64,000 nucleotides of DNA from Candidatus Cloacimonadales bacterium (GTDB lineage Bacteria; Cloacimonadota; Cloacimonadia; Cloacimonadales; JAIOQZ01): contig OY762463.1 of assembly GCA_963665815.1 (NCBI GenBank), positions 3,232,001 to 3,296,000 of the forward strand. The letters are read 5' to 3'. The translations under genes and the position numbers were made by a program. A model generated the notes under the pieces. It saw only the letters and a list, made by a program, of their open reading frames with translations. It was not told the DNA's origin and ran no database searches. Below, piece after piece: positions 1 to 64,000 of the stretch. Within the stretch, counting starts at the first letter, position 1, and each line of letters opens with the position of its first letter.

Positions 1-558
1 AAAGCCCTGACAAACCTTATGATTGATTACACAGAAAATCACCATATCAGTAAATCATTACTATTCTTTAATGATGTTGTGTTTAATATAGTAACTAATA
101 TAGACGGACAGAAGAGAATTATTGGTGGTGGAGGAAGAATTGATGAAATCACTGAAAAAATATTAGGTAGAAAGCTTTCAGCCGTTGTATTCTCCATAAA
201 CATGGAAAATCTTTTTGATGTTATGAGTGAATGTAAGTTATTCCATAAAGAAGATGCTGAGTTCAGAGTCTATTTGTGCTCTGACTGTAAGGAACTTGAT
301 CTTACACTTCTTCAGACTGCTCATGAGTTAAGTCAATACGGATTTAATACACATCTGGAATTATCATATAACAGTGACAGTGAGAACAAAAAAAGAGCAA
401 TTAAAAGAAAATGTTCTCTTATTGTAATGCTGGAGAAGATTAAGATACATGAGGGTAAAGTGCTCATTATGAATCTTGTAAAAGACTATGAAGAATATCT
501 GATGCTTAGTGATGTTATTGAATATGCCGAAATTGCAAGAAAATCAATCAGTATATAG
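1..558 (+). CDS. Histidyl-tRNA synthetase-like protein, C-terminal part (5'-truncated by window edge; divergent HisS/HisZ-like)
   Basis: Frame open from position 1; GGGGRID resembles HisRS motif-3 GGGRYD, followed by an anticodon-binding-like domain (KKRAIKRKCSLIVML..GKVLIMNL). Confidence 0.6.
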   Translation, partial: KALTNLMIDYTENHHISKSLLFFNDVVFNIVTNIDGQKRIIGGGGRIDEITEKILGRKLSAVVFSINMENLFDVMSECKLFHKEDAEFRVYLCSDCKELDLTLLQTAHELSQYGFNTHLELSYNSDSENKKRAIKRKCSLIVMLEKIKIHEGKVLIMNLVKDYEEYLMLSDVIEYAEIARKSISI

Positions 559-560
559 TA

Positions 561-1526
561 ATGAGTATTCATAATGGTTACAGAAGACTAATTATCGGCT
601 ATAAGAATTCTGATCATGAGGAAATTGTAAAAGACTATATCCGTAATAAGCTCATTGGTGGGTTACTGGTGAATAAAGCAAATCTTGATGCTCCAGAAAA
701 ACTAAGGTTTATCAAGCAGTGTCATGAGTTATCCGATGAAAAACTATTTGTATTTATAGATCAGGAAGGTGGGAAAGTACAACGATACTTTGGTGCTTAT
801 GGTGCTTATCCATCAGCAGAAGAAATATCTCATATGCAGGAAGATAAAGCAGCAGAAATTTACAATACTATGGCTGAAGAACTTAGTGGAATAGGTGTGA
901 ATGTCAACTGTGCTCCGGTTGTAGATCTGAATGTTAATCAGGATTGTCCCATTATTGCAAAGTTTGGTCGAAGTTACGGAAAGGATGCAGAGACAGTTCA
1001 CAAGTGTGCATCAATACTGGTCAGGCAGCATAAAAAGTACGATGTAATGTGTGTTTACAAACATTTTCCTGGGCACGGAAGTTCCAGAGAAGATAGCCAT
1101 CTTGGATTTACTGATATTTCAGATACCTGGATTGACGACGAATTGCTTCCCTACAAATATGCGATCATTGAAGAGCTCCCTGAAATGATTATGACTTCTC
1201 ATGTTTTTAACAGGAGTATTGACTCGGATTTGCCAATAAGTCTGTCTCCAACTGTAAAAACTATGCTCAGGGCTGAAATGGGATACAGGAATATTGTCAT
1301 TACTGATGATTTGGATATGAAGAGTATTAGTGAGTTCTATAATCTAAATGATATTTTTGATTTAACAATCGAGAATACTACAGATTTTATCTTGTTCTCC
1401 AATTTTTGGCATTTTAAGTCAGAATTACCCGGGATATACGCAGAATATCTACAGGGAATTGTTCAAGACAGAAATAAAGTAGGCTTAATTGAAAAATCTA
1501 TTATGAGAATTGAGAATATAAGTTAA
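561..1526 (+). CDS. nagZ: Glycoside hydrolase family 3, beta-N-acetylhexosaminidase (NagZ-like)
   Basis: IDQEGGKVQR, APVVD, KHFPGHG..DSH and TDDLDM motifs. Confidence 0.85.
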   Translation: MSIHNGYRRLIIGYKNSDHEEIVKDYIRNKLIGGLLVNKANLDAPEKLRFIKQCHELSDEKLFVFIDQEGGKVQRYFGAYGAYPSAEEISHMQEDKAAEIYNTMAEELSGIGVNVNCAPVVDLNVNQDCPIIAKFGRSYGKDAETVHKCASILVRQHKKYDVMCVYKHFPGHGSSREDSHLGFTDISDTWIDDELLPYKYAIIEELPEMIMTSHVFNRSIDSDLPISLSPTVKTMLRAEMGYRNIVITDDLDMKSISEFYNLNDIFDLTIENTTDFILFSNFWHFKSELPGIYAEYLQGIVQDRNKVGLIEKSIMRIENIS

Positions 1527-1551
1527 TTTTTCCTTAGGAAGAGGGGGAAAA

Positions 1552-2730
1552 ATGACTGAATCACCAAAATTCATAATTGATGATGAATTAGCATGTTCCG
1601 ATAATTCAGTGTTTCTGGTAAATAGAAGCTTGGAAGTCATATACAATAATACTACAGCAGAAGAGATATTCTGTCAAAATTTGACAGAACCGGTTAAGAA
1701 ACTCGATTTTATCCTCGGTAAATCCAATACAGATAAGCTGATTGAATTACTCCCCGAAGCAGAGAATACTGATTTTCCTGTCGAAATCTGTGAATTCAGC
1801 AGAATTATAGATAAAAATACAAAATCTTATAAAATATTCTGTAGAGAAGTCCAGCAGAACAAGGGTATTTTCCGTGTAATCGTTGTTGAAACAAGCAGAA
1901 TTCAGGATAATATCAGTAAATCAATTCAGAAGAAAAAACTTCAGACTCTTGGAAAGCTAACATCTTCTATAGCTCATGAGATAAATTCTCCCCTTCAGTA
2001 TGTCTCCGATAATGTGAAATTCATGGAAAACGGTTTTTCTCGATTCTCTTCAATACTCAGAATTATGGAAGCTAATGATTTTTACTCTGATGATAATTTG
2101 AAATCGGAGTTTGAGGAAAAACAGATTGCATTTTTCAAAGGTGAGATACCTGAAGCGATAGACCACACAATTGAGGGTTTAACAAGAATAACAGAGATAA
2201 TAAAGGCAATAAAGGAATTTTCTCATCCTGGCTGGAGTGAGAAGAATCTTATAAATATTAACAAGATGCTCAGAATGACAACAATATTAATGAGGAATAA
2301 ATGGAAATATAATATTGATATTCATTTTGATCTGGATAAAGCTCTTCCTGATTTTTACGGCTATGTAAGTGAGATGAATCAAGTTTTTGCTAATATCATT
2401 AACAATGCGATTGATGCTATCAATGAAATTCATGACTTGAAAAAGAAAGGTAATATTTATATATCAACCAGTTGGAATTATAAATGGATAAATGTTGAGA
2501 TAAAAAATGATGGTCCTTTAATACCGCAGGCAACTCTTAGAAGAATGTTCAAGAACTTTTTTACAACCAAGGATGTAGGACATGGAACAGGGCAGGGACT
2601 ATCATTATGCAAAAATATTATTGAGAAGCATCATTATGGTGAGATAGAAGCTGTTTCATCTATGGAAGAGATGACAAAGTTCACAATACATCTTCCGGTT
2701 AACTGGGAAGAACTGGAGGGGATAGAATGA
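1552..2730 (+). CDS. PAS-like sensor histidine kinase (NtrB-like)
   Basis: H-box IAHEINSP, N-box NIINNAIDA, NDGP, FFTTKDVGHGTGQGL. Confidence 0.9.
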   Translation: MTESPKFIIDDELACSDNSVFLVNRSLEVIYNNTTAEEIFCQNLTEPVKKLDFILGKSNTDKLIELLPEAENTDFPVEICEFSRIIDKNTKSYKIFCREVQQNKGIFRVIVVETSRIQDNISKSIQKKKLQTLGKLTSSIAHEINSPLQYVSDNVKFMENGFSRFSSILRIMEANDFYSDDNLKSEFEEKQIAFFKGEIPEAIDHTIEGLTRITEIIKAIKEFSHPGWSEKNLININKMLRMTTILMRNKWKYNIDIHFDLDKALPDFYGYVSEMNQVFANIINNAIDAINEIHDLKKKGNIYISTSWNYKWINVEIKNDGPLIPQATLRRMFKNFFTTKDVGHGTGQGLSLCKNIIEKHHYGEIEAVSSMEEMTKFTIHLPVNWEELEGIE

Positions 2731-3920
2731 ATATCTCTGTTTTGTTCATAGATGATGATAAAAACACTCTGGCAGCAATCAGAAGAAGGTTGCATAATTA
2801 TCCTGAGAGTTGGAACTTTCATTTCTCATCTAATGGAGCAGAGGCTATTAATATTATTAACAACAATGATTTTGATGTTGTTGTAACTGATCATGTAATG
2901 AAGGGGATAACCGGATTGGAGATTCTCAATTATGTTGAAGAAGAATTTCCACATATTATAAGAATTCTATTTTCATCTTTTTCTGATGATGAGCTTTCAT
3001 ACAATGCAATAAGGAGTGCTCATCAACTGTACACTAAGCCATTCAGTATTGATGGACTTCTTGAAAAAGTAACCAGAATGATCAATTTCAAGAAGAAGAT
3101 CGGTGATAGAAAGGTTCTTGGGAAAATAACTACTATCAAGACTTTGCCTTCATTACCTGAGATATATCAGGAGATTCAGAAAGAGCTTAAGAATAAAGAC
3201 TATTCTCTGAAGACAGTAGGTGAGATTATTGGCAGGGATATTGGTATGTCCTCCAAGATTCTACAGCTTGTAAATTCATCTTTCTTTGGTCTGTCAAAGC
3301 GTATTACAAATCCACAACAGGCTGTTAGTCTGCTCGGTATTAACACAATAAAGAATCTTGCATTATCTATGCAGATATTCAGGCATTATTCGAATGAGAA
3401 CGATCTTAATGTTGACTATGAGAAGCTCTGGAATCATTCTATAAAAGTTGCCTCATTAGCAAAGAAGTTTGCCATGTTTATGAAGCTGTCCAAGAGTATT
3501 CTTGATGATATTTTTATCTCAGGACTGTTGCATGATATCGGAAAACTTGTGCTTGCCTGTGAATATAAGGATGATTATCCGGATATAAGAACTCTGAGGA
3601 TTAACAATGACAAAACACGAAAAGAAAAAGAATTCGGAAAAATTGGAGTATGCCATGATGCTGTTGCCGCTTATCTTCTGGAAATGTGGGCGATTCCGGA
3701 AAATGTTGTTGATGCAGTAGCTGGTCATCATGAGTACGATGACATTGCATTTGAGCATAGTAAAGAAAAAACATCACTTCAGATTGCGAATTATCTTGCC
3801 AATAAACAGGCAGGAGTTCTAATTGATAAAGAAGTTGATTTGAATCAACAGATGATTAATGATAAGCAACTGACAGATTACGTAAAAGAATTTGCCAAAA
3901 GTGAGGAAATTGAATGCTGA
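2727..3920 (+). CDS. Response regulator with HDOD domain
   Basis: Receiver (FIDDD, VTDHVM, KP) plus HDOD (LPSLP, ILQLVNSSFFG, GLLHDIGK). Confidence 0.9.
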   Translation: MNISVLFIDDDKNTLAAIRRRLHNYPESWNFHFSSNGAEAINIINNNDFDVVVTDHVMKGITGLEILNYVEEEFPHIIRILFSSFSDDELSYNAIRSAHQLYTKPFSIDGLLEKVTRMINFKKKIGDRKVLGKITTIKTLPSLPEIYQEIQKELKNKDYSLKTVGEIIGRDIGMSSKILQLVNSSFFGLSKRITNPQQAVSLLGINTIKNLALSMQIFRHYSNENDLNVDYEKLWNHSIKVASLAKKFAMFMKLSKSILDDIFISGLLHDIGKLVLACEYKDDYPDIRTLRINNDKTRKEKEFGKIGVCHDAVAAYLLEMWAIPENVVDAVAGHHEYDDIAFEHSKEKTSLQIANYLANKQAGVLIDKEVDLNQQMINDKQLTDYVKEFAKSEEIEC

Positions 3921-4516
3921 ACAGGCTGTTGTTTGTAGACGATGAACCTAATATACTTGCATCTTACAGAAGACATTTTGGAATGCTTTATTATGTCGAC
4001 ACTGCTGTAAGTGGTGCAGAAGCCTTAGAGAAGATGAAGGATCGTGATCAATATTCTGTTATCGTCACAGATTATATGATGCCGGGGATGGATGGATTGG
4101 AGTTTGCCGCAGAAGCAAAAAAAATATCTAATGAGACTGTACTGATTATTAATACAGGTGGTCCTGATTTTGATATTGCAATGCGAGCAGTTAATGAAGG
4201 GAATATATTCCGTTTTCTTGTTAAGCCTATGAGTTATGAGAAGATGCATCCAATCATAAAACAGGGGATAAAGCAATTCAAGCTGAATAAGACAATATCA
4301 AACAAACTTGTTAATTCCAGATTTCTTAAAGAACTGACAATGTGTACTGAATGCTACAAGGTTAAAATTCCTGATGCAGACCACAAAAAAAGCAGTAGCT
4401 GGCAACCATTGGAAGTCTATTTCGGAAAGCATTACGCTCTTGAATTCAGTCACGGATTATGCCCCGAATGCACGGTAGAGCACTATGGGATTGTACATAA
4501 AAAAAAATCTAAATAG
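3914..4516 (+). CDS. Response regulator with C-terminal Cys/His zinc-ribbon-like domain
   Basis: Receiver (FVDDE, TDYMMPGMDG, KP); C-terminal CTEC...FSHGLCPEC. Confidence 0.85.
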   Translation: MLNRLLFVDDEPNILASYRRHFGMLYYVDTAVSGAEALEKMKDRDQYSVIVTDYMMPGMDGLEFAAEAKKISNETVLIINTGGPDFDIAMRAVNEGNIFRFLVKPMSYEKMHPIIKQGIKQFKLNKTISNKLVNSRFLKELTMCTECYKVKIPDADHKKSSSWQPLEVYFGKHYALEFSHGLCPECTVEHYGIVHKKKSK

Positions 4517-4707
4517 AAAGCTTTTCAAGAAGCTCATTCTGAGTTAGAATTTGATGATTTCTAAAATCGAGTCAACTATATACCAATTATACAAAGGTCT
4601 CTAAAACTACCCTTTATTTGTCCTTGTACATTTTCAACAACATTTTTTAATTATATATCTGTGCATTAATTATTGACAATAACAAGGTTAAATCAAATAA
4701 GTAATAC

Positions 4708-5358
4708 ATGAAGAAAATTGTATTATTGTCAGCTCTAATAGTTATGCATGTAAGTGCTGCCTTCAGTCTTTCGATTGCCCGTCTGCATTATGATGGTGGG
4801 GGAGACTGGTATAATGATCCGGATATGCTTCCGAATCTGGCAGTGTACATAAACAAGGAACTACAGACAGATCTCTCAGAAGATCTGATAAACGTTACTC
4901 CTTCCGGAGCAGAACTATTTGATTATCCATTTATATTCATGACAGGTCATGGGAATGTCAGTTTTTCGGATGCGGATATCAGGAATCTCAAAAAGTACTT
5001 TAAAAATGGTGGATTTCTTTATGCTGATGATGATTATGGTATGGATAAATCATTTCGAAGAGAATTGAAAAAGCTGTTTCCGGGGCGTGAACTTGTTGAG
5101 TTACCGGCAAGTCATGAGATCTTCAACTGTTATTACAAGTTTCCGAAAGGATTACCTAAAACCCATAAGCATGACGATAAAAGACCGGAAGCATTTGCTA
5201 TATTTGATGATAACGGAAGGATGCTGGTGCTGTACACTTATGAGGCAAACATCAGTGACGGATGGGCTTCTGAAAGAGTACATAAAGATCCCTGGACTGT
5301 CAGAGAAAAAGCACTGAAAATGGGACTGAATATTTTTTATTATATGATGGTGAATTAA
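4708..5358 (+). CDS. DUF4159 domain exported protein
   Basis: Signal peptide; YDGGGDWY, FMTGHG, NGGFLYADD. Confidence 0.8.
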   Translation: MKKIVLLSALIVMHVSAAFSLSIARLHYDGGGDWYNDPDMLPNLAVYINKELQTDLSEDLINVTPSGAELFDYPFIFMTGHGNVSFSDADIRNLKKYFKNGGFLYADDDYGMDKSFRRELKKLFPGRELVELPASHEIFNCYYKFPKGLPKTHKHDDKRPEAFAIFDDNGRMLVLYTYEANISDGWASERVHKDPWTVREKALKMGLNIFYYMMVN

Positions 5359-6086
5359 TGAAAGTATATATTGCTTCTGATATGCATTACAGATTTGTTG
5401 AGGATGAAGAAATTAGTGAGAGACACAGAAAAGTTCTCGGATTTCTGGATATTGTTAAAGAAGATGCTGATATGTTGATTCTGAATGGAGATATCTTTGA
5501 TCTGTGGTGCGTATGGGATACAGTGATTATAAAAGGATATTTCCAACTGTTACGAAAGTTGGCAGATATTACTGATGCAGGATGTAAAGTTGTTTTTATT
5601 GCCGGAAATCACGATTTCTGGTTCTCAGGTTTTCTTGAGAAAGAACTTGGTTTTCAGATTGAATCCAATGTCTACAGAACTGAAATAGATGGTAAGAAGA
5701 TAATTGCAACACATGGTGATATTTATACAGCAAGTGATAACAGATACAAATTGTTCAGGATGATTGTAAGGAACAGGCTTGTTAAGATGATTTTCAAGCT
5801 GCTGCATCCGGACTTTGCTCTTAAACTGGGAATGCTGATGTCACGATCCAGCAGGAATGTCAAGCATCCTAAAGAACTTGAGATAAGGAAAGAAAACGGA
5901 TTGAAGTATTCTGCTCAACAATTCCTGAAAGAATGTGACATTGTGTTCTTTGCGCATTCTCATAAACCTGTGATTATGGAATACAACTCCGGTATATATG
6001 CTAATTCAGGAGACTGGGTTAAGCACCAGACATATTTAGTTCTCGAAAATGGAAATTTAAAATTACAAACATATAAGGAAAGGTAA
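5358..6086 (+). CDS. lpxH: UDP-2,3-diacylglucosamine diphosphatase (LpxH-like metallophosphoesterase)
   Basis: SDMH, GDIFD, GNHD, HGD, HSH and NSGDW motifs. Confidence 0.8.
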
Positions 6087-6087
6087 A

Positions 6088-6828
6088 ATGATTATTAAAA
6101 CGAATTATGGTGAAATCAAAATCAAACTAATGCCTGAAGTTGCACCTGAAACTGTGAAGAACTTTGTAGAGCTTGCTAAAGGTGAAAAAGAGTTTGTTGA
6201 TCCGACAAGCAAGGAAAAAACAAAGAAAAAATTCTATGACGGTCTGATTTTTCACCGTGTAATAAAAGACTTCATGATTCAGGGCGGATGTCCTCTTGGA
6301 ACAGGTACCGGTGGTCCCGGGTATACATTTGCCGATGAATGTTTTGAGCAGGGAGAACCTCTCAGTGGAGATATAACTGACCAGGAACATGCGTTTAGAA
6401 TGTTTGAGGAAGTGATTGCTCCTTATATTCGCTCAACAGAGAATCCGGATCCTGAAGTTATGGAGATTACAAATCAGGCTATTAAGCAGCAGTCTCCTGC
6501 ACCGATTATGACAAAAGATTTCAATTTTTACTATGAAAAAACAGGATGCGAGCCAATGAGAAGTCTTGGTAAATTGAAAGCTTCTATTGATTACGGTTCA
6601 CTAGCTATGGCTAATGCAGGACCAAATACAAACGGTTCTCAATTCTTTATTGTAACAAAAAAGGATGGTTGCGGTTGGCTTAATGGGAAGCATACTGTAT
6701 TTGGAAAAGTTGTTGAAGGAATGGAAATTGCTCATAAGATTGAAGATCTTGAGAAAGATGCTCATGATAAACCTGTAAAAGGTAAAGAAGCTTTCATTCA
6801 GGAAATCATCTTTGAAGATGGTGAGTAA
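6088..6828 (+). CDS. Cyclophilin-type peptidyl-prolyl isomerase with internal insertion (no signal peptide)
   Basis: [39 protein letters not shown]. Confidence 0.92.
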
Positions 6829-6840
6829 TAAGGAGTTGAA

Positions 6841-7665
6841 ATGAAAAAAATATTATTTATACTGATACTGATGAGTGTTGTTTTCTGCTTAAGTGCCAAA
6901 ACACGCTATGCCACAATTAAAACAAATTACGGTGATATTGTTATAGAACTTTTTGCCGATAAGACACCTGTGACAGTTGATAACTTTATTGATCTGGCAG
7001 AAGGAACAAAAGAATGGACAGATCCTAAAACAGGTAAGAAAGTTAAAAGACCTTTTTATGATGGATTAATCTTTCACAGAGTAATAAATGATTTCATGAT
7101 TCAGGGTGGATGCCCTCTTGGTACAGGAACCGGTGGACTGGGATATCAATTTGAAGATGAATGTTTTGAACCTGGAGAGGAAATCACCGGAGCAATTGAT
7201 TCTGAAGAAAAAGCAAGAACAGTATATATGCAGGTTTTAGCTCCATATATGCAGGCAAATCAGGCAAATCCGGATCCGGAAATAAATGATATAATGATGA
7301 AGACTGCTCAAGCACAGTCCGGAAAATTTATCATGGAAAAAACTGTTGAGTATTTCAAAGAGAAAACAGGTTATAAAGGAAGTGTGAGCGGAAGAGGTAA
7401 ACTGATTGCTATGGTAGATTACGGTACTCTCTGCATGGCTAATTCAGGACCAAATACAAACGGTTCACAATTCTTCATTGTTACAAAGAAAGAAGGATGT
7501 AACTGGCTTAACGGAAAGCATACTGTTTTCGGTAAAGTCATCAAGGGAATGGAAGTAGCCCATCAGATAGAAAAATTGCCACAGAATAAAAGTAATAAAC
7601 CGAATAAAGATGTTGAAGCTGTAATTCAAAAAGTACTTATCTCTAACAAGAACCCGTTGAAATAG
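6841..7665 (+). CDS. Exported cyclophilin-type peptidyl-prolyl isomerase with internal insertion
   Basis: Signal peptide MKKILF..LSA; same cyclophilin motifs as the upstream paralogue. Confidence 0.92.
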
Positions 7666-7687
7666 TAACTCAACTGAATATATTTTT

Positions 7688-7714
7688 AAACCTGCCCTGT
7701 TGGCAGGTTTTTTT
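7688..7714 (+). terminator. Rho-independent terminator after the cyclophilin pair
   Basis: AAACCTGCC-ctgtt-GGCAGGTTT followed by a T run, between convergent genes. Confidence 0.85.
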
Positions 7715-7770
7715 GTAGATATTATTGTGGGATTGATTTATCTGTATAGTTCAATGATATTTTACAATCT

Positions 7771-8664
7771 TCATAGCAGCTTATCTGGCTCTTGATCAAT
7801 TGGATTCTCAGGTTCTGCTTTTTCCAGTTCAGCCCAGATTCTGAGAGTTCTGTAGTACTTTATCTTTTTGATGATCCAGGCAATAAGCATCAGAAATGGG
7901 AAAACAAGTGGGATCATTGCAGATATTGTAAGCAGGATATAGGCTGATGCAGTTCTGGCAGCAACGCTATCCATTTCTCTGTTAAAAAAATCAGGAGATG
8001 AGAAGAATGCTCTGTAGAACAGACGATTAAAGCTGCTTCCGGGATAAGATGTATCAATAAAGCGGAAGAAATTCATTTTCTTATGAGTTACGAGATGTTT
8101 CACTACAATATATGATTTGTAATAAAAAGCTCCCCAGAGAGCAGTATTTTGCGGATACTTTCTATACATATCTCGTAATTCGATATCATGTCCAAAGAGT
8201 CTAATTCTGGCAAAATCCATGGCTGCATTGATACTTGATCCGTTGGCAAAATATTGTGCCATACCTTCATGAAACCACAATGGAGCATCCGGCCAGTAAT
8301 AGAAGATAAAACTGTGGATATACTCGTGAAGCAGTATTTTTACGGATTCCTCCGAGAAATGATTTTTGTCTGATTGGAAGTAGATTGTCTTATCTCTATT
8401 GCTGTATAAAGCATTTGAATGTTTGATTAGTTTACTGTTAATGTTAAGATTTTTCAGAGCGTTTTTTTCGGTTAATACAACAATTTTTACGTCGTAATTC
8501 GGATACAATCCCAGTGTGATCTGGAACTTGTCAATTGCTTCCCGTATACGGCTTTCAATATTCTCACCAAAAGAAAAATCTCCTTCGATTGTTATATTCT
8601 GAGCATTTACAAATACTACAGTTAACAACAACAGAAGGAGAAAAAAGTATTTTATATCAGACAT
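7771..8664 (-). CDS. Peptidase MA-like zinc metalloprotease, membrane-anchored
   Basis: LLHEYIH...PLWFHEGMA; signal peptide and C-terminal TM helix. Confidence 0.7.
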   Translation of the reverse strand: MSDIKYFFLLLLLLTVVFVNAQNITIEGDFSFGENIESRIREAIDKFQITLGLYPNYDVKIVVLTEKNALKNLNINSKLIKHSNALYSNRDKTIYFQSDKNHFSEESVKILLHEYIHSFIFYYWPDAPLWFHEGMAQYFANGSSINAAMDFARIRLFGHDIELRDMYRKYPQNTALWGAFYYKSYIVVKHLVTHKKMNFFRFIDTSYPGSSFNRLFYRAFFSSPDFFNREMDSVAARTASAYILLTISAMIPLVFPFLMLIAWIIKKIKYYRTLRIWAELEKAEPENPIDQEPDKLL

Positions 8665-9025
8665 GGAGTTTATCGTGAATTTTTTTCAGCAGTTTCTCCA
8701 TGTCAAAGGGTTTAAATACTACATCTTTCAGACCGTCTTTTTTGCAGTTTACAACCACATGATTAGGGTCATATCCAAAGCCGGTCATCATAATAACAGG
8801 CAGATTCTCGTTGAGATCTCGTGCTCTGGTAAATAGTTCATGACCATCCATATCAGGCATGGCAATATCCGTAATCAGCAGATCTATTTCACCTTTCATC
8901 AGGTGATTAAGAGCTGCATATCCGGAGTTCTCTGTTATAACGTTAAACCCTTCGTCAGTGAGTTCCAGGCTCAGGAATTCAGTAACGTCCGGTTCGTCGT
9001 CAACAACAAGAATAGTTTTTACCAT
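8657..9025 (-). CDS. Single-domain response regulator
   Basis: VVDDE, TDIAMPDMDG, MTG, KPF. Confidence 0.9.
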   Translation of the reverse strand: MVKTILVVDDEPDVTEFLSLELTDEGFNVITENSGYAALNHLMKGEIDLLITDIAMPDMDGHELFTRARDLNENLPVIMMTGFGYDPNHVVVNCKKDGLKDVVFKPFDMEKLLKKIHDKLHV

Positions 9026-9909
9026 GTTAAAGCCTTCTCACCAGCAATGATTTTATATGCTTCATAGTATTTCTGGTAAGTTTTATCAATTATTTCCTGA
9101 GGGATACGTGGAGCAGGGGGATTTTTATCCCATCCGGTATCTTTAAGGTAATCTCTCACAAACTGTTTGTCGTAGCTTTTCGGAGTTTTACCTATTTCGT
9201 ATTCGCCTTTATCCCAGAATCTGGAAGAATCGGGAGTAAAGATTTCATCAATAAGGATAATCTTTCCGTCAATCGTACCATATTCCAGTTTTGTATCAGC
9301 AAGAATAATGTTTCTCTCATTCAGGAAAGCATGACCAAATTTGTATAGTTCAAGAGTAACGTCTCTTAGTTTGTCTGCAATATTAGGGTCCATTCTTTCT
9401 TTCATCTCTGCGAAGGAAATATTTATATCATGTCCTTCTTCAGCTTTTGTTGATGGAGTAAAAAGAGGTTCAGGGAATCTTTGGGATTCCTGAAGTTTTT
9501 CAGATATTTCTTCTGTGTTTACAGTTCCTGATTTCTGATATTCCTTCCAGGCAGATCCTGTGATGTAACCTCTGGCAATACATTCGAATGGAACAACTCT
9601 GGTTTTCCTTACAAGCATTGATCTGTGTTCAAGCTGATCTCTGAACTGATGAAGTTCTTCCGGATATTCATCAATGACATCAGTAATAAAATGATTATCA
9701 ATTATATGTTTGGTTTCTTTAAGAAAGTATACTGATATCTGATTGAGTATCTTTCCTTTATTGGGTATGATGTCATCAAAAACAACATCAAAAGCAGATA
9801 TTCTGTCTGAAGTAACAAGAAGAAGCTTGTCACCAAGATCATAAATTTCGCGAACCTTTCCGGATTTAAAAGATTTTACAATTTCCAGATCCTGAATACG
9901 CTTTTCCAT
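9019..9909 (-). CDS. purC: SAICAR synthetase
   Basis: GKVREIY, SDRISAFD, ADTKLEYG, DEIFTPDSSRFW, SYDKQFVRD. Confidence 0.97.
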   Translation of the reverse strand: MEKRIQDLEIVKSFKSGKVREIYDLGDKLLLVTSDRISAFDVVFDDIIPNKGKILNQISVYFLKETKHIIDNHFITDVIDEYPEELHQFRDQLEHRSMLVRKTRVVPFECIARGYITGSAWKEYQKSGTVNTEEISEKLQESQRFPEPLFTPSTKAEEGHDINISFAEMKERMDPNIADKLRDVTLELYKFGHAFLNERNIILADTKLEYGTIDGKIILIDEIFTPDSSRFWDKGEYEIGKTPKSYDKQFVRDYLKDTGWDKNPPAPRIPQEIIDKTYQKYYEAYKIIAGEKALTW

Positions 9910-10842
9910 TCATCCTCCGTAAATGATTTTATTGAGTTTAATTTTTTGATTATTTAAGATTTCAGAATAATCCAAATTATAATTATTTTCAAGATAGTTC
10001 AAAACAGTTTTTCTTTCATCATAACTGTCTTTAGCTACTGCAAATTCTTCATTATCCTTATATATGTTTTCTATTGCAAAATTCTTTCCATTGATTTTGT
10101 TCAGCATACCATGTTCTATGGTAAAATCTACTTCGTCAGAACAGAAGTTTACCTGCTTCGTTATCATGCTGAACTCAAATGATGCTTTGATTTTGTTGAT
10201 GAGACGTAGTTGTCTCTCAAGAAGATCAGCTTTTTCAAACTTAAGATCATCTTTGAGTTGCTCTGCCTGCATCTGCAATTCAGATATCCATTCAGTTCTT
10301 ATGCACAGTAATTTTTCAGCCAGTTTAAGGCTTTTCTGTTTATCATTGATAAGAAATTCAAAGGAATATGGACTATCGTCATTCATTATACTTGTACTGT
10401 GATTTTCTATACTTTTAAGATTGAAAAGCTCTTTTATTGTATACAGGTAATCAAAAAGTTTGAATCTGTCAGCAAAAGGACCAATATACAAATATTCATC
10501 AATTGTGTTATCACAGACATAGCAGGTGAGATCGTGATCAAGTGAAATGCCGAGATATACATAGTTGTCATAGATTCTGTAGTTAGTTTCAGATACGAAT
10601 TTTCCCCGCTTGAATTCTATCAATGCCTGGAATACATTGTCTGTTTCATTCCACTCAACTGCATCTGCACCGGATATCATCTTAACTGTATCATCCTGTT
10701 TACTGCTCAACAGATACTTAATTGTATACTGCAAATCAGCTGTGAAATTGAAGTAAACAGGCTTGTTATTCCTCAGGAAATAATATACTCCTGAGCTTTC
10801 GGGTATTTTTTGAATATTAACATTTTTTATTAGCATGTTCAC
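9910..10842 (-). CDS. Degenerate UvrC/Cho-like protein (GIY-YIG-like N-terminus plus UVR coiled coil)
   Basis: IPESSGVYYF, YIGPF and LKFEKADLLERQL match the UvrC N-terminal half. Confidence 0.6.
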   Translation of the reverse strand: MNMLIKNVNIQKIPESSGVYYFLRNNKPVYFNFTADLQYTIKYLLSSKQDDTVKMISGADAVEWNETDNVFQALIEFKRGKFVSETNYRIYDNYVYLGISLDHDLTCYVCDNTIDEYLYIGPFADRFKLFDYLYTIKELFNLKSIENHSTSIMNDDSPYSFEFLINDKQKSLKLAEKLLCIRTEWISELQMQAEQLKDDLKFEKADLLERQLRLINKIKASFEFSMITKQVNFCSDEVDFTIEHGMLNKINGKNFAIENIYKDNEEFAVAKDSYDERKTVLNYLENNYNLDYSEILNNQKIKLNKIIYGG

Positions 10843-10871
10843 CCTTATGCTACAGGTGCTTTAAATGTCAA

Positions 10872-12332
10872 TTACTTTGTGCTGTCCTTTTCATTATCTT
10901 TGTAAGTCCTTATTCTGAGGGTATTCAGGAGGCTATGCCTGTCATCTTTACTCAGTATAAAATATGAAAATCCGAGGAAAATTATACCGGCAGCAAGCTT
11001 CAGAAGGAATGCATTGAGGAAACTCAGAGAATGAGTAAAATAAGCTGGACTTGCAAACGCTAATGCCAGTATTATTATTCCCAGTACTTTAGCATTCTGG
11101 AAGTTCATGTGGTGCTGTTTTTGAGTCAGGAAATACATGATGCCTGCAGTAACTACGGTAGACATAGCTGTTGCTATGGATGCACCTATTACATTGAATT
11201 TTGGAATCAGAAGATAGTTGAGGGCAATATTTACACCTACTCCTACAAATACAATTGCAGTCAAAACGCTAATTTTTTTATAGTAGTAAAATGCCATAGA
11301 AAAGATGTTCTGTAGATGCTTAAACAGAAATGTAGCCATCAGAACCGGAACGAAAAGATATACTTCGGCATAGTCTTTTCCTTTTGCGGCTATCATCAGT
11401 ACTTCTCTGGCAAACAGACTGAGGAAGACAAATCCCGCTGCAAGCAGAATTGTAGTATTGACTTGCACTTTGGGAAGATAATCATTGGCTTTTTTTGATT
11501 CAAATCGCGCAATTGCTATTGGCAGTAATGCAGTCTGAATGGATACAACAAGAACAACATTAAGTACACTGGCAACTTTATGTCCAACATAATATATACC
11601 CACACTGGTCTCATCTGCGAGAAACTTAAGAATATATCTGTCTGCCTGAGTGAGCAGATTTGTTGAGATGGTTGTCAGTACGAGAGGTACGCTGTATTTG
11701 AGCATGGATTTCAGAAGATCGGTATCAATTTTAAAGCTTAGTTCTTTGAGGATAATCGGAAGTGTAAGAATCAGGAAAAGTCCGTTTCCGAAAATCTGCC
11801 CCAGTATCACGCCAGTCAGTCCTGCCTTAAAAACAACAAGCATCAATATTGTTGAAACCATGCTGACTGTAAGTTTTACAGCATTAACAACTACGTAATA
11901 GAGTGATCTTCCTTTGGATCTCAGCAGATTCAGGCAGAACAGGTAGAACATCTCAGATGTAATCAGCAGGATTATTAATCTTGTGTATCCAGTATAATCT
12001 GATCCTATGAAGAATCCGAAGATTGGTTTAAAAAGGAATGAAAAGATGTTTATGAATGCAGCAATAAGTAAAAGAAACAGAAACACAGTAGATGTGAATA
12101 TTCTTCCCTGTTTCGGGTCTGCAGAATACCAGCGTAGAAGTGCACTGCTGAGATTGAGTCCGAAGACTGCAGTCAATATTACGGAAATAGGAGTTATCAA
12201 ACCGAAAACCCCTACAATTGCTGTCGTCAGGTATCTTGTCTGGTAAGGTAGTAATATGAATCCGAGAACTTTGGAAAGAATATTACCAAAACTGTATACA
12301 GCTATGTCTTTTGTTGTTTTGTTTTTCAACAT
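10872..12332 (-). CDS. Polysaccharide flippase (Wzx/MOP family)
   Basis: Multi-pass hydrophobic protein; ILLPYQTRYL, ADRYIL, NIALNYLLIP..GASIAT. Confidence 0.85.
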   Translation of the reverse strand: MLKNKTTKDIAVYSFGNILSKVLGFILLPYQTRYLTTAIVGVFGLITPISVILTAVFGLNLSSALLRWYSADPKQGRIFTSTVFLFLLLIAAFINIFSFLFKPIFGFFIGSDYTGYTRLIILLITSEMFYLFCLNLLRSKGRSLYYVVVNAVKLTVSMVSTILMLVVFKAGLTGVILGQIFGNGLFLILTLPIILKELSFKIDTDLLKSMLKYSVPLVLTTISTNLLTQADRYILKFLADETSVGIYYVGHKVASVLNVVLVVSIQTALLPIAIARFESKKANDYLPKVQVNTTILLAAGFVFLSLFAREVLMIAAKGKDYAEVYLFVPVLMATFLFKHLQNIFSMAFYYYKKISVLTAIVFVGVGVNIALNYLLIPKFNVIGASIATAMSTVVTAGIMYFLTQKQHHMNFQNAKVLGIIILALAFASPAYFTHSLSFLNAFLLKLAAGIIFLGFSYFILSKDDRHSLLNTLRIRTYKDNEKDSTK

Positions 12333-12350
12333 CTAATTTAGGTGATACTC

Positions 12351-13058
12351 CTAATTTTTTGTCAGCAGATACGCAGCTCCAAGGGCAAGTACAATTACAC
12401 CAAGTACTTTAGGAATATCAAGACGTTTTTCCTGATAAGCTATTTGTCTGGTTTCATATACCGTATATGTAGAATCTGAATACCCTGATCTTACCTGATT
12501 AACGTTGTACACAGGGATTTTGTTTCTCTCAAAATAAACAATCGCATCTTTAATTGCAGTGGAGTTTCCGCTGTCTTTGCAATCAAACTCAAAAACAGTC
12601 ATATAGGTGTCAAGATCCATGATGGATATTCGTAATTCATTGGTGCTGCGATTAATTAAGCGGCCATAAACAACATACTGAATATTGAAATCAGTTTTGA
12701 TATCTGAAAGAAGCTTTGAATTTGTCGCCGAAATTCTGGATAGCTCATAATGAGACTTCAACTCCTTACAGGAGATCATTTTCATTCCCGGATCGTATTT
12801 TAAGCCCTCAAAAAGTTGAGCAGATAATACAGGAAGATCTTTACCATTATCGGAGAATCCAAGTATTCCTATGATCGGCTGCTCTTTGTCCCCGAAGACA
12901 TCTTTCTCTGGCGAGATATAATCTGCATGTGTTTCTCTTGAAAATTCAGGGATTCTTTTTCTTTTTTGTACAGGTACTTTTTCAGGTCTGTATTTTGTAA
13001 CTGTTGCACAACCAATAATTAAAAAAACGAATAATAGAAGAATTGCCGATTTTTTCAT
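12351..13058 (-). CDS. Hypothetical lipoprotein
   Basis: Lipobox-like LIIGC, GGAG SD, C-terminal TM segment. Confidence 0.6.
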   Translation of the reverse strand: MKKSAILLLFVFLIIGCATVTKYRPEKVPVQKRKRIPEFSRETHADYISPEKDVFGDKEQPIIGILGFSDNGKDLPVLSAQLFEGLKYDPGMKMISCKELKSHYELSRISATNSKLLSDIKTDFNIQYVVYGRLINRSTNELRISIMDLDTYMTVFEFDCKDSGNSTAIKDAIVYFERNKIPVYNVNQVRSGYSDSTYTVYETRQIAYQEKRLDIPKVLGVIVLALGAAYLLTKN

Positions 13059-13119
13059 ATCTCCTCCGGAAAATATATTTAATAAATTTTGTTCTTAACT
13101 ATAATGTATTCTTTATTGA

Positions 13120-15447
13120 CTAATTTGTAATCATTTTTCCTGCTGAAAAATCATTTTTATACTCAATTTTTAGATCGGAAAACAGGGAATCATGAATATT
13201 CTGAATTAGTAGAACAGCATACTTTGAATCATTTATTTTTATGTAATTTTCAGTGAAATTTGTCAAGATTTTCTCCATATTCACAATCACATAGTTTGAT
13301 GCAAAGTTATGAATATCACTTGCATAAATTCCGAATGTGTGTACTAATCTATCAATGCAGATTACGTAACCTGTTTCAGGAACACTACTTTCCATATCAG
13401 CAGTGCTATTGAGGCTGATTACCGGATAAGTGTTTTCTCCATCTGAGAAGAAGATCCCCTTTCCGATTTTTCTCATGTTTCCGGAAGCATCAATTATCCC
13501 AGATACAAATTCCTTGTCTAAGCCAAGTTTTAATCCAGAATCATCAAATGTCATAATAGTCTTTTTATCAGAGGTTTCTTTTTCGAAACCATTTGAATCA
13601 ATTAGATCAATTATCACTGCTGTACTGCATTGAGAAATGAATTTATCAATTTTCAATATAGGCAGTAATTTACTGTCTTTATACTCAATAAATCCACTTA
13701 CAACCGGTAAGGAATCAGTTAATAATTCCGGAACTTCCAGTGCAGTAAACTTTCCTGAATTTGTAATTGAATCGCAAATAATTCCAATCTCATTTCCATG
13801 AACTTGAATGTGCAGTATTTTCTTTCCTGCAATATCACTAAGGGGGATTTCTTCATGAGAGAATTCTTTCATATTAATTACTTCTTCAGTAAAATAAAGA
13901 GGAAGATTAGTATTATCACTATCGAGAGCGAGTCTCGAGTTATTGTCATACTTCAATAATTCTTCAAGATGTGCAGAACTGACTTTATTAATAAAAATAT
14001 CTTCTAAGCAAAACAGAGAACTCTGTGCTTCAAAGATTACATAAGACTGCAATACATCAGGGTTCTTGCATTTACTGCTCAGCAGAAGACAATTATGCCT
14101 GTACAGAAAACTTGTCACTGCGGCATCGCTGATGTCTTTAACAAAATGATGGAGTTGGGAAAGGCTTTGCTGTTGAAACTCCTGATTTTCCATATCTTCT
14201 TTGTCATAAAAGTCAAATGCCATCAATTTTATTTCATTATATTCAGGTGTGGGTACAACTTCAATTCTGACTTTCAATTCAGAGAACTGATAACTTCTGT
14301 AATCCTTTTGAAAGCTGATTATAAGCCTGATAAATCTCAGGATTCTAAATATAATCTCACGTTCTTCTGATTTATACAAATTTCTTCCGGATGAAATCGT
14401 CATAAGTCTAAGTCTGATTTCATATTCCTGCTCCAGATCAGGGAGAAATTTCTTCAGATTATTGAACAGTTCATCGAAGGGAAGCATTTCGGCTTTGTAT
14501 AAAAGATTTTCGAGCGTTTCAGTAATAGATAATAACGAATCGGATACATCGGTTGATGCCGAATCAATACTGAAATTGTTCAGCTTATGTTTTACGGTGT
14601 TCAATTCTTTGATCTGTTTATGCAGTATGTTAAGATCTTTTTTTGAAATCTCGGCAGGTTTATTATCCATCGCATTTTCGATGTTTAAAGCACTGCCGGT
14701 TACAAGATTTTTCTCTTCAGTATCAGCAAATTCTATATTATCATTTAACATGGAATAATACAGTGTGCTGGAGGACAATACATCAAAACTGTTAACAGAG
14801 TATGAATCACAAATCTCCTTAAGTGATTTTCCGGAAGAGATAAGATGGAAATAATTTTCCTTTTTTTCGGATTTTATGAATGTTTTGAGAATAATATCTT
14901 TGTCATTTTTACTTATATTGAAAACGTCATCCAGCAAAATGTCCTGATCAGGATAGTTTTTTTCCAGCAGATAGAACTTGTAATGATAGTTACGGATATG
15001 TTCAAGAATATTTTCTGCACAGCTGAATTCTTTTTCAGCTTTAGAATGAAAGCCTGCTGTGTCAAAAATAGTTGCAATATTTATCCGGTTATAATAATTG
15101 CTTGAATCGGCTATTCTGTAATTTTCAAGGACTGTATAGACTGTTTCTTTTGAAACATCATCGTTCTGAACTAAATCATGAATATTTTGAATAGTGCTGA
15201 ACATTTCTTTAAGAAGCTCAAAATCGAGATGCTCAGTTCGGTAGAGAATATGGAATTCGAATGAAAGTAATATAGACTTATCGAATTTCAGATTCTTGAT
15301 ATTCAGATAGTTACGAAATGAATTTACATAAGCATAATATGGCTTTGCAGCTTTCTGCAAAATCAAAACGGAATCTTTGTTAAATTTAGAAAACTCCTTA
15401 CTGATAAGCTCAAATAAGGAGTTTTCAAACTGTTTGTATTTATCCAT
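13120..15447 (-). CDS. Degenerate CheA-like protein with CheW-like domains
   Basis: KAEMLPFDELFNNLKKFLPDL resembles the CheA P3-P4 junction; GIICDSI, VVSGFIEYKDSKLLPILKID and a second CheW-like block. Confidence 0.5.
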   Translation of the reverse strand: MDKYKQFENSLFELISKEFSKFNKDSVLILQKAAKPYYAYVNSFRNYLNIKNLKFDKSILLSFEFHILYRTEHLDFELLKEMFSTIQNIHDLVQNDDVSKETVYTVLENYRIADSSNYYNRINIATIFDTAGFHSKAEKEFSCAENILEHIRNYHYKFYLLEKNYPDQDILLDDVFNISKNDKDIILKTFIKSEKKENYFHLISSGKSLKEICDSYSVNSFDVLSSSTLYYSMLNDNIEFADTEEKNLVTGSALNIENAMDNKPAEISKKDLNILHKQIKELNTVKHKLNNFSIDSASTDVSDSLLSITETLENLLYKAEMLPFDELFNNLKKFLPDLEQEYEIRLRLMTISSGRNLYKSEEREIIFRILRFIRLIISFQKDYRSYQFSELKVRIEVVPTPEYNEIKLMAFDFYDKEDMENQEFQQQSLSQLHHFVKDISDAAVTSFLYRHNCLLLSSKCKNPDVLQSYVIFEAQSSLFCLEDIFINKVSSAHLEELLKYDNNSRLALDSDNTNLPLYFTEEVINMKEFSHEEIPLSDIAGKKILHIQVHGNEIGIICDSITNSGKFTALEVPELLTDSLPVVSGFIEYKDSKLLPILKIDKFISQCSTAVIIDLIDSNGFEKETSDKKTIMTFDDSGLKLGLDKEFVSGIIDASGNMRKIGKGIFFSDGENTYPVISLNSTADMESSVPETGYVICIDRLVHTFGIYASDIHNFASNYVIVNMEKILTNFTENYIKINDSKYAVLLIQNIHDSLFSDLKIEYKNDFSAGKMITN

Positions 15448-15468
15448 AAAGGATTATCCTCAGTTTTT

Positions 15469-16956
15469 CTATTTCATTAATACGATTTTCTTTATTTTTA
15501 TATCTTTATTGTTTGTTTTTATGAAGTATACTCCGGTAGAAACTTGCTTTCCTGCAACATCTTTCATATTCCAGCTTATTGTATTTCCTGAATTGTGAAG
15601 TATTGAGGAATGCACTTTCTGCCCCTTTATATTAAAGATGGATACTTCTGTATCTTCTTTTACAGCTTTGCTGAATCTGATATTCAGTGAATTACCAATT
15701 GTTGACGGATTGTTAACAATAATACTGTTTTCAGGTCTTGTAACATCATTTTCTTTCACAGAAACATTCTGCAGATCGAAACTCACATCATTCTGATCAT
15801 CATCATTTACTAAAATATGTGCTCCGCTGATATCCATGACATTACTTGCAGTGAATGTAATCTCACCGGTAAAATCAAATGTAGCAGGAACAAAGTCAAC
15901 CAGAGCTCCACTACCAAGCTGAAGCACTGCTTTTTGAGGGGAATGACCATCTGCGTCGTAGTAATTAAAGCTTACATTCCAGGCCCCCATACTGTTATCT
16001 GTAACAACATTTCTTATTTCCGGCAGTGTATTGTTCTGCGGATGAGTAAACTCAAAGTGATCATGGATCATAAGATTGAGATTAGTCATATCTGCAATAT
16101 TCGCATTGAATGAAGGCATAGTTGTAATCTGAAATGTAATTGTAGAGAAAGCCAGTGATTTTGTAGTGTTAGGCCAGGTTCCGAAGTTAGGGTCATTTGC
16201 CAGATCAGACATTGCACATGATAGCACTAGCAAATCATTTGCTGAGTCTTCATAGGACATAATATCACCTATTCTCTGAATATTATTCAAATCAAATGTA
16301 GTATCGATTGTTGCAGCTATCTTATATAATCCCGGTGAGATTAAGGCACCGAGATTTACTGTTTCAATCATCAGATATACGGTAGAGTCCATAACAACAG
16401 ATTCAGGATTAGCCAGTAAGGCAACATAAGCATAAGCTTCTCCCGAGAAGATATCTAATGTAGGATATCCGCCACCATTGTTCTTCATACCGACATAAAC
16501 TCTGTTATCGTCATATCCTGCGTAATCAGAGACAAGCTCAAGATGGTCGCTTCCTGAAACAGAACAATCACCGAGTGAATCCTGAGAGAAAAAAGTTAGG
16601 TCGTTAATTCCCGGATTAGCAGTATTAACCTCTTTTACCATAGCAAGCTGGATAAGGTTCATTATATTCTGTCTCAGATAGAACTGCTGTTCCTGCCCGG
16701 GGGTGACCTGATATGATATTCCGAATGTAAGGGTATCGGTGTTAGTTGCGATTTGTGATGTCCAACCGGATTGATCATTATACTGAACTTCCAGAGAGTC
16801 CCCTGAAACATTCAGAGTAGTGAAATCGAGTTGTGCATTTCCATCAGTTTCCATAGCACCAGTTCTGAGATTACCCCACATTGGGATAACTTCGAATTGT
16901 GCTGAGAGAAACTGTATACTAATAAAACAAACAAACAATAATAATAATTTTTTCAT
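15469..16956 (-). CDS. Secreted protein with C-terminal FlgD-Ig/T9SS-like sorting domain
   Basis: GGAGGA SD then ATG at 16956 (MKKLLLL, signal peptide); C-terminal IFNIKGQKV...STGVYF. Confidence 0.75.
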   Translation of the reverse strand: MKKLLLLFVCFISIQFLSAQFEVIPMWGNLRTGAMETDGNAQLDFTTLNVSGDSLEVQYNDQSGWTSQIATNTDTLTFGISYQVTPGQEQQFYLRQNIMNLIQLAMVKEVNTANPGINDLTFFSQDSLGDCSVSGSDHLELVSDYAGYDDNRVYVGMKNNGGGYPTLDIFSGEAYAYVALLANPESVVMDSTVYLMIETVNLGALISPGLYKIAATIDTTFDLNNIQRIGDIMSYEDSANDLLVLSCAMSDLANDPNFGTWPNTTKSLAFSTITFQITTMPSFNANIADMTNLNLMIHDHFEFTHPQNNTLPEIRNVVTDNSMGAWNVSFNYYDADGHSPQKAVLQLGSGALVDFVPATFDFTGEITFTASNVMDISGAHILVNDDDQNDVSFDLQNVSVKENDVTRPENSIIVNNPSTIGNSLNIRFSKAVKEDTEVSIFNIKGQKVHSSILHNSGNTISWNMKDVAGKQVSTGVYFIKTNNKDIKIKKIVLMK

Positions 16957-17022
16957 CTTATCCTCCAATATATAAACTGAAACAACATAATCAAATGTCA
17001 AGACTTAAATAGTAAAATTCAT

Positions 17023-17077
17023 GCATCCCCCCGTTTTTCTTGAAAATCTGACTTCAAGAAAAACGGGGGGATTCCAA
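17023..17077. mobile_element. Minimal (55 bp) non-autonomous element with ATCCCCCCG ends and long target-site duplication
   Basis: GCATCCCCCCGTTTTTCTTGAA-aatctgac-TTCAAGAAAAACGGGGGGATTCCAA, flanked by TTAAATAGTAAAATT at 17005-17019 and 17078-17092; same ends recur at 46276-46657. Confidence 0.8.
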
Positions 17078-17357
17078 TTAAATAGTAAAATTTCATTAAC
17101 AGTCAGTTTTGAAAGAATTAATCAAACATCTTGGGGAAATTAATGTGGATAGTAAGGGATAATAAAAAACATTTGACAAGAAATCTCCAATGCTATTGAT
17201 ATAGTAATGCGTTTGAAGTTTTATTTCGGTGTAGAATACTATATTTGAAAATTCTCTGAGAATTAAAAGGTGTATACATAAAAGTAATGAGCTTTTGCAT
17301 ATATGTATTAATATGATTAACTTAAGAAACTGGTTAACTTAAAATTATTTTTTACCA

Positions 17358-17387
17358 ATAATAAATAAAATGATAATGTTGAAATGA
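17358..17387 (+). pseudogene. Orphan 3'-end remnant (INKMIMLK*) of the secreted CTD gene family
   Basis: ATAATAAATAAAATGATAATGTTGAAATGA is near-identical to the gene ends at 19895-19924 and 59440-59469. Confidence 0.6.
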
Positions 17388-17467
17388 AAAAGTGCTCCCT
17401 ATACAGGGAGCTGTGTCTCCTGATTTAGTCAGGACAGCCTGAGGGTTAACAATCATAAATAAATATA

Positions 17468-17513
17468 TCTCACACCTTTGGAATGGACTAACGACTTTCC
17501 GAATGGTGTGAGA
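17468..17513. repeat. REP-like bulged hairpin (CACCTT.GGAATGG family)
   Basis: TCTCACACCTTTGGAATGG...CTTTCCGAATGGTGTGAGA; homologous copy at 37292-37328. Confidence 0.65.
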
Positions 17514-17557
17514 CACGCATCCTTTCGCAATGCGGAATTTCAAAAGAAGGAAACCTT

Positions 17558-19924
17558 ATGAAAAAGCAGATTACGATACTGATGCTCGCACTGATACCAA
17601 TAATACTGTTATGCACAACACATACAGTAAGTCTTGATGGAAGCGGGGATTTTACTGTTATTCAGCAGGCAATAGACAGCTCAGTAAATGGGGATACGGT
17701 ACTTGTTTATCCCGGGTACTATGTGGAAAATTTGAATTTTAATGACAGGAGTATAAAGCTCTATTCTCTCGAAGCATTGACCGGAGAAGACCATTACATA
17801 GCAGAGACAACAATAGACGGCGGTGGGGTAGACAAAGTAATTGAAATATGGAATCAGACTCTGATTGATGCAGAAATAAGAGGTTTTTCTATAACAAATG
17901 GTTATGGTGAAGGTATACAAGGTGGTGGTGGAATAAGAATATCAAGTAATGGTAGTATCAAGATTATTAATTGTGATATCTTTGATAATAGAATGGAATT
18001 CACAGGAGGGGGGATTTACATTGCAAGGGATGCAATTGTCGAATTTTCAGGTGTGAAAATACATGATAATTACTCAGGTACAGGAGGAGGATTAAGCTAC
18101 TATCCCAGCACAAATTCTCAGTTAATATTTTCATCAACTAACAGATGCAGTGTATATAACAATTACTCAACTTCCGGCATGGATATTTGCTTTAATATGA
18201 TACCGCATGGTTACAACGACACAACAATGATCTACCTTGATAAGTTTAGTGAGCTTGAACCAAGTTTTTATTATGCAAGTTATGATTACAGTGTAAGTAC
18301 AGATACAAGCAATCCAATGATTTTTGATATTCTTAGAGGACATAGTACACCGATTAACGCAGATTTGTATGTATCAATGTATGGAGATGATAATAACAGC
18401 GGATTGACACCTGATGATCCGAAATATTCAATTGTAGAAGCTTGCAGACTTGTTGCTTCGGACAGTCTTAATCCTAAGACAATATATCTCGAAGCTGGAG
18501 ATTACTCACCGCAACTTACAGATCGTTTTTATAGACCTGCAATGAAACAGTATTGCAGGATGAGAGGAGAGTCTTCCGAAACAACAATACTTTTTGGTGG
18601 ATTGAGAGATAAGAGCTTACTTTCAATAGCCAAGGGGGGGATCGACATAGAGATTTCAGGACTGACAATAGAAAACATAGCAGGTCGAGGTGTACATTTC
18701 GCAACAGATGAAGGGAAAAACTTCAAGATGGATGATGTTATCATTGAAAATTGCATTTCTGAGAAGTATACAGGCTTGTATATTTCGGACACAAAGAATG
18801 TAGAGATTACTAACTCTAAGTTCATTTCAAATAGTGCCGAGAAATCAGCTGCAGGGTTGTTCATAGCTGGTCATGTAGATGGATCAGGTTATATTTTGAT
18901 AGATAATTGTGAATTCGTAAATAATGTTTCAGGATATAATGATGATCATGGATTAAACAATTCATTATGGGCTGATGGTGACAGTATAATTGTTAGAAAC
19001 AGTATATTTAAGGGTAATATTGATTCCGGTCATGAGAACAGTAATGCTTTTACATTGCTTGGAAACAGCTTAAGTATCTTTGAAAATAATCTTGTAATTG
19101 ATAACCATTCGCTTGCTGGAAGTGCTGCGGGTTATGTTGAAGCTTATGCAGGTAAGGCAATAATAAGAAATAACACCTTTGCAAATAATACAATAAGCTG
19201 GCAGCAGTATCAAACTAATTTTGCAGTTTATGGTAGTGAGATCAAGGTTTACAATAATATATACAACAATCCCGGCTCAGAGTTTAACCCGGATGAATTG
19301 CTTGTTATATTCGGAGATTCCACAGATGTCCTTTCTATGCACAACAATGCATTCAGGGGTGGTGATCAAAATATCAGTGCTTATCCTCCTCATCTGGAAC
19401 ACTTGTTTAACTATGGAGAAAATAATATAGATGTTGAACCCGGTTTTGCAGGTGGAGACAGTACAGGTGTGGACTACTACAAACTTGTAGAGACAAGTCC
19501 TTGTGTAGATGCAGGAGTCGCAGCAGGCAGTAATTTTCCTTTACTGGATCTGGCAGGAAACCAGAGAATATACGGCAGTACAGTAGATATGGGCTGTTTT
19601 GAGTGGCAGCCAGTAGGTAATTTCAATCATGACCTGGGTTATAGAGAAACGAATGTAACCGCCTGCAATCAGCCAAACCCATTCAACCCTGAAACAATAA
19701 TTGAGTACAGCCTTCCGGTAGAATGTAATGTCTGTATTGAAGTGTATAACATAAAAGGGCAGAAAGTAAAGCAGCTTGTAAATGAACACAAAGAAAGCGG
19801 ACATCATACAATAAAATGGAACGGAACAGACGAAAATAATAAATACGTTGCATCCGGAGTATATTTCTATAAAGTCAAAACAGAAAAATCATCGTTAACA
19901 AATAAAATGATAATGTTGAAATAG
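17558..19924 (+). CDS. Secreted beta-helix (pectin-lyase-like repeat) protein with FlgD-Ig/T9SS-like C-terminal domain
   Basis: Signal peptide; DFTVIQQAID..GDTVLVYPG, GGGI repeats, SPCVDAG..DLAGNQRI..DMGCFE, PNPFNP...SGVYFY. Confidence 0.8.
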   Translation: MKKQITILMLALIPIILLCTTHTVSLDGSGDFTVIQQAIDSSVNGDTVLVYPGYYVENLNFNDRSIKLYSLEALTGEDHYIAETTIDGGGVDKVIEIWNQTLIDAEIRGFSITNGYGEGIQGGGGIRISSNGSIKIINCDIFDNRMEFTGGGIYIARDAIVEFSGVKIHDNYSGTGGGLSYYPSTNSQLIFSSTNRCSVYNNYSTSGMDICFNMIPHGYNDTTMIYLDKFSELEPSFYYASYDYSVSTDTSNPMIFDILRGHSTPINADLYVSMYGDDNNSGLTPDDPKYSIVEACRLVASDSLNPKTIYLEAGDYSPQLTDRFYRPAMKQYCRMRGESSETTILFGGLRDKSLLSIAKGGIDIEISGLTIENIAGRGVHFATDEGKNFKMDDVIIENCISEKYTGLYISDTKNVEITNSKFISNSAEKSAAGLFIAGHVDGSGYILIDNCEFVNNVSGYNDDHGLNNSLWADGDSIIVRNSIFKGNIDSGHENSNAFTLLGNSLSIFENNLVIDNHSLAGSAAGYVEAYAGKAIIRNNTFANNTISWQQYQTNFAVYGSEIKVYNNIYNNPGSEFNPDELLVIFGDSTDVLSMHNNAFRGGDQNISAYPPHLEHLFNYGENNIDVEPGFAGGDSTGVDYYKLVETSPCVDAGVAAGSNFPLLDLAGNQRIYGSTVDMGCFEWQPVGNFNHDLGYRETNVTACNQPNPFNPETIIEYSLPVECNVCIEVYNIKGQKVKQLVNEHKESGHHTIKWNGTDENNKYVASGVYFYKVKTEKSSLTNKMIMLK

Positions 19925-20051
19925 AAACCTTCGCAATGGTTGTAAAATATTGTGTCCTATCGAATTTGTTCGATTTGGGGTGTGTAAATTTGGAAGATAA
20001 TATGCCTGAATCGAAAATCTTAGATTGTGTGTAAGCCAACTAAAAAAAATA

Positions 20052-20405
20052 CTAAACCCTGCTGAGCAATCCTTCTTTCAGATCAAGGAGAGATTCCTTA
20101 ATTTTATTCACCTTATTCTTTTGTTCGGTAGGGAAGTCTATTTCCATTTGAGGTTCATTCTTTTTATCCTTTTTCTGAGCAAGCTTTTTACGGGCACCCT
20201 CAATTGTAAATTTCTGTTCATACAGCATATATTTGATATCCTTAAGAACATCAATATCATCAGCACTGTATTTTCTGTTGCCTCCGCTGTTTTTGCGAGG
20301 TTTCAGTGTTGGGAACTCAGTTTCCCAGTAGCGAAGAACGTAAGGTTTGATTCCTATCAGATTGCTTACTTCTCCAATTGAATAATAGAATTTTTTCATA
20401 CTCAT
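20052..20405 (-). CDS. MerR family transcriptional regulator
   Basis: YYSIGEVS..VLRYWETEFPTLKP..GNRKY..FTIEGA. Confidence 0.9.
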   Translation of the reverse strand: MSMKKFYYSIGEVSNLIGIKPYVLRYWETEFPTLKPRKNSGGNRKYSADDIDVLKDIKYMLYEQKFTIEGARKKLAQKKDKKNEPQMEIDFPTEQKNKVNKIKESLLDLKEGLLSRV

Positions 20406-21937
20406 AACCGTGAATAAAGGAATATTTTGGAACCAATTGCTACAATAACCAGTAATGCAGTCAACAGGAAATTTATCAGAGGCAGCCAGTGCCCATATTT
20501 GTTATAGAAAGTTGTGCCTGCATAATCATAGACAAACGTATTAAATCTTTCCATTTTCATAATTTTTGATCTATGCAAATAACGTCCACGAGGATCAACA
20601 CTTAGGGATATACCTGTATTAGCAGACCGTACAATCTGAATTCTAGACTCAATGGCTCGGAATCTTGCCATATCTGCATGCTGGAAAGTACCTGGAGATT
20701 TTTTGAACCAGGCGTCATTCGAGATATTAACAACGAAATCGGCATGTGCAATTCTTCTGAAAACAGACGGGAAAGCAATCTCATAGCAGATGATCGGAGA
20801 GTATGATGTTTCTCGTACTCTGTAAGTCTCAAACTCAGTTCCCGGTCTGAAATTTGCCTGTCCGAAATCAAGCGACCAGAGGAATGGGAACAGGCTCAAA
20901 AAAGGCATTCTTTCACCGAATGGAACTAACATGTTTTTATAATATGCTTTCTGTACATCTCCCTTTGAAGTTATCTGTGTGGCAGAATTAAAATAGTCGT
21001 ATCTATTATGTTCGCCGTCTTTTCTCAGCTTGAAGTGCTGAAATCCAATAAGGATATTAGCTTTTTCCTCGGCAGCTATTCTCTTGGTAAATTTCAGTGC
21101 AGATTGATTGTACATAAGAGCAACAGGAAGTGAAGATTCACTCCAGATCAACAGATCTGATTTCATTTTTTTAGAGAGATTCTCGTAGCGTGCGAATGTA
21201 GAATCCTCAAAAGATGCTTCCCATTTCAAATGCTGCGGAATATTAGCCTGTACAACACCAACTGTGAGATCTTTCTTTTGCAGATCTATCGTATTGACTC
21301 TTACAGCTCCGTAAATCATCCATACAAGTAAAACTCCCAGGCACAGATACAGGTAATTTTTTTCACCGTAGAGGAATTTGAACAGCCAGTAATTGATCAG
21401 GAGAATCATGATTGTAACCAGAGGAAGTCCTCCAATATCAAGGATCTGAAGCATCCAGTTGTAATTATGCAGTGAATATCCTATATTGAACCATGGGAAA
21501 CGGAATTCTCCAAAGTTCTGTAGATACTCAAATGATAACCACAGCATGAGAAAACCAATAATCTTGAGAGCCGGAAATTCCTTTCTTACAGCCATATTAA
21601 CAAGAAACAAAATAGTGAAGTAGGCTGAAAACAAGACGATCAATGCTATGAGCACACCAAATCCGGTAAAAAAAGACAATACTCCACTGCTGCTTATAGA
21701 TGTGAGCTGTGTTGGAGCAAGGCAAATCCATTGCAATCCTGCTAAAGTATAGGTGATACTAAAGTAGATTGATCCAATAATTACATTTCTTTTCTTTAAA
21801 TCTTCCTGCGAGTAGATAAAAATTGGAATAAAAGCAAAGAATACAAGAAATCCAAGATGAATTGGAAGTCTGCTTATACCCAGCATCAAACCGGCTGAAA
21901 TCGGTTTAACATAGGATACTCTGCTTTGTCCTTTCAA
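20402..21937 (-). CDS. lnt: Apolipoprotein N-acyltransferase
   Basis: FPW, VQANI, WSES, LVPFGE, ICYEIAF, SNDAWF, RAIE, RSANTGIS. Confidence 0.95.
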   Translation of the reverse strand: MKGQSRVSYVKPISAGLMLGISRLPIHLGFLVFFAFIPIFIYSQEDLKKRNVIIGSIYFSITYTLAGLQWICLAPTQLTSISSSGVLSFFTGFGVLIALIVLFSAYFTILFLVNMAVRKEFPALKIIGFLMLWLSFEYLQNFGEFRFPWFNIGYSLHNYNWMLQILDIGGLPLVTIMILLINYWLFKFLYGEKNYLYLCLGVLLVWMIYGAVRVNTIDLQKKDLTVGVVQANIPQHLKWEASFEDSTFARYENLSKKMKSDLLIWSESSLPVALMYNQSALKFTKRIAAEEKANILIGFQHFKLRKDGEHNRYDYFNSATQITSKGDVQKAYYKNMLVPFGERMPFLSLFPFLWSLDFGQANFRPGTEFETYRVRETSYSPIICYEIAFPSVFRRIAHADFVVNISNDAWFKKSPGTFQHADMARFRAIESRIQIVRSANTGISLSVDPRGRYLHRSKIMKMERFNTFVYDYAGTTFYNKYGHWLPLINFLLTALLVIVAIGSKIFLYSRL

Positions 21938-22758
21938 TTATTTACCTCTTCTGTTTTTGGGATTAACACAATAATTCTACTATCAGTGCTTTTTATAACA
22001 AATTCACCTGAAACGTCAACTTTGTTTTCATCCCAGATGATTTTTTTTGTTTTATCATTGTTAACCTGAGTGATCAATTTTGACAGAGAAAAGCTTGTTT
22101 CATTGAACTGAAAACAGAAATAATCCTGAGTTTCCGAGAAATTCCCGAGATCAGAGTATGTAAGAGTCTTATTATCCTCTCTACTATATAGATATATCCA
22201 TTTATCAGTAGAGTACAGCTTATGTGGTTTTATGTCGAAAATTTTATCCAGAACCTGAGTTTCTCCTGAAGCAGACGGACTCAACTGAATAAGCTCTTTT
22301 GTTCCGTCATCAAAGATAATCCAGTTATTCTCATCGAGGACAGTTATAAGCATCGGGTTGCTGCAGTTAGAAAGCGATATACTCCCAAGGTACTCTCCTT
22401 CAGATGAATACTGTTTTATCTTTTTCTGAAAAGAATCCAGAGCAAGCAGGTGATTATCATGCGATAATGATATATCTGTCAGATTATTAAACTGATTGTC
22501 TCCGAACCCAATACCACCTATAGTGTTGATCTTTTTGTTATCATCTGTATTAAATATATCAATTTTAAATGCGGTCTTATTCAGGCAGTATAGTCTTTTC
22601 TTTTCTCTCTGAAGAAGATATTTATCGTAAGTTCCTGATACAGATATTGTATCTACAGGAGTAAGTTCTGTTCTTGCATGCTGAAAATCCTGTGAATTAA
22701 TGAAAGTACAGGATACTGCAATCAGGCAGCATACAATAATAAAACTATTTCTTAACAA
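21934..22758 (-). CDS. Hypothetical exported protein, NHL/beta-propeller-like
   Basis: Signal or lipobox (AVSC); GGIGFGDNQFNNLTDI resembles an NHL repeat. Confidence 0.55.
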   Translation of the reverse strand: MLRNSFIIVCCLIAVSCTFINSQDFQHARTELTPVDTISVSGTYDKYLLQREKKRLYCLNKTAFKIDIFNTDDNKKINTIGGIGFGDNQFNNLTDISLSHDNHLLALDSFQKKIKQYSSEGEYLGSISLSNCSNPMLITVLDENNWIIFDDGTKELIQLSPSASGETQVLDKIFDIKPHKLYSTDKWIYLYSREDNKTLTYSDLGNFSETQDYFCFQFNETSFSLSKLITQVNNDKTKKIIWDENKVDVSGEFVIKSTDSRIIVLIPKTEEVNN

Positions 22759-24466
22759 ATCTTATATCCTTGAGTTTCCCTTGTATGGTAATCTTGTTCT
22801 GCCAGGTATTCCATTCAAGAGAATAGGCTATATCAATCCTTGTATTCTTCTTCAGCAGAGGCTGTAAATGCCCCATGTTGAAGCCAATAAGATCAAGATA
22901 ACAACCGTCTTTCTGCACTTTCATCTTAAGATGATTCCTGCCAACAACGTAAGGATAGTTAGTTATAATCACTTTTTCAGTATAAAAAACTGGTCTCATG
23001 TTTCCCGGACCGAAAGGAGCGAATTTCTCCAGCCAGGAAATAAGAGAATTGTGGATATCATAAAGTTCAATATTATGGTCAACATTCAGTGGTGGAATCA
23101 GTTGGTAAGATTGTATATGTTCTTTAACATAAGCATTCATTTTATCTTCGAGAATATCCAGATATTCTACAAGTACAGATAACCCGGCAGCGTATTTATG
23201 GCCACCAAAGCTTTCCAGCATATCTTCTACTTCCGTAAGGGCTTCAAACAGATTGAAATCAGCAATGCTTCGACCGGAACCGGATCCTATACCTTCATTC
23301 AGAGCAATCATTATTGTCGGTCTGTAGTATTTTTCTACAAGTTTTGATGCAACAATTCCGATAACACCCGGATGCCAGTTCTCTGAAGCCACAACAATAC
23401 AGTATACTTCATCAAGATTAGGGTATTTGTCTTCGATCAGTCTGCATGCTTCTCTGTAGGTTTTCTGGTCAATTTCCTGCCTGACAGAATTCTCTTTTTC
23501 GATAATCAGAGCAAGCTCGTGACTATCTTTAATGTCTTCTGATGTCAGCAGTTCAACAGCTCTCATGGCAGATCCCATTCTTCCGGCTGCATTAATTCTG
23601 GGAGCCAGTCCGAAAACAATATCTGTAGTATTCAGGGCTTTATTGGACGTACCTGAGATGCTGATCAACGCAGAAAGTCCAAGATTTTTCTTTTTATAGA
23701 GATGTTCCAGTCCAATCCCGGCAAAGATTCTGTTTTCTCCGATGAGAGGGACAATATCAGCTATTGTTCCAACTGCAACCAGGTCGAGAAATCTGAATAT
23801 TTCCGACTCAGTATATTTTCCTACTTTCTGATAAACAGCCATGAGCAGTTTATAAGCCACTCCAACACCTGCAAGATCCTTAAATGGATATTTACAATCA
23901 GGCATTTTCGGGTTAATAATTGCAAAAGCATCTGGAATTTCATCTTTTGGATTGTGATGATCAGTGATAATCATCTGCATTCCGAGTTCATTTACAACAG
24001 AAACTTCATCCATGGCGTTAATTCCGCAGTCAACACTGATAATCAGTCTTGTTCCGGAATCCAGCAGCTGCTGTACTCCGCCTCTGGAAAGTCCGTACCC
24101 TTCAATCATCCTATGGGGAATGTAATAATCTACTATTGCGTTAATTCTCTGTAAACCGAGATAAAGCAATGCAGTTGATGTTGTACCGTCAACATCGTAG
24201 TCTCCATAGATGGTGATTTTCTCGTTATTTTGAATAGCTTCAACGATTCTGTTACAGGCTTTATCCATATCTTTAAAAAGAAATGGATCATGCACATCCT
24301 CAATAGATGGATTGAAGAAAGAATCAATCTCATTGAGATCTGTAATGCCTTTTCGGATAAGGATTTCTGCAACAATCTCCGGGCACTTCAATTCTGATGA
24401 AATACGTGTTTTTAACAGAGTCTGCTCCTCGTTAAGCTGACCTGTTTTGTGCCACCTTTTTTTCAT
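22745..24466 (-). CDS. recJ: Single-stranded DNA exonuclease RecJ
   Basis: YGDYDVDG, VDCG, TDHH, PRINAAGR, GGHKYAAG; ATG at 24466 preferred. Confidence 0.97.
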   Translation of the reverse strand: MKKRWHKTGQLNEEQTLLKTRISSELKCPEIVAEILIRKGITDLNEIDSFFNPSIEDVHDPFLFKDMDKACNRIVEAIQNNEKITIYGDYDVDGTTSTALLYLGLQRINAIVDYYIPHRMIEGYGLSRGGVQQLLDSGTRLIISVDCGINAMDEVSVVNELGMQMIITDHHNPKDEIPDAFAIINPKMPDCKYPFKDLAGVGVAYKLLMAVYQKVGKYTESEIFRFLDLVAVGTIADIVPLIGENRIFAGIGLEHLYKKKNLGLSALISISGTSNKALNTTDIVFGLAPRINAAGRMGSAMRAVELLTSEDIKDSHELALIIEKENSVRQEIDQKTYREACRLIEDKYPNLDEVYCIVVASENWHPGVIGIVASKLVEKYYRPTIMIALNEGIGSGSGRSIADFNLFEALTEVEDMLESFGGHKYAAGLSVLVEYLDILEDKMNAYVKEHIQSYQLIPPLNVDHNIELYDIHNSLISWLEKFAPFGPGNMRPVFYTEKVIITNYPYVVGRNHLKMKVQKDGCYLDLIGFNMGHLQPLLKKNTRIDIAYSLEWNTWQNKITIQGKLKDIRFVKK

Positions 24467-24511
24467 ATTTACCTTTATAGTTCTTTTTTTTAAAATCAAA
24501 TAAATAAGTGC

Positions 24512-24896
24512 CGGAGAAGCTGATAAGCCGAATTCTGTGCATCACGTAACAGGTGATGCAATGTCAATTTAACTTCACCGTATATTGCTATTCTCTACTG
24601 AGATCTGTAAAAGAACGGCTGTAGCTGCCTACCCGGGAACATACAGACTGGCAGCCTGTTATCGCAAGGATCGTTCCCCTATTTGGCATTGCACCGGATA
24701 AGGCTTTCCTGGCATATCGGTTCACACCAATATCCGGTAGTCTCTTACACTACCATTTCACCCTTACTTCCGCAGAACGGAAGCGGTTTGTTTCTGTGGA
24801 GCTGGCTTCCTGTCACCAGGACTTTCCGTTAGAAAGTATCCTGCCATATGGTGTTCGGACTTTCCTCCCATCAGGGCTGACATTCCAGCTTCTCCG
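24512..24896 (-). ncRNA. rnpB: RNase P RNA (type A)
   Basis: Minus strand: GAGGAAAGTCC near 5' end, GGGTGAAA, ACAGAATTCGGCTTA near 3' end; P1 helix CGGAGAAGCTG/CAGCTTCTCCG. Confidence 0.95.
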
Positions 24897-24900
24897 AAAA

Positions 24901-25611
24901 TTAATCTTTTGTATCTTTAACCAGGATTCTTCCGCAGTTTTCGCAGCTGATAATTTTATTGCCTTTACTTACTTCAATTGCAAGTTGCGGTCTTATTTTA
25001 AATCCACAACCTTCACATGCATCATTACTGGCAAAAACAACTGCTTTTCTGTTCTTATTCTTTATAAGAAGTACATATCTCTTAATCAATTGACGCGGAA
25101 GCGCTTTTGCTATATCATTTCTATCTTGTTTGAGTTTTTCAATTTCCTGATTAACTTTTTCTATCTTCTTGTTGAGCTTGTCTTCATTGGCATTAAGTTC
25201 TTTTTCAGCATTTTTTACAGATGTATCAGCATCAGTTAAGTTACCTCTCAGCGATGCTTCTATCTCCATAAGCTGAATCTGTTCATCATCAATCTTTTTG
25301 TTAGCTTCTTTAAGGTGATTGATTTCACTATGAAGAGCTTTATATTCTTTATTGGTTTTTATAGCCAGAAGCTGGTTCTCATATTTAGCCATAGTGTCTT
25401 TATTGGCCTTGATTTCAAGTTCTTTGGCTTTTTGAGTTTTCTGATTTTCAAGAAGAGCATTATGTGCTTCCTCATATGCTTCTTTTGTAGATTTTACCTG
25501 TTCATGAAGACTGTCGAGTTCTTCAGGTAATTTCTTCTTATCAACTTCACGGATACCTATCTGATCATCAATTTCCTGCATTTTGACGAGTGTCGATAAA
25601 TTCGAATTCAT
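24901..25611 (-). CDS. Coiled-coil C4 zinc-ribbon protein (DUF164/CT398-like)
   Basis: Long coiled coil, KTNKEYKAL, CEGC...CENCGRIL; this family is commonly found next to rnpB. Confidence 0.88.
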   Translation of the reverse strand: MNSNLSTLVKMQEIDDQIGIREVDKKKLPEELDSLHEQVKSTKEAYEEAHNALLENQKTQKAKELEIKANKDTMAKYENQLLAIKTNKEYKALHSEINHLKEANKKIDDEQIQLMEIEASLRGNLTDADTSVKNAEKELNANEDKLNKKIEKVNQEIEKLKQDRNDIAKALPRQLIKRYVLLIKNKNRKAVVFASNDACEGCGFKIRPQLAIEVSKGNKIISCENCGRILVKDTKD

Positions 25612-25618
25612 TTTAAAT

Positions 25619-26446
25619 TTACTCCTTAACCAATAAACTGAGATCTAGTGACTTATATGAGTGTGTCAGTGCTCCGGAAGATATGAAATGAACTCCTGTT
25701 TCTGCTACCGATCCGATAGTCTCAAGGGTAATATTTCCTGATGCTTCCAACTCAACTCTCTGCCCATACTGTTCTACAGCCTGACTCATATCTTCAAGCG
25801 ACATGTTATCTAACAGGATTCTGTCTGCTCCTGCCAGTACAGCCTCTTCAAGCTCATCTAAGTTTGTTACTTCTACTTCAATTTTATATGTTGAATTTTT
25901 GTGTTTAATTTTAATTATACTGTCTGTTATTGAACCTACTGATCTGATATGGTTTTCTTTTATCATAACCATATCGTACAAACCGAATCTGTGGTTATAT
26001 CCACCACCTGTTCGAACTGCGTACTTTTCAAAATATCTTAATAATGGTGTTGTTTTACGAGTATCAAGCAGCTTAGCTTCCGTATTTTTAATTTCTTCCA
26101 CATATCTTCCGGTCATTGTGGATATACCGCTTAATCTCTGCATGAAGTTTAATGCTACTCTTTCTGCTTTTAATATTGATTGTCCCATTCCTGAAATCTT
26201 CAGAACATCATCGCCCTTCAGAACTCTGTCTCCATCCTTCCTGTAGGCCACAAGATGTATTTCAGGATCAATCATTCTGAATATTTCTTTAGCGACTTCG
26301 ATACCACAGAGTATGCCGTCTTCCTTGGCAATTATGTATGCATTTACACTTTTGTGACCCAGATCAAGATAATCTGTCGTAATATCACCTGTACCAATAT
26401 CTTCCAGTAACGCCTGTTTTATTTTTTCTTTTATAATCATATCCAT
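25619..26446 (-). CDS. nadC: Quinolinate phosphoribosyltransferase
   Basis: EDIGTGDITT, DTRKTTP, NHRFGL, KENH, EVEV, LLDNM, EASG. Confidence 0.97.
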   Translation of the reverse strand: MDMIIKEKIKQALLEDIGTGDITTDYLDLGHKSVNAYIIAKEDGILCGIEVAKEIFRMIDPEIHLVAYRKDGDRVLKGDDVLKISGMGQSILKAERVALNFMQRLSGISTMTGRYVEEIKNTEAKLLDTRKTTPLLRYFEKYAVRTGGGYNHRFGLYDMVMIKENHIRSVGSITDSIIKIKHKNSTYKIEVEVTNLDELEEAVLAGADRILLDNMSLEDMSQAVEQYGQRVELEASGNITLETIGSVAETGVHFISSGALTHSYKSLDLSLLVKE

Positions 26447-26474
26447 TTATGAGCCTTTCGATGCGATTTTAAAT

Positions 26475-26506
26475 AAAAAAAGCATTTGTTAAACCAACAA
26501 ATGCTT
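26475..26506 (-). terminator. Terminator-like hairpin just upstream of nadC
   Basis: Minus strand AAGCATTTGTT-ggttt-AACAAATGCTT followed by TTTTT. Confidence 0.7.
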
Positions 26507-26563
26507 GTGTTTATATAATTTTGAATAATTTTCACTTTTAAATTCGAGTATTCTTATTCGCAT
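26489..26563 (-). CDS. Putative 24-aa leader peptide or small protein (MRIRILEFKSENYSKLYKHKHLLV)
   Basis: AGAGGAG SD upstream; TTGACA at 26608-26613 (minus); stop codon lies inside the hairpin. Confidence 0.45.
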   Translation of the reverse strand: MRIRILEFKSENYSKLYKHKHLLV

Positions 26564-26813
26564 CACTTTATTTCTCCTCTTTTGCATTTTTTATATTTTG
26601 TGTATATTGTCAATGAATATTTACTTTTTAAAACATTTAAATATCAAGCGGTTGTACAACATGATTTTATAGACTGAGAATGTTTAAAAACAATTCATTA
26701 CATACTCTGAAAATGTCAGGGAAACAAGATACTGAACTACTAATTCAACAAATTTGTTGACTTAATGAACATTATCTTTGCAAATTGTCGAAAAATCATG
26801 TAAGGGGTGAACA

Positions 26814-28355
26814 ATGTTCAGCAAATCAATTTCCTATGCAGTCCTGGGAATCGATGCAACTCAAGTTACTGTTGAAGCTGATATCAAAGGCGGTCTTGGG
26901 AAATTCTCTATCGTTGGTCTGCCATCAAATACAATAAAAGAAAGCCGTGACAGAATTACTGCTGCAATCAAAAATAGCGGATTCAAGTTTCTGTCCTATA
27001 ACTATACAATCAATCTTGCTCCCGCAGATATTAAGAAAGACGGTGTTGCTCTCGATCTGCCCGGAGCAGTTGCTATTCTTGCAGCATCAAAACAGATGAG
27101 ACATGATAAACTCGATCAATACGCTGTAATCGGCGAGCTGTCTCTCGATGGGAACGTTCGACCTATCCGCGGAGTTCTGCCAATTGCTATTGCAGCCAAA
27201 CGAGATAATCTTAAAGGGATAATCCTTCCAAGAGAAAATGCTGATGAAGCAGCAATTATTGAAGGTCTGAACGTTTACCCTGTGGAACATCTTAACGAAG
27301 CAGTTGAATTTCTGAACGGTACAATGAAGATTGAAGAACATATTGTTGATCAGGACAAATACTTTGGTGGACTTAACACTTCTCTTGTAGATATGTACGA
27401 TGTTAAAGGACAGTTTCAGGTTAAAAGAGCCTTGGAAATAGCAGCAGCCGGAAGTCACAATATTCTCATGATCGGACCTCCGGGATCAGGAAAAACCATG
27501 CTGGCAAGACGAATCTCGACAATCCTACCTGATTTCAGTCTGGATGAAGCACTGGAAACAACCAAAATCCACTCTGTTGCCGGACTGATGGAAACTCGTG
27601 AAAACGGGATTGTCAAAGAACGCCCTTTCCGCTCACCGCATCACACCATATCTGATGTCGCTCTTATTGGAGGAGGCAGCTACCCTAAACCGGGTGAAGT
27701 CTCACTGTCTCATAACGGCATCCTGTTTCTCGATGAACTTCCCGAGTTCAAAAAAACAGTTCTGGAAGTACTCAGACAACCCCTCGAAGACGAGATTGTC
27801 ACAATATCACGTGCAACTCAATCACTTGTATTTCCTGCCAAGTTCATGCTCGTGGCATCCATGAATCCCTGCCCCTGCGGTTATTACGGATCAGAAACAG
27901 AAGGGCATTCCTGTAAATGCTCAATCGGGCAAATACAAAGATACAGATCAAAGATTTCCGGACCTCTCCTCGACAGGATTGATCTGCATGTAGAAGTCCC
28001 TGCAGTAGAATTCGACGAACTGAGTAAACTGCCGGTAGGAGAAAAATCCGAGGAAGTCCGAGAACGGGTTAATGTAGCCCGTCAAGTACAATTGGACAGA
28101 TTTGACGGAAGTGAGATATTCAGCAACTCCCAGATGAATTCGAAACAGATGCGCAAACATTGCCAACTGGATGATAAATGTACAGCCCTGCTCAAAAAGG
28201 CAATGGACAATCTGGGACTGTCCGCCAGAGCGTTCGACAGGATTCGAAAGGTTGCCCGTACAATAGCGGATCTCGATAAAAGCGGAGCTATAAAACCACA
28301 CCATGTCAGTGAAGCGGTTCAATACAGAAGTCTGGACAGGAAGTTCTGGAGTTGA
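26814..28355 (+). CDS. comM: YifB/ComM Mg-chelatase-like AAA+ ATPase
   Basis: IVGLP, INLAPADIKK, GPPGSGKTM, PFRSPHHT, GILFLDELPEF, SGPLLDRID. Confidence 0.95.
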   Translation: MFSKSISYAVLGIDATQVTVEADIKGGLGKFSIVGLPSNTIKESRDRITAAIKNSGFKFLSYNYTINLAPADIKKDGVALDLPGAVAILAASKQMRHDKLDQYAVIGELSLDGNVRPIRGVLPIAIAAKRDNLKGIILPRENADEAAIIEGLNVYPVEHLNEAVEFLNGTMKIEEHIVDQDKYFGGLNTSLVDMYDVKGQFQVKRALEIAAAGSHNILMIGPPGSGKTMLARRISTILPDFSLDEALETTKIHSVAGLMETRENGIVKERPFRSPHHTISDVALIGGGSYPKPGEVSLSHNGILFLDELPEFKKTVLEVLRQPLEDEIVTISRATQSLVFPAKFMLVASMNPCPCGYYGSETEGHSCKCSIGQIQRYRSKISGPLLDRIDLHVEVPAVEFDELSKLPVGEKSEEVRERVNVARQVQLDRFDGSEIFSNSQMNSKQMRKHCQLDDKCTALLKKAMDNLGLSARAFDRIRKVARTIADLDKSGAIKPHHVSEAVQYRSLDRKFWS

Positions 28356-28597
28356 GGGAAGATGAAGTAGAGAATGGGAATGAACATGGAACAAAATAAG
28401 CATCTAAAAATATGTTTTCATACGGTCAGTTAACCTATATATATCTTGATGAAAAATTAATATTGACTTATAAGAATTTCATTTTTGACAATTACATAGG
28501 AGTTTGATTATCAATTTTTAATGATATGGATTAGTTAAAAGTTTACACTAAATCGCAAATTTATCTGGTTTTAATTTATAGATTAATGGAGGAGAAC

Positions 28598-29518
28598 ATG
28601 ATTATAAAACGCAAAGAGCTGTATGTTGAAGATTTAATTGAAATCATAGAGAATCTAAAAGTTAGGCTGAATGAAATGAAACAAAAACTTACAGTAGATG
28701 AGATTATTAACAAAGGATTGTTTGTAATGTCATCTTCCATTTTTGAAGACTCTATTCGCTCAATACTAAAGGAAATTTTACTGAAATATCCACAAAAACT
28801 TAAAGATAAATCTTATACTATATCCAGAAAGGTTGTTCATAATATTTCATTAAATGGATTCGAGGTAATAATTGATCATGCTTTGTTCAAATTATTCCAT
28901 GAAGGAGTTAAAGAACAGTTATTATATGCATTCAAAATCATTTCCAATAAGGTTGAAAAAGACCTACTACCTGAATCTCTAAAAGTTATAGATGGCTGTG
29001 AGGAAGTCTCATGGTATAGGAATGCATTAATACATAATGGAGGGAGACCGACACAAATGATTATAAATCAAGCAAAATATCATAGAAATGAGAAAAACGA
29101 TAAAATCAATTTCAACAAGGACTTAGTTAGTCGCTTCATAAATGAATATAGTAATATATCTAATATAATAAAGAATGAAGTCATCGAAAAGTTTACGCAA
29201 CATAGACCTGAGACTAAAATTAAAAAACTAAAAAAACTGTGGAGTAAATGTTTTAATAGTCCTCTTTTATCTTTTGACAGTTATTGGTCATATTGTACCG
29301 AAAAAGATATTGTTATTGATGCAAAATTCACAAGCTCAGAAAATGCACTTAGCTCAGGTGAATCAGTTCTATTGTCTATCTGGAGAAGCCAGTTCAATGA
29401 TGTATATAAGGCAAAAAGTTTCATAGTATTGAACATAAACTATGATTTAATCTATGAAATGTATAAAGTGTTTGATGAAGTAAAGTTTTTTTATATGCAC
29501 CAGATCGCTATTCCATAG
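28598..29518 (+). CDS. HEPN-motif hypothetical protein (candidate RNase toxin or defence effector)
   Basis: SSSIFED helix plus RNALIH (R-x4-H); AT-rich; GGAGG SD before ATG 28598. Confidence 0.55.
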   Translation: MIIKRKELYVEDLIEIIENLKVRLNEMKQKLTVDEIINKGLFVMSSSIFEDSIRSILKEILLKYPQKLKDKSYTISRKVVHNISLNGFEVIIDHALFKLFHEGVKEQLLYAFKIISNKVEKDLLPESLKVIDGCEEVSWYRNALIHNGGRPTQMIINQAKYHRNEKNDKINFNKDLVSRFINEYSNISNIIKNEVIEKFTQHRPETKIKKLKKLWSKCFNSPLLSFDSYWSYCTEKDIVIDAKFTSSENALSSGESVLLSIWRSQFNDVYKAKSFIVLNINYDLIYEMYKVFDEVKFFYMHQIAIP

Positions 29519-29766
29519 ACCGTAAGAATTTAGGGTAAAATATATTAGATTACATATTTATACTAAATCTAAACCAAACAAACTCGGTTTGTTCAGCTAC
29601 ATGTAATATCGCTTGTCTTCCTTTCCCTCACTGCAAAGATTATATACCAATGTCTCATATCAAAGAATACTAAACTTCAGAATGGTACAATCTTAGGGGA
29701 AGTTCAGATAGGTGAACTGATTTTGACTGAAAACGCCCACTCATCTAATGCATAGTATAAATCCCC

Positions 29767-30780
29767 CTACTCTACAACATCTCCTTCAGCTTCTTCTATC
29801 AATTCCTGTGAAGGATGGATATTCCATTCTGCCAGCTTTTTAAGATCGAATGCTGTACCAACCGGAGGCCATTCAGGAATAATATCTTTGATATCCTCCC
29901 CCCTGAACAATCTGTCTATCATTTTTGCTGCTTGAACTCCTGCACCTGTCAGACATGGATAGATTGAGAAAGCAGCACCCCAATCTTCCATTACATCTTT
30001 TCTACCCTGTCCCAGCAAGGGTTTAGTGGATGTTTTGTATACCATCTCAGCAAAAGTTCTTTGTACTCCCATCTGATCATTAGGGCTGATATATATATCT
30101 ACCTCAGAATCAATTTCCTTAACATGGTCTTCAGCCAACTGAGTCATTCTTATATATCCTAACTCACTTTTGACAAACTCAACTTTTCTGAAGACGAAAT
30201 TCAAATCCATGAAGTCCGGTAGTTCATGGCTCTCCTTGATCCACTCAACATAACTGAGCGACTGAGGCATTTCGGAGTAGATCAGCCCGATATTCTTAAC
30301 ATTCGGCATGACCTTACGTATAAATCTAAGCCTCTCTTCTATCTTAACAGGATAGCAAACACCCGTAAAGTTGGCTTTGGGGCTTTCCTCAAAATTGTCT
30401 ATAATACCCAGACCAACGGGGTCGGTGACACTCGCAAAAACAACTTTGTATTTATCATTCCCCATAACCTGATTGCGCATACCCTCTGCCGCAACAGTGC
30501 CGTTCACAAAAATCACATCGTATTCATTATCCTTCTCTTTTCGGAATACGTTTCTGGCTGCACCCACATGATTTGCCAGCGAGTAATATACGATAACCAG
30601 ATTTTTATTCACGACATATCCTGATCTGTTAAGTTCTGCCAGCATGGATTCTCTCACAGACAGATATGGTTCACTATCCTGGGAATCAATAATAAGCAGT
30701 CTATATACATTATCTCCGGCTGAAAGGCTGAAAATGAGCATTAAGAACATGGCTGTTAAAAGCACTTTACCCGAAATCAT
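29767..30780 (-). CDS. ABC-type substrate-binding protein (ABC_sub_bind family), orphan
   Basis: Signal peptide; VVFASVTDPVGLG, NFTGV, IGLIY, GEDIKDI. Confidence 0.8.
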   Translation of the reverse strand: MISGKVLLTAMFLMLIFSLSAGDNVYRLLIIDSQDSEPYLSVRESMLAELNRSGYVVNKNLVIVYYSLANHVGAARNVFRKEKDNEYDVIFVNGTVAAEGMRNQVMGNDKYKVVFASVTDPVGLGIIDNFEESPKANFTGVCYPVKIEERLRFIRKVMPNVKNIGLIYSEMPQSLSYVEWIKESHELPDFMDLNFVFRKVEFVKSELGYIRMTQLAEDHVKEIDSEVDIYISPNDQMGVQRTFAEMVYKTSTKPLLGQGRKDVMEDWGAAFSIYPCLTGAGVQAAKMIDRLFRGEDIKDIIPEWPPVGTAFDLKKLAEWNIHPSQELIEEAEGDVVE

Positions 30781-31057
30781 TTCTGCTCCTGTTTAAGATT
30801 ATAAGCTGAATCCTGACAATCTATTTATATAATATAGATTCAAAACTACCAATGAGCAAGATTTTGTTTGTTTCTGAATAACAACTTTTAGTAATTCAGT
30901 TAAGAGCTTTAACTGCTAACTGTTGTTTAATAACTGATAAATCAACATATTTTCTTTTAAGTGGAAGATATAGAGGAGAAAAATTAACAAAGTTCTGGAC
31001 ATATTTCTGTTTATTATTTGAACTTACATAAAAAGCAAGCATGCAGGAGTGAGGACC

Positions 31058-31354
31058 ATGAAAGCTATAAGTCCGGACAAACAACTTGAAATGTGTACAG
31101 AGATTATTGTGGCTAATGTAAGAACTAGAACACTCGAAGTAAAACAAATCATCAGTATGATCCAGGATGTGTCCTGCACTCTCAGACAATGGTACGGATG
31201 GGACAACGGCACTGCCTCGAGAGAACAGCAGTTCGAATGCTGCCAGAGAATAGCAATTGCCTATACGGAACAGCATTCCTCCAAGTTCCTGGTAGCCCCT
31301 ATGATCGCCGCGATTGCCTCTAAACTCAGAGAATTCTACGGATGGGAGGAGTGA
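31058..31354 (+). CDS. Small protein of two tandem ~45-aa repeats resembling the Ros/MucR N-terminal region
   Basis: GAGG SD; repeats QLEMCTEIIVA..MIQDVSCTLRQWYGWD and QFECCQRIAIA..MIAAIASKLREFYGWE. Confidence 0.6.
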   Translation: MKAISPDKQLEMCTEIIVANVRTRTLEVKQIISMIQDVSCTLRQWYGWDNGTASREQQFECCQRIAIAYTEQHSSKFLVAPMIAAIASKLREFYGWEE

Positions 31355-31631
31355 GGGGGAGTAAGCCAATATCAAATACAGAACTTTTATGTTTTCATAT
31401 TTGCTGATAAAGACATGATCAAGAAATTGTGTGTGCTACAATCAGTTAATAATCAGTATTTTAGGCTTTCATCACATCTGAATATTATTAGTTGAATCAA
31501 AACACAGTCAAGAATTTATTTATGCCCAGAATGGTTGCTAATCTGCTGAGTAAAGAGGATTTTGTAATTGATTTGACAGAAAATAACTGTTGCAGTTAAG
31601 TTTACTGAGATTTGAACTACTGGAGTAGAGA

Positions 31632-34600
31632 ATGAGTGAGAGAGAGAAATATAACAGTTTTGACATACCGTTATTGCCTGAGAAGTTAAGACAAGCTAAA
31701 GAAGAAAATAGATTAGCAGTATTTATTGGTGCGGGAGTTTCAAGGCTTTTAGGATGTATGGGATGGGATCAATTAGCAGAAAACTTAATTGAAACATGTA
31801 GGAAGGAAGATTTAATAAACTTCTTTGAGAGTAAGAGATTAGGACAGAATAGGAGTCAGAAACAGATAATTTCTACTTGCTTCGAAGTATTGAAGAATGG
31901 TAGTAAATTAGACAAGTTTTATGATGAATTAGACAAATCCTTAACCCCTTCAGACGAATATCTTAAAAAGGGAAGAAAAAGAAATATATATGATGACCTA
32001 TTTGAAATTGGAGATGTTTTTTTTACAACTAATGCCGATATGTTGATGCATCGAAAATTCAAGAATGGAAAAGTTATCTATGGAGAAGATAAACTTGTTA
32101 AAGATAACATTAAATCTGGAAACCTTTACCATATTCATGGATATAAGAAATGCAGGAAAAGCTTAGTATTCACTGTTGAACAGTATATTAATAGATATAG
32201 AAAAGACTCTGAGTTCAACAACTTTCTAAGAAATGTCTTCGATAAATATACTGTATTGTTTGTAGGTTATGGTTTGAATGAAATGGAGCTTTTGGAACAC
32301 GTTTTCAACAGTGATTCCTCAATGAAGGAAATTAGGCATTACATACTCAATCCTTTCTATAAACATGAGACTAATATCATTAATTACGAAAACATGTATT
32401 TCTCCAAGTTAGGAATAGAATGCATTCCATATTTTTTTGATGAGCTTGGATATGGCTTTCTCAAAGATGTTGTTATGCACTGGAATCGTGTTTTGAATAT
32501 TCCTGGTCGAGATTTGTATGACAAATTTACTCGTTTGAAAACAATAGTGAGTTCTCCATTTAATGAATCATTATATCTTGAGACTATAAAAATAATCAGA
32601 GAAAAGTCTGTTTTAGAGATGAGATTTTTCATGTACCTTGCCGATACTCACCATGCCATTGATTGGTTTCATAGATTGAATACTGATAACTATTTTTCAA
32701 TTAAAAACCTCCCCAAGCCAATATTGAATAAAAACAAACAAAACAAAACAATAAGTTGGAAATATGATGCTGTCCCATTTTCGAACTATTTACTTCGAGT
32801 GGCTAAATCAGCAAATGATGATAAAAAAAAGTATATGGAAATTTCGAAAGATCTTTTGGGATTTGCAGATGATTACTGGAGCTGTAACGAAAAAACAAAA
32901 TATGATAATGCGAGTTTAACAACATTTATCATTAACTTAATTATTACATTTGATTTAGATATTCTTGGTGAGAAATTTGTTGATATTCTTTTCGTAATTT
33001 TAATTAAAAATATTAATCATTATTTCTTAAAAGAACTTTTATTAGAAAACATGTTTCCTAAAATTTTTGAATCTAATAACTACAATTACATTAAGAAGAC
33101 CTTTGATTTTCTTCTATTCTACAAACGAGAAAAGAAGAAACTACTTTTTGATTATAATGCAAATAATTACTATTATGAAAACATTCCTATTAATGATGAG
33201 AGAGATTTTCATGAAATTGTGAATTTTATTAGTAGAAAAGTTGAGAATAAACATAGGATAGAATTGATAAAATTCATTTCTCATGAGATCGAAAGAAAGG
33301 TTAAAAGAGAAGAATTCAGTGTAACCTCATTTGGTAGAACTGTCGAGGAGCATGAGCAGTCTTTTTCATCACATTGTGCAGAGAGATATTACTTGATTTC
33401 GTTAAGAGAGTTAATGATAAACTGCGAAGATGATATTTTTGATATTATAAAAGATATGCTAAATAGTGTCTCTCCATTAGTTAGAATTGCTATTTACATA
33501 ATGAATAACATGTATTCAAAATATAAGGTCTTGTTCTGGGATCATAAAGAGAATTTGCTTAAAGATTATAGTAATTACCATGAATTACACGAATTATTTA
33601 GTAGCAATGTCAATTCCTTTTCGGAAGAACAATTGAAAAAAATATATAGCATGATAATTGAAAGTATAGACTGTAAAAAATACAATGATAATCATAGAGC
33701 ATACAGAATAAAGAAATGGCTTGAAGCACTGAAGAGTTCATCTAGTAAATTTATATCTGAAAGATATGAAGAAATTTGTCAAGAATATCCAGAATCTATT
33801 ATGTTTCCAGAACTAACGAGTTGGGTTATGGATGCTGAGGATTACAAAAGTGAAGATATTTATTTAACACTAAGTGATTTACCATTTAATGAAAAAATTT
33901 CACAATATATGAATCACTATTCTAAAAATCAGAATGATGATTATGAAAACTGGGATTTGAAGGTAACATTCAGAAGGGAAATTAGTAATAATCTTGATGA
34001 ATACGTAAGTAAAATAAAAGAGTTAGAGATATTACCTCCAGATTTATTTAGAATATTTATTGAGGAATTGGGAACTAATTATGACACATTAAATTCACAG
34101 TATAAAGAAAACTGTCTTCATTATATTAACGAAATAATTGAGAAAATCTATGACAGTGAGTTTATCAACTCTTACCATGTAAATGCAATATGTAATTTTC
34201 TGGGTAAAATTATTCAAGATGATTACGTTTTTGCAGAAGAGAAAACTCGAAATCAAGTTAGAGCAACCATTAACAATTTCCATGATAAACTTTTAATTCT
34301 AAATATGCTTGAAGAAAAATATGAGTTTTATGGTGGAAACAATCTTACATCTATTCTTGAGGTAAAACTAAATTTTAGTCTCAAAATGAAGCACAAGCAT
34401 TCAACGATTGAAGAAGAAATGATTGAGGAATTTGAACTCGGATTGCATAGTGATAAATTGGAATACAAGTATTTCATATCTAGGCATTTTAGAAATTTCC
34501 AATATATTGATGACCAGTGGATTTACAGTAAATTAGATAGGATATTCTCCTTCAATAATGAAAATGATTTAAAAAATACAATATGTAATTATATTCAAGA

Positions 34601-35291
34601 AAGTTATGTGCTAGATGAGAAAGTTTTCAAGTATTTCAAAGACAAAAACCTATTAGAGGAGTTTATTCTATTATACGACAATAATGATAGATTGGGTAAT
34701 GTAACCAAGAACCTTGGTTTTCTAATATTTTTCCACTATTATAAAGGCATAATTGAAGAAGTTTATCTGAAATCTTTGATAAAATCAATGATTAGCCATC
34801 CTAATAATGTTTTGAGGGGATTTATAGAAGCTGGAGTTAGTAAACAAGTTACACTGGAGCTGGATGAAAATAAACTAAAGACAATCTACATAGATACATG
34901 TGAGCAAATTAATATAGTTATTGAAAATATTGATATCATTAGGCATATAGATAATTTAATCTGTTGGATTGGTAATTTCGAAAAGTTAGATGAAGATATA
35001 TTTAGATCGACAAGTTACTTAATCAATCATTTTGAACTTAGATATTCTTATAAAGTATTTGAAGTGTTTTTCAAATTGTTTGATAAAAATCGAGAATACA
35101 CTTTTCTCTTAGTGAAAAGTTTCATTACAAAAAACTGTGATACTTTAGTTTCTAGTAAAAAAATTGAATTTTTAGTAAAAATGTATGAGTCAGGATATAC
35201 GGAAATGGCAAATGAATTATGGGAGTTATTAACTCTCAAAGGGCACATGATAGATCATGTGTTTGAAGAGAACAATGATTTAGCTAATTAA
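31632..35291 (+). CDS. SIR2-domain protein with long helical C-terminus (defence-associated sirtuin-like)
   Basis: VFIGAGVS..W..L, FTTNAD, YHIHG, VLFVGYG (SIR2_2-type); 1219 aa; very AT-rich. Confidence 0.8.
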   Translation: MSEREKYNSFDIPLLPEKLRQAKEENRLAVFIGAGVSRLLGCMGWDQLAENLIETCRKEDLINFFESKRLGQNRSQKQIISTCFEVLKNGSKLDKFYDELDKSLTPSDEYLKKGRKRNIYDDLFEIGDVFFTTNADMLMHRKFKNGKVIYGEDKLVKDNIKSGNLYHIHGYKKCRKSLVFTVEQYINRYRKDSEFNNFLRNVFDKYTVLFVGYGLNEMELLEHVFNSDSSMKEIRHYILNPFYKHETNIINYENMYFSKLGIECIPYFFDELGYGFLKDVVMHWNRVLNIPGRDLYDKFTRLKTIVSSPFNESLYLETIKIIREKSVLEMRFFMYLADTHHAIDWFHRLNTDNYFSIKNLPKPILNKNKQNKTISWKYDAVPFSNYLLRVAKSANDDKKKYMEISKDLLGFADDYWSCNEKTKYDNASLTTFIINLIITFDLDILGEKFVDILFVILIKNINHYFLKELLLENMFPKIFESNNYNYIKKTFDFLLFYKREKKKLLFDYNANNYYYENIPINDERDFHEIVNFISRKVENKHRIELIKFISHEIERKVKREEFSVTSFGRTVEEHEQSFSSHCAERYYLISLRELMINCEDDIFDIIKDMLNSVSPLVRIAIYIMNNMYSKYKVLFWDHKENLLKDYSNYHELHELFSSNVNSFSEEQLKKIYSMIIESIDCKKYNDNHRAYRIKKWLEALKSSSSKFISERYEEICQEYPESIMFPELTSWVMDAEDYKSEDIYLTLSDLPFNEKISQYMNHYSKNQNDDYENWDLKVTFRREISNNLDEYVSKIKELEILPPDLFRIFIEELGTNYDTLNSQYKENCLHYINEIIEKIYDSEFINSYHVNAICNFLGKIIQDDYVFAEEKTRNQVRATINNFHDKLLILNMLEEKYEFYGGNNLTSILEVKLNFSLKMKHKHSTIEEEMIEEFELGLHSDKLEYKYFISRHFRNFQYIDDQWIYSKLDRIFSFNNENDLKNTICNYIQESYVLDEKVFKYFKDKNLLEEFILLYDNNDRLGNVTKNLGFLIFFHYYKGIIEEVYLKSLIKSMISHPNNVLRGFIEAGVSKQVTLELDENKLKTIYIDTCEQINIVIENIDIIRHIDNLICWIGNFEKLDEDIFRSTSYLINHFELRYSYKVFEVFFKLFDKNREYTFLLVKSFITKNCDTLVSSKKIEFLVKMYESGYTEMANELWELLTLKGHMIDHVFEENNDLAN

Positions 35292-35313
35292 TTCTATCCC
35301 CCCAATTTTCTCC

Positions 35314-35348
35314 TTGACACAAAATATCTATTTGGCAATTTTGCCAAA
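35314..35348 (+). promoter_or_regulatory. arsR promoter with palindromic operator
   Basis: TTGACA at 35314-35319; TTTGGCAA-tt-TTGCCAAA at 35331-35348 overlapping the -10 region. Confidence 0.7.
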
Positions 35349-35361
35349 AAGGAATTAAGTT

Positions 35362-35682
35362 ATGAGTAAATTCGATAAAGTTAAATATGACGAAATGGCT
35401 AAGATTATTAAGTCTATGGCGCATCCGACCAGGTTGTTCATTGTGGATGAACTCAGTAAGCAGGATCACTGTGTGTGCGAGCTTACCGAAATGATCGGTG
35501 CAGACACATCTACCGTATCCAAGCATCTCGCTGTTCTCAAGAACTCCGGTATTGTGCAGGACAGGAAAGAAGGCAACAACGTTTACTACTCCCTCAGATG
35601 CTCCTGCGTGCTGTCGTTCTACCAGTGTGTCAGAGATGTCATCAGCCATAACGTGGAAGATCAGCTTAAACTGCTGAAATAA
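35362..35682 (+). CDS. arsR: ArsR/SmtB family repressor
   Basis: KSMAHPTRL, CVCEL, STVSKHLAVLK, VYYSL. Confidence 0.9.
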   Translation: MSKFDKVKYDEMAKIIKSMAHPTRLFIVDELSKQDHCVCELTEMIGADTSTVSKHLAVLKNSGIVQDRKEGNNVYYSLRCSCVLSFYQCVRDVISHNVEDQLKLLK

Positions 35683-35765
35683 ATAAATAGGTCTTTATAA
35701 AAAATTAACAGAGTATAATAGTAATTCAACAGATGAGGAAACTCATCATTTTTTAGTAACAGTAC

Positions 35766-35781
35766 TTGGCATAATTGCCAA
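35766..35781. promoter_or_regulatory. Second copy of the ArsR operator
   Basis: TTGGCA-taat-TGCCAA, same half-sites and spacing as 35332-35347. Confidence 0.6.
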
Positions 35782-35964
35782 ACAGCCACATATTAAGGGC
35801 TTCATTCAGTTACTGCTTGAGACGTTGATTCTTTTAAGATTCGGTGAACTTCATGATTCATCGAAAATATAATCAAGCTCTAACAATAGTACATAGCTCA
35901 ATGAATTATGAAGTTCATCAACTGATCTGGTTTGATGAAGTCCTTGATATAAAAAGAGGTTAAA

Positions 35965-36930
35965 ATGTTTAAATATCTCGATCTCGGTGTCAGAAAATTA
36001 GTCGAAAATGTGTTTAACGTGTCAATGGAAACGCATCTCGGGGAAAGTATCCACTTCTTCATATATGATGTGGTTAAAATACTCGTCCTGCTTTCGGTTA
36101 TGATATTCATTATATCTTACCTGAGAAGTTTCTTTCAGCCGGAGCGTACAAAAAAGATTCTTACCCACTTTTCAGGCATAAAAGGCAATATTATTGCTTC
36201 ACTGCTGGGGATTGTTACTCCGTTCTGTTCCTGTTCATCCGTACCGCTTTTCATAGCTTTTGTGGAAGCAGGAATCCCTGTTGGTGTTACCTTTTCCTTC
36301 CTGATCACATCGCCTATTGTTAACGAAGCAGCGTTTATCATACTGCTGGGGACTTTCGGCTGGAAGATAGCTGTGATCTACGTTTTCCTCGGTGTAGTAA
36401 TCGGGGTTATAGGTGGCATCATCATCGGCAGCCTTAAGCCGGAACGATATGTCGAAGAATATGTCTTCAAGCTCAAAGCAGGGAATCTGGGCGATATTCA
36501 ACAGACCTTCCGTGATCGTATAGATTTTGCTTTTGAGCAGGTAAAAGAGATTCTGCAGAGAATCTGGCTGTTCCTGCTAATAGGAATCGGACTGGGTGCA
36601 GCAATTCACGGTTGGGCACCGGCTGACCTGCTTGCTAAGTATGCCGGACCGAACAACCCTATTGCCGTTCTGGTTGGTGTAGTAATTGGTATTCCGTTAT
36701 ACTCTAATGCTCTGGGAACCATTCCTATTGCCGAAGCCCTGATTGGTAAAGGTGTCGGACTGGGAACAGCATTGTCATTCATGATGGCTGTAACAGCGCT
36801 TTCTCTGCCTGAGCTGATTATTCTGAGAAAGGTTGTCAAACCAAGACTGCTCATTTACTTTGTAGCAATAACCGGAGCAGGAATAATTGTTGTTGGATAT
36901 ATATTTAACATGATTTATCATTTAATATAA
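35965..36930 (+). CDS. ArsP/DUF318 family permease
   Basis: TPFCSCSSVP, FSFLITSP, GIPLY, ALSLPE. Confidence 0.88.
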   Translation: MFKYLDLGVRKLVENVFNVSMETHLGESIHFFIYDVVKILVLLSVMIFIISYLRSFFQPERTKKILTHFSGIKGNIIASLLGIVTPFCSCSSVPLFIAFVEAGIPVGVTFSFLITSPIVNEAAFIILLGTFGWKIAVIYVFLGVVIGVIGGIIIGSLKPERYVEEYVFKLKAGNLGDIQQTFRDRIDFAFEQVKEILQRIWLFLLIGIGLGAAIHGWAPADLLAKYAGPNNPIAVLVGVVIGIPLYSNALGTIPIAEALIGKGVGLGTALSFMMAVTALSLPELIILRKVVKPRLLIYFVAITGAGIIVVGYIFNMIYHLI

Positions 36931-36954
36931 CAATATAAATACAAGGAGATTACT

Positions 36955-37278
36955 ATGAGAATGTTAGCTGAATTCTTCCCTGAATTTGCAGAAAAACTTG
37001 ATGAAATGGATAAACTTTACGAAGAAAAGAGAACTATCGACGAGAAAACTTACCAGTTTATCTGTCTGGCACTGTCAATTAAAGGCAGATCCAAACCTTG
37101 CGTACTCAAGCACTTTAAAGGAGCTCTGGAAGCAGGAGCAACCGTTAAAGAGCTGTCATATATTCTGGCACTTACTATGCGTGAAGCTGCCGGAGCAGAC
37201 GACTGCTGGACACACGATGTAATCGGTGAATGGAAAGATATCCTTGCCGGAAACGTCTCCTGCGACTGCCAGAAATAG
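36955..37278 (+). CDS. Carboxymuconolactone decarboxylase (CMD/AhpD-like) family protein
   Basis: IDEKT..LALS....SKPCVLKHFKGALEAGAT..EL. Confidence 0.8.
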   Translation: MRMLAEFFPEFAEKLDEMDKLYEEKRTIDEKTYQFICLALSIKGRSKPCVLKHFKGALEAGATVKELSYILALTMREAAGADDCWTHDVIGEWKDILAGNVSCDCQK

Positions 37279-37291
37279 TAACTGCTTTAAT

Positions 37292-37328
37292 CACCTTCGG
37301 AATGGTCGTAAGGACCTTCCGAATGGTG
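37292..37328. repeat. REP-like bulged hairpin (second copy)
   Basis: CACCTTCGGAATGGTC-gtaag-GACCTTCCGAATGGTG. Confidence 0.65.
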
Positions 37329-37450
37329 TTGTTTACTTTTTAAGATTGGAGTTTGCTGTATTGCTTTCTTTAGAATGGTAGAGTAAGTTTCTGAAGGATA
37401 TTACAATGTCTTGTTTTCAGATAATTCCAAGTTTCACTTTGTGTATTTTC

Positions 37451-38530
37451 TCACCTGTAAACATAAAAAACATAAATCTGCTGCATGCCTTCTTTAACCA
37501 TTTCTGCAATGGTTTTCTTACCGATTTTCCTGTCAGGCGTAAGGTCATGATCAATCTGGTACTTGTACAATGCAGAATCAAGCTTTGTATCAAAAGTATC
37601 GTTTATTTCCCCGGCAAAGTAACCTGTTGCCTCTAAATGCTTTTTAACAATACTAATGTTTTCAGCTCTGTCCTTCAGATTGTAAAAGTCCGTATATGAA
37701 TCAACATAAAACGGCATTTTTCGCTGTTCAAACAAGTTATATCCGTATTCCAGATTTTCCCAGAAACTCAGCAGATAGTCCTGTTCAAGTTTATCTGAGT
37801 GCATATACTGCTCAGCTAATTTTCTGCGTTCTTCGCTATCTGTATTCTCGAACCTGAATGGGAACATATGATACTGGATTCTCCTGTATTTCTTTCTGTT
37901 GTGATGTCTGGAAAAAGCATAAACCGGCAAAAAGTTCATGTTCTCAAATGAAATACAACCGGATGAGATACAGTTTCCGTGGATACATATTCCACTGCCT
38001 GTTTTATTTTGGTATCCGGCAAGTCTACTGTTTCTATGATCAACATAGTTGGGATAGTTAAGACAGACTCTGAAACCGTCTCCCTTTTTTACTCTTCCTT
38101 TTGCTTCAATGTCTTCCAGATCCATCCACATAAACCAGAGCTTACTATGATAAGCAAAGTTACCAACATAGAAACCTTCCGGAGTTTTATCATCACCTCT
38201 TTTCAGTTTTGGTCCCGACTCAAAATCCATAGCACATATGGGAAGAGTCATGATGAGACTGAGAGAGTCCTGGTTTCCTGATTTAGCCCAGATTTCGCAT
38301 TCCTTTTCCTGCTTGAATACACGAATTACTGCACAATCCGGGGGATAATCAAAATCCGAGAGTTCGATTTGAAATTCTTCTCGAACAACCTTGTCAATTC
38401 TGGTCAGCAGATCTTCGGGATCTGTTTTCCCCGGTGAGAGATAATAACCGCTCATCAGAACAATGATTACAGATATTAAGATTAAAATTACAAATAAAGT
38501 TTTCTGGTTTCTCAAGTTCACTTCCTTCAT
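37451..38530 (-). CDS. L,D-transpeptidase family (YafK/DpaA-like) protein with C-terminal peptidoglycan-binding domain
   Basis: IRVFKQE, GPK...GD.KTPEGFY, LNYPN, IHGNCISSGC; ALYKYQ..HDLTPDRKIGKKT. Confidence 0.82.
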   Translation of the reverse strand: MKEVNLRNQKTLFVILILISVIIVLMSGYYLSPGKTDPEDLLTRIDKVVREEFQIELSDFDYPPDCAVIRVFKQEKECEIWAKSGNQDSLSLIMTLPICAMDFESGPKLKRGDDKTPEGFYVGNFAYHSKLWFMWMDLEDIEAKGRVKKGDGFRVCLNYPNYVDHRNSRLAGYQNKTGSGICIHGNCISSGCISFENMNFLPVYAFSRHHNRKKYRRIQYHMFPFRFENTDSEERRKLAEQYMHSDKLEQDYLLSFWENLEYGYNLFEQRKMPFYVDSYTDFYNLKDRAENISIVKKHLEATGYFAGEINDTFDTKLDSALYKYQIDHDLTPDRKIGKKTIAEMVKEGMQQIYVFYVYR

Positions 38531-38692
38531 ATGAGAGCTTTAAACTGAAAGAAAACAACAGCACGGTGTATGCAGTTGTTTCATTTATACAAAGATATTG
38601 TCACAGAATACGTTAGAAATTAATATCAGATGCTTTGAGAATTCACTTGACTAATCCTTTCATATCAAAGCTTATCAATCTGAGGATTCATT

Positions 38693-39871
38693 ATGGCAGT
38701 AAAAAGAAAAAAACGTAAAGCAAAAAAACAGAAAGGTTCTTTCGGGAAGTTTTTCATTCTTGTTATGGTACTGGTAGTTATCAGTCTGGCAATATACTAT
38801 TTAGCCAGTGATTTGAAAATACCGGTTCAGATTAAAGATATTATCTCGAAAAAAACAGATAAACCTGTTGTACCGGAAGAAATAACTGTAACAGACTCAA
38901 TAATAGCGGCAGCAATGAAGTTCAATATTACCAGAAAACAGATCAGTGTGAAAGAGGGAGAAAGCGAAACAAACATCCGAATCCCAGTTAACCGTGAGCT
39001 GTACGACCTCTATATTGTAAACATGGTTGTTACGGGTAGTGCCGAACTTGCCGGTGGAGTTTTAGTCTCCGGTGAAGAGAACAAGAATGCGACATCTCAA
39101 AATCTTGTATTTGAAGACAAAGAAAAGCATAAATATAATGTTAAGCTCTACTATTCCAGAAGAGTGTCCAAAAAGCCAAGCAAACAGCTTGCAATTATTG
39201 TGGATGACTTCGGAACGTACAGCAGTAAACTTATAGATAGATTTGCCGAGGATACTGATCCTGCCGTTACCTTTGCCATTATCCCCGGAGAAAGAACTTC
39301 CGACTATGCAATGGAAAAGGGAAGTAATACGGGTCATGAGTTAATGATACACATGCCAATGGAACCAAAGTCTTACCCCAGAGATGATCCCGGAAAGAAT
39401 GCCATATTTGTGGATCAGACACCAAAACAGATAAAGAGGATTGTCGGAAAATACATTAAGGAATTGCCTTTATGTAAAGGGGCAAACAACCACATGGGTA
39501 GTTTGGCAACATCTGATGAGGATGTGATGAATGCAGTGCTGGAAGTGCTGAAAGAAAATGGAATGTACTTTGTGGATAGTCGTACAGCAGCCTCTTCGGT
39601 AGGATATGATATAGCTCAGAAAATGCTGGTACCTTCTAAGAAAAGAGATATTTTCCTGGATGTACCTGATACAAGTGATGAATCTTTTGAGGCCAGACTG
39701 GCAGACATAAAAAAGCTGTTTAAACACAGAAGACAGGTTGTAGTAATTACTCACTGTAAAGATGAGAAAAGACTTAAACATATAAACAGATTAATTGATT
39801 ACGCAAATAGTAACAATATAGATGTTGTACCAGTTTCTGAACTCTTTAAAAATGATGTACCGGATGTGTAA
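38693..39871 (+). CDS. Divergent polysaccharide deacetylase (YibQ-like)
   Basis: AIIVDDFG, HMPMEP, NNHMGS, FVDSRT, RDIFLD. Confidence 0.88.
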   Translation: MAVKRKKRKAKKQKGSFGKFFILVMVLVVISLAIYYLASDLKIPVQIKDIISKKTDKPVVPEEITVTDSIIAAAMKFNITRKQISVKEGESETNIRIPVNRELYDLYIVNMVVTGSAELAGGVLVSGEENKNATSQNLVFEDKEKHKYNVKLYYSRRVSKKPSKQLAIIVDDFGTYSSKLIDRFAEDTDPAVTFAIIPGERTSDYAMEKGSNTGHELMIHMPMEPKSYPRDDPGKNAIFVDQTPKQIKRIVGKYIKELPLCKGANNHMGSLATSDEDVMNAVLEVLKENGMYFVDSRTAASSVGYDIAQKMLVPSKKRDIFLDVPDTSDESFEARLADIKKLFKHRRQVVVITHCKDEKRLKHINRLIDYANSNNIDVVPVSELFKNDVPDV

Positions 39872-39874
39872 AAT

Positions 39875-40675
39875 ATGTTATTAAAAGCAATTATACTTGG
39901 AATTATTCAGGGATTATCTGAATTTCTGCCTATCAGCAGCTCTGGTCACCTTGCCATTGCAGAGCATTTTCTCGGATTCAAAAACCCTGACCTCAGTTTT
40001 GAGATTTTCATTCATTTCGGATCTCTCATTGCTGTGTTTATCTACTTCAGAAAAGACATTCTTGCTCTGCTGAAATCCCTTAATTTCGGATCGAAAACCG
40101 AAGAAAACGTAAACAACAGAAAAGTTATTCTGTATCTGCTTGTTTCTACTATTGTCACAGTTTTTCTTGCACTGTTCATGAAATCTTATATAGAAAAGGT
40201 TTTTGAGTCAACTCTCGTTGTTGGCTTTATACTGATTGTGAATGGTTTCATTCTGTTATCATCTGACTTCGCAAAAAAATGCGATAAACCATCTTCTGAG
40301 ACAGGAATTCTCAGAGCTGCAATCATTGGTATAGGACAGTCTCTGGCATTGTTACCGGGCATTTCACGTTCAGGGACAACAATTTCCACAGCACTTCACA
40401 CCGGAATGAAAAGAGAAGATGCTGCCCGTTATTCCTTCCTGCTGGCAATCCCGGCAATTCTTGGAGCAACAGTACTTGAGTATAAAACACTCCTCAGTCT
40501 CAACCAAGAGATGATGATTATGTATCTCGCTGGAGCAATAGCTGCATTCGTATCCGGATATCTCGTTATCAGTGCTTTACTGGCAGTAATAAAGAAGAGA
40601 AAACTGATCTACTTTGCGATCTACTGCTGGATAGTTGCAATCACTGTAATAGTGCTTCAACTTATGGTAATATAA
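39875..40675 (+). CDS. uppP: Undecaprenyl-diphosphate phosphatase
   Basis: QGLSEFLPISSSGH, PGISRSG.T, ARYSFLL. Confidence 0.95.
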   Translation: MLLKAIILGIIQGLSEFLPISSSGHLAIAEHFLGFKNPDLSFEIFIHFGSLIAVFIYFRKDILALLKSLNFGSKTEENVNNRKVILYLLVSTIVTVFLALFMKSYIEKVFESTLVVGFILIVNGFILLSSDFAKKCDKPSSETGILRAAIIGIGQSLALLPGISRSGTTISTALHTGMKREDAARYSFLLAIPAILGATVLEYKTLLSLNQEMMIMYLAGAIAAFVSGYLVISALLAVIKKRKLIYFAIYCWIVAITVIVLQLMVI

Positions 40676-40676
40676 G

Positions 40677-41690
40677 ATGGCTAAAACCCTGCAGTCATAT
40701 GAATTTTTTTCTAAGTTCGACAAACTTAAAGAAAGCAATGTCTATCTTATTTATGGAGTTGATCATTACTCCATAGACAAAATTATTGCCTTATTGATAA
40801 AGCAATATGTGCGGGATGATGCCAGATCATTTGATTTTGACACTCTTTATGGAGATGACACAAAAGCAGAGAATATACTCCAGGTAATGGATATGCTGCC
40901 GTTTATATCTGCCAGACGAGTCGTAATTATAAAAAGCTTCGACAAACTCAGTGCAGCGGACCTCAAGAAAACAGCAGATTATTTTGCTAACCCAGCCCCT
41001 GACACCATTGCAATTCTGACAGCAGAGAAGATAGATAAACGTCAGAAGGTTTTCAAGAACATTGCTGATAAAGGAATTGTTGTAGAGTGTAAGCAACCTT
41101 ACAGTACGGCTAATATTTCGGGCTGGCTGAAAAACGAGTTACGTGTGAAAAATGCCAGAATGGATGCAAGTGCAATCAATGCTTTCTTAAACAGTATAGA
41201 ACTTAACTATCAGGTTGCATCAAATGAACTGGAGAAGATTATACTGCTTTCGGGAGATGCAAAGGTTATCAACAGAGAGACGGTTATTCAGTCATTATCA
41301 GGAACCAGAAACAACACTGTATACGATTTGCAGAAGACACTCGGAATGAGAGACCTGAGAGCATCGCTTAAAATCGCCGATAATCTTGATAACAACGATG
41401 AAAGCTATGTGTTTCTTATCAGCGTTATGACAAATCTGTTTATGACTCTCTGGAAAATGAAAGCCCTGAAAAAGAAAAACATCAGTAATGATGAGATTTC
41501 AAAACGATATATGGAAGAGATTTTCCCTTTCTTCAGAAAAGACTATTTTAACTATGTGAACAAATATAAAATGGATGAACTTGATAATATTTTCAGAATT
41601 CTTCACGATGCTGACAGTGACTTTAAGCTGCAGGATCCTGGAGTTCATTCTGTGATTTTTACCAAAGTAATCTTTGAGATATGCAGATAA
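40677..41690 (+). CDS. holA: DNA polymerase III delta subunit
   Basis: VYLIYG, PFISARRVVIIK, DKRQK, NELEK. Confidence 0.85.
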   Translation: MAKTLQSYEFFSKFDKLKESNVYLIYGVDHYSIDKIIALLIKQYVRDDARSFDFDTLYGDDTKAENILQVMDMLPFISARRVVIIKSFDKLSAADLKKTADYFANPAPDTIAILTAEKIDKRQKVFKNIADKGIVVECKQPYSTANISGWLKNELRVKNARMDASAINAFLNSIELNYQVASNELEKIILLSGDAKVINRETVIQSLSGTRNNTVYDLQKTLGMRDLRASLKIADNLDNNDESYVFLISVMTNLFMTLWKMKALKKKNISNDEISKRYMEEIFPFFRKDYFNYVNKYKMDELDNIFRILHDADSDFKLQDPGVHSVIFTKVIFEICR

Positions 41691-41700
41691 AGGAGCAGTT

Positions 41701-42603
41701 TTGGATATCAGTAATATGGATTTGAGTACTTATAAATGCGGTTTTGTGGCTATTGTCGGAAGACCGAACGTCGGTAAATCTACCCTTATGAATAAGCTGG
41801 TAGGCGAAAAACTCTCTATAATATCTCCTAAACCTCAAACAACCCGAAGAAGCATCAAAGCGTTCATATCTGACGAAGAAAAGCAGATTGTTTTTCTCGA
41901 TACACCCGGTTTTCTGAAACCACGCTATGAACTCCAGACAAAGCTGCTTGAGTATATTGATAACGCCCTTCAGGATGCAGATGTAATTATCTTTATGACG
42001 ATTGGAAAGTCTTTCCCGACTGACTACGATAAAGAGTTTCTGGAGATAATGAAGAAAATCCGGACTCCCAAGATTGGTATTTTCAATAAATCCGATATGA
42101 TTGATGCTGAGAAGAGAGCAGAACTGGATAATCTGGAAGAGGGTAATATTTTCGATGAAGTATACCATATCTCTGCCCTGAATGATGATAATTTTGATGA
42201 GCTGATAAAATCTATTACAAAGTATCTGCCGTTCAGCCCTCCGCTTTACGATCCGGAAGACATCTCTGATATGCCGATGAAATTCTTTGTAGAGGAAATA
42301 ATCAGAGAGAAGATATTCCTGAATTATTCGGATGAGATACCATATTCTTCAACCGTAACTGTGGAGAAGTACAAGGATCACGAGAACAAGGTGGAAATCC
42401 ATGCCAATATCTGGCTGGAGCGGGATACTCAGAAAATGATTCTTCTCGGTAAAAACGGAGCAATGATTAAACAATTGCGCATTGATTCTGAGAAGGAAAT
42501 CCATAAATTTGTGCAGAAACGTGTAAAACTGAATCTCTGGGTCAAAATTAAGAAGGGTTGGCGTAAAAAGAAGAATGCGATGAAAGAGTTCGGGTATAGG
42601 TAG
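41701..42603 (+). CDS. era: GTPase Era
   Basis: GRPNVGKSTL, PQTTR, DTPG, NKSD, EIIREK, KH domain; AAGGAG SD before TTG 41701. Confidence 0.96.
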   Translation: MDISNMDLSTYKCGFVAIVGRPNVGKSTLMNKLVGEKLSIISPKPQTTRRSIKAFISDEEKQIVFLDTPGFLKPRYELQTKLLEYIDNALQDADVIIFMTIGKSFPTDYDKEFLEIMKKIRTPKIGIFNKSDMIDAEKRAELDNLEEGNIFDEVYHISALNDDNFDELIKSITKYLPFSPPLYDPEDISDMPMKFFVEEIIREKIFLNYSDEIPYSSTVTVEKYKDHENKVEIHANIWLERDTQKMILLGKNGAMIKQLRIDSEKEIHKFVQKRVKLNLWVKIKKGWRKKKNAMKEFGYR

Positions 42604-42693
42604 CATTCTGAGTTTCGATGAAATAGAAGATTTCATCAACTTCCCTGAGCGATGAAAGAATTTTATTTACATCTAAAAGCTTTGCATCCTTCG

Positions 42694-42792
42694 GCATTTT
42701 CGTCTTTTTCTCTTGTATAGTAAATTTTTCCGTTAAGAAATCCTGAAGCCTTGGAAGGATTTCAGGGAAGATTTATGGTTTCGACTTGTTGA
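42694..42792. repeat. ~99 bp dispersed repeat, inverted copy of 46426-46523
   Basis: Reverse complement aligns nearly base-for-base, e.g. AAATCCTTCCAAGGCTTCAGGATTTCTTAACGGAAAAATTTACTATACAAGAGAAAA. Confidence 0.9.
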
Positions 42793-42844
42793 GGGACTAT
42801 GCAATTAGCAATTCACCTGGTGTGTTTTGGTATTATTTGCCGCT

Positions 42845-42919
42845 GGTTTCGATTCAGCTCAACCAACTTAAACTACTGATAATGTATGTTTTATAAGTTC
42901 CCTGAGCGGAGTCGAAGGG
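42845..42919. repeat. Inverted pair of REP-like units
   Basis: GGTTTCGATTCAGCTCAACC and CCCTGAGCGGAGTCGAAGGG; partial third copy TTCCCTGAGCG at 42641. Confidence 0.55.
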
Positions 42920-43047
42920 GATATGCTGTGAATAAAAGAAACGACAAAAATTACTTGTTTCAAAGTCTGTCAATCAACTTAACCTGCTGATAAGGACAGA
43001 GTTGTTAGTCCCATAAGTACCGATGACGTCGAAAAAAGGAAAACCCT

Positions 43048-43689
43048 CTACTTCCCTCTGTCTTCTCCGGGCCAGACGTATTTGTGCATCTGCAGCTGCA
43101 TTCTCACATTCAATTGATCGCTTACTATCCTGTCAGCAATTTCCGAAAGAATGAGTTTATCCGTGTTTACTGAGAACAGAATATTACCTGTATTGATAGT
43201 ATTCTCTTTAACAAACTCTTTGGCAAATCTGTAGTCATCAAATGAAGACAGGACAAATTTAATCTCATCATCTGGTGTGATATGTTTGAGATTAACAGGA
43301 TTAAACGAATCCCCACTACCGGAGTCAGGACATTTTACATCGATAATACGGTGCACATATTCAGGAACATCTTCAATGCTGTATGACCCGTTTGTTTCCA
43401 TGAGAATAGTGTAGTCATTTCTGTGAAGTTCCTCAATCAGCAGAAGACATTCGGATTTTTGTAGAAGAGGTTCACCACCTGTGATTTCAACAAGTTTAAC
43501 ATGCTTCCATTTTTTAATCTCAGATATTATTTCTGCCACAGAAAGGCATAATTCAGAGTCAAAAGCATATATGGCATCGCAATAAGAACAACGTAGGTTA
43601 CAGCCGGCAAAGCGGATAAACACACATGGAAATCCGGCAAATGTTGATTCACCTTGTAGGCTGCAGAAAATTTCGGATAGTTTAATCAT
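43048..43689 (-). CDS. queE: 7-carboxy-7-deazaguanine synthase (radical SAM)
   Basis: EIFCSLQGE, GCNLRCSYCD, ITGGEPL, ETNG, QLQMHK. Confidence 0.9.
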   Translation of the reverse strand: MIKLSEIFCSLQGESTFAGFPCVFIRFAGCNLRCSYCDAIYAFDSELCLSVAEIISEIKKWKHVKLVEITGGEPLLQKSECLLLIEELHRNDYTILMETNGSYSIEDVPEYVHRIIDVKCPDSGSGDSFNPVNLKHITPDDEIKFVLSSFDDYRFAKEFVKENTINTGNILFSVNTDKLILSEIADRIVSDQLNVRMQLQMHKYVWPGEDRGK

Positions 43690-44882
43690 GAGAACGGCAG
43701 GTAAGGAAAGTTTTTATTATAGTTAAGATAAGAATTGATTTTAGTGAGAATCTCTTGTGGACATCCAAAGACAAATTTCTTTCGTCCGTTAATGCTGAAG
43801 GTCTCATATTCAGATATATTCACATCGAACTCTTTCAGGAACTCATAGTCTCCGTAAAGAGGTTTTCCGCGATATACAAACAGAGATATCATAGACATAT
43901 CGGCTTGAATTATATTCTCAAACGGATCGTCCATTTTTGCATCAAGCAGTAGGATTTCATCGGTATTTTCTGCCAGTTGACCTTCATTATGATTGAGGTA
44001 CATAGCTTTGGCAGCGTTAGTACTTACCATTTCATAGATCTTTCTGGCTTCCAGTTCCGGCAGATGGTCTCTGGTTTCTTTCATCTCTGCAAAGAGATTT
44101 GGAGAACCGGACATTGTTGAGTCTGTACCAATAACTATATTCACACCATGTTTCAGACAGGCTTCAATGTTAAGAGTCTGATCCAGCAGGAAATAATTAG
44201 AGCCCGGACACCAGCAGATACTTGCTCCGACTGCAGCAACCTTTTTGATTTCCTCTTCAGTAAAGGAAACACAATGAATCAGCAAACTGTTTGGCTGAAG
44301 CAGATCATTATGGCAAAGCACGTTGAACTCATTTCTGGTCTGCTCATCCATACCTTCACCGATATGTATCACAAAAGGCATTTCTCCCTTAGAGGCTTCC
44401 ATTTCCGCATGAGGAGATAGACCTCCCCACCAATTATCCAGAGTGATGGAGTGAACCTGACGGTAATCCTTGAGAACATTGATGGGATAGAGATTGTAAT
44501 ATTCATCTACCTGGTTAGGGCAGTGATCGAAGACCGTAGAGACCCCCGAGAAAACATTCTTGAAAATCCCCAGCTTGACAATAAGCGGAGCATTACCATT
44601 CATCAGCTTGAATGAACCGTCATTAGTCCATACTTTATTTCGCTCGAGGAATGGTGGAGTGTATTTCATGTCTTCCACCCAGATATGGCTGTTAATGTAT
44701 GGTCTTTTATTTGCAGCCCTTGGTACCCAGTTACCGATTAAATGATCGTGAGAATTGAGTAACGGAGGATAAGCAAACGTGTCAGGCAGGATGAAAGAAC
44801 GGTCTGAGGCAGAAGCCATAGTGACTTCCGCCTTCAACACGGTTTCTGGATTGAAAATTGTTTTTCCGGCTGCAATTTTCAT
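43686..44882 (-). CDS. Metal-dependent amidohydrolase family protein
   Basis: NSHDH, IHIGE, LIHC, GTD motifs. Confidence 0.8.
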   Translation of the reverse strand: MKIAAGKTIFNPETVLKAEVTMASASDRSFILPDTFAYPPLLNSHDHLIGNWVPRAANKRPYINSHIWVEDMKYTPPFLERNKVWTNDGSFKLMNGNAPLIVKLGIFKNVFSGVSTVFDHCPNQVDEYYNLYPINVLKDYRQVHSITLDNWWGGLSPHAEMEASKGEMPFVIHIGEGMDEQTRNEFNVLCHNDLLQPNSLLIHCVSFTEEEIKKVAAVGASICWCPGSNYFLLDQTLNIEACLKHGVNIVIGTDSTMSGSPNLFAEMKETRDHLPELEARKIYEMVSTNAAKAMYLNHNEGQLAENTDEILLLDAKMDDPFENIIQADMSMISLFVYRGKPLYGDYEFLKEFDVNISEYETFSINGRKKFVFGCPQEILTKINSYLNYNKNFPYLPFS

Positions 44883-44896
44883 AGCTTTCTCTTTAT

Positions 44897-46072
44897 CTAT
44901 GAATCGAATTTTTTATTCAGTAGTGGGAGGATTTCGAACAAATCTCCAACTATACCGATGTCTGCCATTTTGAAGATAGGAGCATCCGGATCTTTATTTA
45001 TTGCAATTATATAATCGGATGATGACATACCTGCCAGATGCTGAATAGCACCGGAGATTCCGACTGCAATGTATATTTTAGGTTTAATAGTTTTACCGGT
45101 TTGGCCAACTTGATGAGGATAGGAAATCCACTCAGAATCAACTGCTGCTCTGGAAGCCCCTACAGCACCATCAAGGTGTTTTGCAAGTTTATGAAGCATA
45201 TCAAAGTTTTTGGGTTCTTTGAGACCTCTACCACCGGAAACGACGAAATTAGCTTCGGTAATGTTAACTGTCTGGGTTTCGTCCTTTGTATAGCCTTTGT
45301 ATTCTGAATTCAGTTTATCGAACTCGACTTCTTCTACGATGACAGTCCCGGAACGAGTTGTGTCTTTTGCGCATGGAGTCATTACTTTATGACGTACTGT
45401 AGCCATTTGCGGACGGTGGTTAGGTGTTACAATTGTTGCCATAATGTTACCACCGAAGGCTGGTCTTGTCTGAAGAAGATCACCGGATTCAGAATCTATT
45501 TCCAGACCTGTACAATCGGCTGTCAAACCTGTTTCCAAGTTCACAGCTACACGAGGAATGAATGATCTTCCAAGATTTGTAGCACCGCATAAAACGATTT
45601 CTGGTTTGTATTTACTGATTAATGTACTGAATACTTTTGAGTATGGCACATCAAGGAAATCTTTTAATACAGGGTTATTCACAACGATAACTTTATCTGC
45701 TCCGTAAGCGATAAGTTCTTCGGATAAATGTTCAACATTTTCACCGAAAACAACTGCTGTGAGTTCGTTTTCAATCTGATCAGCCAGTTCTCTTCCTTTA
45801 CCAAGCAGTTCAAAAACAACCTGCGCAATTTCATTATTATGCTGTTCAGCGAATACCCATACACCTTTATATGCACTTTTGTCTATAGCTTCTTTTTGTT
45901 GTTTTCTTACGAATATTGCATCGAACGGACAAGCACTGACACAAGCTCCACAAAGTGTACATTTATCTGCATCAATTTCAGCGAGTTTGTCATTAATAGC
46001 AATAGCATCATAAGCACATGCTTTCAAGCAGGCTCCGCATCCAATACATTTTTCGACAATAACTTCAATCAT
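44897..46072 (-). CDS. etfA: Electron transfer flavoprotein alpha subunit with N-terminal 2x[4Fe-4S] ferredoxin domain
   Basis: CIGCGAC..AC, CTLCGAC..CP; GLTADC, RPAFGG, QVGQTG, GISGAIQH. Confidence 0.93.
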   Translation of the reverse strand: MIEVIVEKCIGCGACLKACAYDAIAINDKLAEIDADKCTLCGACVSACPFDAIFVRKQQKEAIDKSAYKGVWVFAEQHNNEIAQVVFELLGKGRELADQIENELTAVVFGENVEHLSEELIAYGADKVIVVNNPVLKDFLDVPYSKVFSTLISKYKPEIVLCGATNLGRSFIPRVAVNLETGLTADCTGLEIDSESGDLLQTRPAFGGNIMATIVTPNHRPQMATVRHKVMTPCAKDTTRSGTVIVEEVEFDKLNSEYKGYTKDETQTVNITEANFVVSGGRGLKEPKNFDMLHKLAKHLDGAVGASRAAVDSEWISYPHQVGQTGKTIKPKIYIAVGISGAIQHLAGMSSSDYIIAINKDPDAPIFKMADIGIVGDLFEILPLLNKKFDS

Positions 46073-46275
46073 TTGAGCTCCTTAAAAGTAATAAATATAA
46101 TTTTCAGCATAATCAAATTTCAAAATTTTTTTTATTCTTAAGTAAATCTTATATGCCTGAGAAGTAGTGTTATATAACGATTTAAGCATATTAGACAGAT
46201 TTTAGATTATGCAAAACTTTTATCTGTTATATAAAATTGAGAATAAATGGTGTGTCAAGTATTTTTGTTTACCTA

Positions 46276-46657
46276 TTGGAATCCCCCCGTTTTTTCTTGA
46301 AAATCTGACTTCAAGAAAATTGGAAGGATTTTTAGCAGACATTTCTTAGAAAAATGCATTCTTCATTTTCTTTGGTGCCAAAGAAAACGAAACAAAAGAA
46401 AGGCACTCTTTTTCTAAATGTATTTTCAGCAAGCTGAAACCATAAATCTTTCCTAAAATCCTTCCAAGGCTTCAGGATTTCTTAACGGAAAAATTTACTA
46501 TACAAGAGAAAAGACGAAAATGCTATCATCAATGCAAAACAATCATACTTAGTTCAAAGCTATTACATTGATTCATATTTTCCACTGATTTACTGTTTCA
46601 AAACTTTTATTTATAATAAGTTATACATACATTGTATTTGGTTTTCGGGGGGATGCC
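46276..46657. mobile_element. ~381 bp non-autonomous element with ATCCCCCCG ends and 16-17 bp target-site duplication
   Basis: Starts TTGGAATCCCCCCG, ends CGGGGGGATGCC; TATTTTTGTTTACCTAT at 46260-46276 and 46658-46674. Confidence 0.82.
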
Positions 46658-46722
46658 TATTTTTGTTTACCTATACTATCAAAACTGAATGAGATTGTGT
46701 GCTTTGGGTAATATCTGACTGC

Positions 46723-48480
46723 CTATTTCAGCAATACAGCTTTGCTCACTGATGTCTTTTTATCAACCTTAAGTTTTATCAGATAGACTCCTGAAGAATT
46801 ACTCTGTGAGCTTTCTCCACTGTCCCATGTAATTTCATGTCTGCCTTTGCTATAGACTTTATCTGTCAGAATAGCAATCTTTTGTCCTTTAATATTAAAC
46901 ACTGTGCATTCCACTTTTGCAGAATTCTGAGCTATATTAAAACTGATATTCAACCTTGGATTGAATGGGTTTGGATACACTGAAAAACCTGCAATATCAT
47001 TATAGTTTGAGTTATCTTCAGAAGAAGCGTTCGGCATAATAATTGAAAGGTTTGTAATGCTGTCCTGATAGACCTCAACATTATTCACAATGTACGGATC
47101 ATAGTCGGGATGCTCTATTCTGAGAGTATACATTCCCGGATCAAGTATTCTGTAGAATCGACCATACAAAGAATCAGATTTGAAAGGTTCAACAGTAGAG
47201 TAACCTGTCTGATCATCAACTTCCTCGACATAAACATCACAAATTAAAGGTTCACCAAGTGAGTTAGTGACTTTACCGTATATTGTACTGTGATTGACTC
47301 TATTCATCATAACAATTGGTGCATATCGATTTGCAATACAGATCGCATCAATTTCTTCAGGTATGTATTCGTCACCGAGCTCAATAGTGTAACCGAAAAT
47401 TCTTTCTTCCGAATAACTCCAGTCACCCATTGTTCCCTGGCATGTATAGTTGAAATTGTTTGCCTGATAATAGCCATAAGTATTAGGGCTGTTCAATTTT
47501 GGAATAGTAACAGCCATATCATGAGCAAGTTGATGCATGTATAGACTGTCGAGTGATCTTGCTCCGTCAATATGTCCAAGGGGATATAGTATGTATTGTG
47601 CGTAAGAGTGGTACGTTATCCCGGCATAGAATTTCCTATGCTGAAGCAAATCTCTGATGTATTGTGTTTCTATTTCAGACCAGGCTTCAGGACCATGGTA
47701 AATGTTAGACCAGGGATAGTTGCTTGTTCCGTTATCCCCCCAAACATAACCAAAGTTCCTGTTCAGATCTACTCCGTCTACATTACCACCATCCGGAGCC
47801 ATATTATCATTATTGTCTCTTATATTCTTTCTGTGAGTCGTACTTGAATCTTCTATAACCATTGTGTATCCGTCAGGATTTATGATAGGAACAAACCAGA
47901 TTTGCTGAGAATTAACAATATTTGTTATTTCCGGATCGGTACCGTAGTTCTCAAGAATATAGCTGAGAGCAGCCATTGTAACCTCAACAGATATCAGCTC
48001 GTTAGAATGGATTCCACCCATGACATAAGCATTGGGTTCTTCCTCTTCCTGAGTAGGATTGTCAGAGACTTTCAAACACCAGACCTCATGTTGATAGTTC
48101 GCATAATTAGTGTTTCCGTTATTAAATAGTATTTTACCTGTGGAAGGTCCGAGAGAAGACAAATCAGTTATAGTCGGATATAGAATGGATAAAGTCTGAA
48201 GTTCCTGAATCACTTCAGTATAAGTTCTGTATAAGCTGGGGTCATTTCTCAGTGTTTTTTCTGTTATAACAGGATTATATCCCAGACCTCTTAAATCCGA
48301 GAGTTGCGATTCATCAATTATTATCTCAACGCAATCCGGTAATTCTTTGAAAGTAATGTTTCTTTCCGCCAGGATACTTAGATCGAACTCATCATAATCA
48401 TTAAGTCTGTAAAAATTGTCTGAAAGCAAAGGGATTGTAAACAGAACAAATACTGATAAGATTGAAAAAAGTCTTCTCAT
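46723..48480 (-). CDS. Secreted M14 zinc carboxypeptidase (carboxypeptidase T-like) with FlgD-Ig/T9SS-like CTD
   Basis: HSNE, NPDG, RKN, GVDLNRN, TYHSY, IELG; YPNPFNP...SSGVY. Confidence 0.88.
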   Translation of the reverse strand: MRRLFSILSVFVLFTIPLLSDNFYRLNDYDEFDLSILAERNITFKELPDCVEIIIDESQLSDLRGLGYNPVITEKTLRNDPSLYRTYTEVIQELQTLSILYPTITDLSSLGPSTGKILFNNGNTNYANYQHEVWCLKVSDNPTQEEEEPNAYVMGGIHSNELISVEVTMAALSYILENYGTDPEITNIVNSQQIWFVPIINPDGYTMVIEDSSTTHRKNIRDNNDNMAPDGGNVDGVDLNRNFGYVWGDNGTSNYPWSNIYHGPEAWSEIETQYIRDLLQHRKFYAGITYHSYAQYILYPLGHIDGARSLDSLYMHQLAHDMAVTIPKLNSPNTYGYYQANNFNYTCQGTMGDWSYSEERIFGYTIELGDEYIPEEIDAICIANRYAPIVMMNRVNHSTIYGKVTNSLGEPLICDVYVEEVDDQTGYSTVEPFKSDSLYGRFYRILDPGMYTLRIEHPDYDPYIVNNVEVYQDSITNLSIIMPNASSEDNSNYNDIAGFSVYPNPFNPRLNISFNIAQNSAKVECTVFNIKGQKIAILTDKVYSKGRHEITWDSGESSQSNSSGVYLIKLKVDKKTSVSKAVLLK

Positions 48481-48553
48481 TTATCCTCCGGAAGAATTAA
48501 TAGTTTTACATTATACACATTGCAAGCATTTTTAGTGAAATAAAGACATTTCA

Positions 48554-48790
48554 TTAACTACTCCGATTATGCGAAGATATCCATTTGTAAAATATTTCGC
48601 ATTTAAAAGCACAAGTTGAATTACAGGAGCTACAGGCAGAAGAACCTTTAATTTCTTCAATCAGCTCTTTTCTTATCAACATCTGTATCATATCAGCTAC
48701 GGCACCTTTGTCAATATTAAAGTGCAGACTCAAATCTTTCAGCGAAACAATTTTGTTCGCTTTTATGTAATCTTTAACTGATCTGATCAT
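48554..48790 (-). CDS. feoC: FeoC-like winged-helix protein
   Basis: SLKDLSLHF..LIRKELI..CSSCNSTC; downstream of feoBA; ATG 48790 preferred. Confidence 0.75.
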   Translation of the reverse strand: MIRSVKDYIKANKIVSLKDLSLHFNIDKGAVADMIQMLIRKELIEEIKGSSACSSCNSTCAFKCEIFYKWISSHNRSS

Positions 48791-48831
48791 TTTCGACACC
48801 GACAAATACTGTTTATATCACAGGAATCAGG

Positions 48832-49131
48832 TTATTCATTCCCTGAACCTATACTTTTTATCATTATATTTTCTGCAAGAAGACGGGACAAGATGAATCG
48901 ACTGTCATTAACTCCGACTACAATGGAATTCTCAGACGGATGATTCTTCAGAACTTTTATTACAGCTCCGTTGTACATTCCCATTTCTATTGTTTTTCTG
49001 TTATTATTGCAGAGAATAATGTATTCTTGTGATTCCTGACCTTCTGTAAGACAGGTATGATCTCTGTGAATATGTCTGCGACATTTTCCATGATTTTTAC
49101 AATGTCTGTGATTCTTTAGCCAACCAAACAT
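48832..49131 (-). CDS. feoA: FeoA with His/Cys-rich N-terminal extension
   Basis: EMGMYNGAVIKV...SRFILSR.LAENI; adjacent to feoB. Confidence 0.75.
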   Translation of the reverse strand: MFGWLKNHRHCKNHGKCRRHIHRDHTCLTEGQESQEYIILCNNNRKTIEMGMYNGAVIKVLKNHPSENSIVVGVNDSRFILSRLLAENIMIKSIGSGNE

Positions 49132-51444
49132 TTATACTCCTTCCGAAAAATCATTTCTTTTTCCATAAAATCTAAGTGAAATTACAAATACGGCAATAAC
49201 CGATGTAACAATTCCCAACCATACTGCTGAACCTGCAGGATGCGCTGCAAACGTTGCAATCTGATAGAAGAACGTAGATAACAACCAGGCAAGTAATGTG
49301 AGATATAATAAGGCGAATGTCATCCACTTGAAGTTTGTTTCTCTGTAGATTGCTCCTATCACTGCTATACATGGTGCATAAATAAGTATGAACAGCATGT
49401 AGGCGAATGCTGCACTCTTTGATCCGAATCTCTCCATCATTACCTGCTCGGAGGTTGTGGATAAACCTGATTCCTGATTCTTAACATCTGTAGAAACCTG
49501 ACTGAGCGCTGATGGATCTTTCATTGCATGACCAAAGTCCCTAAATCCTTGTGGTATCTCCAAGAAGGATTGTCCTATTTCGTGCCAGAACCTGAATTCT
49601 TCAGGATCAGCATCCATTTCCAGATCAGATGAATAAAGAGCGTCAAGAGTGCCTACTACAGCTTCTTTTGCCATTATTCCTGTGAACAATCCTACAGTTG
49701 CCGGCCAGTTATCGGAGGAGATTCCCATTGGGTGAAACACAGGTGTTATTGCTTTACCAATTTCACTGAGTAAAGTCTGATCGAGCGGATGCTCTCCTAT
49801 TGTACCGTCTGCTCCAATTGCACTGAGAATATTAAGTATAACAACTACAACAAGTATAACTTGTCCGGCTTTCCAGATAAAGCTTTTCAGTTTTTGCCAG
49901 GTATGGAGCATTATCCCGTTGAATGTTGGTATATGATAAGGAGGGAGCTCCATTACAAATGTGGAAATCTCGCCCTTAAGAATAGTCTTTTTAAACAGCA
50001 ATCCTGACAGTATTGCCAGTACAATTCCAATAAGGTAAATCAGGAATATATATGTTCCACCAGCTTTTCCAAAGAAAACAGAAGCAAACAATACATAGAC
50101 CGGCATTCTTGCCCCGCAGGACATGAATGGATTTATCAGGATAGACAGTAATCTGTCTTTATTGTTATCCAGAGTCCTGGTAGCCATAATAGCTGGGACA
50201 TTACAACCAAAGCCTACAAGCATCGGGATGAATGCTTTTCCCGGAAGCCCAATAAAGCGCATGAATCTATCCATGATGAATGCTGCTCTTGCCATGTAAC
50301 CGGAATCTTCGAGAATTGCAAGACTAAGAAACATGAACAGTATTCGGGGAATGAAGGTTGCAACAACCTGAATACCGCCACCGATACCATTTGCCAGAAA
50401 GACTGTCAAGCCTTCCGGTGTATTCATTTTTCTTAAAAGGACTGCAAAGCCATCCACGAAAATAGCTCCCGTGAATCGATCAAAAAAATTAATAAAAGGA
50501 TCACCAACGTTGATTGTTATAAGAAAAACAAGATACATTACTCCAAGGAATAGAGGTACACCTATTGTTCTGTTCAGAGCTACTCTGTCAATAATGTCAG
50601 AAACAGTTCTTCTGAGTTCGGTTTCTCTTCTGACAACATCTTTTACAAGTCCATGTATAAAGCCATATCGACCGTCAGCAATTACAATATCTGTTTCGTC
50701 ACCAACATGTCTGCTGATTCTCTCTGACTGTCCCTGGATTATGTTACTTATCTCGGTAACAGACTGAGGATTATTCAAAGTATTGGAAATGATTTCCAGA
50801 GCTGTTTTATCTTTTTCAAGTAGTTTTATTGCAAGCCATCTTTTCTTTACTGTGAATTCGACACCGCATTCTTCCAGTGTATTGGCAATACATTTTACAG
50901 CTTGTTCTACAATCTCGTCATATACAACCTGAGTTCTTGGAACATTCTTTTTCTCAGCATGTTCGAGTATATTATTTTTAAGCTCTTCAATCCCTTCTTT
51001 TCTACTGGCAGTAATTGTATTAACTGGACAGTCCAGATGGTAAGCCAGATGTTCAATATCAATACGAATTTTTTTTTGAAGAGCAATATCCATCATGTTG
51101 ATAACAAGAATCATCGGAACTTTCATTTCGAGAAGCTGAGTTGTGAGATACAGGTTTCTTTCCAGATTGGAAGCATCAACAATGTTGACTACCAGATCAG
51201 GCTTTTCCTGAAGAATGTAGTCGCGAGCCACTTTTTCATCCATTGAGAAGGCAGAGAAGGAGTATATACCGGGAAGGTCTATAACCTCAATTTTCGTGTC
51301 TTTATGAGTAAAGGTACCTTCTTTCCTCTCGACGGTAACTCCAGCCCAGTTGCCAACTCGCTGTTTAGCTCCGGTCAGGGCATTAAACAGTGTTGTTTTG
51401 CCTGAATTAGGATTACCGGTCAGTGCAATTCTAAGATTATTCAC
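49132..51444 (-). CDS. feoB: Ferrous iron transporter B
   Basis: GNPNSGKTTLFN, GNWAGVTVE, DLPG, GFGCNVP, PFMSC, MELPPY. Confidence 0.97.
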   Translation of the reverse strand: MNNLRIALTGNPNSGKTTLFNALTGAKQRVGNWAGVTVERKEGTFTHKDTKIEVIDLPGIYSFSAFSMDEKVARDYILQEKPDLVVNIVDASNLERNLYLTTQLLEMKVPMILVINMMDIALQKKIRIDIEHLAYHLDCPVNTITASRKEGIEELKNNILEHAEKKNVPRTQVVYDEIVEQAVKCIANTLEECGVEFTVKKRWLAIKLLEKDKTALEIISNTLNNPQSVTEISNIIQGQSERISRHVGDETDIVIADGRYGFIHGLVKDVVRRETELRRTVSDIIDRVALNRTIGVPLFLGVMYLVFLITINVGDPFINFFDRFTGAIFVDGFAVLLRKMNTPEGLTVFLANGIGGGIQVVATFIPRILFMFLSLAILEDSGYMARAAFIMDRFMRFIGLPGKAFIPMLVGFGCNVPAIMATRTLDNNKDRLLSILINPFMSCGARMPVYVLFASVFFGKAGGTYIFLIYLIGIVLAILSGLLFKKTILKGEISTFVMELPPYHIPTFNGIMLHTWQKLKSFIWKAGQVILVVVVILNILSAIGADGTIGEHPLDQTLLSEIGKAITPVFHPMGISSDNWPATVGLFTGIMAKEAVVGTLDALYSSDLEMDADPEEFRFWHEIGQSFLEIPQGFRDFGHAMKDPSALSQVSTDVKNQESGLSTTSEQVMMERFGSKSAAFAYMLFILIYAPCIAVIGAIYRETNFKWMTFALLYLTLLAWLLSTFFYQIATFAAHPAGSAVWLGIVTSVIAVFVISLRFYGKRNDFSEGV

Positions 51445-51850
51445 CCGAATCTCCTGAGATCACAATACCCTTTTCATCAAGTTTATCTATCAGTTTTTCC
51501 AATTGTCTCATTGTTACATCATCCAGAGAATGTTCAATGCTGCACGCATTGTTTTCTGCAATTTCATGAGGAATACTAAGATATTTGTGGAAAAAATCTG
51601 TGAGTGTTTTATGACGTTTGTATATCTTCTCGGCTACCTGCTTGCCTTTATCTGTAAGTTCAATCTGACCGTATTTATGGTGCACAACAAGAGTTTTTTC
51701 TTCCAGTTGCTTAACAGCTGAAACAGCCGATGATTTTTTAACATCCATCTTCAGGGCAAGATCGGTAATTCTTACCGGAGCTCCCTGATTATGCAGAAGT
51801 AGTATGCATTCAAGGTAATCACCTTTACTTTGTCCCAGATTCTGAATCAT
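51437..51850 (-). CDS. DtxR/MntR family metal-dependent repressor
   Basis: DYLECI, RITDLA, LT..G...A..IYKRH, ACSIEH. Confidence 0.9.
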   Translation of the reverse strand: MIQNLGQSKGDYLECILLLHNQGAPVRITDLALKMDVKKSSAVSAVKQLEEKTLVVHHKYGQIELTDKGKQVAEKIYKRHKTLTDFFHKYLSIPHEIAENNACSIEHSLDDVTMRQLEKLIDKLDEKGIVISGDSGE

Positions 51851-51867
51851 AGCATCTCCTTGAATCT

Positions 51868-51902
51868 GTTAGAATTCACTAACTTTGTTAGTAGTGACTA
51901 AC
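51868..51902. promoter_or_regulatory. Tandem DtxR-family operator boxes
   Basis: GTTAG-aattca-CTAAC, then ttt, then GTTAG-tagtga-CTAAC, immediately upstream of the repressor gene. Confidence 0.7.
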
Positions 51903-51939
51903 AGGTTGCAGGGACTACTATATGTCAAGAAGTTTCTCG

Positions 51940-52602
51940 TTAAAGTTTTTTATTAATCAGAGCACGGTAAATTTCTGTAGCAATATTCCTTTTAAACAGG
52001 AATTTGTAGGCTAAAAATGCAAAGCCGATTATTGATGCCAGAATAACTACTACAGCAACAGTTGAAGACTTTGCGGTAAAGGCAATAATTGAAAGAGCAA
52101 CAGCAAGAGCAAAGAAGACAAACATCATTATCATCATGAATTTTACTGAAGATACTTTAGAAACCTTATCATATCTTTGCCATTTTCTTTCGTTTTTCAA
52201 TATCGCTTCATCAACCTGTTTCATTGCTTCCAGAGAATTGGATGAAAGATTAAGTTCTTCCTGTTTAGGTAAAATTGTAATCTTTGGAAGATGATCAAGA
52301 TGGGCTCTGTGCAGGACAATCTCTTTACATCCCGGACAGACGTACAGTTTCACCGGTAAACTCTGAATTGTATGGTCAATTCCAAAATAAGCATTATTAC
52401 AGCTTACACAACTGCCAAACAAGTTGTCATTTCTACTTTTGGTTTTTTGCAGGATTTCTCTCAATGGTTTAGGATCGTACCCTTCTTTTTTTAATAAACT
52501 GTAACTCCACGCCTGATAATTACAGACTTCACAGTGAAAGTACATTCCATTCTTTATCTGCTTTTGATGCATTATATTATTACATGAAGGACATAAATTC
52601 AT
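51940..52602 (-). CDS. Hypothetical zinc-ribbon membrane protein
   Basis: Four CxxC motifs and two C-terminal TM helices. Confidence 0.6.
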   Translation of the reverse strand: MNLCPSCNNIMHQKQIKNGMYFHCEVCNYQAWSYSLLKKEGYDPKPLREILQKTKSRNDNLFGSCVSCNNAYFGIDHTIQSLPVKLYVCPGCKEIVLHRAHLDHLPKITILPKQEELNLSSNSLEAMKQVDEAILKNERKWQRYDKVSKVSSVKFMMIMMFVFFALAVALSIIAFTAKSSTVAVVVILASIIGFAFLAYKFLFKRNIATEIYRALINKKL

Positions 52603-52623
52603 GTTCTCACCCCTTTCTTATGC

Positions 52624-53415
52624 TTATTTTATCAGATCTTTAACAAATTTAAAATTCGGAATCTTCGTCTTTTTGAGTATACCTTTCACTCCAATTGCAC
52701 CGGAAGGACAGTTATAAACACAACGCATACACATTAGACAATTTGATCCGAAATGAATATCCCTATCGGTTTCTCTGACATTATGGGTAGGGCAAAGGTA
52801 AAAACACTTTCCGCAGTGTATACATTTTTCATCCGCATATAGTCTTTTGCCAAAGAAAGGAGCCATCAACCTGTCCTCAAACCGAGAAGACAGCTTTGAT
52901 ACAATTTCATTGAACAGGCTGTAATTGTATAAGCTCTTTTTATTGGAAATAAGCTCAGATATTATTATTTCTATCTGTTTTTCAGCTTTTTTTACAATTT
53001 TTTTAATTTCTTTTTCTCCGGGTCTTGTCATTAGATTAGACACCATAAGAATAAGTTTCTCATAAGTTGGAATGTATCCTTTTGCTTTGAGTGCTTTCTG
53101 TAACGGAGTCGTTGATCCTCCATACATAGCTCTGTCCGCAGAGTTTTTCAGGATAAAACAGTGTCTTGAAGAAACCACAGGCAGTTCATTAACAAAATCA
53201 TAGAATATTCTGGGAGCATTAAACGCATGAACAGGAAATGCAAACCCGAACATGTTATAAATATCATAATCAATGTTCGTCTTCTTAAGCAGAATCTTTT
53301 CGATAGGATACAGATCAACTTTTCCGACTGATTCAGGAAACGTGTCTTTAAATATTTCGCAGATCAATTCCGTATTTCCTGTTCCGGAAAAATAGAAAAG
53401 TGCAATATTCTTCAT
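52624..53415 (-). CDS. EFR1 family flavodoxin-ferredoxin fusion
   Basis: YFSGTGNT, GFAFPV; CIHCGKC..CP and CLMCMRC..CP. Confidence 0.88.
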   Translation of the reverse strand: MKNIALFYFSGTGNTELICEIFKDTFPESVGKVDLYPIEKILLKKTNIDYDIYNMFGFAFPVHAFNAPRIFYDFVNELPVVSSRHCFILKNSADRAMYGGSTTPLQKALKAKGYIPTYEKLILMVSNLMTRPGEKEIKKIVKKAEKQIEIIISELISNKKSLYNYSLFNEIVSKLSSRFEDRLMAPFFGKRLYADEKCIHCGKCFYLCPTHNVRETDRDIHFGSNCLMCMRCVYNCPSGAIGVKGILKKTKIPNFKFVKDLIK

Positions 53416-53573
53416 TATAACCTCTTAACTATCTTATAAACACTATGAAATTAATGTCAAAGTATATTGTTATTTTTTGTTCATTGACATAGCAATCGAT
53501 AAAATACTTGCTAATTTTTGTAATGTTAAAGAATACTGATATCAATTACGTAAAGGACTTACAAGGCTATTCT

Positions 53574-55577
53574 ATGAATAAAACAAAAGAAGAACCAAAA
53601 TTTCTGTGGCGATTATTATTCGCTCTTTTATTTGTCACACCACTACTTTATACTAACATTACAATAGACTGGATAATTCCGATTAGATCCGTATTTGCAG
53701 CAATTGTTATTGTTCTGACAGCTGCTTATTCGCTGCGCAGAAAGTTAGCATTTCCAACTGCTCTTCTGAAGAATAGAAGTTTTCAATTTCTTATTCTTTA
53801 CATTCTGGCAGGATTAATCACATTCTTTTCAGCCTTGAACAAACATGAGTTTTTTGCAGCTACATCATTAAAACTGCTACTTCCTCTTCTCATTGTGGGA
53901 CTCTACATAATATTCAGGAATATTGAGAATCCTGTAGAGAAATCTTCAAGCTATGTCATTTATGGCAGTTTTGTTTTTACATTAATTTCTCTTCTTCAGG
54001 TAACTTTCAATGTGCTGGAATTTATTCCGTCTACATTTCTGGGAAGCAGTACATTTGCGAATGTGAATATGCTGACTACCGCTGTGATAATGAGTCTTCC
54101 ATTTTCAGTATATGGTATATACAAACTGGGAGTTTTTGAGAGAATTTTCGCATATTGCAACGTATTTATGACTGCTTACGTTGTTACAATTCTCAGAACA
54201 AGATCTGTCTGGCTGGCATCATCATTAAGTTTAATAGTTGTTCTCGGTTTATTGCTATTTCTTAAGAGAAAAGCCGAACTGAAACTTTGGAATAAGCCTG
54301 CAAGAAATATAATGATACTTATACTTATAGCTGTTTTAGCAGCTTCTGCTGCTTATGTAATTATTGAAAAGTACTTTCCCGATTCAGGATCAACACAAAG
54401 AATGAGAAAAGATGTATTGGGTGGTTCCACTGTTGCCGTGAGACTGGATGTATGGAAGAAATCGATGGAAATGATAAAAGAACATCCATTAATCGGTGTT
54501 GGTAGCGGAAACTGGTCATTGAACATTAACAAATATGGAACAGAAGGAATGCGATCCGAAAAGGGGGAATTGTCATATAGACGACCGCATAATGATTATA
54601 TATGGATAGCTTCTGAGAATGGAATTGTTATTTTGATTCTTTACGCTGCATTTCTGCTTTCCATTTATATCAGTGGCATAAAAAACCTTCTCAAGGGAGA
54701 TAGAGTCCGATGGGAGAATTTGATTGCTCTATTCGGGATCAAAGTATACGGCATAATTGCCTTATTCAGTTTTCCGGGGGAGAGAGTTTATAATCTAAGT
54801 CTTCTTGCTTTGTTCTGTGTAATTATTATTCTCAATCAAGAAGAAAGTGACCGGAAGAAGTTTGAGAAATATCCGTGGGTGGTTTATACTCTTGTCGCTG
54901 TAATTTTTCTTGGAGTAAGTGTGTCGCGTTTTCAATCAGATGTATTTATGAGAAAGATAGCTGATACTCGTCAGGAGATAGATCAGCTCAGAGTTGCAAA
55001 AGGACAGAAACGTATTCCTGCTCATTCTGCTGATTTAAGAATAAACAGTCTCAGGTCGGCAATTACAAAGTATGCTCAGAATGCATATACTCCTGTTTAC
55101 TCAGTAGATCCTACGGTCACACATGTTCTTGCATTCAAAGCCAAAATGTTGTTTGATATGGGAAAATACAATGAATCTCTGACAGTGTATCTGAAAACTC
55201 TTGAAGAAAACCCATATCATCTGTATACAATGTTTTCAACTGCTTTGACTTATGAAAAACTTCGGAAGACTAAAGAAGAACTTGAAATGCATAATAAAAT
55301 TCTTGAAATTGCTCCATCGTTTCCGGGGTCACTTCTTGAACTGTCAGCAAAATCTGCATTGAAGGGTGATACTGAGTCAGCCTATGAGTATTTCATTAAA
55401 GTGGATAAACAGATAAATATTGTCAGATACAATGCAATAGCCATGAGTTTGACAGAGCAATATCTTAAGAAGAGCAATAACAAAAAAGCCAGAGAAGTAT
55501 TCAGCAAAATTGAAGGTGATATTCCTGTTCCTCAGTATAAAGAACTCAAAGAAATTCTTGGTAATCTCAAGCAATGA
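53574..55577 (+). CDS. O-antigen ligase family protein with TPR-like C-terminus
   Basis: STFANVN, TRSVW, RL.VW, HPLIGVGSGN, RPHNDY; helical TPR-like tail. Confidence 0.82.
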   Translation: MNKTKEEPKFLWRLLFALLFVTPLLYTNITIDWIIPIRSVFAAIVIVLTAAYSLRRKLAFPTALLKNRSFQFLILYILAGLITFFSALNKHEFFAATSLKLLLPLLIVGLYIIFRNIENPVEKSSSYVIYGSFVFTLISLLQVTFNVLEFIPSTFLGSSTFANVNMLTTAVIMSLPFSVYGIYKLGVFERIFAYCNVFMTAYVVTILRTRSVWLASSLSLIVVLGLLLFLKRKAELKLWNKPARNIMILILIAVLAASAAYVIIEKYFPDSGSTQRMRKDVLGGSTVAVRLDVWKKSMEMIKEHPLIGVGSGNWSLNINKYGTEGMRSEKGELSYRRPHNDYIWIASENGIVILILYAAFLLSIYISGIKNLLKGDRVRWENLIALFGIKVYGIIALFSFPGERVYNLSLLALFCVIIILNQEESDRKKFEKYPWVVYTLVAVIFLGVSVSRFQSDVFMRKIADTRQEIDQLRVAKGQKRIPAHSADLRINSLRSAITKYAQNAYTPVYSVDPTVTHVLAFKAKMLFDMGKYNESLTVYLKTLEENPYHLYTMFSTALTYEKLRKTKEELEMHNKILEIAPSFPGSLLELSAKSALKGDTESAYEYFIKVDKQINIVRYNAIAMSLTEQYLKKSNNKKAREVFSKIEGDIPVPQYKELKEILGNLKQ

Positions 55578-56881
55578 TAATTTTATCTTTACCTTATTGC
55601 AGAAACTGGAAAGAAATCGTTAAAGACAGTGATCCGAATGGAATTGTTGAGAAAACAGAGCTGAGATTTGATCTGGGAAATGTACCTCTTGATTCTGTTC
55701 ATGGGTGTTTCGATGATACATGTATACTGACAGTAAGAGGTAATGTTGAAAACAAGAGAAGGTTCATAGATTATCACATAGAAAACTCAAAATGCCAGTT
55801 TGATCTGGATCATTCAATTGTGGGGGAGTTCAACATACCTGCAGAAAGACTTATCGTGTCATATCATGATTTTTCTACAGTACCGGATATTATAGCATTG
55901 AAACAATTCCTGAGTAGGTACTCAGAAACATCATTCTGCTTTATAAAAACTGCCATTAATATTCCCGATTTCAAATCATTGATTAATGTGCAGGAAGTTC
56001 TTAATGATTTCAGTGGTAAGCTGATATTTGTCGGAATGGGGAAATTAGGGAAGCTTGCCAGAATAATGTACAAACAATTCGGTTCTGAAGCTGTATATAC
56101 GGGGATTCAGGGTAGGGAAACAGCCGAAGGTCAGATTACTCTGAATGAATTATACATGTATTATCCGGTTGATGCAAAAACTGAAATTGGCGGGATAATA
56201 GGTGGAGAACAGGTGCAGGATTCTCTGGGGATAGATTTCTATAATGCGGAGTTCAGAAAACGAAAGCTGAATGCAAGATATCTTCCCTTCGTTATAGATA
56301 ATCCTGAAGATTTTGTTGACTGGCTGAAAAATCGTACATGCAGGATAAACTTTTACGGCTTCTCAATCACAATGCCTGCTAAAAAAACTATCCCGAAGCT
56401 TTTATCCTTCGAAGGTGTTGCTAACCTGATGTTATGGAAATCCGGAAGATTCCTGAACACAGACCTTGATGCATTCATTAGAATCAGAGAGCATATAGAA
56501 AAACTTCCTGATTTGCCAATCGTTATTTACGGTTATGGAGCTTCTGCTGAAAATGCTGTAAAAGTATTGGCTGGTTATCATTTAATGGTTTGCGGAAGAA
56601 ATCAGGTGAAAATTCAGAGTTTTTGTAATAAACATTCTCTGCCTGTATTCAACCCGGATACAGTTGACAGATATATATTTATAAACTGTACTCCAATGAA
56701 ACTTGAATCATTGTTTGACGAATTTCAGGGGATAGAGTATTTGTTTAATCTAAACTATCCGACAGTCATTTCAAAAGACAGAAGATTAGTTTTTACAGGT
56801 GAAGACTTCTGGAAATATCAGGCGGAAAGGCAGCTTGAAGAGTTTCTGAATGAAATTAATTCTGATAAAGGATTGAAATGA
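55574..56881 (+). CDS. Bifunctional type I dehydroquinase / shikimate dehydrogenase (divergent AroD-AroE fusion)
   Basis: ELRFD, VSYHDF, GMGKLG..AR, GQ; GFSITMPAK, NTD, INCTP. Confidence 0.72.
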   Translation: MIILSLPYCRNWKEIVKDSDPNGIVEKTELRFDLGNVPLDSVHGCFDDTCILTVRGNVENKRRFIDYHIENSKCQFDLDHSIVGEFNIPAERLIVSYHDFSTVPDIIALKQFLSRYSETSFCFIKTAINIPDFKSLINVQEVLNDFSGKLIFVGMGKLGKLARIMYKQFGSEAVYTGIQGRETAEGQITLNELYMYYPVDAKTEIGGIIGGEQVQDSLGIDFYNAEFRKRKLNARYLPFVIDNPEDFVDWLKNRTCRINFYGFSITMPAKKTIPKLLSFEGVANLMLWKSGRFLNTDLDAFIRIREHIEKLPDLPIVIYGYGASAENAVKVLAGYHLMVCGRNQVKIQSFCNKHSLPVFNPDTVDRYIFINCTPMKLESLFDEFQGIEYLFNLNYPTVISKDRRLVFTGEDFWKYQAERQLEEFLNEINSDKGLK

Positions 56882-57591
56882 AGAAAATACTAATATCAAT
56901 ATTCTTTTTAACATCTTTGTTATTGAATTGCCTGAATATAATGTTTATCGACAGTATTAATTTGAATGAAGACGACCTTCAGGCGGAAATTGATTTATTT
57001 GGCAGATCTGCCGTTGATTCTCTCAGTGATAATGCTCTCAAGATTTTCTCAGGAAAGATTAAAATTGGTAATGAGTCAATAAATGACAGTCTACAGAAAG
57101 AAATTATGTCTCTCATGAATGCTGACTGGTATATTCCCGATGGCTATAAATTCACTGAAGGCAGTGCTGAAATCCTGGCATCTAATATTGGTGAGGGAAA
57201 TGCTGAAAAGTGTATTTATGAATCAAATGATCTGAAGATTGGGGTTTTCTCTTTATATTCCCCTGATTACCCGGTGAGAAATAATATTCCTGATTCAACA
57301 AAATTCAAGTACAACCTGGACGATATCATGAAAGAATATATACTGGAACTTTCAGCAGAAACTGATTATATACTTTTATGCACAAGTATTCCGAAGAAAA
57401 TTATTAAGAATCTGGTCAAAGGACTTCCTGTGGACTTTGTATACAGTACTGATTATAAGAAATACACTGAAGATGTTCTGAATGACCAAACGTATTTTAT
57501 GGCAGTTAAACCGGATCAGATCGGTGTACTGAGTATTGCATCGGATTCAACCGGTACGTATGAGTATAAAGAATATGGAAGAGAACAATAG
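56878..57591 (+). CDS. Hypothetical exported protein (weak 5'-nucleotidase-like fragments)
   Basis: Signal peptide; ILASNI, KIGVFSL; overlaps both neighbours. Confidence 0.5.
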
Positions 57592-58486
57592 CATCATTGT
57601 AGAAAATTATTCTAAGTTCCTTAAATCTGCGGGATTATCATCTCATAGTGTTTTAGCATATATCAAGGATACTGAGCAATTTTTGACTTTTACAGAAAAG
57701 TACTTCGAGAATGGAATTGTCAGACTGAATGAGATTAAGAAATACATGCTAAGAGATTTTCTGATGCAATTGAATTCCGATGGATGCAAGAACAGAACAT
57801 TGGCACGCAAAACAACTGCATTGAAAAAGTTTTTCGGCTTTCTATTGAAGAGAAATGAAATTGAGGATAATCCTGTTGAAAACATGAAAACTCCACGATA
57901 CGATAAAACACTACCATCTTATTTTACTGAAGATGAGATGACTCAGTTGTTGTTGATACCGGATCTGACAACTAAATTTGGGATTCGCAACAGAGCAATA
58001 CTGGAACTTATATATTCCTGTGGATTACGGATAAGCGAAGTATCAGGAGCTTTAATTACTAATCTGAATCTGAACAAAAAACTGATTAAGGTTTTTGGTA
58101 AAAGAAGCAAAGAGAGAATTATTCCACTTACAAATGAATCTGTAAAAGCTCTGAGAGCTTATTTGAAACTGCGATCTCGCTTTGATACTCAACAGAATAT
58201 TCATCTGTTCCTGACCAAAAGTGGTAACCGGATGCAGACTTCAGAACTACGTCATATGATTCAGAGATACATTAGTCTTATTACTTCTCAGAAAGGTTAT
58301 AGTCCACACACCATCAGACATTCTTTTGCTACTCACATGCTGAATGATGGAGCAGATCTAAGATCAATACAGGAGATGCTCGGACATGCAAATCTATCGT
58401 CTACTGAGATTTATACTCATGTTTCATTGAAGGAAATTAAACAGCAATACCATAACAATCATCCCCGATCGAAAAAGAAGAAATAA
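57575..58486 (+). CDS. xerC: Tyrosine recombinase XerC
   Basis: [52 protein letters not shown]. Confidence 0.88.
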
Positions 58487-58745
58487 CCAAAGGTTTTTCA
58501 GAATAGCAAAAATCATCTGCTTATTACCAAACTATTCACAAGCAGAAGCATTCTAACAGAAAATTTCAGCAAATTATAAAAATAAGTCAAAAAAATAATC
58601 ATAAATATACAAGGGAGTTTAATAAGCATTCAATTTTATTCTGGCATGTTTTTATATTTACAGAAATCTTTGCATAATTGGGTAGGTGCTCAATTTAACT
58701 ATTCTGCGAAGGTTTTTAACTATAACAGCAAGAAGTGAGGAAATT

Positions 58746-59469
58746 ATGAAAAAACTATTGGTAACTATAGTTCTGTTAGTACCTATGCTCATGTCAGCAA
58801 CAACTCATATTGTTAATGTTAGTGGAGGTGGAGATTTTTCTCAGATACAACCTGCTATCAATTCTTCAGTTGATGGGGACTCAATAATTGTATATCCCGG
58901 AATGTATATTGGCGGTTTAAATTTTAATGGTAAAAGTCTCGTTTTACATTCTTTGGAAGCAATTACAGATTCTGCATGCTATATTGACAGTACAATCATA
59001 AATGGATTTGTTATGTTCAGTTGCATTACTGCAATACAGCATGAAGAACAATTTGAAATCAGAGGTTTTTCCATCACTGGTGGAGATACAGACAGTGGTG
59101 GGGAATTCCAGAATATATGGAAGCTCTATAGATATTGGCTGTTTTGAATGGCAGTCTGTAGGAAGCACTATCCCGGATTTAGATTTTATTAATACTAAAG
59201 TAACTGCCTGCAACTACCCTAACCCTTTCAACCCGACCATAACTATAAAATACAGTCTCCCTGAAGAAGGCAATGTCTGTATTGAAGTGTACAATATAAA
59301 AGGACAGAAAGTTAAACAGCTTGTAAATGAGAACAAGGAAAGCGGACATCACTCAATTAAATGGAACGGGACAGACGATAACAATAAAAGTATCGGTTCC
59401 GGAGTATATTTCTATTAAGTCAACACGAAAAAGTCATCATTAATAAACAAAATGATAATGTTGAAATAG
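58746..59469 (+). pseudogene. Internally deleted, frameshifted paralogue of the 17558-19924 secreted protein
   Basis: N-terminal ~120 codons fused out of frame to GNSRIYGSSIDIGCFEWQ...CTD; TAA at 59416-59418 where the paralogue has AAA; ends NKMIMLK-TAG. Confidence 0.85.
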
Positions 59470-59472
59470 TGA

Positions 59473-59857
59473 TTGACAGTTAAGTCACTTTATATAAAAA
59501 TATAAAAAATAATTTCGAAGGAGAATATTAATGATTATTACAGCTGTCAATTAAGTATAACCATAGGTAAAACCGGAACTTTATGATATTTATATTGATA
59601 GTTATGTATTAATACTGAATTTGTATTTAAACTCATAAATAAATCTTAAGGGATCACCTGATGGTTGATCCCTTTTTCTGTGAACTTTTCAAGGCTTAAG
59701 GGATCAATGTCCTTTGAGCCTTTTTTAATACTGTGGAGGAATAATGAGAAGAGAATTTAACATGATTACAAAGATAGTTATGAAACCGGATACTTTACAA
59801 GTGAAAGCTATAGAATAAGAAATTAAACACCACAAAACTCTATTTAGAGGAGGATAT
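59473..59857 (+). promoter_or_regulatory. Attenuator-type leader of the ABC-F gene
   Basis: TTGACA at 59473; uORF MIITAVN (59531-59554, AAGGAG SD); terminator hairpins 59648-59677 and 59691-59726; 24-aa uORF 59744-59818 (GGAGG SD). Confidence 0.7.
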
Positions 59858-61468
59858 ATGTTATTAGTACAGATGCAGAATATAAATTTCAGATATGAGA
59901 ACAAGCCGGAATCGATCTTTGAAAATTTATCATTAGATATCTATGATAGTTGTAAAGTTGGGTTAATTGGCAGAAATGGGGTTGGGAAATCTACTCTCGT
60001 AAAACTGATTCTGGGAGAAATCACTCCAAATCAAGGTTCCGTGCATAAAAATGATGATCTTGAAGTTGGTTACCTGGCGCAGGAAATTAGATATGATGAG
60101 GAGCAGATTGTCAGTGATTACTTCTGGTCAATAAACACTGAACTGAACTATGTAAGGTATAAATTAAAAGATCAGTCGAAATTAAACCAGAGTGAATTGA
60201 TAGAACTTATAGGAAAGTACGATGATTTGAATGGTTATGATTTCGAAATCCATATCGAGAAACATATCAGTCAATTTGATTTATCGGAATCCATATTAAA
60301 CCGAAATATCGGCAGCCTGAGTGGAGGAGAAAAGACTAAGATTGCTTTGATTCGTATTTTATTAAATAACCCAAACCTGATTCTTCTTGATGAGCCGACA
60401 AATCATCTGGATATCAACACATTGCAGTGGCTTGAAGTGTATCTGCAGAATCTGAAAATACCTTTCCTGATTATTAGCCATGATAGAAAGTTTTTAGATA
60501 ATTGTGTAAATGAAATCTGGGAAATTGAATCAGAAGAAATACATCGATACTCAGGTAATTATTCATTTTACAGGGAATCAAAGGAGCAGGACTTCCAAAG
60601 TAAGATGCACAATTTCGAGAGTCAGAAGAAAAAGATAAACAAGCTGAAAAAAGCTCTGGTTAAGAGAAGAAGTTGGTCTTTTCAGCATCAGGGGCAAACT
60701 GGAACGGAAGGGAATGCTCCAATATATGAGTCTGTTGGAAATCAGTCTAAGTCAGCAATGACTCGAGCAAAGGCGATTGAGTCACGTGTAATAAAAGAAA
60801 TTGAAAAAGCAGAAGCTGAAAAACCGTGGATTGAGAAGAAGAGAAGAATCATTTTCTCAAATAGTTCATTGAACTGTCGAGAAATACTGAAAGTCGAAAA
60901 CTTGTGTAAGAGCTTTTCAAATGAAGTCGTATTGGATAATCTGAGTTTCAGTATTAAGAATCATAGTCGTGTTTCTATTGAAGGTCTTAATGGAAGTGGG
61001 AAATCAACATTACTGAAAATACTCATTGGAAGCTTAGAACAGACCTCCGGTGAGTTTCAGTGGAATCCACAGGTTAAAATCGGATATTACAGTCAGGAAT
61101 TTGACCATCTTGATGACAAAAGGACTATAATTGAGGAAGTTCTTGATGGAATTGAATCTGATCAGACATTCTCTGAGCTTCAATCCCGAGCCAGGACAAT
61201 TCTGGGTTGTCTTAATCTGAGAAAAGACAAGGTTTACTATAAGATTTCTGAATTAAGTATAGGTGAAAAAAGTAAAGTAGCTCTGACTAAACTCATTCTT
61301 TCCGACTCGAATGTTCTGATACTTGATGAACCGGACAACCATCTGGAAATAGTTGCCAGAGAAGCTCTGGAAGATGCTTTATTGAACTATTCAGGATCTA
61401 TTATCTTCGTTTCTCATGACAGATATTTTGTGGAGAAGATAGCTACGGAGTCTGTAGGGTTGGATTAG
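59858..61468 (+). CDS. ABC-F ribosomal protection-like ATPase
   Basis: Two NBDs (GRNGVGKST, LSGGEK, LDEPTNHLD; GLNGSGKST, LSIGEK, LDEPDNHL), no TM segments, long interdomain linker. Confidence 0.9.
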   Translation: MLLVQMQNINFRYENKPESIFENLSLDIYDSCKVGLIGRNGVGKSTLVKLILGEITPNQGSVHKNDDLEVGYLAQEIRYDEEQIVSDYFWSINTELNYVRYKLKDQSKLNQSELIELIGKYDDLNGYDFEIHIEKHISQFDLSESILNRNIGSLSGGEKTKIALIRILLNNPNLILLDEPTNHLDINTLQWLEVYLQNLKIPFLIISHDRKFLDNCVNEIWEIESEEIHRYSGNYSFYRESKEQDFQSKMHNFESQKKKINKLKKALVKRRSWSFQHQGQTGTEGNAPIYESVGNQSKSAMTRAKAIESRVIKEIEKAEAEKPWIEKKRRIIFSNSSLNCREILKVENLCKSFSNEVVLDNLSFSIKNHSRVSIEGLNGSGKSTLLKILIGSLEQTSGEFQWNPQVKIGYYSQEFDHLDDKRTIIEEVLDGIESDQTFSELQSRARTILGCLNLRKDKVYYKISELSIGEKSKVALTKLILSDSNVLILDEPDNHLEIVAREALEDALLNYSGSIIFVSHDRYFVEKIATESVGLD

Positions 61469-61701
61469 GCGAAACAAGACATAAGCAACAGTATGAGAAC
61501 ACTGATTAATAGTATATCACTGGACTAATCATATCATTAATCCGGATTCTATTAAGTAACGTCGAAAGTTCATAAATATACCAAGCATTGCAATTCACTT
61601 AAGTTGTGATCTTTACAACTTTTCCTTGACACATAATTTACATAAATAAATTAGGTATTAATAAAGAAATAGTATTTTCTAAGAGAGAATACATAATAAA
61701 A

Positions 61702-61816
61702 AGAAGCATCCGCTTCTACCTTACGGTTCCGAGAGATACTTGTAAGGTCTGAAAGTATAAATAATAAAGTCGTATATTATATTTACTTATTAAGCGGGTC
61801 ATGTACCCGCTTTTTT
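61702..61816 (+). ncRNA. Ribosomal protein L20 leader with terminator
   Basis: AGAAGCATCCGCTTCT, CCTTAC..GTAAGG helix, terminator AAGCGGGT-catgt-ACCCGCTTTTTT; upstream of infC-rpmI-rplT. Confidence 0.8.
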
Positions 61817-61846
61817 GTTATTATATGAAACCATAAGGAGGTTCCC

Positions 61847-62443
61847 ATAATACGAATAAGAAGGGGAAAAGCAAAAACTAAAGCTGTTATCCCAAAAGAA
61901 AGAATTAACGAACAGATCAATGTTCAGGAAGTAAGACTTATTGATGAAAACAACGCTCAGGTTGGTGTTGTAGATATCAAAGAAGCATTGAAAAGAGCTT
62001 CAATTGCGAAACTCGACCTTGTTGAAGTGTCACCGAATGCAAAGCCACCGGTATGTAAGATACTGGATTTTGGAAAATATCATTATCAAAAAGAAAGAAA
62101 GGCTCGTGATGCCAAGAAAAAGCAGCATACTATGCAGCTTAAAGAAATTAAATTCGGACCAAATACTGAAGAGCATGACTATCAGTTTAAGCTGAAGAAC
62201 ACTTACAAATTCCTCAAACATCACGATAAGGTAAAACTTACCGTACGCTTCCGAGGAAGACAGCTTGCTCACAAAGAACTAGGTTATAATGTACTAAATA
62301 AGCTGAAAGAAGATCTAAAGGAAATTGCTGATGTAGATAAGGATATTTCTAACGAAGCAAGAACAATTTCCATGATTCTGTCCCCAAAAAATAATATCGA
62401 CAAAGTTATTGAAGCCTGGGCTGAAGAACATATAGAAAATTAA
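61847..62443 (+). CDS. infC: Translation initiation factor IF-3, non-canonical ATA start
   Basis: AAGGAGG SD then in-frame ATA ATA (61847/61850); RINEQI..EVRLID, DLVEVSPNAKPPVCKILDFGKY, KEIKF, FRGRQ. Confidence 0.93.
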   Translation: MIRIRRGKAKTKAVIPKERINEQINVQEVRLIDENNAQVGVVDIKEALKRASIAKLDLVEVSPNAKPPVCKILDFGKYHYQKERKARDAKKKQHTMQLKEIKFGPNTEEHDYQFKLKNTYKFLKHHDKVKLTVRFRGRQLAHKELGYNVLNKLKEDLKEIADVDKDISNEARTISMILSPKNNIDKVIEAWAEEHIEN

Positions 62444-62491
62444 TATAAAAATAAAGATAACATTCGAATATTGAACCGGAAGGAGGTACGA

Positions 62492-62686
62492 ATGCCTAAA
62501 ATGAAGACTAGAAGAGGAGCAGCTAAAAGATTCAAGCTGACCGGAACTGGAAAACTGAAAAGAAACCATGCTAACCATGGGCACATTCTCACCAAGAAAA
62601 CCAGAAAGAGAAAGAAATTCCTGCAAAAAGCAGATTTGGTAGCAACTGCGGATATGCCACGCGTACGCAAAATGCTCGGATTATAA
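62492..62686 (+). CDS. rpmI: 50S ribosomal protein L35
   Basis: [34 protein letters not shown]. Confidence 0.97.
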
Positions 62687-62722
62687 TACTGAAACAGAAT
62701 TGATTAAGAAAAGGAGAATACT

Positions 62723-63082
62723 ATGCCACGTTCGGTAAATAATGTTGCCCATAAGCAAAGAAAGAAAAAATACCTCAAGGCTGCCAAAGGTTACGTTGGT
62801 GGAAGAAGTAAATTATATGAAACAGCTCGTCAAGCCGTAGAAAAAGGCTGGCTCTATGCGTATCGCGATAGAAAAGCGAAAAAGAGAGAATTCAGGAAGT
62901 TATGGATTATCAGAATTAACGCCGGCGCAAGACTTAACGGTTTATCATACAGCAAATTAATGAATGGTTTACATAAAGCTGAAGTTGATGTGGACAGAAA
63001 AGTTCTGGCTCACCTTGCAGCACATGAACCTGAAGCATTTGCAAAATTCTGTGATATTGCTAAAGAACAATTATCTAATTAA
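62723..63082 (+). CDS. rplT: 50S ribosomal protein L20
   Basis: [27 protein letters not shown]. Confidence 0.98.
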
Positions 63083-63134
63083 GACTTGCAAAAGTCTCTA
63101 ATTTAATTCTTAAAATAATATTACAGGGGATACC

Positions 63135-64000
63135 GTGAATACAAAAATACAGGAAATGATAAAAGCAGCTGAAACTGAAATCAATTCCGCAGATAATATC
63201 CATGATCTCATGCAGGTGAAATCAAGACATCTTGGAAAAAAGAGTGCGATTTCATCTCTCATGAGTGAAATGGGTAAGTTGGATAAATCAGAAAGACCTG
63301 CTTTTGGAAAAATGGTTAATGAAGCCAAAAAAGCAGTAGAGGAAATTCTTAAGAATCGTGAAAAATTCATTAAGGAAAACGAATACGAATCATCACTCGT
63401 AAAAGACAGTATTGATATTACCATGCCCGGCAGAAGACAGATGATCGGAGCATTGCATCCTATAACACAAGCCTTCAGAATTGTTGAGAATGTACTTATT
63501 GAAATGGGTTTTGAAGTTGCAGAAGGTTTTGATGTTGAAGATGAATATCATAATTTTGATGCTCTGAATACTCCGCAGGATCACCCTGCCCGTGAATTAT
63601 CCGATACATTCTATATCACAGATAATACACTGCTCAGAACTCAGACATCTACTGTTCAGATCAGAGTGATGGAAAAATTCGCACCTCCTATCTACATCAT
63701 CTCCCCCGGAAGATGCTATAGAAACGATAACGATGCTTCTCATTCCCCTGCCTTTCACCAGATTGAAGCACTGGTAATAGATGAAGGTATATCATTTATT
63801 GATCTGCGTGATTTCCTGAACATTTTTGTTAAAAAACTATTTGGAAATAATATAGAATCCCGAATCAGACCTCATTTCTTTCCATTTACAGAACCAAGTG
63901 CAGAAATTGATATGCAATGTGTAAAATGCGGTGGAAAGGGTTGTAATGTCTGTAAAAACAGTGGTTGGCTGGAACTTGGCGGAACCGGAATGGTTGACCC
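63135..64000 (+). CDS. pheS: Phenylalanine-tRNA ligase alpha subunit (3'-truncated)
   Basis: GTG start; HNFDALN..DHPAR..DTFY, LLRTQTS.VQIR, PGRCYR, FPFTEPSAE; runs off the window. Confidence 0.95.
   Translation, partial: MNTKIQEMIKAAETEINSADNIHDLMQVKSRHLGKKSAISSLMSEMGKLDKSERPAFGKMVNEAKKAVEEILKNREKFIKENEYESSLVKDSIDITMPGRRQMIGALHPITQAFRIVENVLIEMGFEVAEGFDVEDEYHNFDALNTPQDHPARELSDTFYITDNTLLRTQTSTVQIRVMEKFAPPIYIISPGRCYRNDNDASHSPAFHQIEALVIDEGISFIDLRDFLNIFVKKLFGNNIESRIRPHFFPFTEPSAEIDMQCVKCGGKGCNVCKNSGWLELGGTGMVD

Follow-up and report, generated by a model that had tools for sequence, protein, structure and literature searches.

The Tn5/IS4 group is the best understood of the transposase families, and cut-and-paste transposition is the established chemistry of its Tn5-type enzymes. 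The hallmarks of the IS4 family, according to the available text of De Palmenaer et al. 2008 (PMC2266710), are a D(60-110)D(100-150)E spacing and a Y(2)R(3)E(6)K motif, and the target duplications of its IS4 and IS231 subgroups range over 10-13 and 10-12 bp, respectively. IS1634 and IS1549 are related to IS4 and make duplications of variable length (8-514 bp). Base-precise targeting of promoters in bacteria is documented for the Mutator-like elements TnGBS, ISLre2 and ISKra4 (PMC3942029, available text); for IS4-family elements, full-text searches of the literature found none.

Here we describe a short mobile element of a Candidatus Cloacimonadales bacterium, found in a window of 64,000 nucleotides (the whole stretch analysed; contig OY762463.1, positions 3,232,001 to 3,296,000). 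We believe, with a probability of about 0.85, that it is a MITE, a non-autonomous element derived by deletion from insertion sequences (IS) of IS4-family type which form a Cloacimonadota-specific clade and encode a Tn5-like DDE transposase, and that its insertion is anchored at the -35 box and makes a duplication of variable length. The parent elements resemble the IS4 family (Tn5/IS50, IS10, IS231 and IS4 subgroups) in the DDE spacing, the YREK motif, the single ORF and the Tn5-like fold, as well as in ends that begin 5'-CA or CT; their duplication, at least about one helix turn long, overlaps the family range in part. Unlike that family, they insert with base precision and in one orientation 3 bp upstream of a -35 hexamer, and near-identical copies differ by 4-5 bp in a duplication that can reach 16-18 bp. 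TnGBS, ISLre2 and ISKra4 likewise insert ahead of the -35 box in one orientation, which is set by their unlike ends, but their transposases belong to an unrelated superfamily, their repeats measure 8-9 bp and the distance from their end to the -35 is 15-17 bp (PMC3942029, available text). IS1634 and IS1549 differ in that they reportedly lack a complete YREK motif, in a far wider spread of lengths and in that no promoter targeting has been described for them. Finally, the ISTde1 subgroup of the IS1202 family makes similar duplications of 15-17 bp, although its TGT ends and TnsB-like transposase, as given in the available part of its description, are different.

The element at 46.2 kb and a 58-bp relative

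The 17-mer TATTTTTGTTTACCTAT occurs exactly at window positions 46260-46276 and 46658-46674, and flanks an insert that starts with TTGGAATCCCCCCG and finishes with CGGGGGGATGCCTA. Its two matches in the window compare with 0.09 expected (two were reached in 0/100 shuffles), and the 9-mer ATCCCCCCG is present four times (17025+, 17064-, 46281+ and 46646-) against 0.05 expected, so that neither recurrence is a chance event. We defined the element ends by the parent IS together with a clean empty site at 17 kb in the sister species, which identifies CATGCATCC... and ...GGATTCCAA as its termini; the homologous ends of the long copy place it at 46276..46659 (+ strand), a stretch of 384 bp of non-coding DNA in which overlapping ORFs do not exceed 46 aa, at a site that lacks the element in the sister species. 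A preliminary description of this DNA had noted a non-coding insert of ~381 bp between exact direct repeats; the insert is indeed there, with its ends refined from 46277-46657 to 46276-46659. On the family end definition the true duplication is of 14-15 bp, the left copy (TTTTTGTTTACCTA, 14 bp, or 15 with T46276) lying at 46262..46275 and the right one at 46660..46673, and the 17-mer is exact because the terminal TA of the element (perhaps also a T) happens to equal the target.

The left copy of the duplication begins 3 nt after a TTGACA (-35-type) hexamer at 46253..46258 (- strand; TGTCAA on the + strand). This hexamer serves a leftward etfA-type operon, the gene of which (44897..46072, - strand) encodes the alpha subunit of an electron-transfer flavoprotein fused to a ferredoxin (Pfam ETF, ETF_alpha and Fer4) and starts 186 nt downstream of it. 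The promoter-facing end of the element (IRR type; 46276..46320, +) is made of TTGGAATCCCCCCGTTTTTTC plus the hairpin CTTGAA-AATCTGAC-TTCAAG and aligns with the promoter-facing IS ends of five other genomes (G006, G007, G008, G036 and G175), while the promoter-distal end (IRL type; 46625..46659, +), which closes with ...GGTTTTCGGGGGGATGCCTA, aligns with the distal ends of the IS of G036 and G175 (CA.GCATCCCCCCGAAA...). Between the two ends, at 46361..46521 (+), the element carries as internal cargo a repeat module of ~165 bp that is also found solo elsewhere in the genome and in the sister species.

The window harbors a second member at 17020..17077 (+ strand), a foldback MITE of 58 bp composed of CATGCATCCCCCCG, a hairpin with an 18-bp stem and CGGGGGGATTCCAA. 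It shows the termini of the 46.2-kb element in reversed order, is a foldback of two GTTTTT-type arms, and is flanked by 15-bp duplications, TTAAATAGTAAAATT, at 17005..17019 and 17078..17092. A TTGACA hexamer (16996..17001, -) lies 3 nt from the duplication, and a start codon preceded by a Shine-Dalgarno (SD) motif is found 45 nt downstream of the hexamer, at 16956 (-). The earlier account had placed here, at 17023-17077, an element of 55 bp with a long direct repeat of its own; the repeat stands, and the length is corrected to 58 bp.

Copies and empty sites

The genome containing the window (G000) is a single contig of 3.96 Mb with 36% G+C, and the sole genome of the same genus with which it was compared is that of a sister species (G001). 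A BLAST search of G000 with the insert disclosed 16 full-length MITE copies of 371-455 bp which, with a 116-bp deletion derivative, one copy without its far end and the 58-bp foldback, amount to ~19 in all. Two insertions are common to both genomes and three sites differ between them. At the etfA-upstream site, G001 carries a single TGTCAAGTATTTTTGTCTAC and no element. At the 17-kb site it reads TGTCAA-GAC-TTAAATAGTAAAATT-TCATTGACAG, with a single TGTCAAGACTTAAATAGTAAAATTTCATTGACAG and the element absent, so that the difference between the genomes is exactly the 58-bp element plus the second copy of the 15-mer. The third site (L008) holds a copy of G001's own, and the corresponding site of G000 is empty. 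These three empty sites prove insertion with target duplication and mobility.

These results bear out much of the preliminary description. It had proposed looking for an empty etfA-upstream allele with a single repeat, which is what G001 displays, and it had deduced insertion by staggered cutting, which the three empty sites support. It had also taken the insert for a mobile element devoid of transposase, and there is no transposase ORF inside an element that the empty sites show to be mobile; the variable cargo that it postulated is evident in the sizes of 58 and 384 bp and in the nested ~165-bp module. The element is thus a MITE in the usual sense, that is, short and multi-copy, without a transposase ORF, with terminal inverted repeats and a target duplication, and with ends common to autonomous IS.

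Some sites have a more complex structure. In three MITE copies of G000, a decayed second facing end follows the right-hand repeat (1295926-1295990, 2713798-2713830 and 3394090-3394110), and these copies, together with a tandem IS in G008, represent repeated insertion at one promoter. A divergent solo end, TTGGCATCCCCCCT..., with no recognisable partner end, is present at 2640828-2640863 (-) of G000, 17 nt from a TGTCAAT hexamer and upstream of a pyruvate dehydrogenase E1-alpha gene.

Parent insertion sequences

Of the 232 Cloacimonadota genomes, 40 matched the pattern TGTCAA-N12-22-GGMATCCCCC, one of them at as many as 28 sites, and none matched its reversed control. In G110 and G175 an ORF of 432-465 aa with the PF01609 (DDE_Tnp_1) domain lies between two such ends, and the full IS measure 1.4-2.0 kb. 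The MITE promoter-facing end, TTGGAATCCCCCCGTTTTTTCTTGAAAATCTGAC, aligns with CAGGAATACCCCCAATTTTTCATTCGAACCTGAC of a 1443-bp IS of G006 and G007, two genomes of the same taxonomic family as G000, and also with the IRR of G175, the end located 3' of the transposase gene. For the MITE distal end, TAGGCATCCCCCCGAAAACC, alignments were obtained with CAAGCATCCCCCCGAAATTT of G036 and with CACTCATCCCCCCGAAATTA, the IRL of G175. The ends conform to the motif C(A/T)GG(A/C)AT(A)CCCCC(C)G, after which one end continues with GTTTTT and the other with GAAA, and the GGAAT/GGCAT asymmetry of the MITE is also seen in the IS of G006 and G007. Counting against this parentage, the MITE termini begin with TT or TA and those of the IS with CA or CT. 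In the 2.0-kb IS copy of G110 (L057, contig C12), a leader of ~700 bp (304-1000) precedes the transposase gene and contains a second, internal terminal motif (CAGGCATTCCCCC) in the same orientation.

With the G175 protein as query, tblastn found the transposase in 80/232 genomes of the phylum, belonging to 31/66 genera, and gave 0 matches in G000 or G001. Searches of G000 with the end motifs, mismatches allowed, did not reveal any longer or autonomous copy with the MITE ends. Since the transposase gene is missing in G000 and G001, the ~19 copies of G000 are orphans, and their mobilisation in this genus, where neither genome has a full IS with these ends, would have proceeded as the relatives suggest. 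In a search of 5.8 billion proteins, 52 relatives were retrieved; wherever these bore a name, it was no more than "hypothetical protein", "transposase" or "Transposase DDE domain". The two named lineages nearest to the phylum were Candidatus Syntrophosphaera and Cloacimonadaceae MAGs. The exact end-plus-hairpin pattern yielded two matches among genome contigs, both proteobacterial and read as chance, and six among metagenome contigs, all of them chance; therefore, the MITE subfamily was not found outside its genus.

The preliminary description had held that the element was moved in trans, and the match of its ends with those of IS encoding a DDE transposase in other Cloacimonadota agrees with this. 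It had advocated the search for a copy enclosing an ORF, and in G110 and G175 the shared end motifs do enclose a DDE ORF. Its idea of an integrase that it could not name has to be given up in favor of a Tn5-like, IS4-family-type DDE transposase carried by full IS with the same unlike ends.

The nature of the ends also bears on two other origins. The element could be a MITE of the IS1202 family (ISTde1 subgroup) moved by a TnsB-like transposase, as the duplications of that subgroup are of similar length (15-17 bp, with no target known in the available parts of 10.1101/2022.12.17.520857 and PMC10132070). However, IS1202-family ends start with 5'-TGT (10.1101/2022.12.17.520857, available part) and those described here with TTGG, TAGG or CATG, the only rve-type genes of G000 are those of an IS3 element and a TniA/TniB module, whose ends are unrelated, and the IS on which both MITE ends occur encode a transposase that is Tn5-like (PF01609) and not TnsB-like. 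We consider this origin extremely improbable, in keeping with the earlier view that the ends are not those of IS1202. An integrase of Cas1 type, either casposase-like or an off-target Cas1-Cas2, has in its favor that casposon duplications are of ~14-15 bp and that G000 possesses one Cas1 gene, which by ORF size and position only we read as part of a type II cas2-cas1-cas9 locus. Nevertheless, this gene (305 aa) is located directly between ORFs of 124 and 986 aa, no Cas1 is present between MITE-type ends, and these ends belong to DDE-encoding IS and not to Cas1 elements, which leaves this possibility with a vanishingly small chance.

Several other candidates were discarded. The ATCCCCCCG sites at 1437204 and 2325981 of G000, considered as a possible transposon, lie in paralogous gene clusters. 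Comparison of G000 with itself and searches by family yielded the IS3 (1315 bp), the TniA/TniB module, an IS1182-like remnant and the Cas1 locus, none of which shares the MITE ends. A PRiA4_ORF3 gene situated beside an end (L037) was followed over 7 kb and no transposase was found.

The transposase

In an alignment of 34 sequences, D105, D195 and E337 were invariant, with spacings of 90 and 142 that fall within those of the IS4 family (PMC2266710, available text), and so were Y330, R333, E337 and K344, which compose the Y(2)R(3)E(6)K motif (Y330-x2-R333-x3-E337-x6-K344). The transposase is encoded by a single ORF without frameshift (432 and 465 aa, and many open frames of 430-475 aa). Its AlphaFold model (pLDDT 85.9) matched the Tn5 transposase over the full length (E 2.8e-14, TM 0.64/0.62), and Foldseek ranks 1-6 were all Tn5 transposase or its inhibitor. 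Against membership of the IS4 family, the NCBIfam IS4 models stayed far below cut-off, with IS4_1 as the best (43.5 bits vs 115) and IS701_2 nearly equal to it (41.8 bits vs a cut-off of 250), every IS4, IS701 and IS1634 model remaining far below its cut-off, and a sequence search of the PDB reached Tn5 at E 0.6-0.95 only. Considering that the hallmarks and the Tn5 fold are present but the IS4 scores are below cut-off, we file these elements as a divergent clade of IS4-family type. The duplications, of 9-16 bp in the IS and 10-18 bp in the MITE, both overlap and exceed the 7-13 bp of the IS4 family (PMC2266710, available text).

These features also weigh on a derivation from the Mutator-like, promoter-targeting elements. 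TnGBS, ISLre2 and ISKra4 insert in one orientation upstream of sigma-A promoters, at 15-17 bp from the -35 (PMC3942029, available text), and a MITE of such elements would share that habit. Yet their repeats of 8-9 bp and inverted repeats of 18-39 bp (same source and part) contrast with the repeats of 9-18 bp described here, the parent transposase has the YREK motif, the Tn5 fold and the PF01609 domain, and no Mutator-like chain appeared among the significant fold matches. Accordingly, we regard a Mutator-like parentage as highly improbable and retain the IS4-family-type clade as the source of the MITE.

Target site and orientation

In all G000 copies, the TTGGAAT end is preceded on its left, at a distance of a few bases, by TGTCAA, the complement of TTGACA. 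A GTCA(A/T) hexamer was found at 14-21 nt from the facing end in 19/19 copies, three of the hexamers being variants (TTGACC, TTGACT and ATGACA); hexamers were located by a GTCA(A/T) or TGTC(A/C)A anchor and, therefore, these counts say nothing on the tolerance to variants. When the repeats were called by a script with the right end fixed as GGGGGG-ATGC-(CTA/CTG/ATG), 10 copies gave clean repeats of 11, 13, 13, 14, 14, 15, 15, 15, 16 and 18 bp, and the gap from hexamer to repeat was exactly 3 nt in all ten. Six further copies were consistent with this rule by eye, with mismatches or gaps, the copies at 1444085 and 3937612 had no repeat, and one more lacked an end.

The autonomous IS were surveyed at 20 loci picked solely by their transposase match, ignoring the hexamer. 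Paired ends were found at 18 of them, corresponding to 19 IS copies (the two loci of G006 without paired ends were L095 and L096), and direct repeats of 9-16 bp in 18/19 copies, the exception being one copy of G007 (L099) that had none. At the 17 independent sites, the hexamer (TTGACA in 16, TGGACA in one) was exactly 3 nt from the repeat and the GTTTTT-type end faced it. The length of the repeat varied among near-identical IS copies within a genome, with values of 15, 16 and 16 bp in G006, 13, 14, 14 and 15 bp in G007, 11, 13, 13, 14, 14, 14 and 15 bp in G008, and 9, 10, 11 and 12 bp in G036. This spread among near-identical copies is direct genomic evidence that the two strand transfers are not rigidly spaced. 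The four promoter-proximal bases of the IS-site repeats were nearly always A or T, and the distal boundary depicted no consensus. MITEs of other genera (L047, L048 and L053) kept the 3-nt rule with repeats of 10-11 bp, and the MITE duplications span 10-18 bp.

The tabulation of repeat lengths over the genome and its relatives, which the preliminary description had suggested, thus brought to light other copies with repeats, of 9-18 bp. Its duplication of 16-17 bp is unusually long, as it had remarked, but it is not a fixed trait: the 14-15 bp observed at 46.2 kb are one value of a floating, family-wide and lineage-dependent length spread over 9-18 bp. The placement and orientation with respect to a promoter hexamer are the main feature of the element and were absent from that account.

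It could be argued that insertion is more or less random and that the promoter-adjacent copies are the survivors of selection, as all surviving copies are intergenic and insertions into genes would be purged. However, the precision to the base pair goes beyond what selection can do, since the distance is exactly 3 nt at 10/10 MITE and 17/17 IS sites (27/27) with a fixed orientation. Moreover, two full IS in tandem share one 14-bp repeat at a single site of G008 (L106, contig C1, 204400-209200), an IS-repeat-IS arrangement that corresponds to re-insertion at the same, already occupied site. We therefore judge survival of random insertions very unlikely, and take targeting by the IS4-family-type clade as the basis for what follows. 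Two IS, in G175 (L058, contig C1) and G110 (L057, contig C12), are located between back-to-back divergent hexamers (TGTCAA, ~14 nt, TTGACA), and each is therefore one insertion upstream of two promoters at once.

TTGACA as a promoter box

In the 40-69 nt bins upstream of the 2122 SD-preceded start codons of G000, TTGACA was present 216 times vs 25 for TGTCAA, and an SD-preceded start was found 44-88 nt downstream at 21/36 insertion sites. Its genome-wide peak at 40-70 nt upstream of starts marks TTGACA as a genuine promoter box. Only 2/36 insertion sites showed a canonical -10, with TAnnnT at a spacing of 16-18 nt, the peak at 19 nt was weak (5/36), and TAnnnT at 16-18 nt was not enriched either at these 36 sites or after all 2851 TTGACA of G000. 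Since a canonical -10 is rarely seen, the promoter reading rests on position and not on the full consensus, and the -10 element of Cloacimonadota looks non-canonical.

The insertion keeps the promoter core and replaces the DNA upstream of about -38. Two promoters of the window are affected in this way, that of the ferredoxin-fused etfA-type gene and that of the gene starting at 16956. A Tn5-like enzyme that parks its element beside -35 boxes while the promoter remains unbroken represents a "safe-haven" strategy, and the MITEs are of use in annotation as marks of promoters in a phylum without cultured genetics.

Proposed mechanism

The arrangement of ends, hexamer and repeats suggests the following course of events. 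A transposase supplied in trans would bind the two unlike ends, excise the element, presumably by cut-and-paste, and insert it beside a promoter. The 3'-OH of the distal (GAAA-type) end would attack the strand 3 nt from the hexamer, and that of the facing end would attack the opposite strand at a point 9-18 nt farther upstream, where the DNA is A/T-rich; repair of the gaps would then make the repeat. We infer that the -35 box anchors one of the strand transfers, the other being loose; with one fixed 3 bp upstream of the hexamer and the other free, a long duplication of variable length would be the consequence. The hexamer may be read directly by the transposase or through the sigma factor or RNA polymerase bound there; a Pfam search of the N-terminal 105 residues revealed no known domain for binding DNA, neither sigma-region-4 nor HTH, the lone match being Cap4_nuclease at E 0.014, below cut-off.

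A more general proposal, which we advance tentatively and with the balance of probability somewhat against it, is that this phylum-wide Tn5-like clade captures its target via the -35 hexamer, perhaps through bound sigma or RNA polymerase, in such a way that one transfer is locked 3 bp upstream while any of ~10 positions in the flexible A/T-rich DNA upstream is open to attack by the second active site. If true, this would constitute a "one anchored, one floating" target capture, a mode not described for DDE transposases, and would account for the unexplained variable duplications of IS4 relatives. In any case, the family offers a natural experiment on the tethering of a DDE transpososome to a promoter, and the old question of the variable duplications of IS4, IS231 and IS1634 becomes testable with a compact enzyme.

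The inner module and other observations

The ~165-bp inner module is a repeat family of its own, with 15 solo matches in G000 and many in G001; a partial solo copy lies in the window at 42694-42792 (-). The changes that distinguish its hairpins from one another are paired (TTCCAGCAAGCTGGAA, TTACAGCAAGCTGTAA and TTTCAGCAAGCTGAAA), and several solo modules begin a few bases after a TATAAT-like box. Rfam returned one sub-threshold chance match only for window positions 46000-46900, and RNAalifold gave weak energies for the inner repeat (-9.6 and -19.0). Two possible identities for the module are a small RNA present in many copies and a second MITE. Insertions of a small dispersed hairpin repeat, TTGATGAAAT-n-ATTTCATCGAA, interrupt two copies of the module, and this repeat is found in G000 at 1756470-1756571, at 2361763-2361960 and in the flanks of several solo modules.

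Outside the window, the Cas1 locus and the TniA/TniB module of G000 (contig C1, 69149-73348 and 89701-93561, respectively) lie ~16 kb apart. The latter, with TniA (rve plus Mu-transpos_C) and TniB followed by an ORF of 366 aa, is Tn7/Tn5053-like, and its TniA frame appears split (210 + 380 aa). Lastly, and in agreement with the placement of the genome in Cloacimonadota, a carboxypeptidase neighboring the 46.2-kb element bears a T9SS sorting domain.
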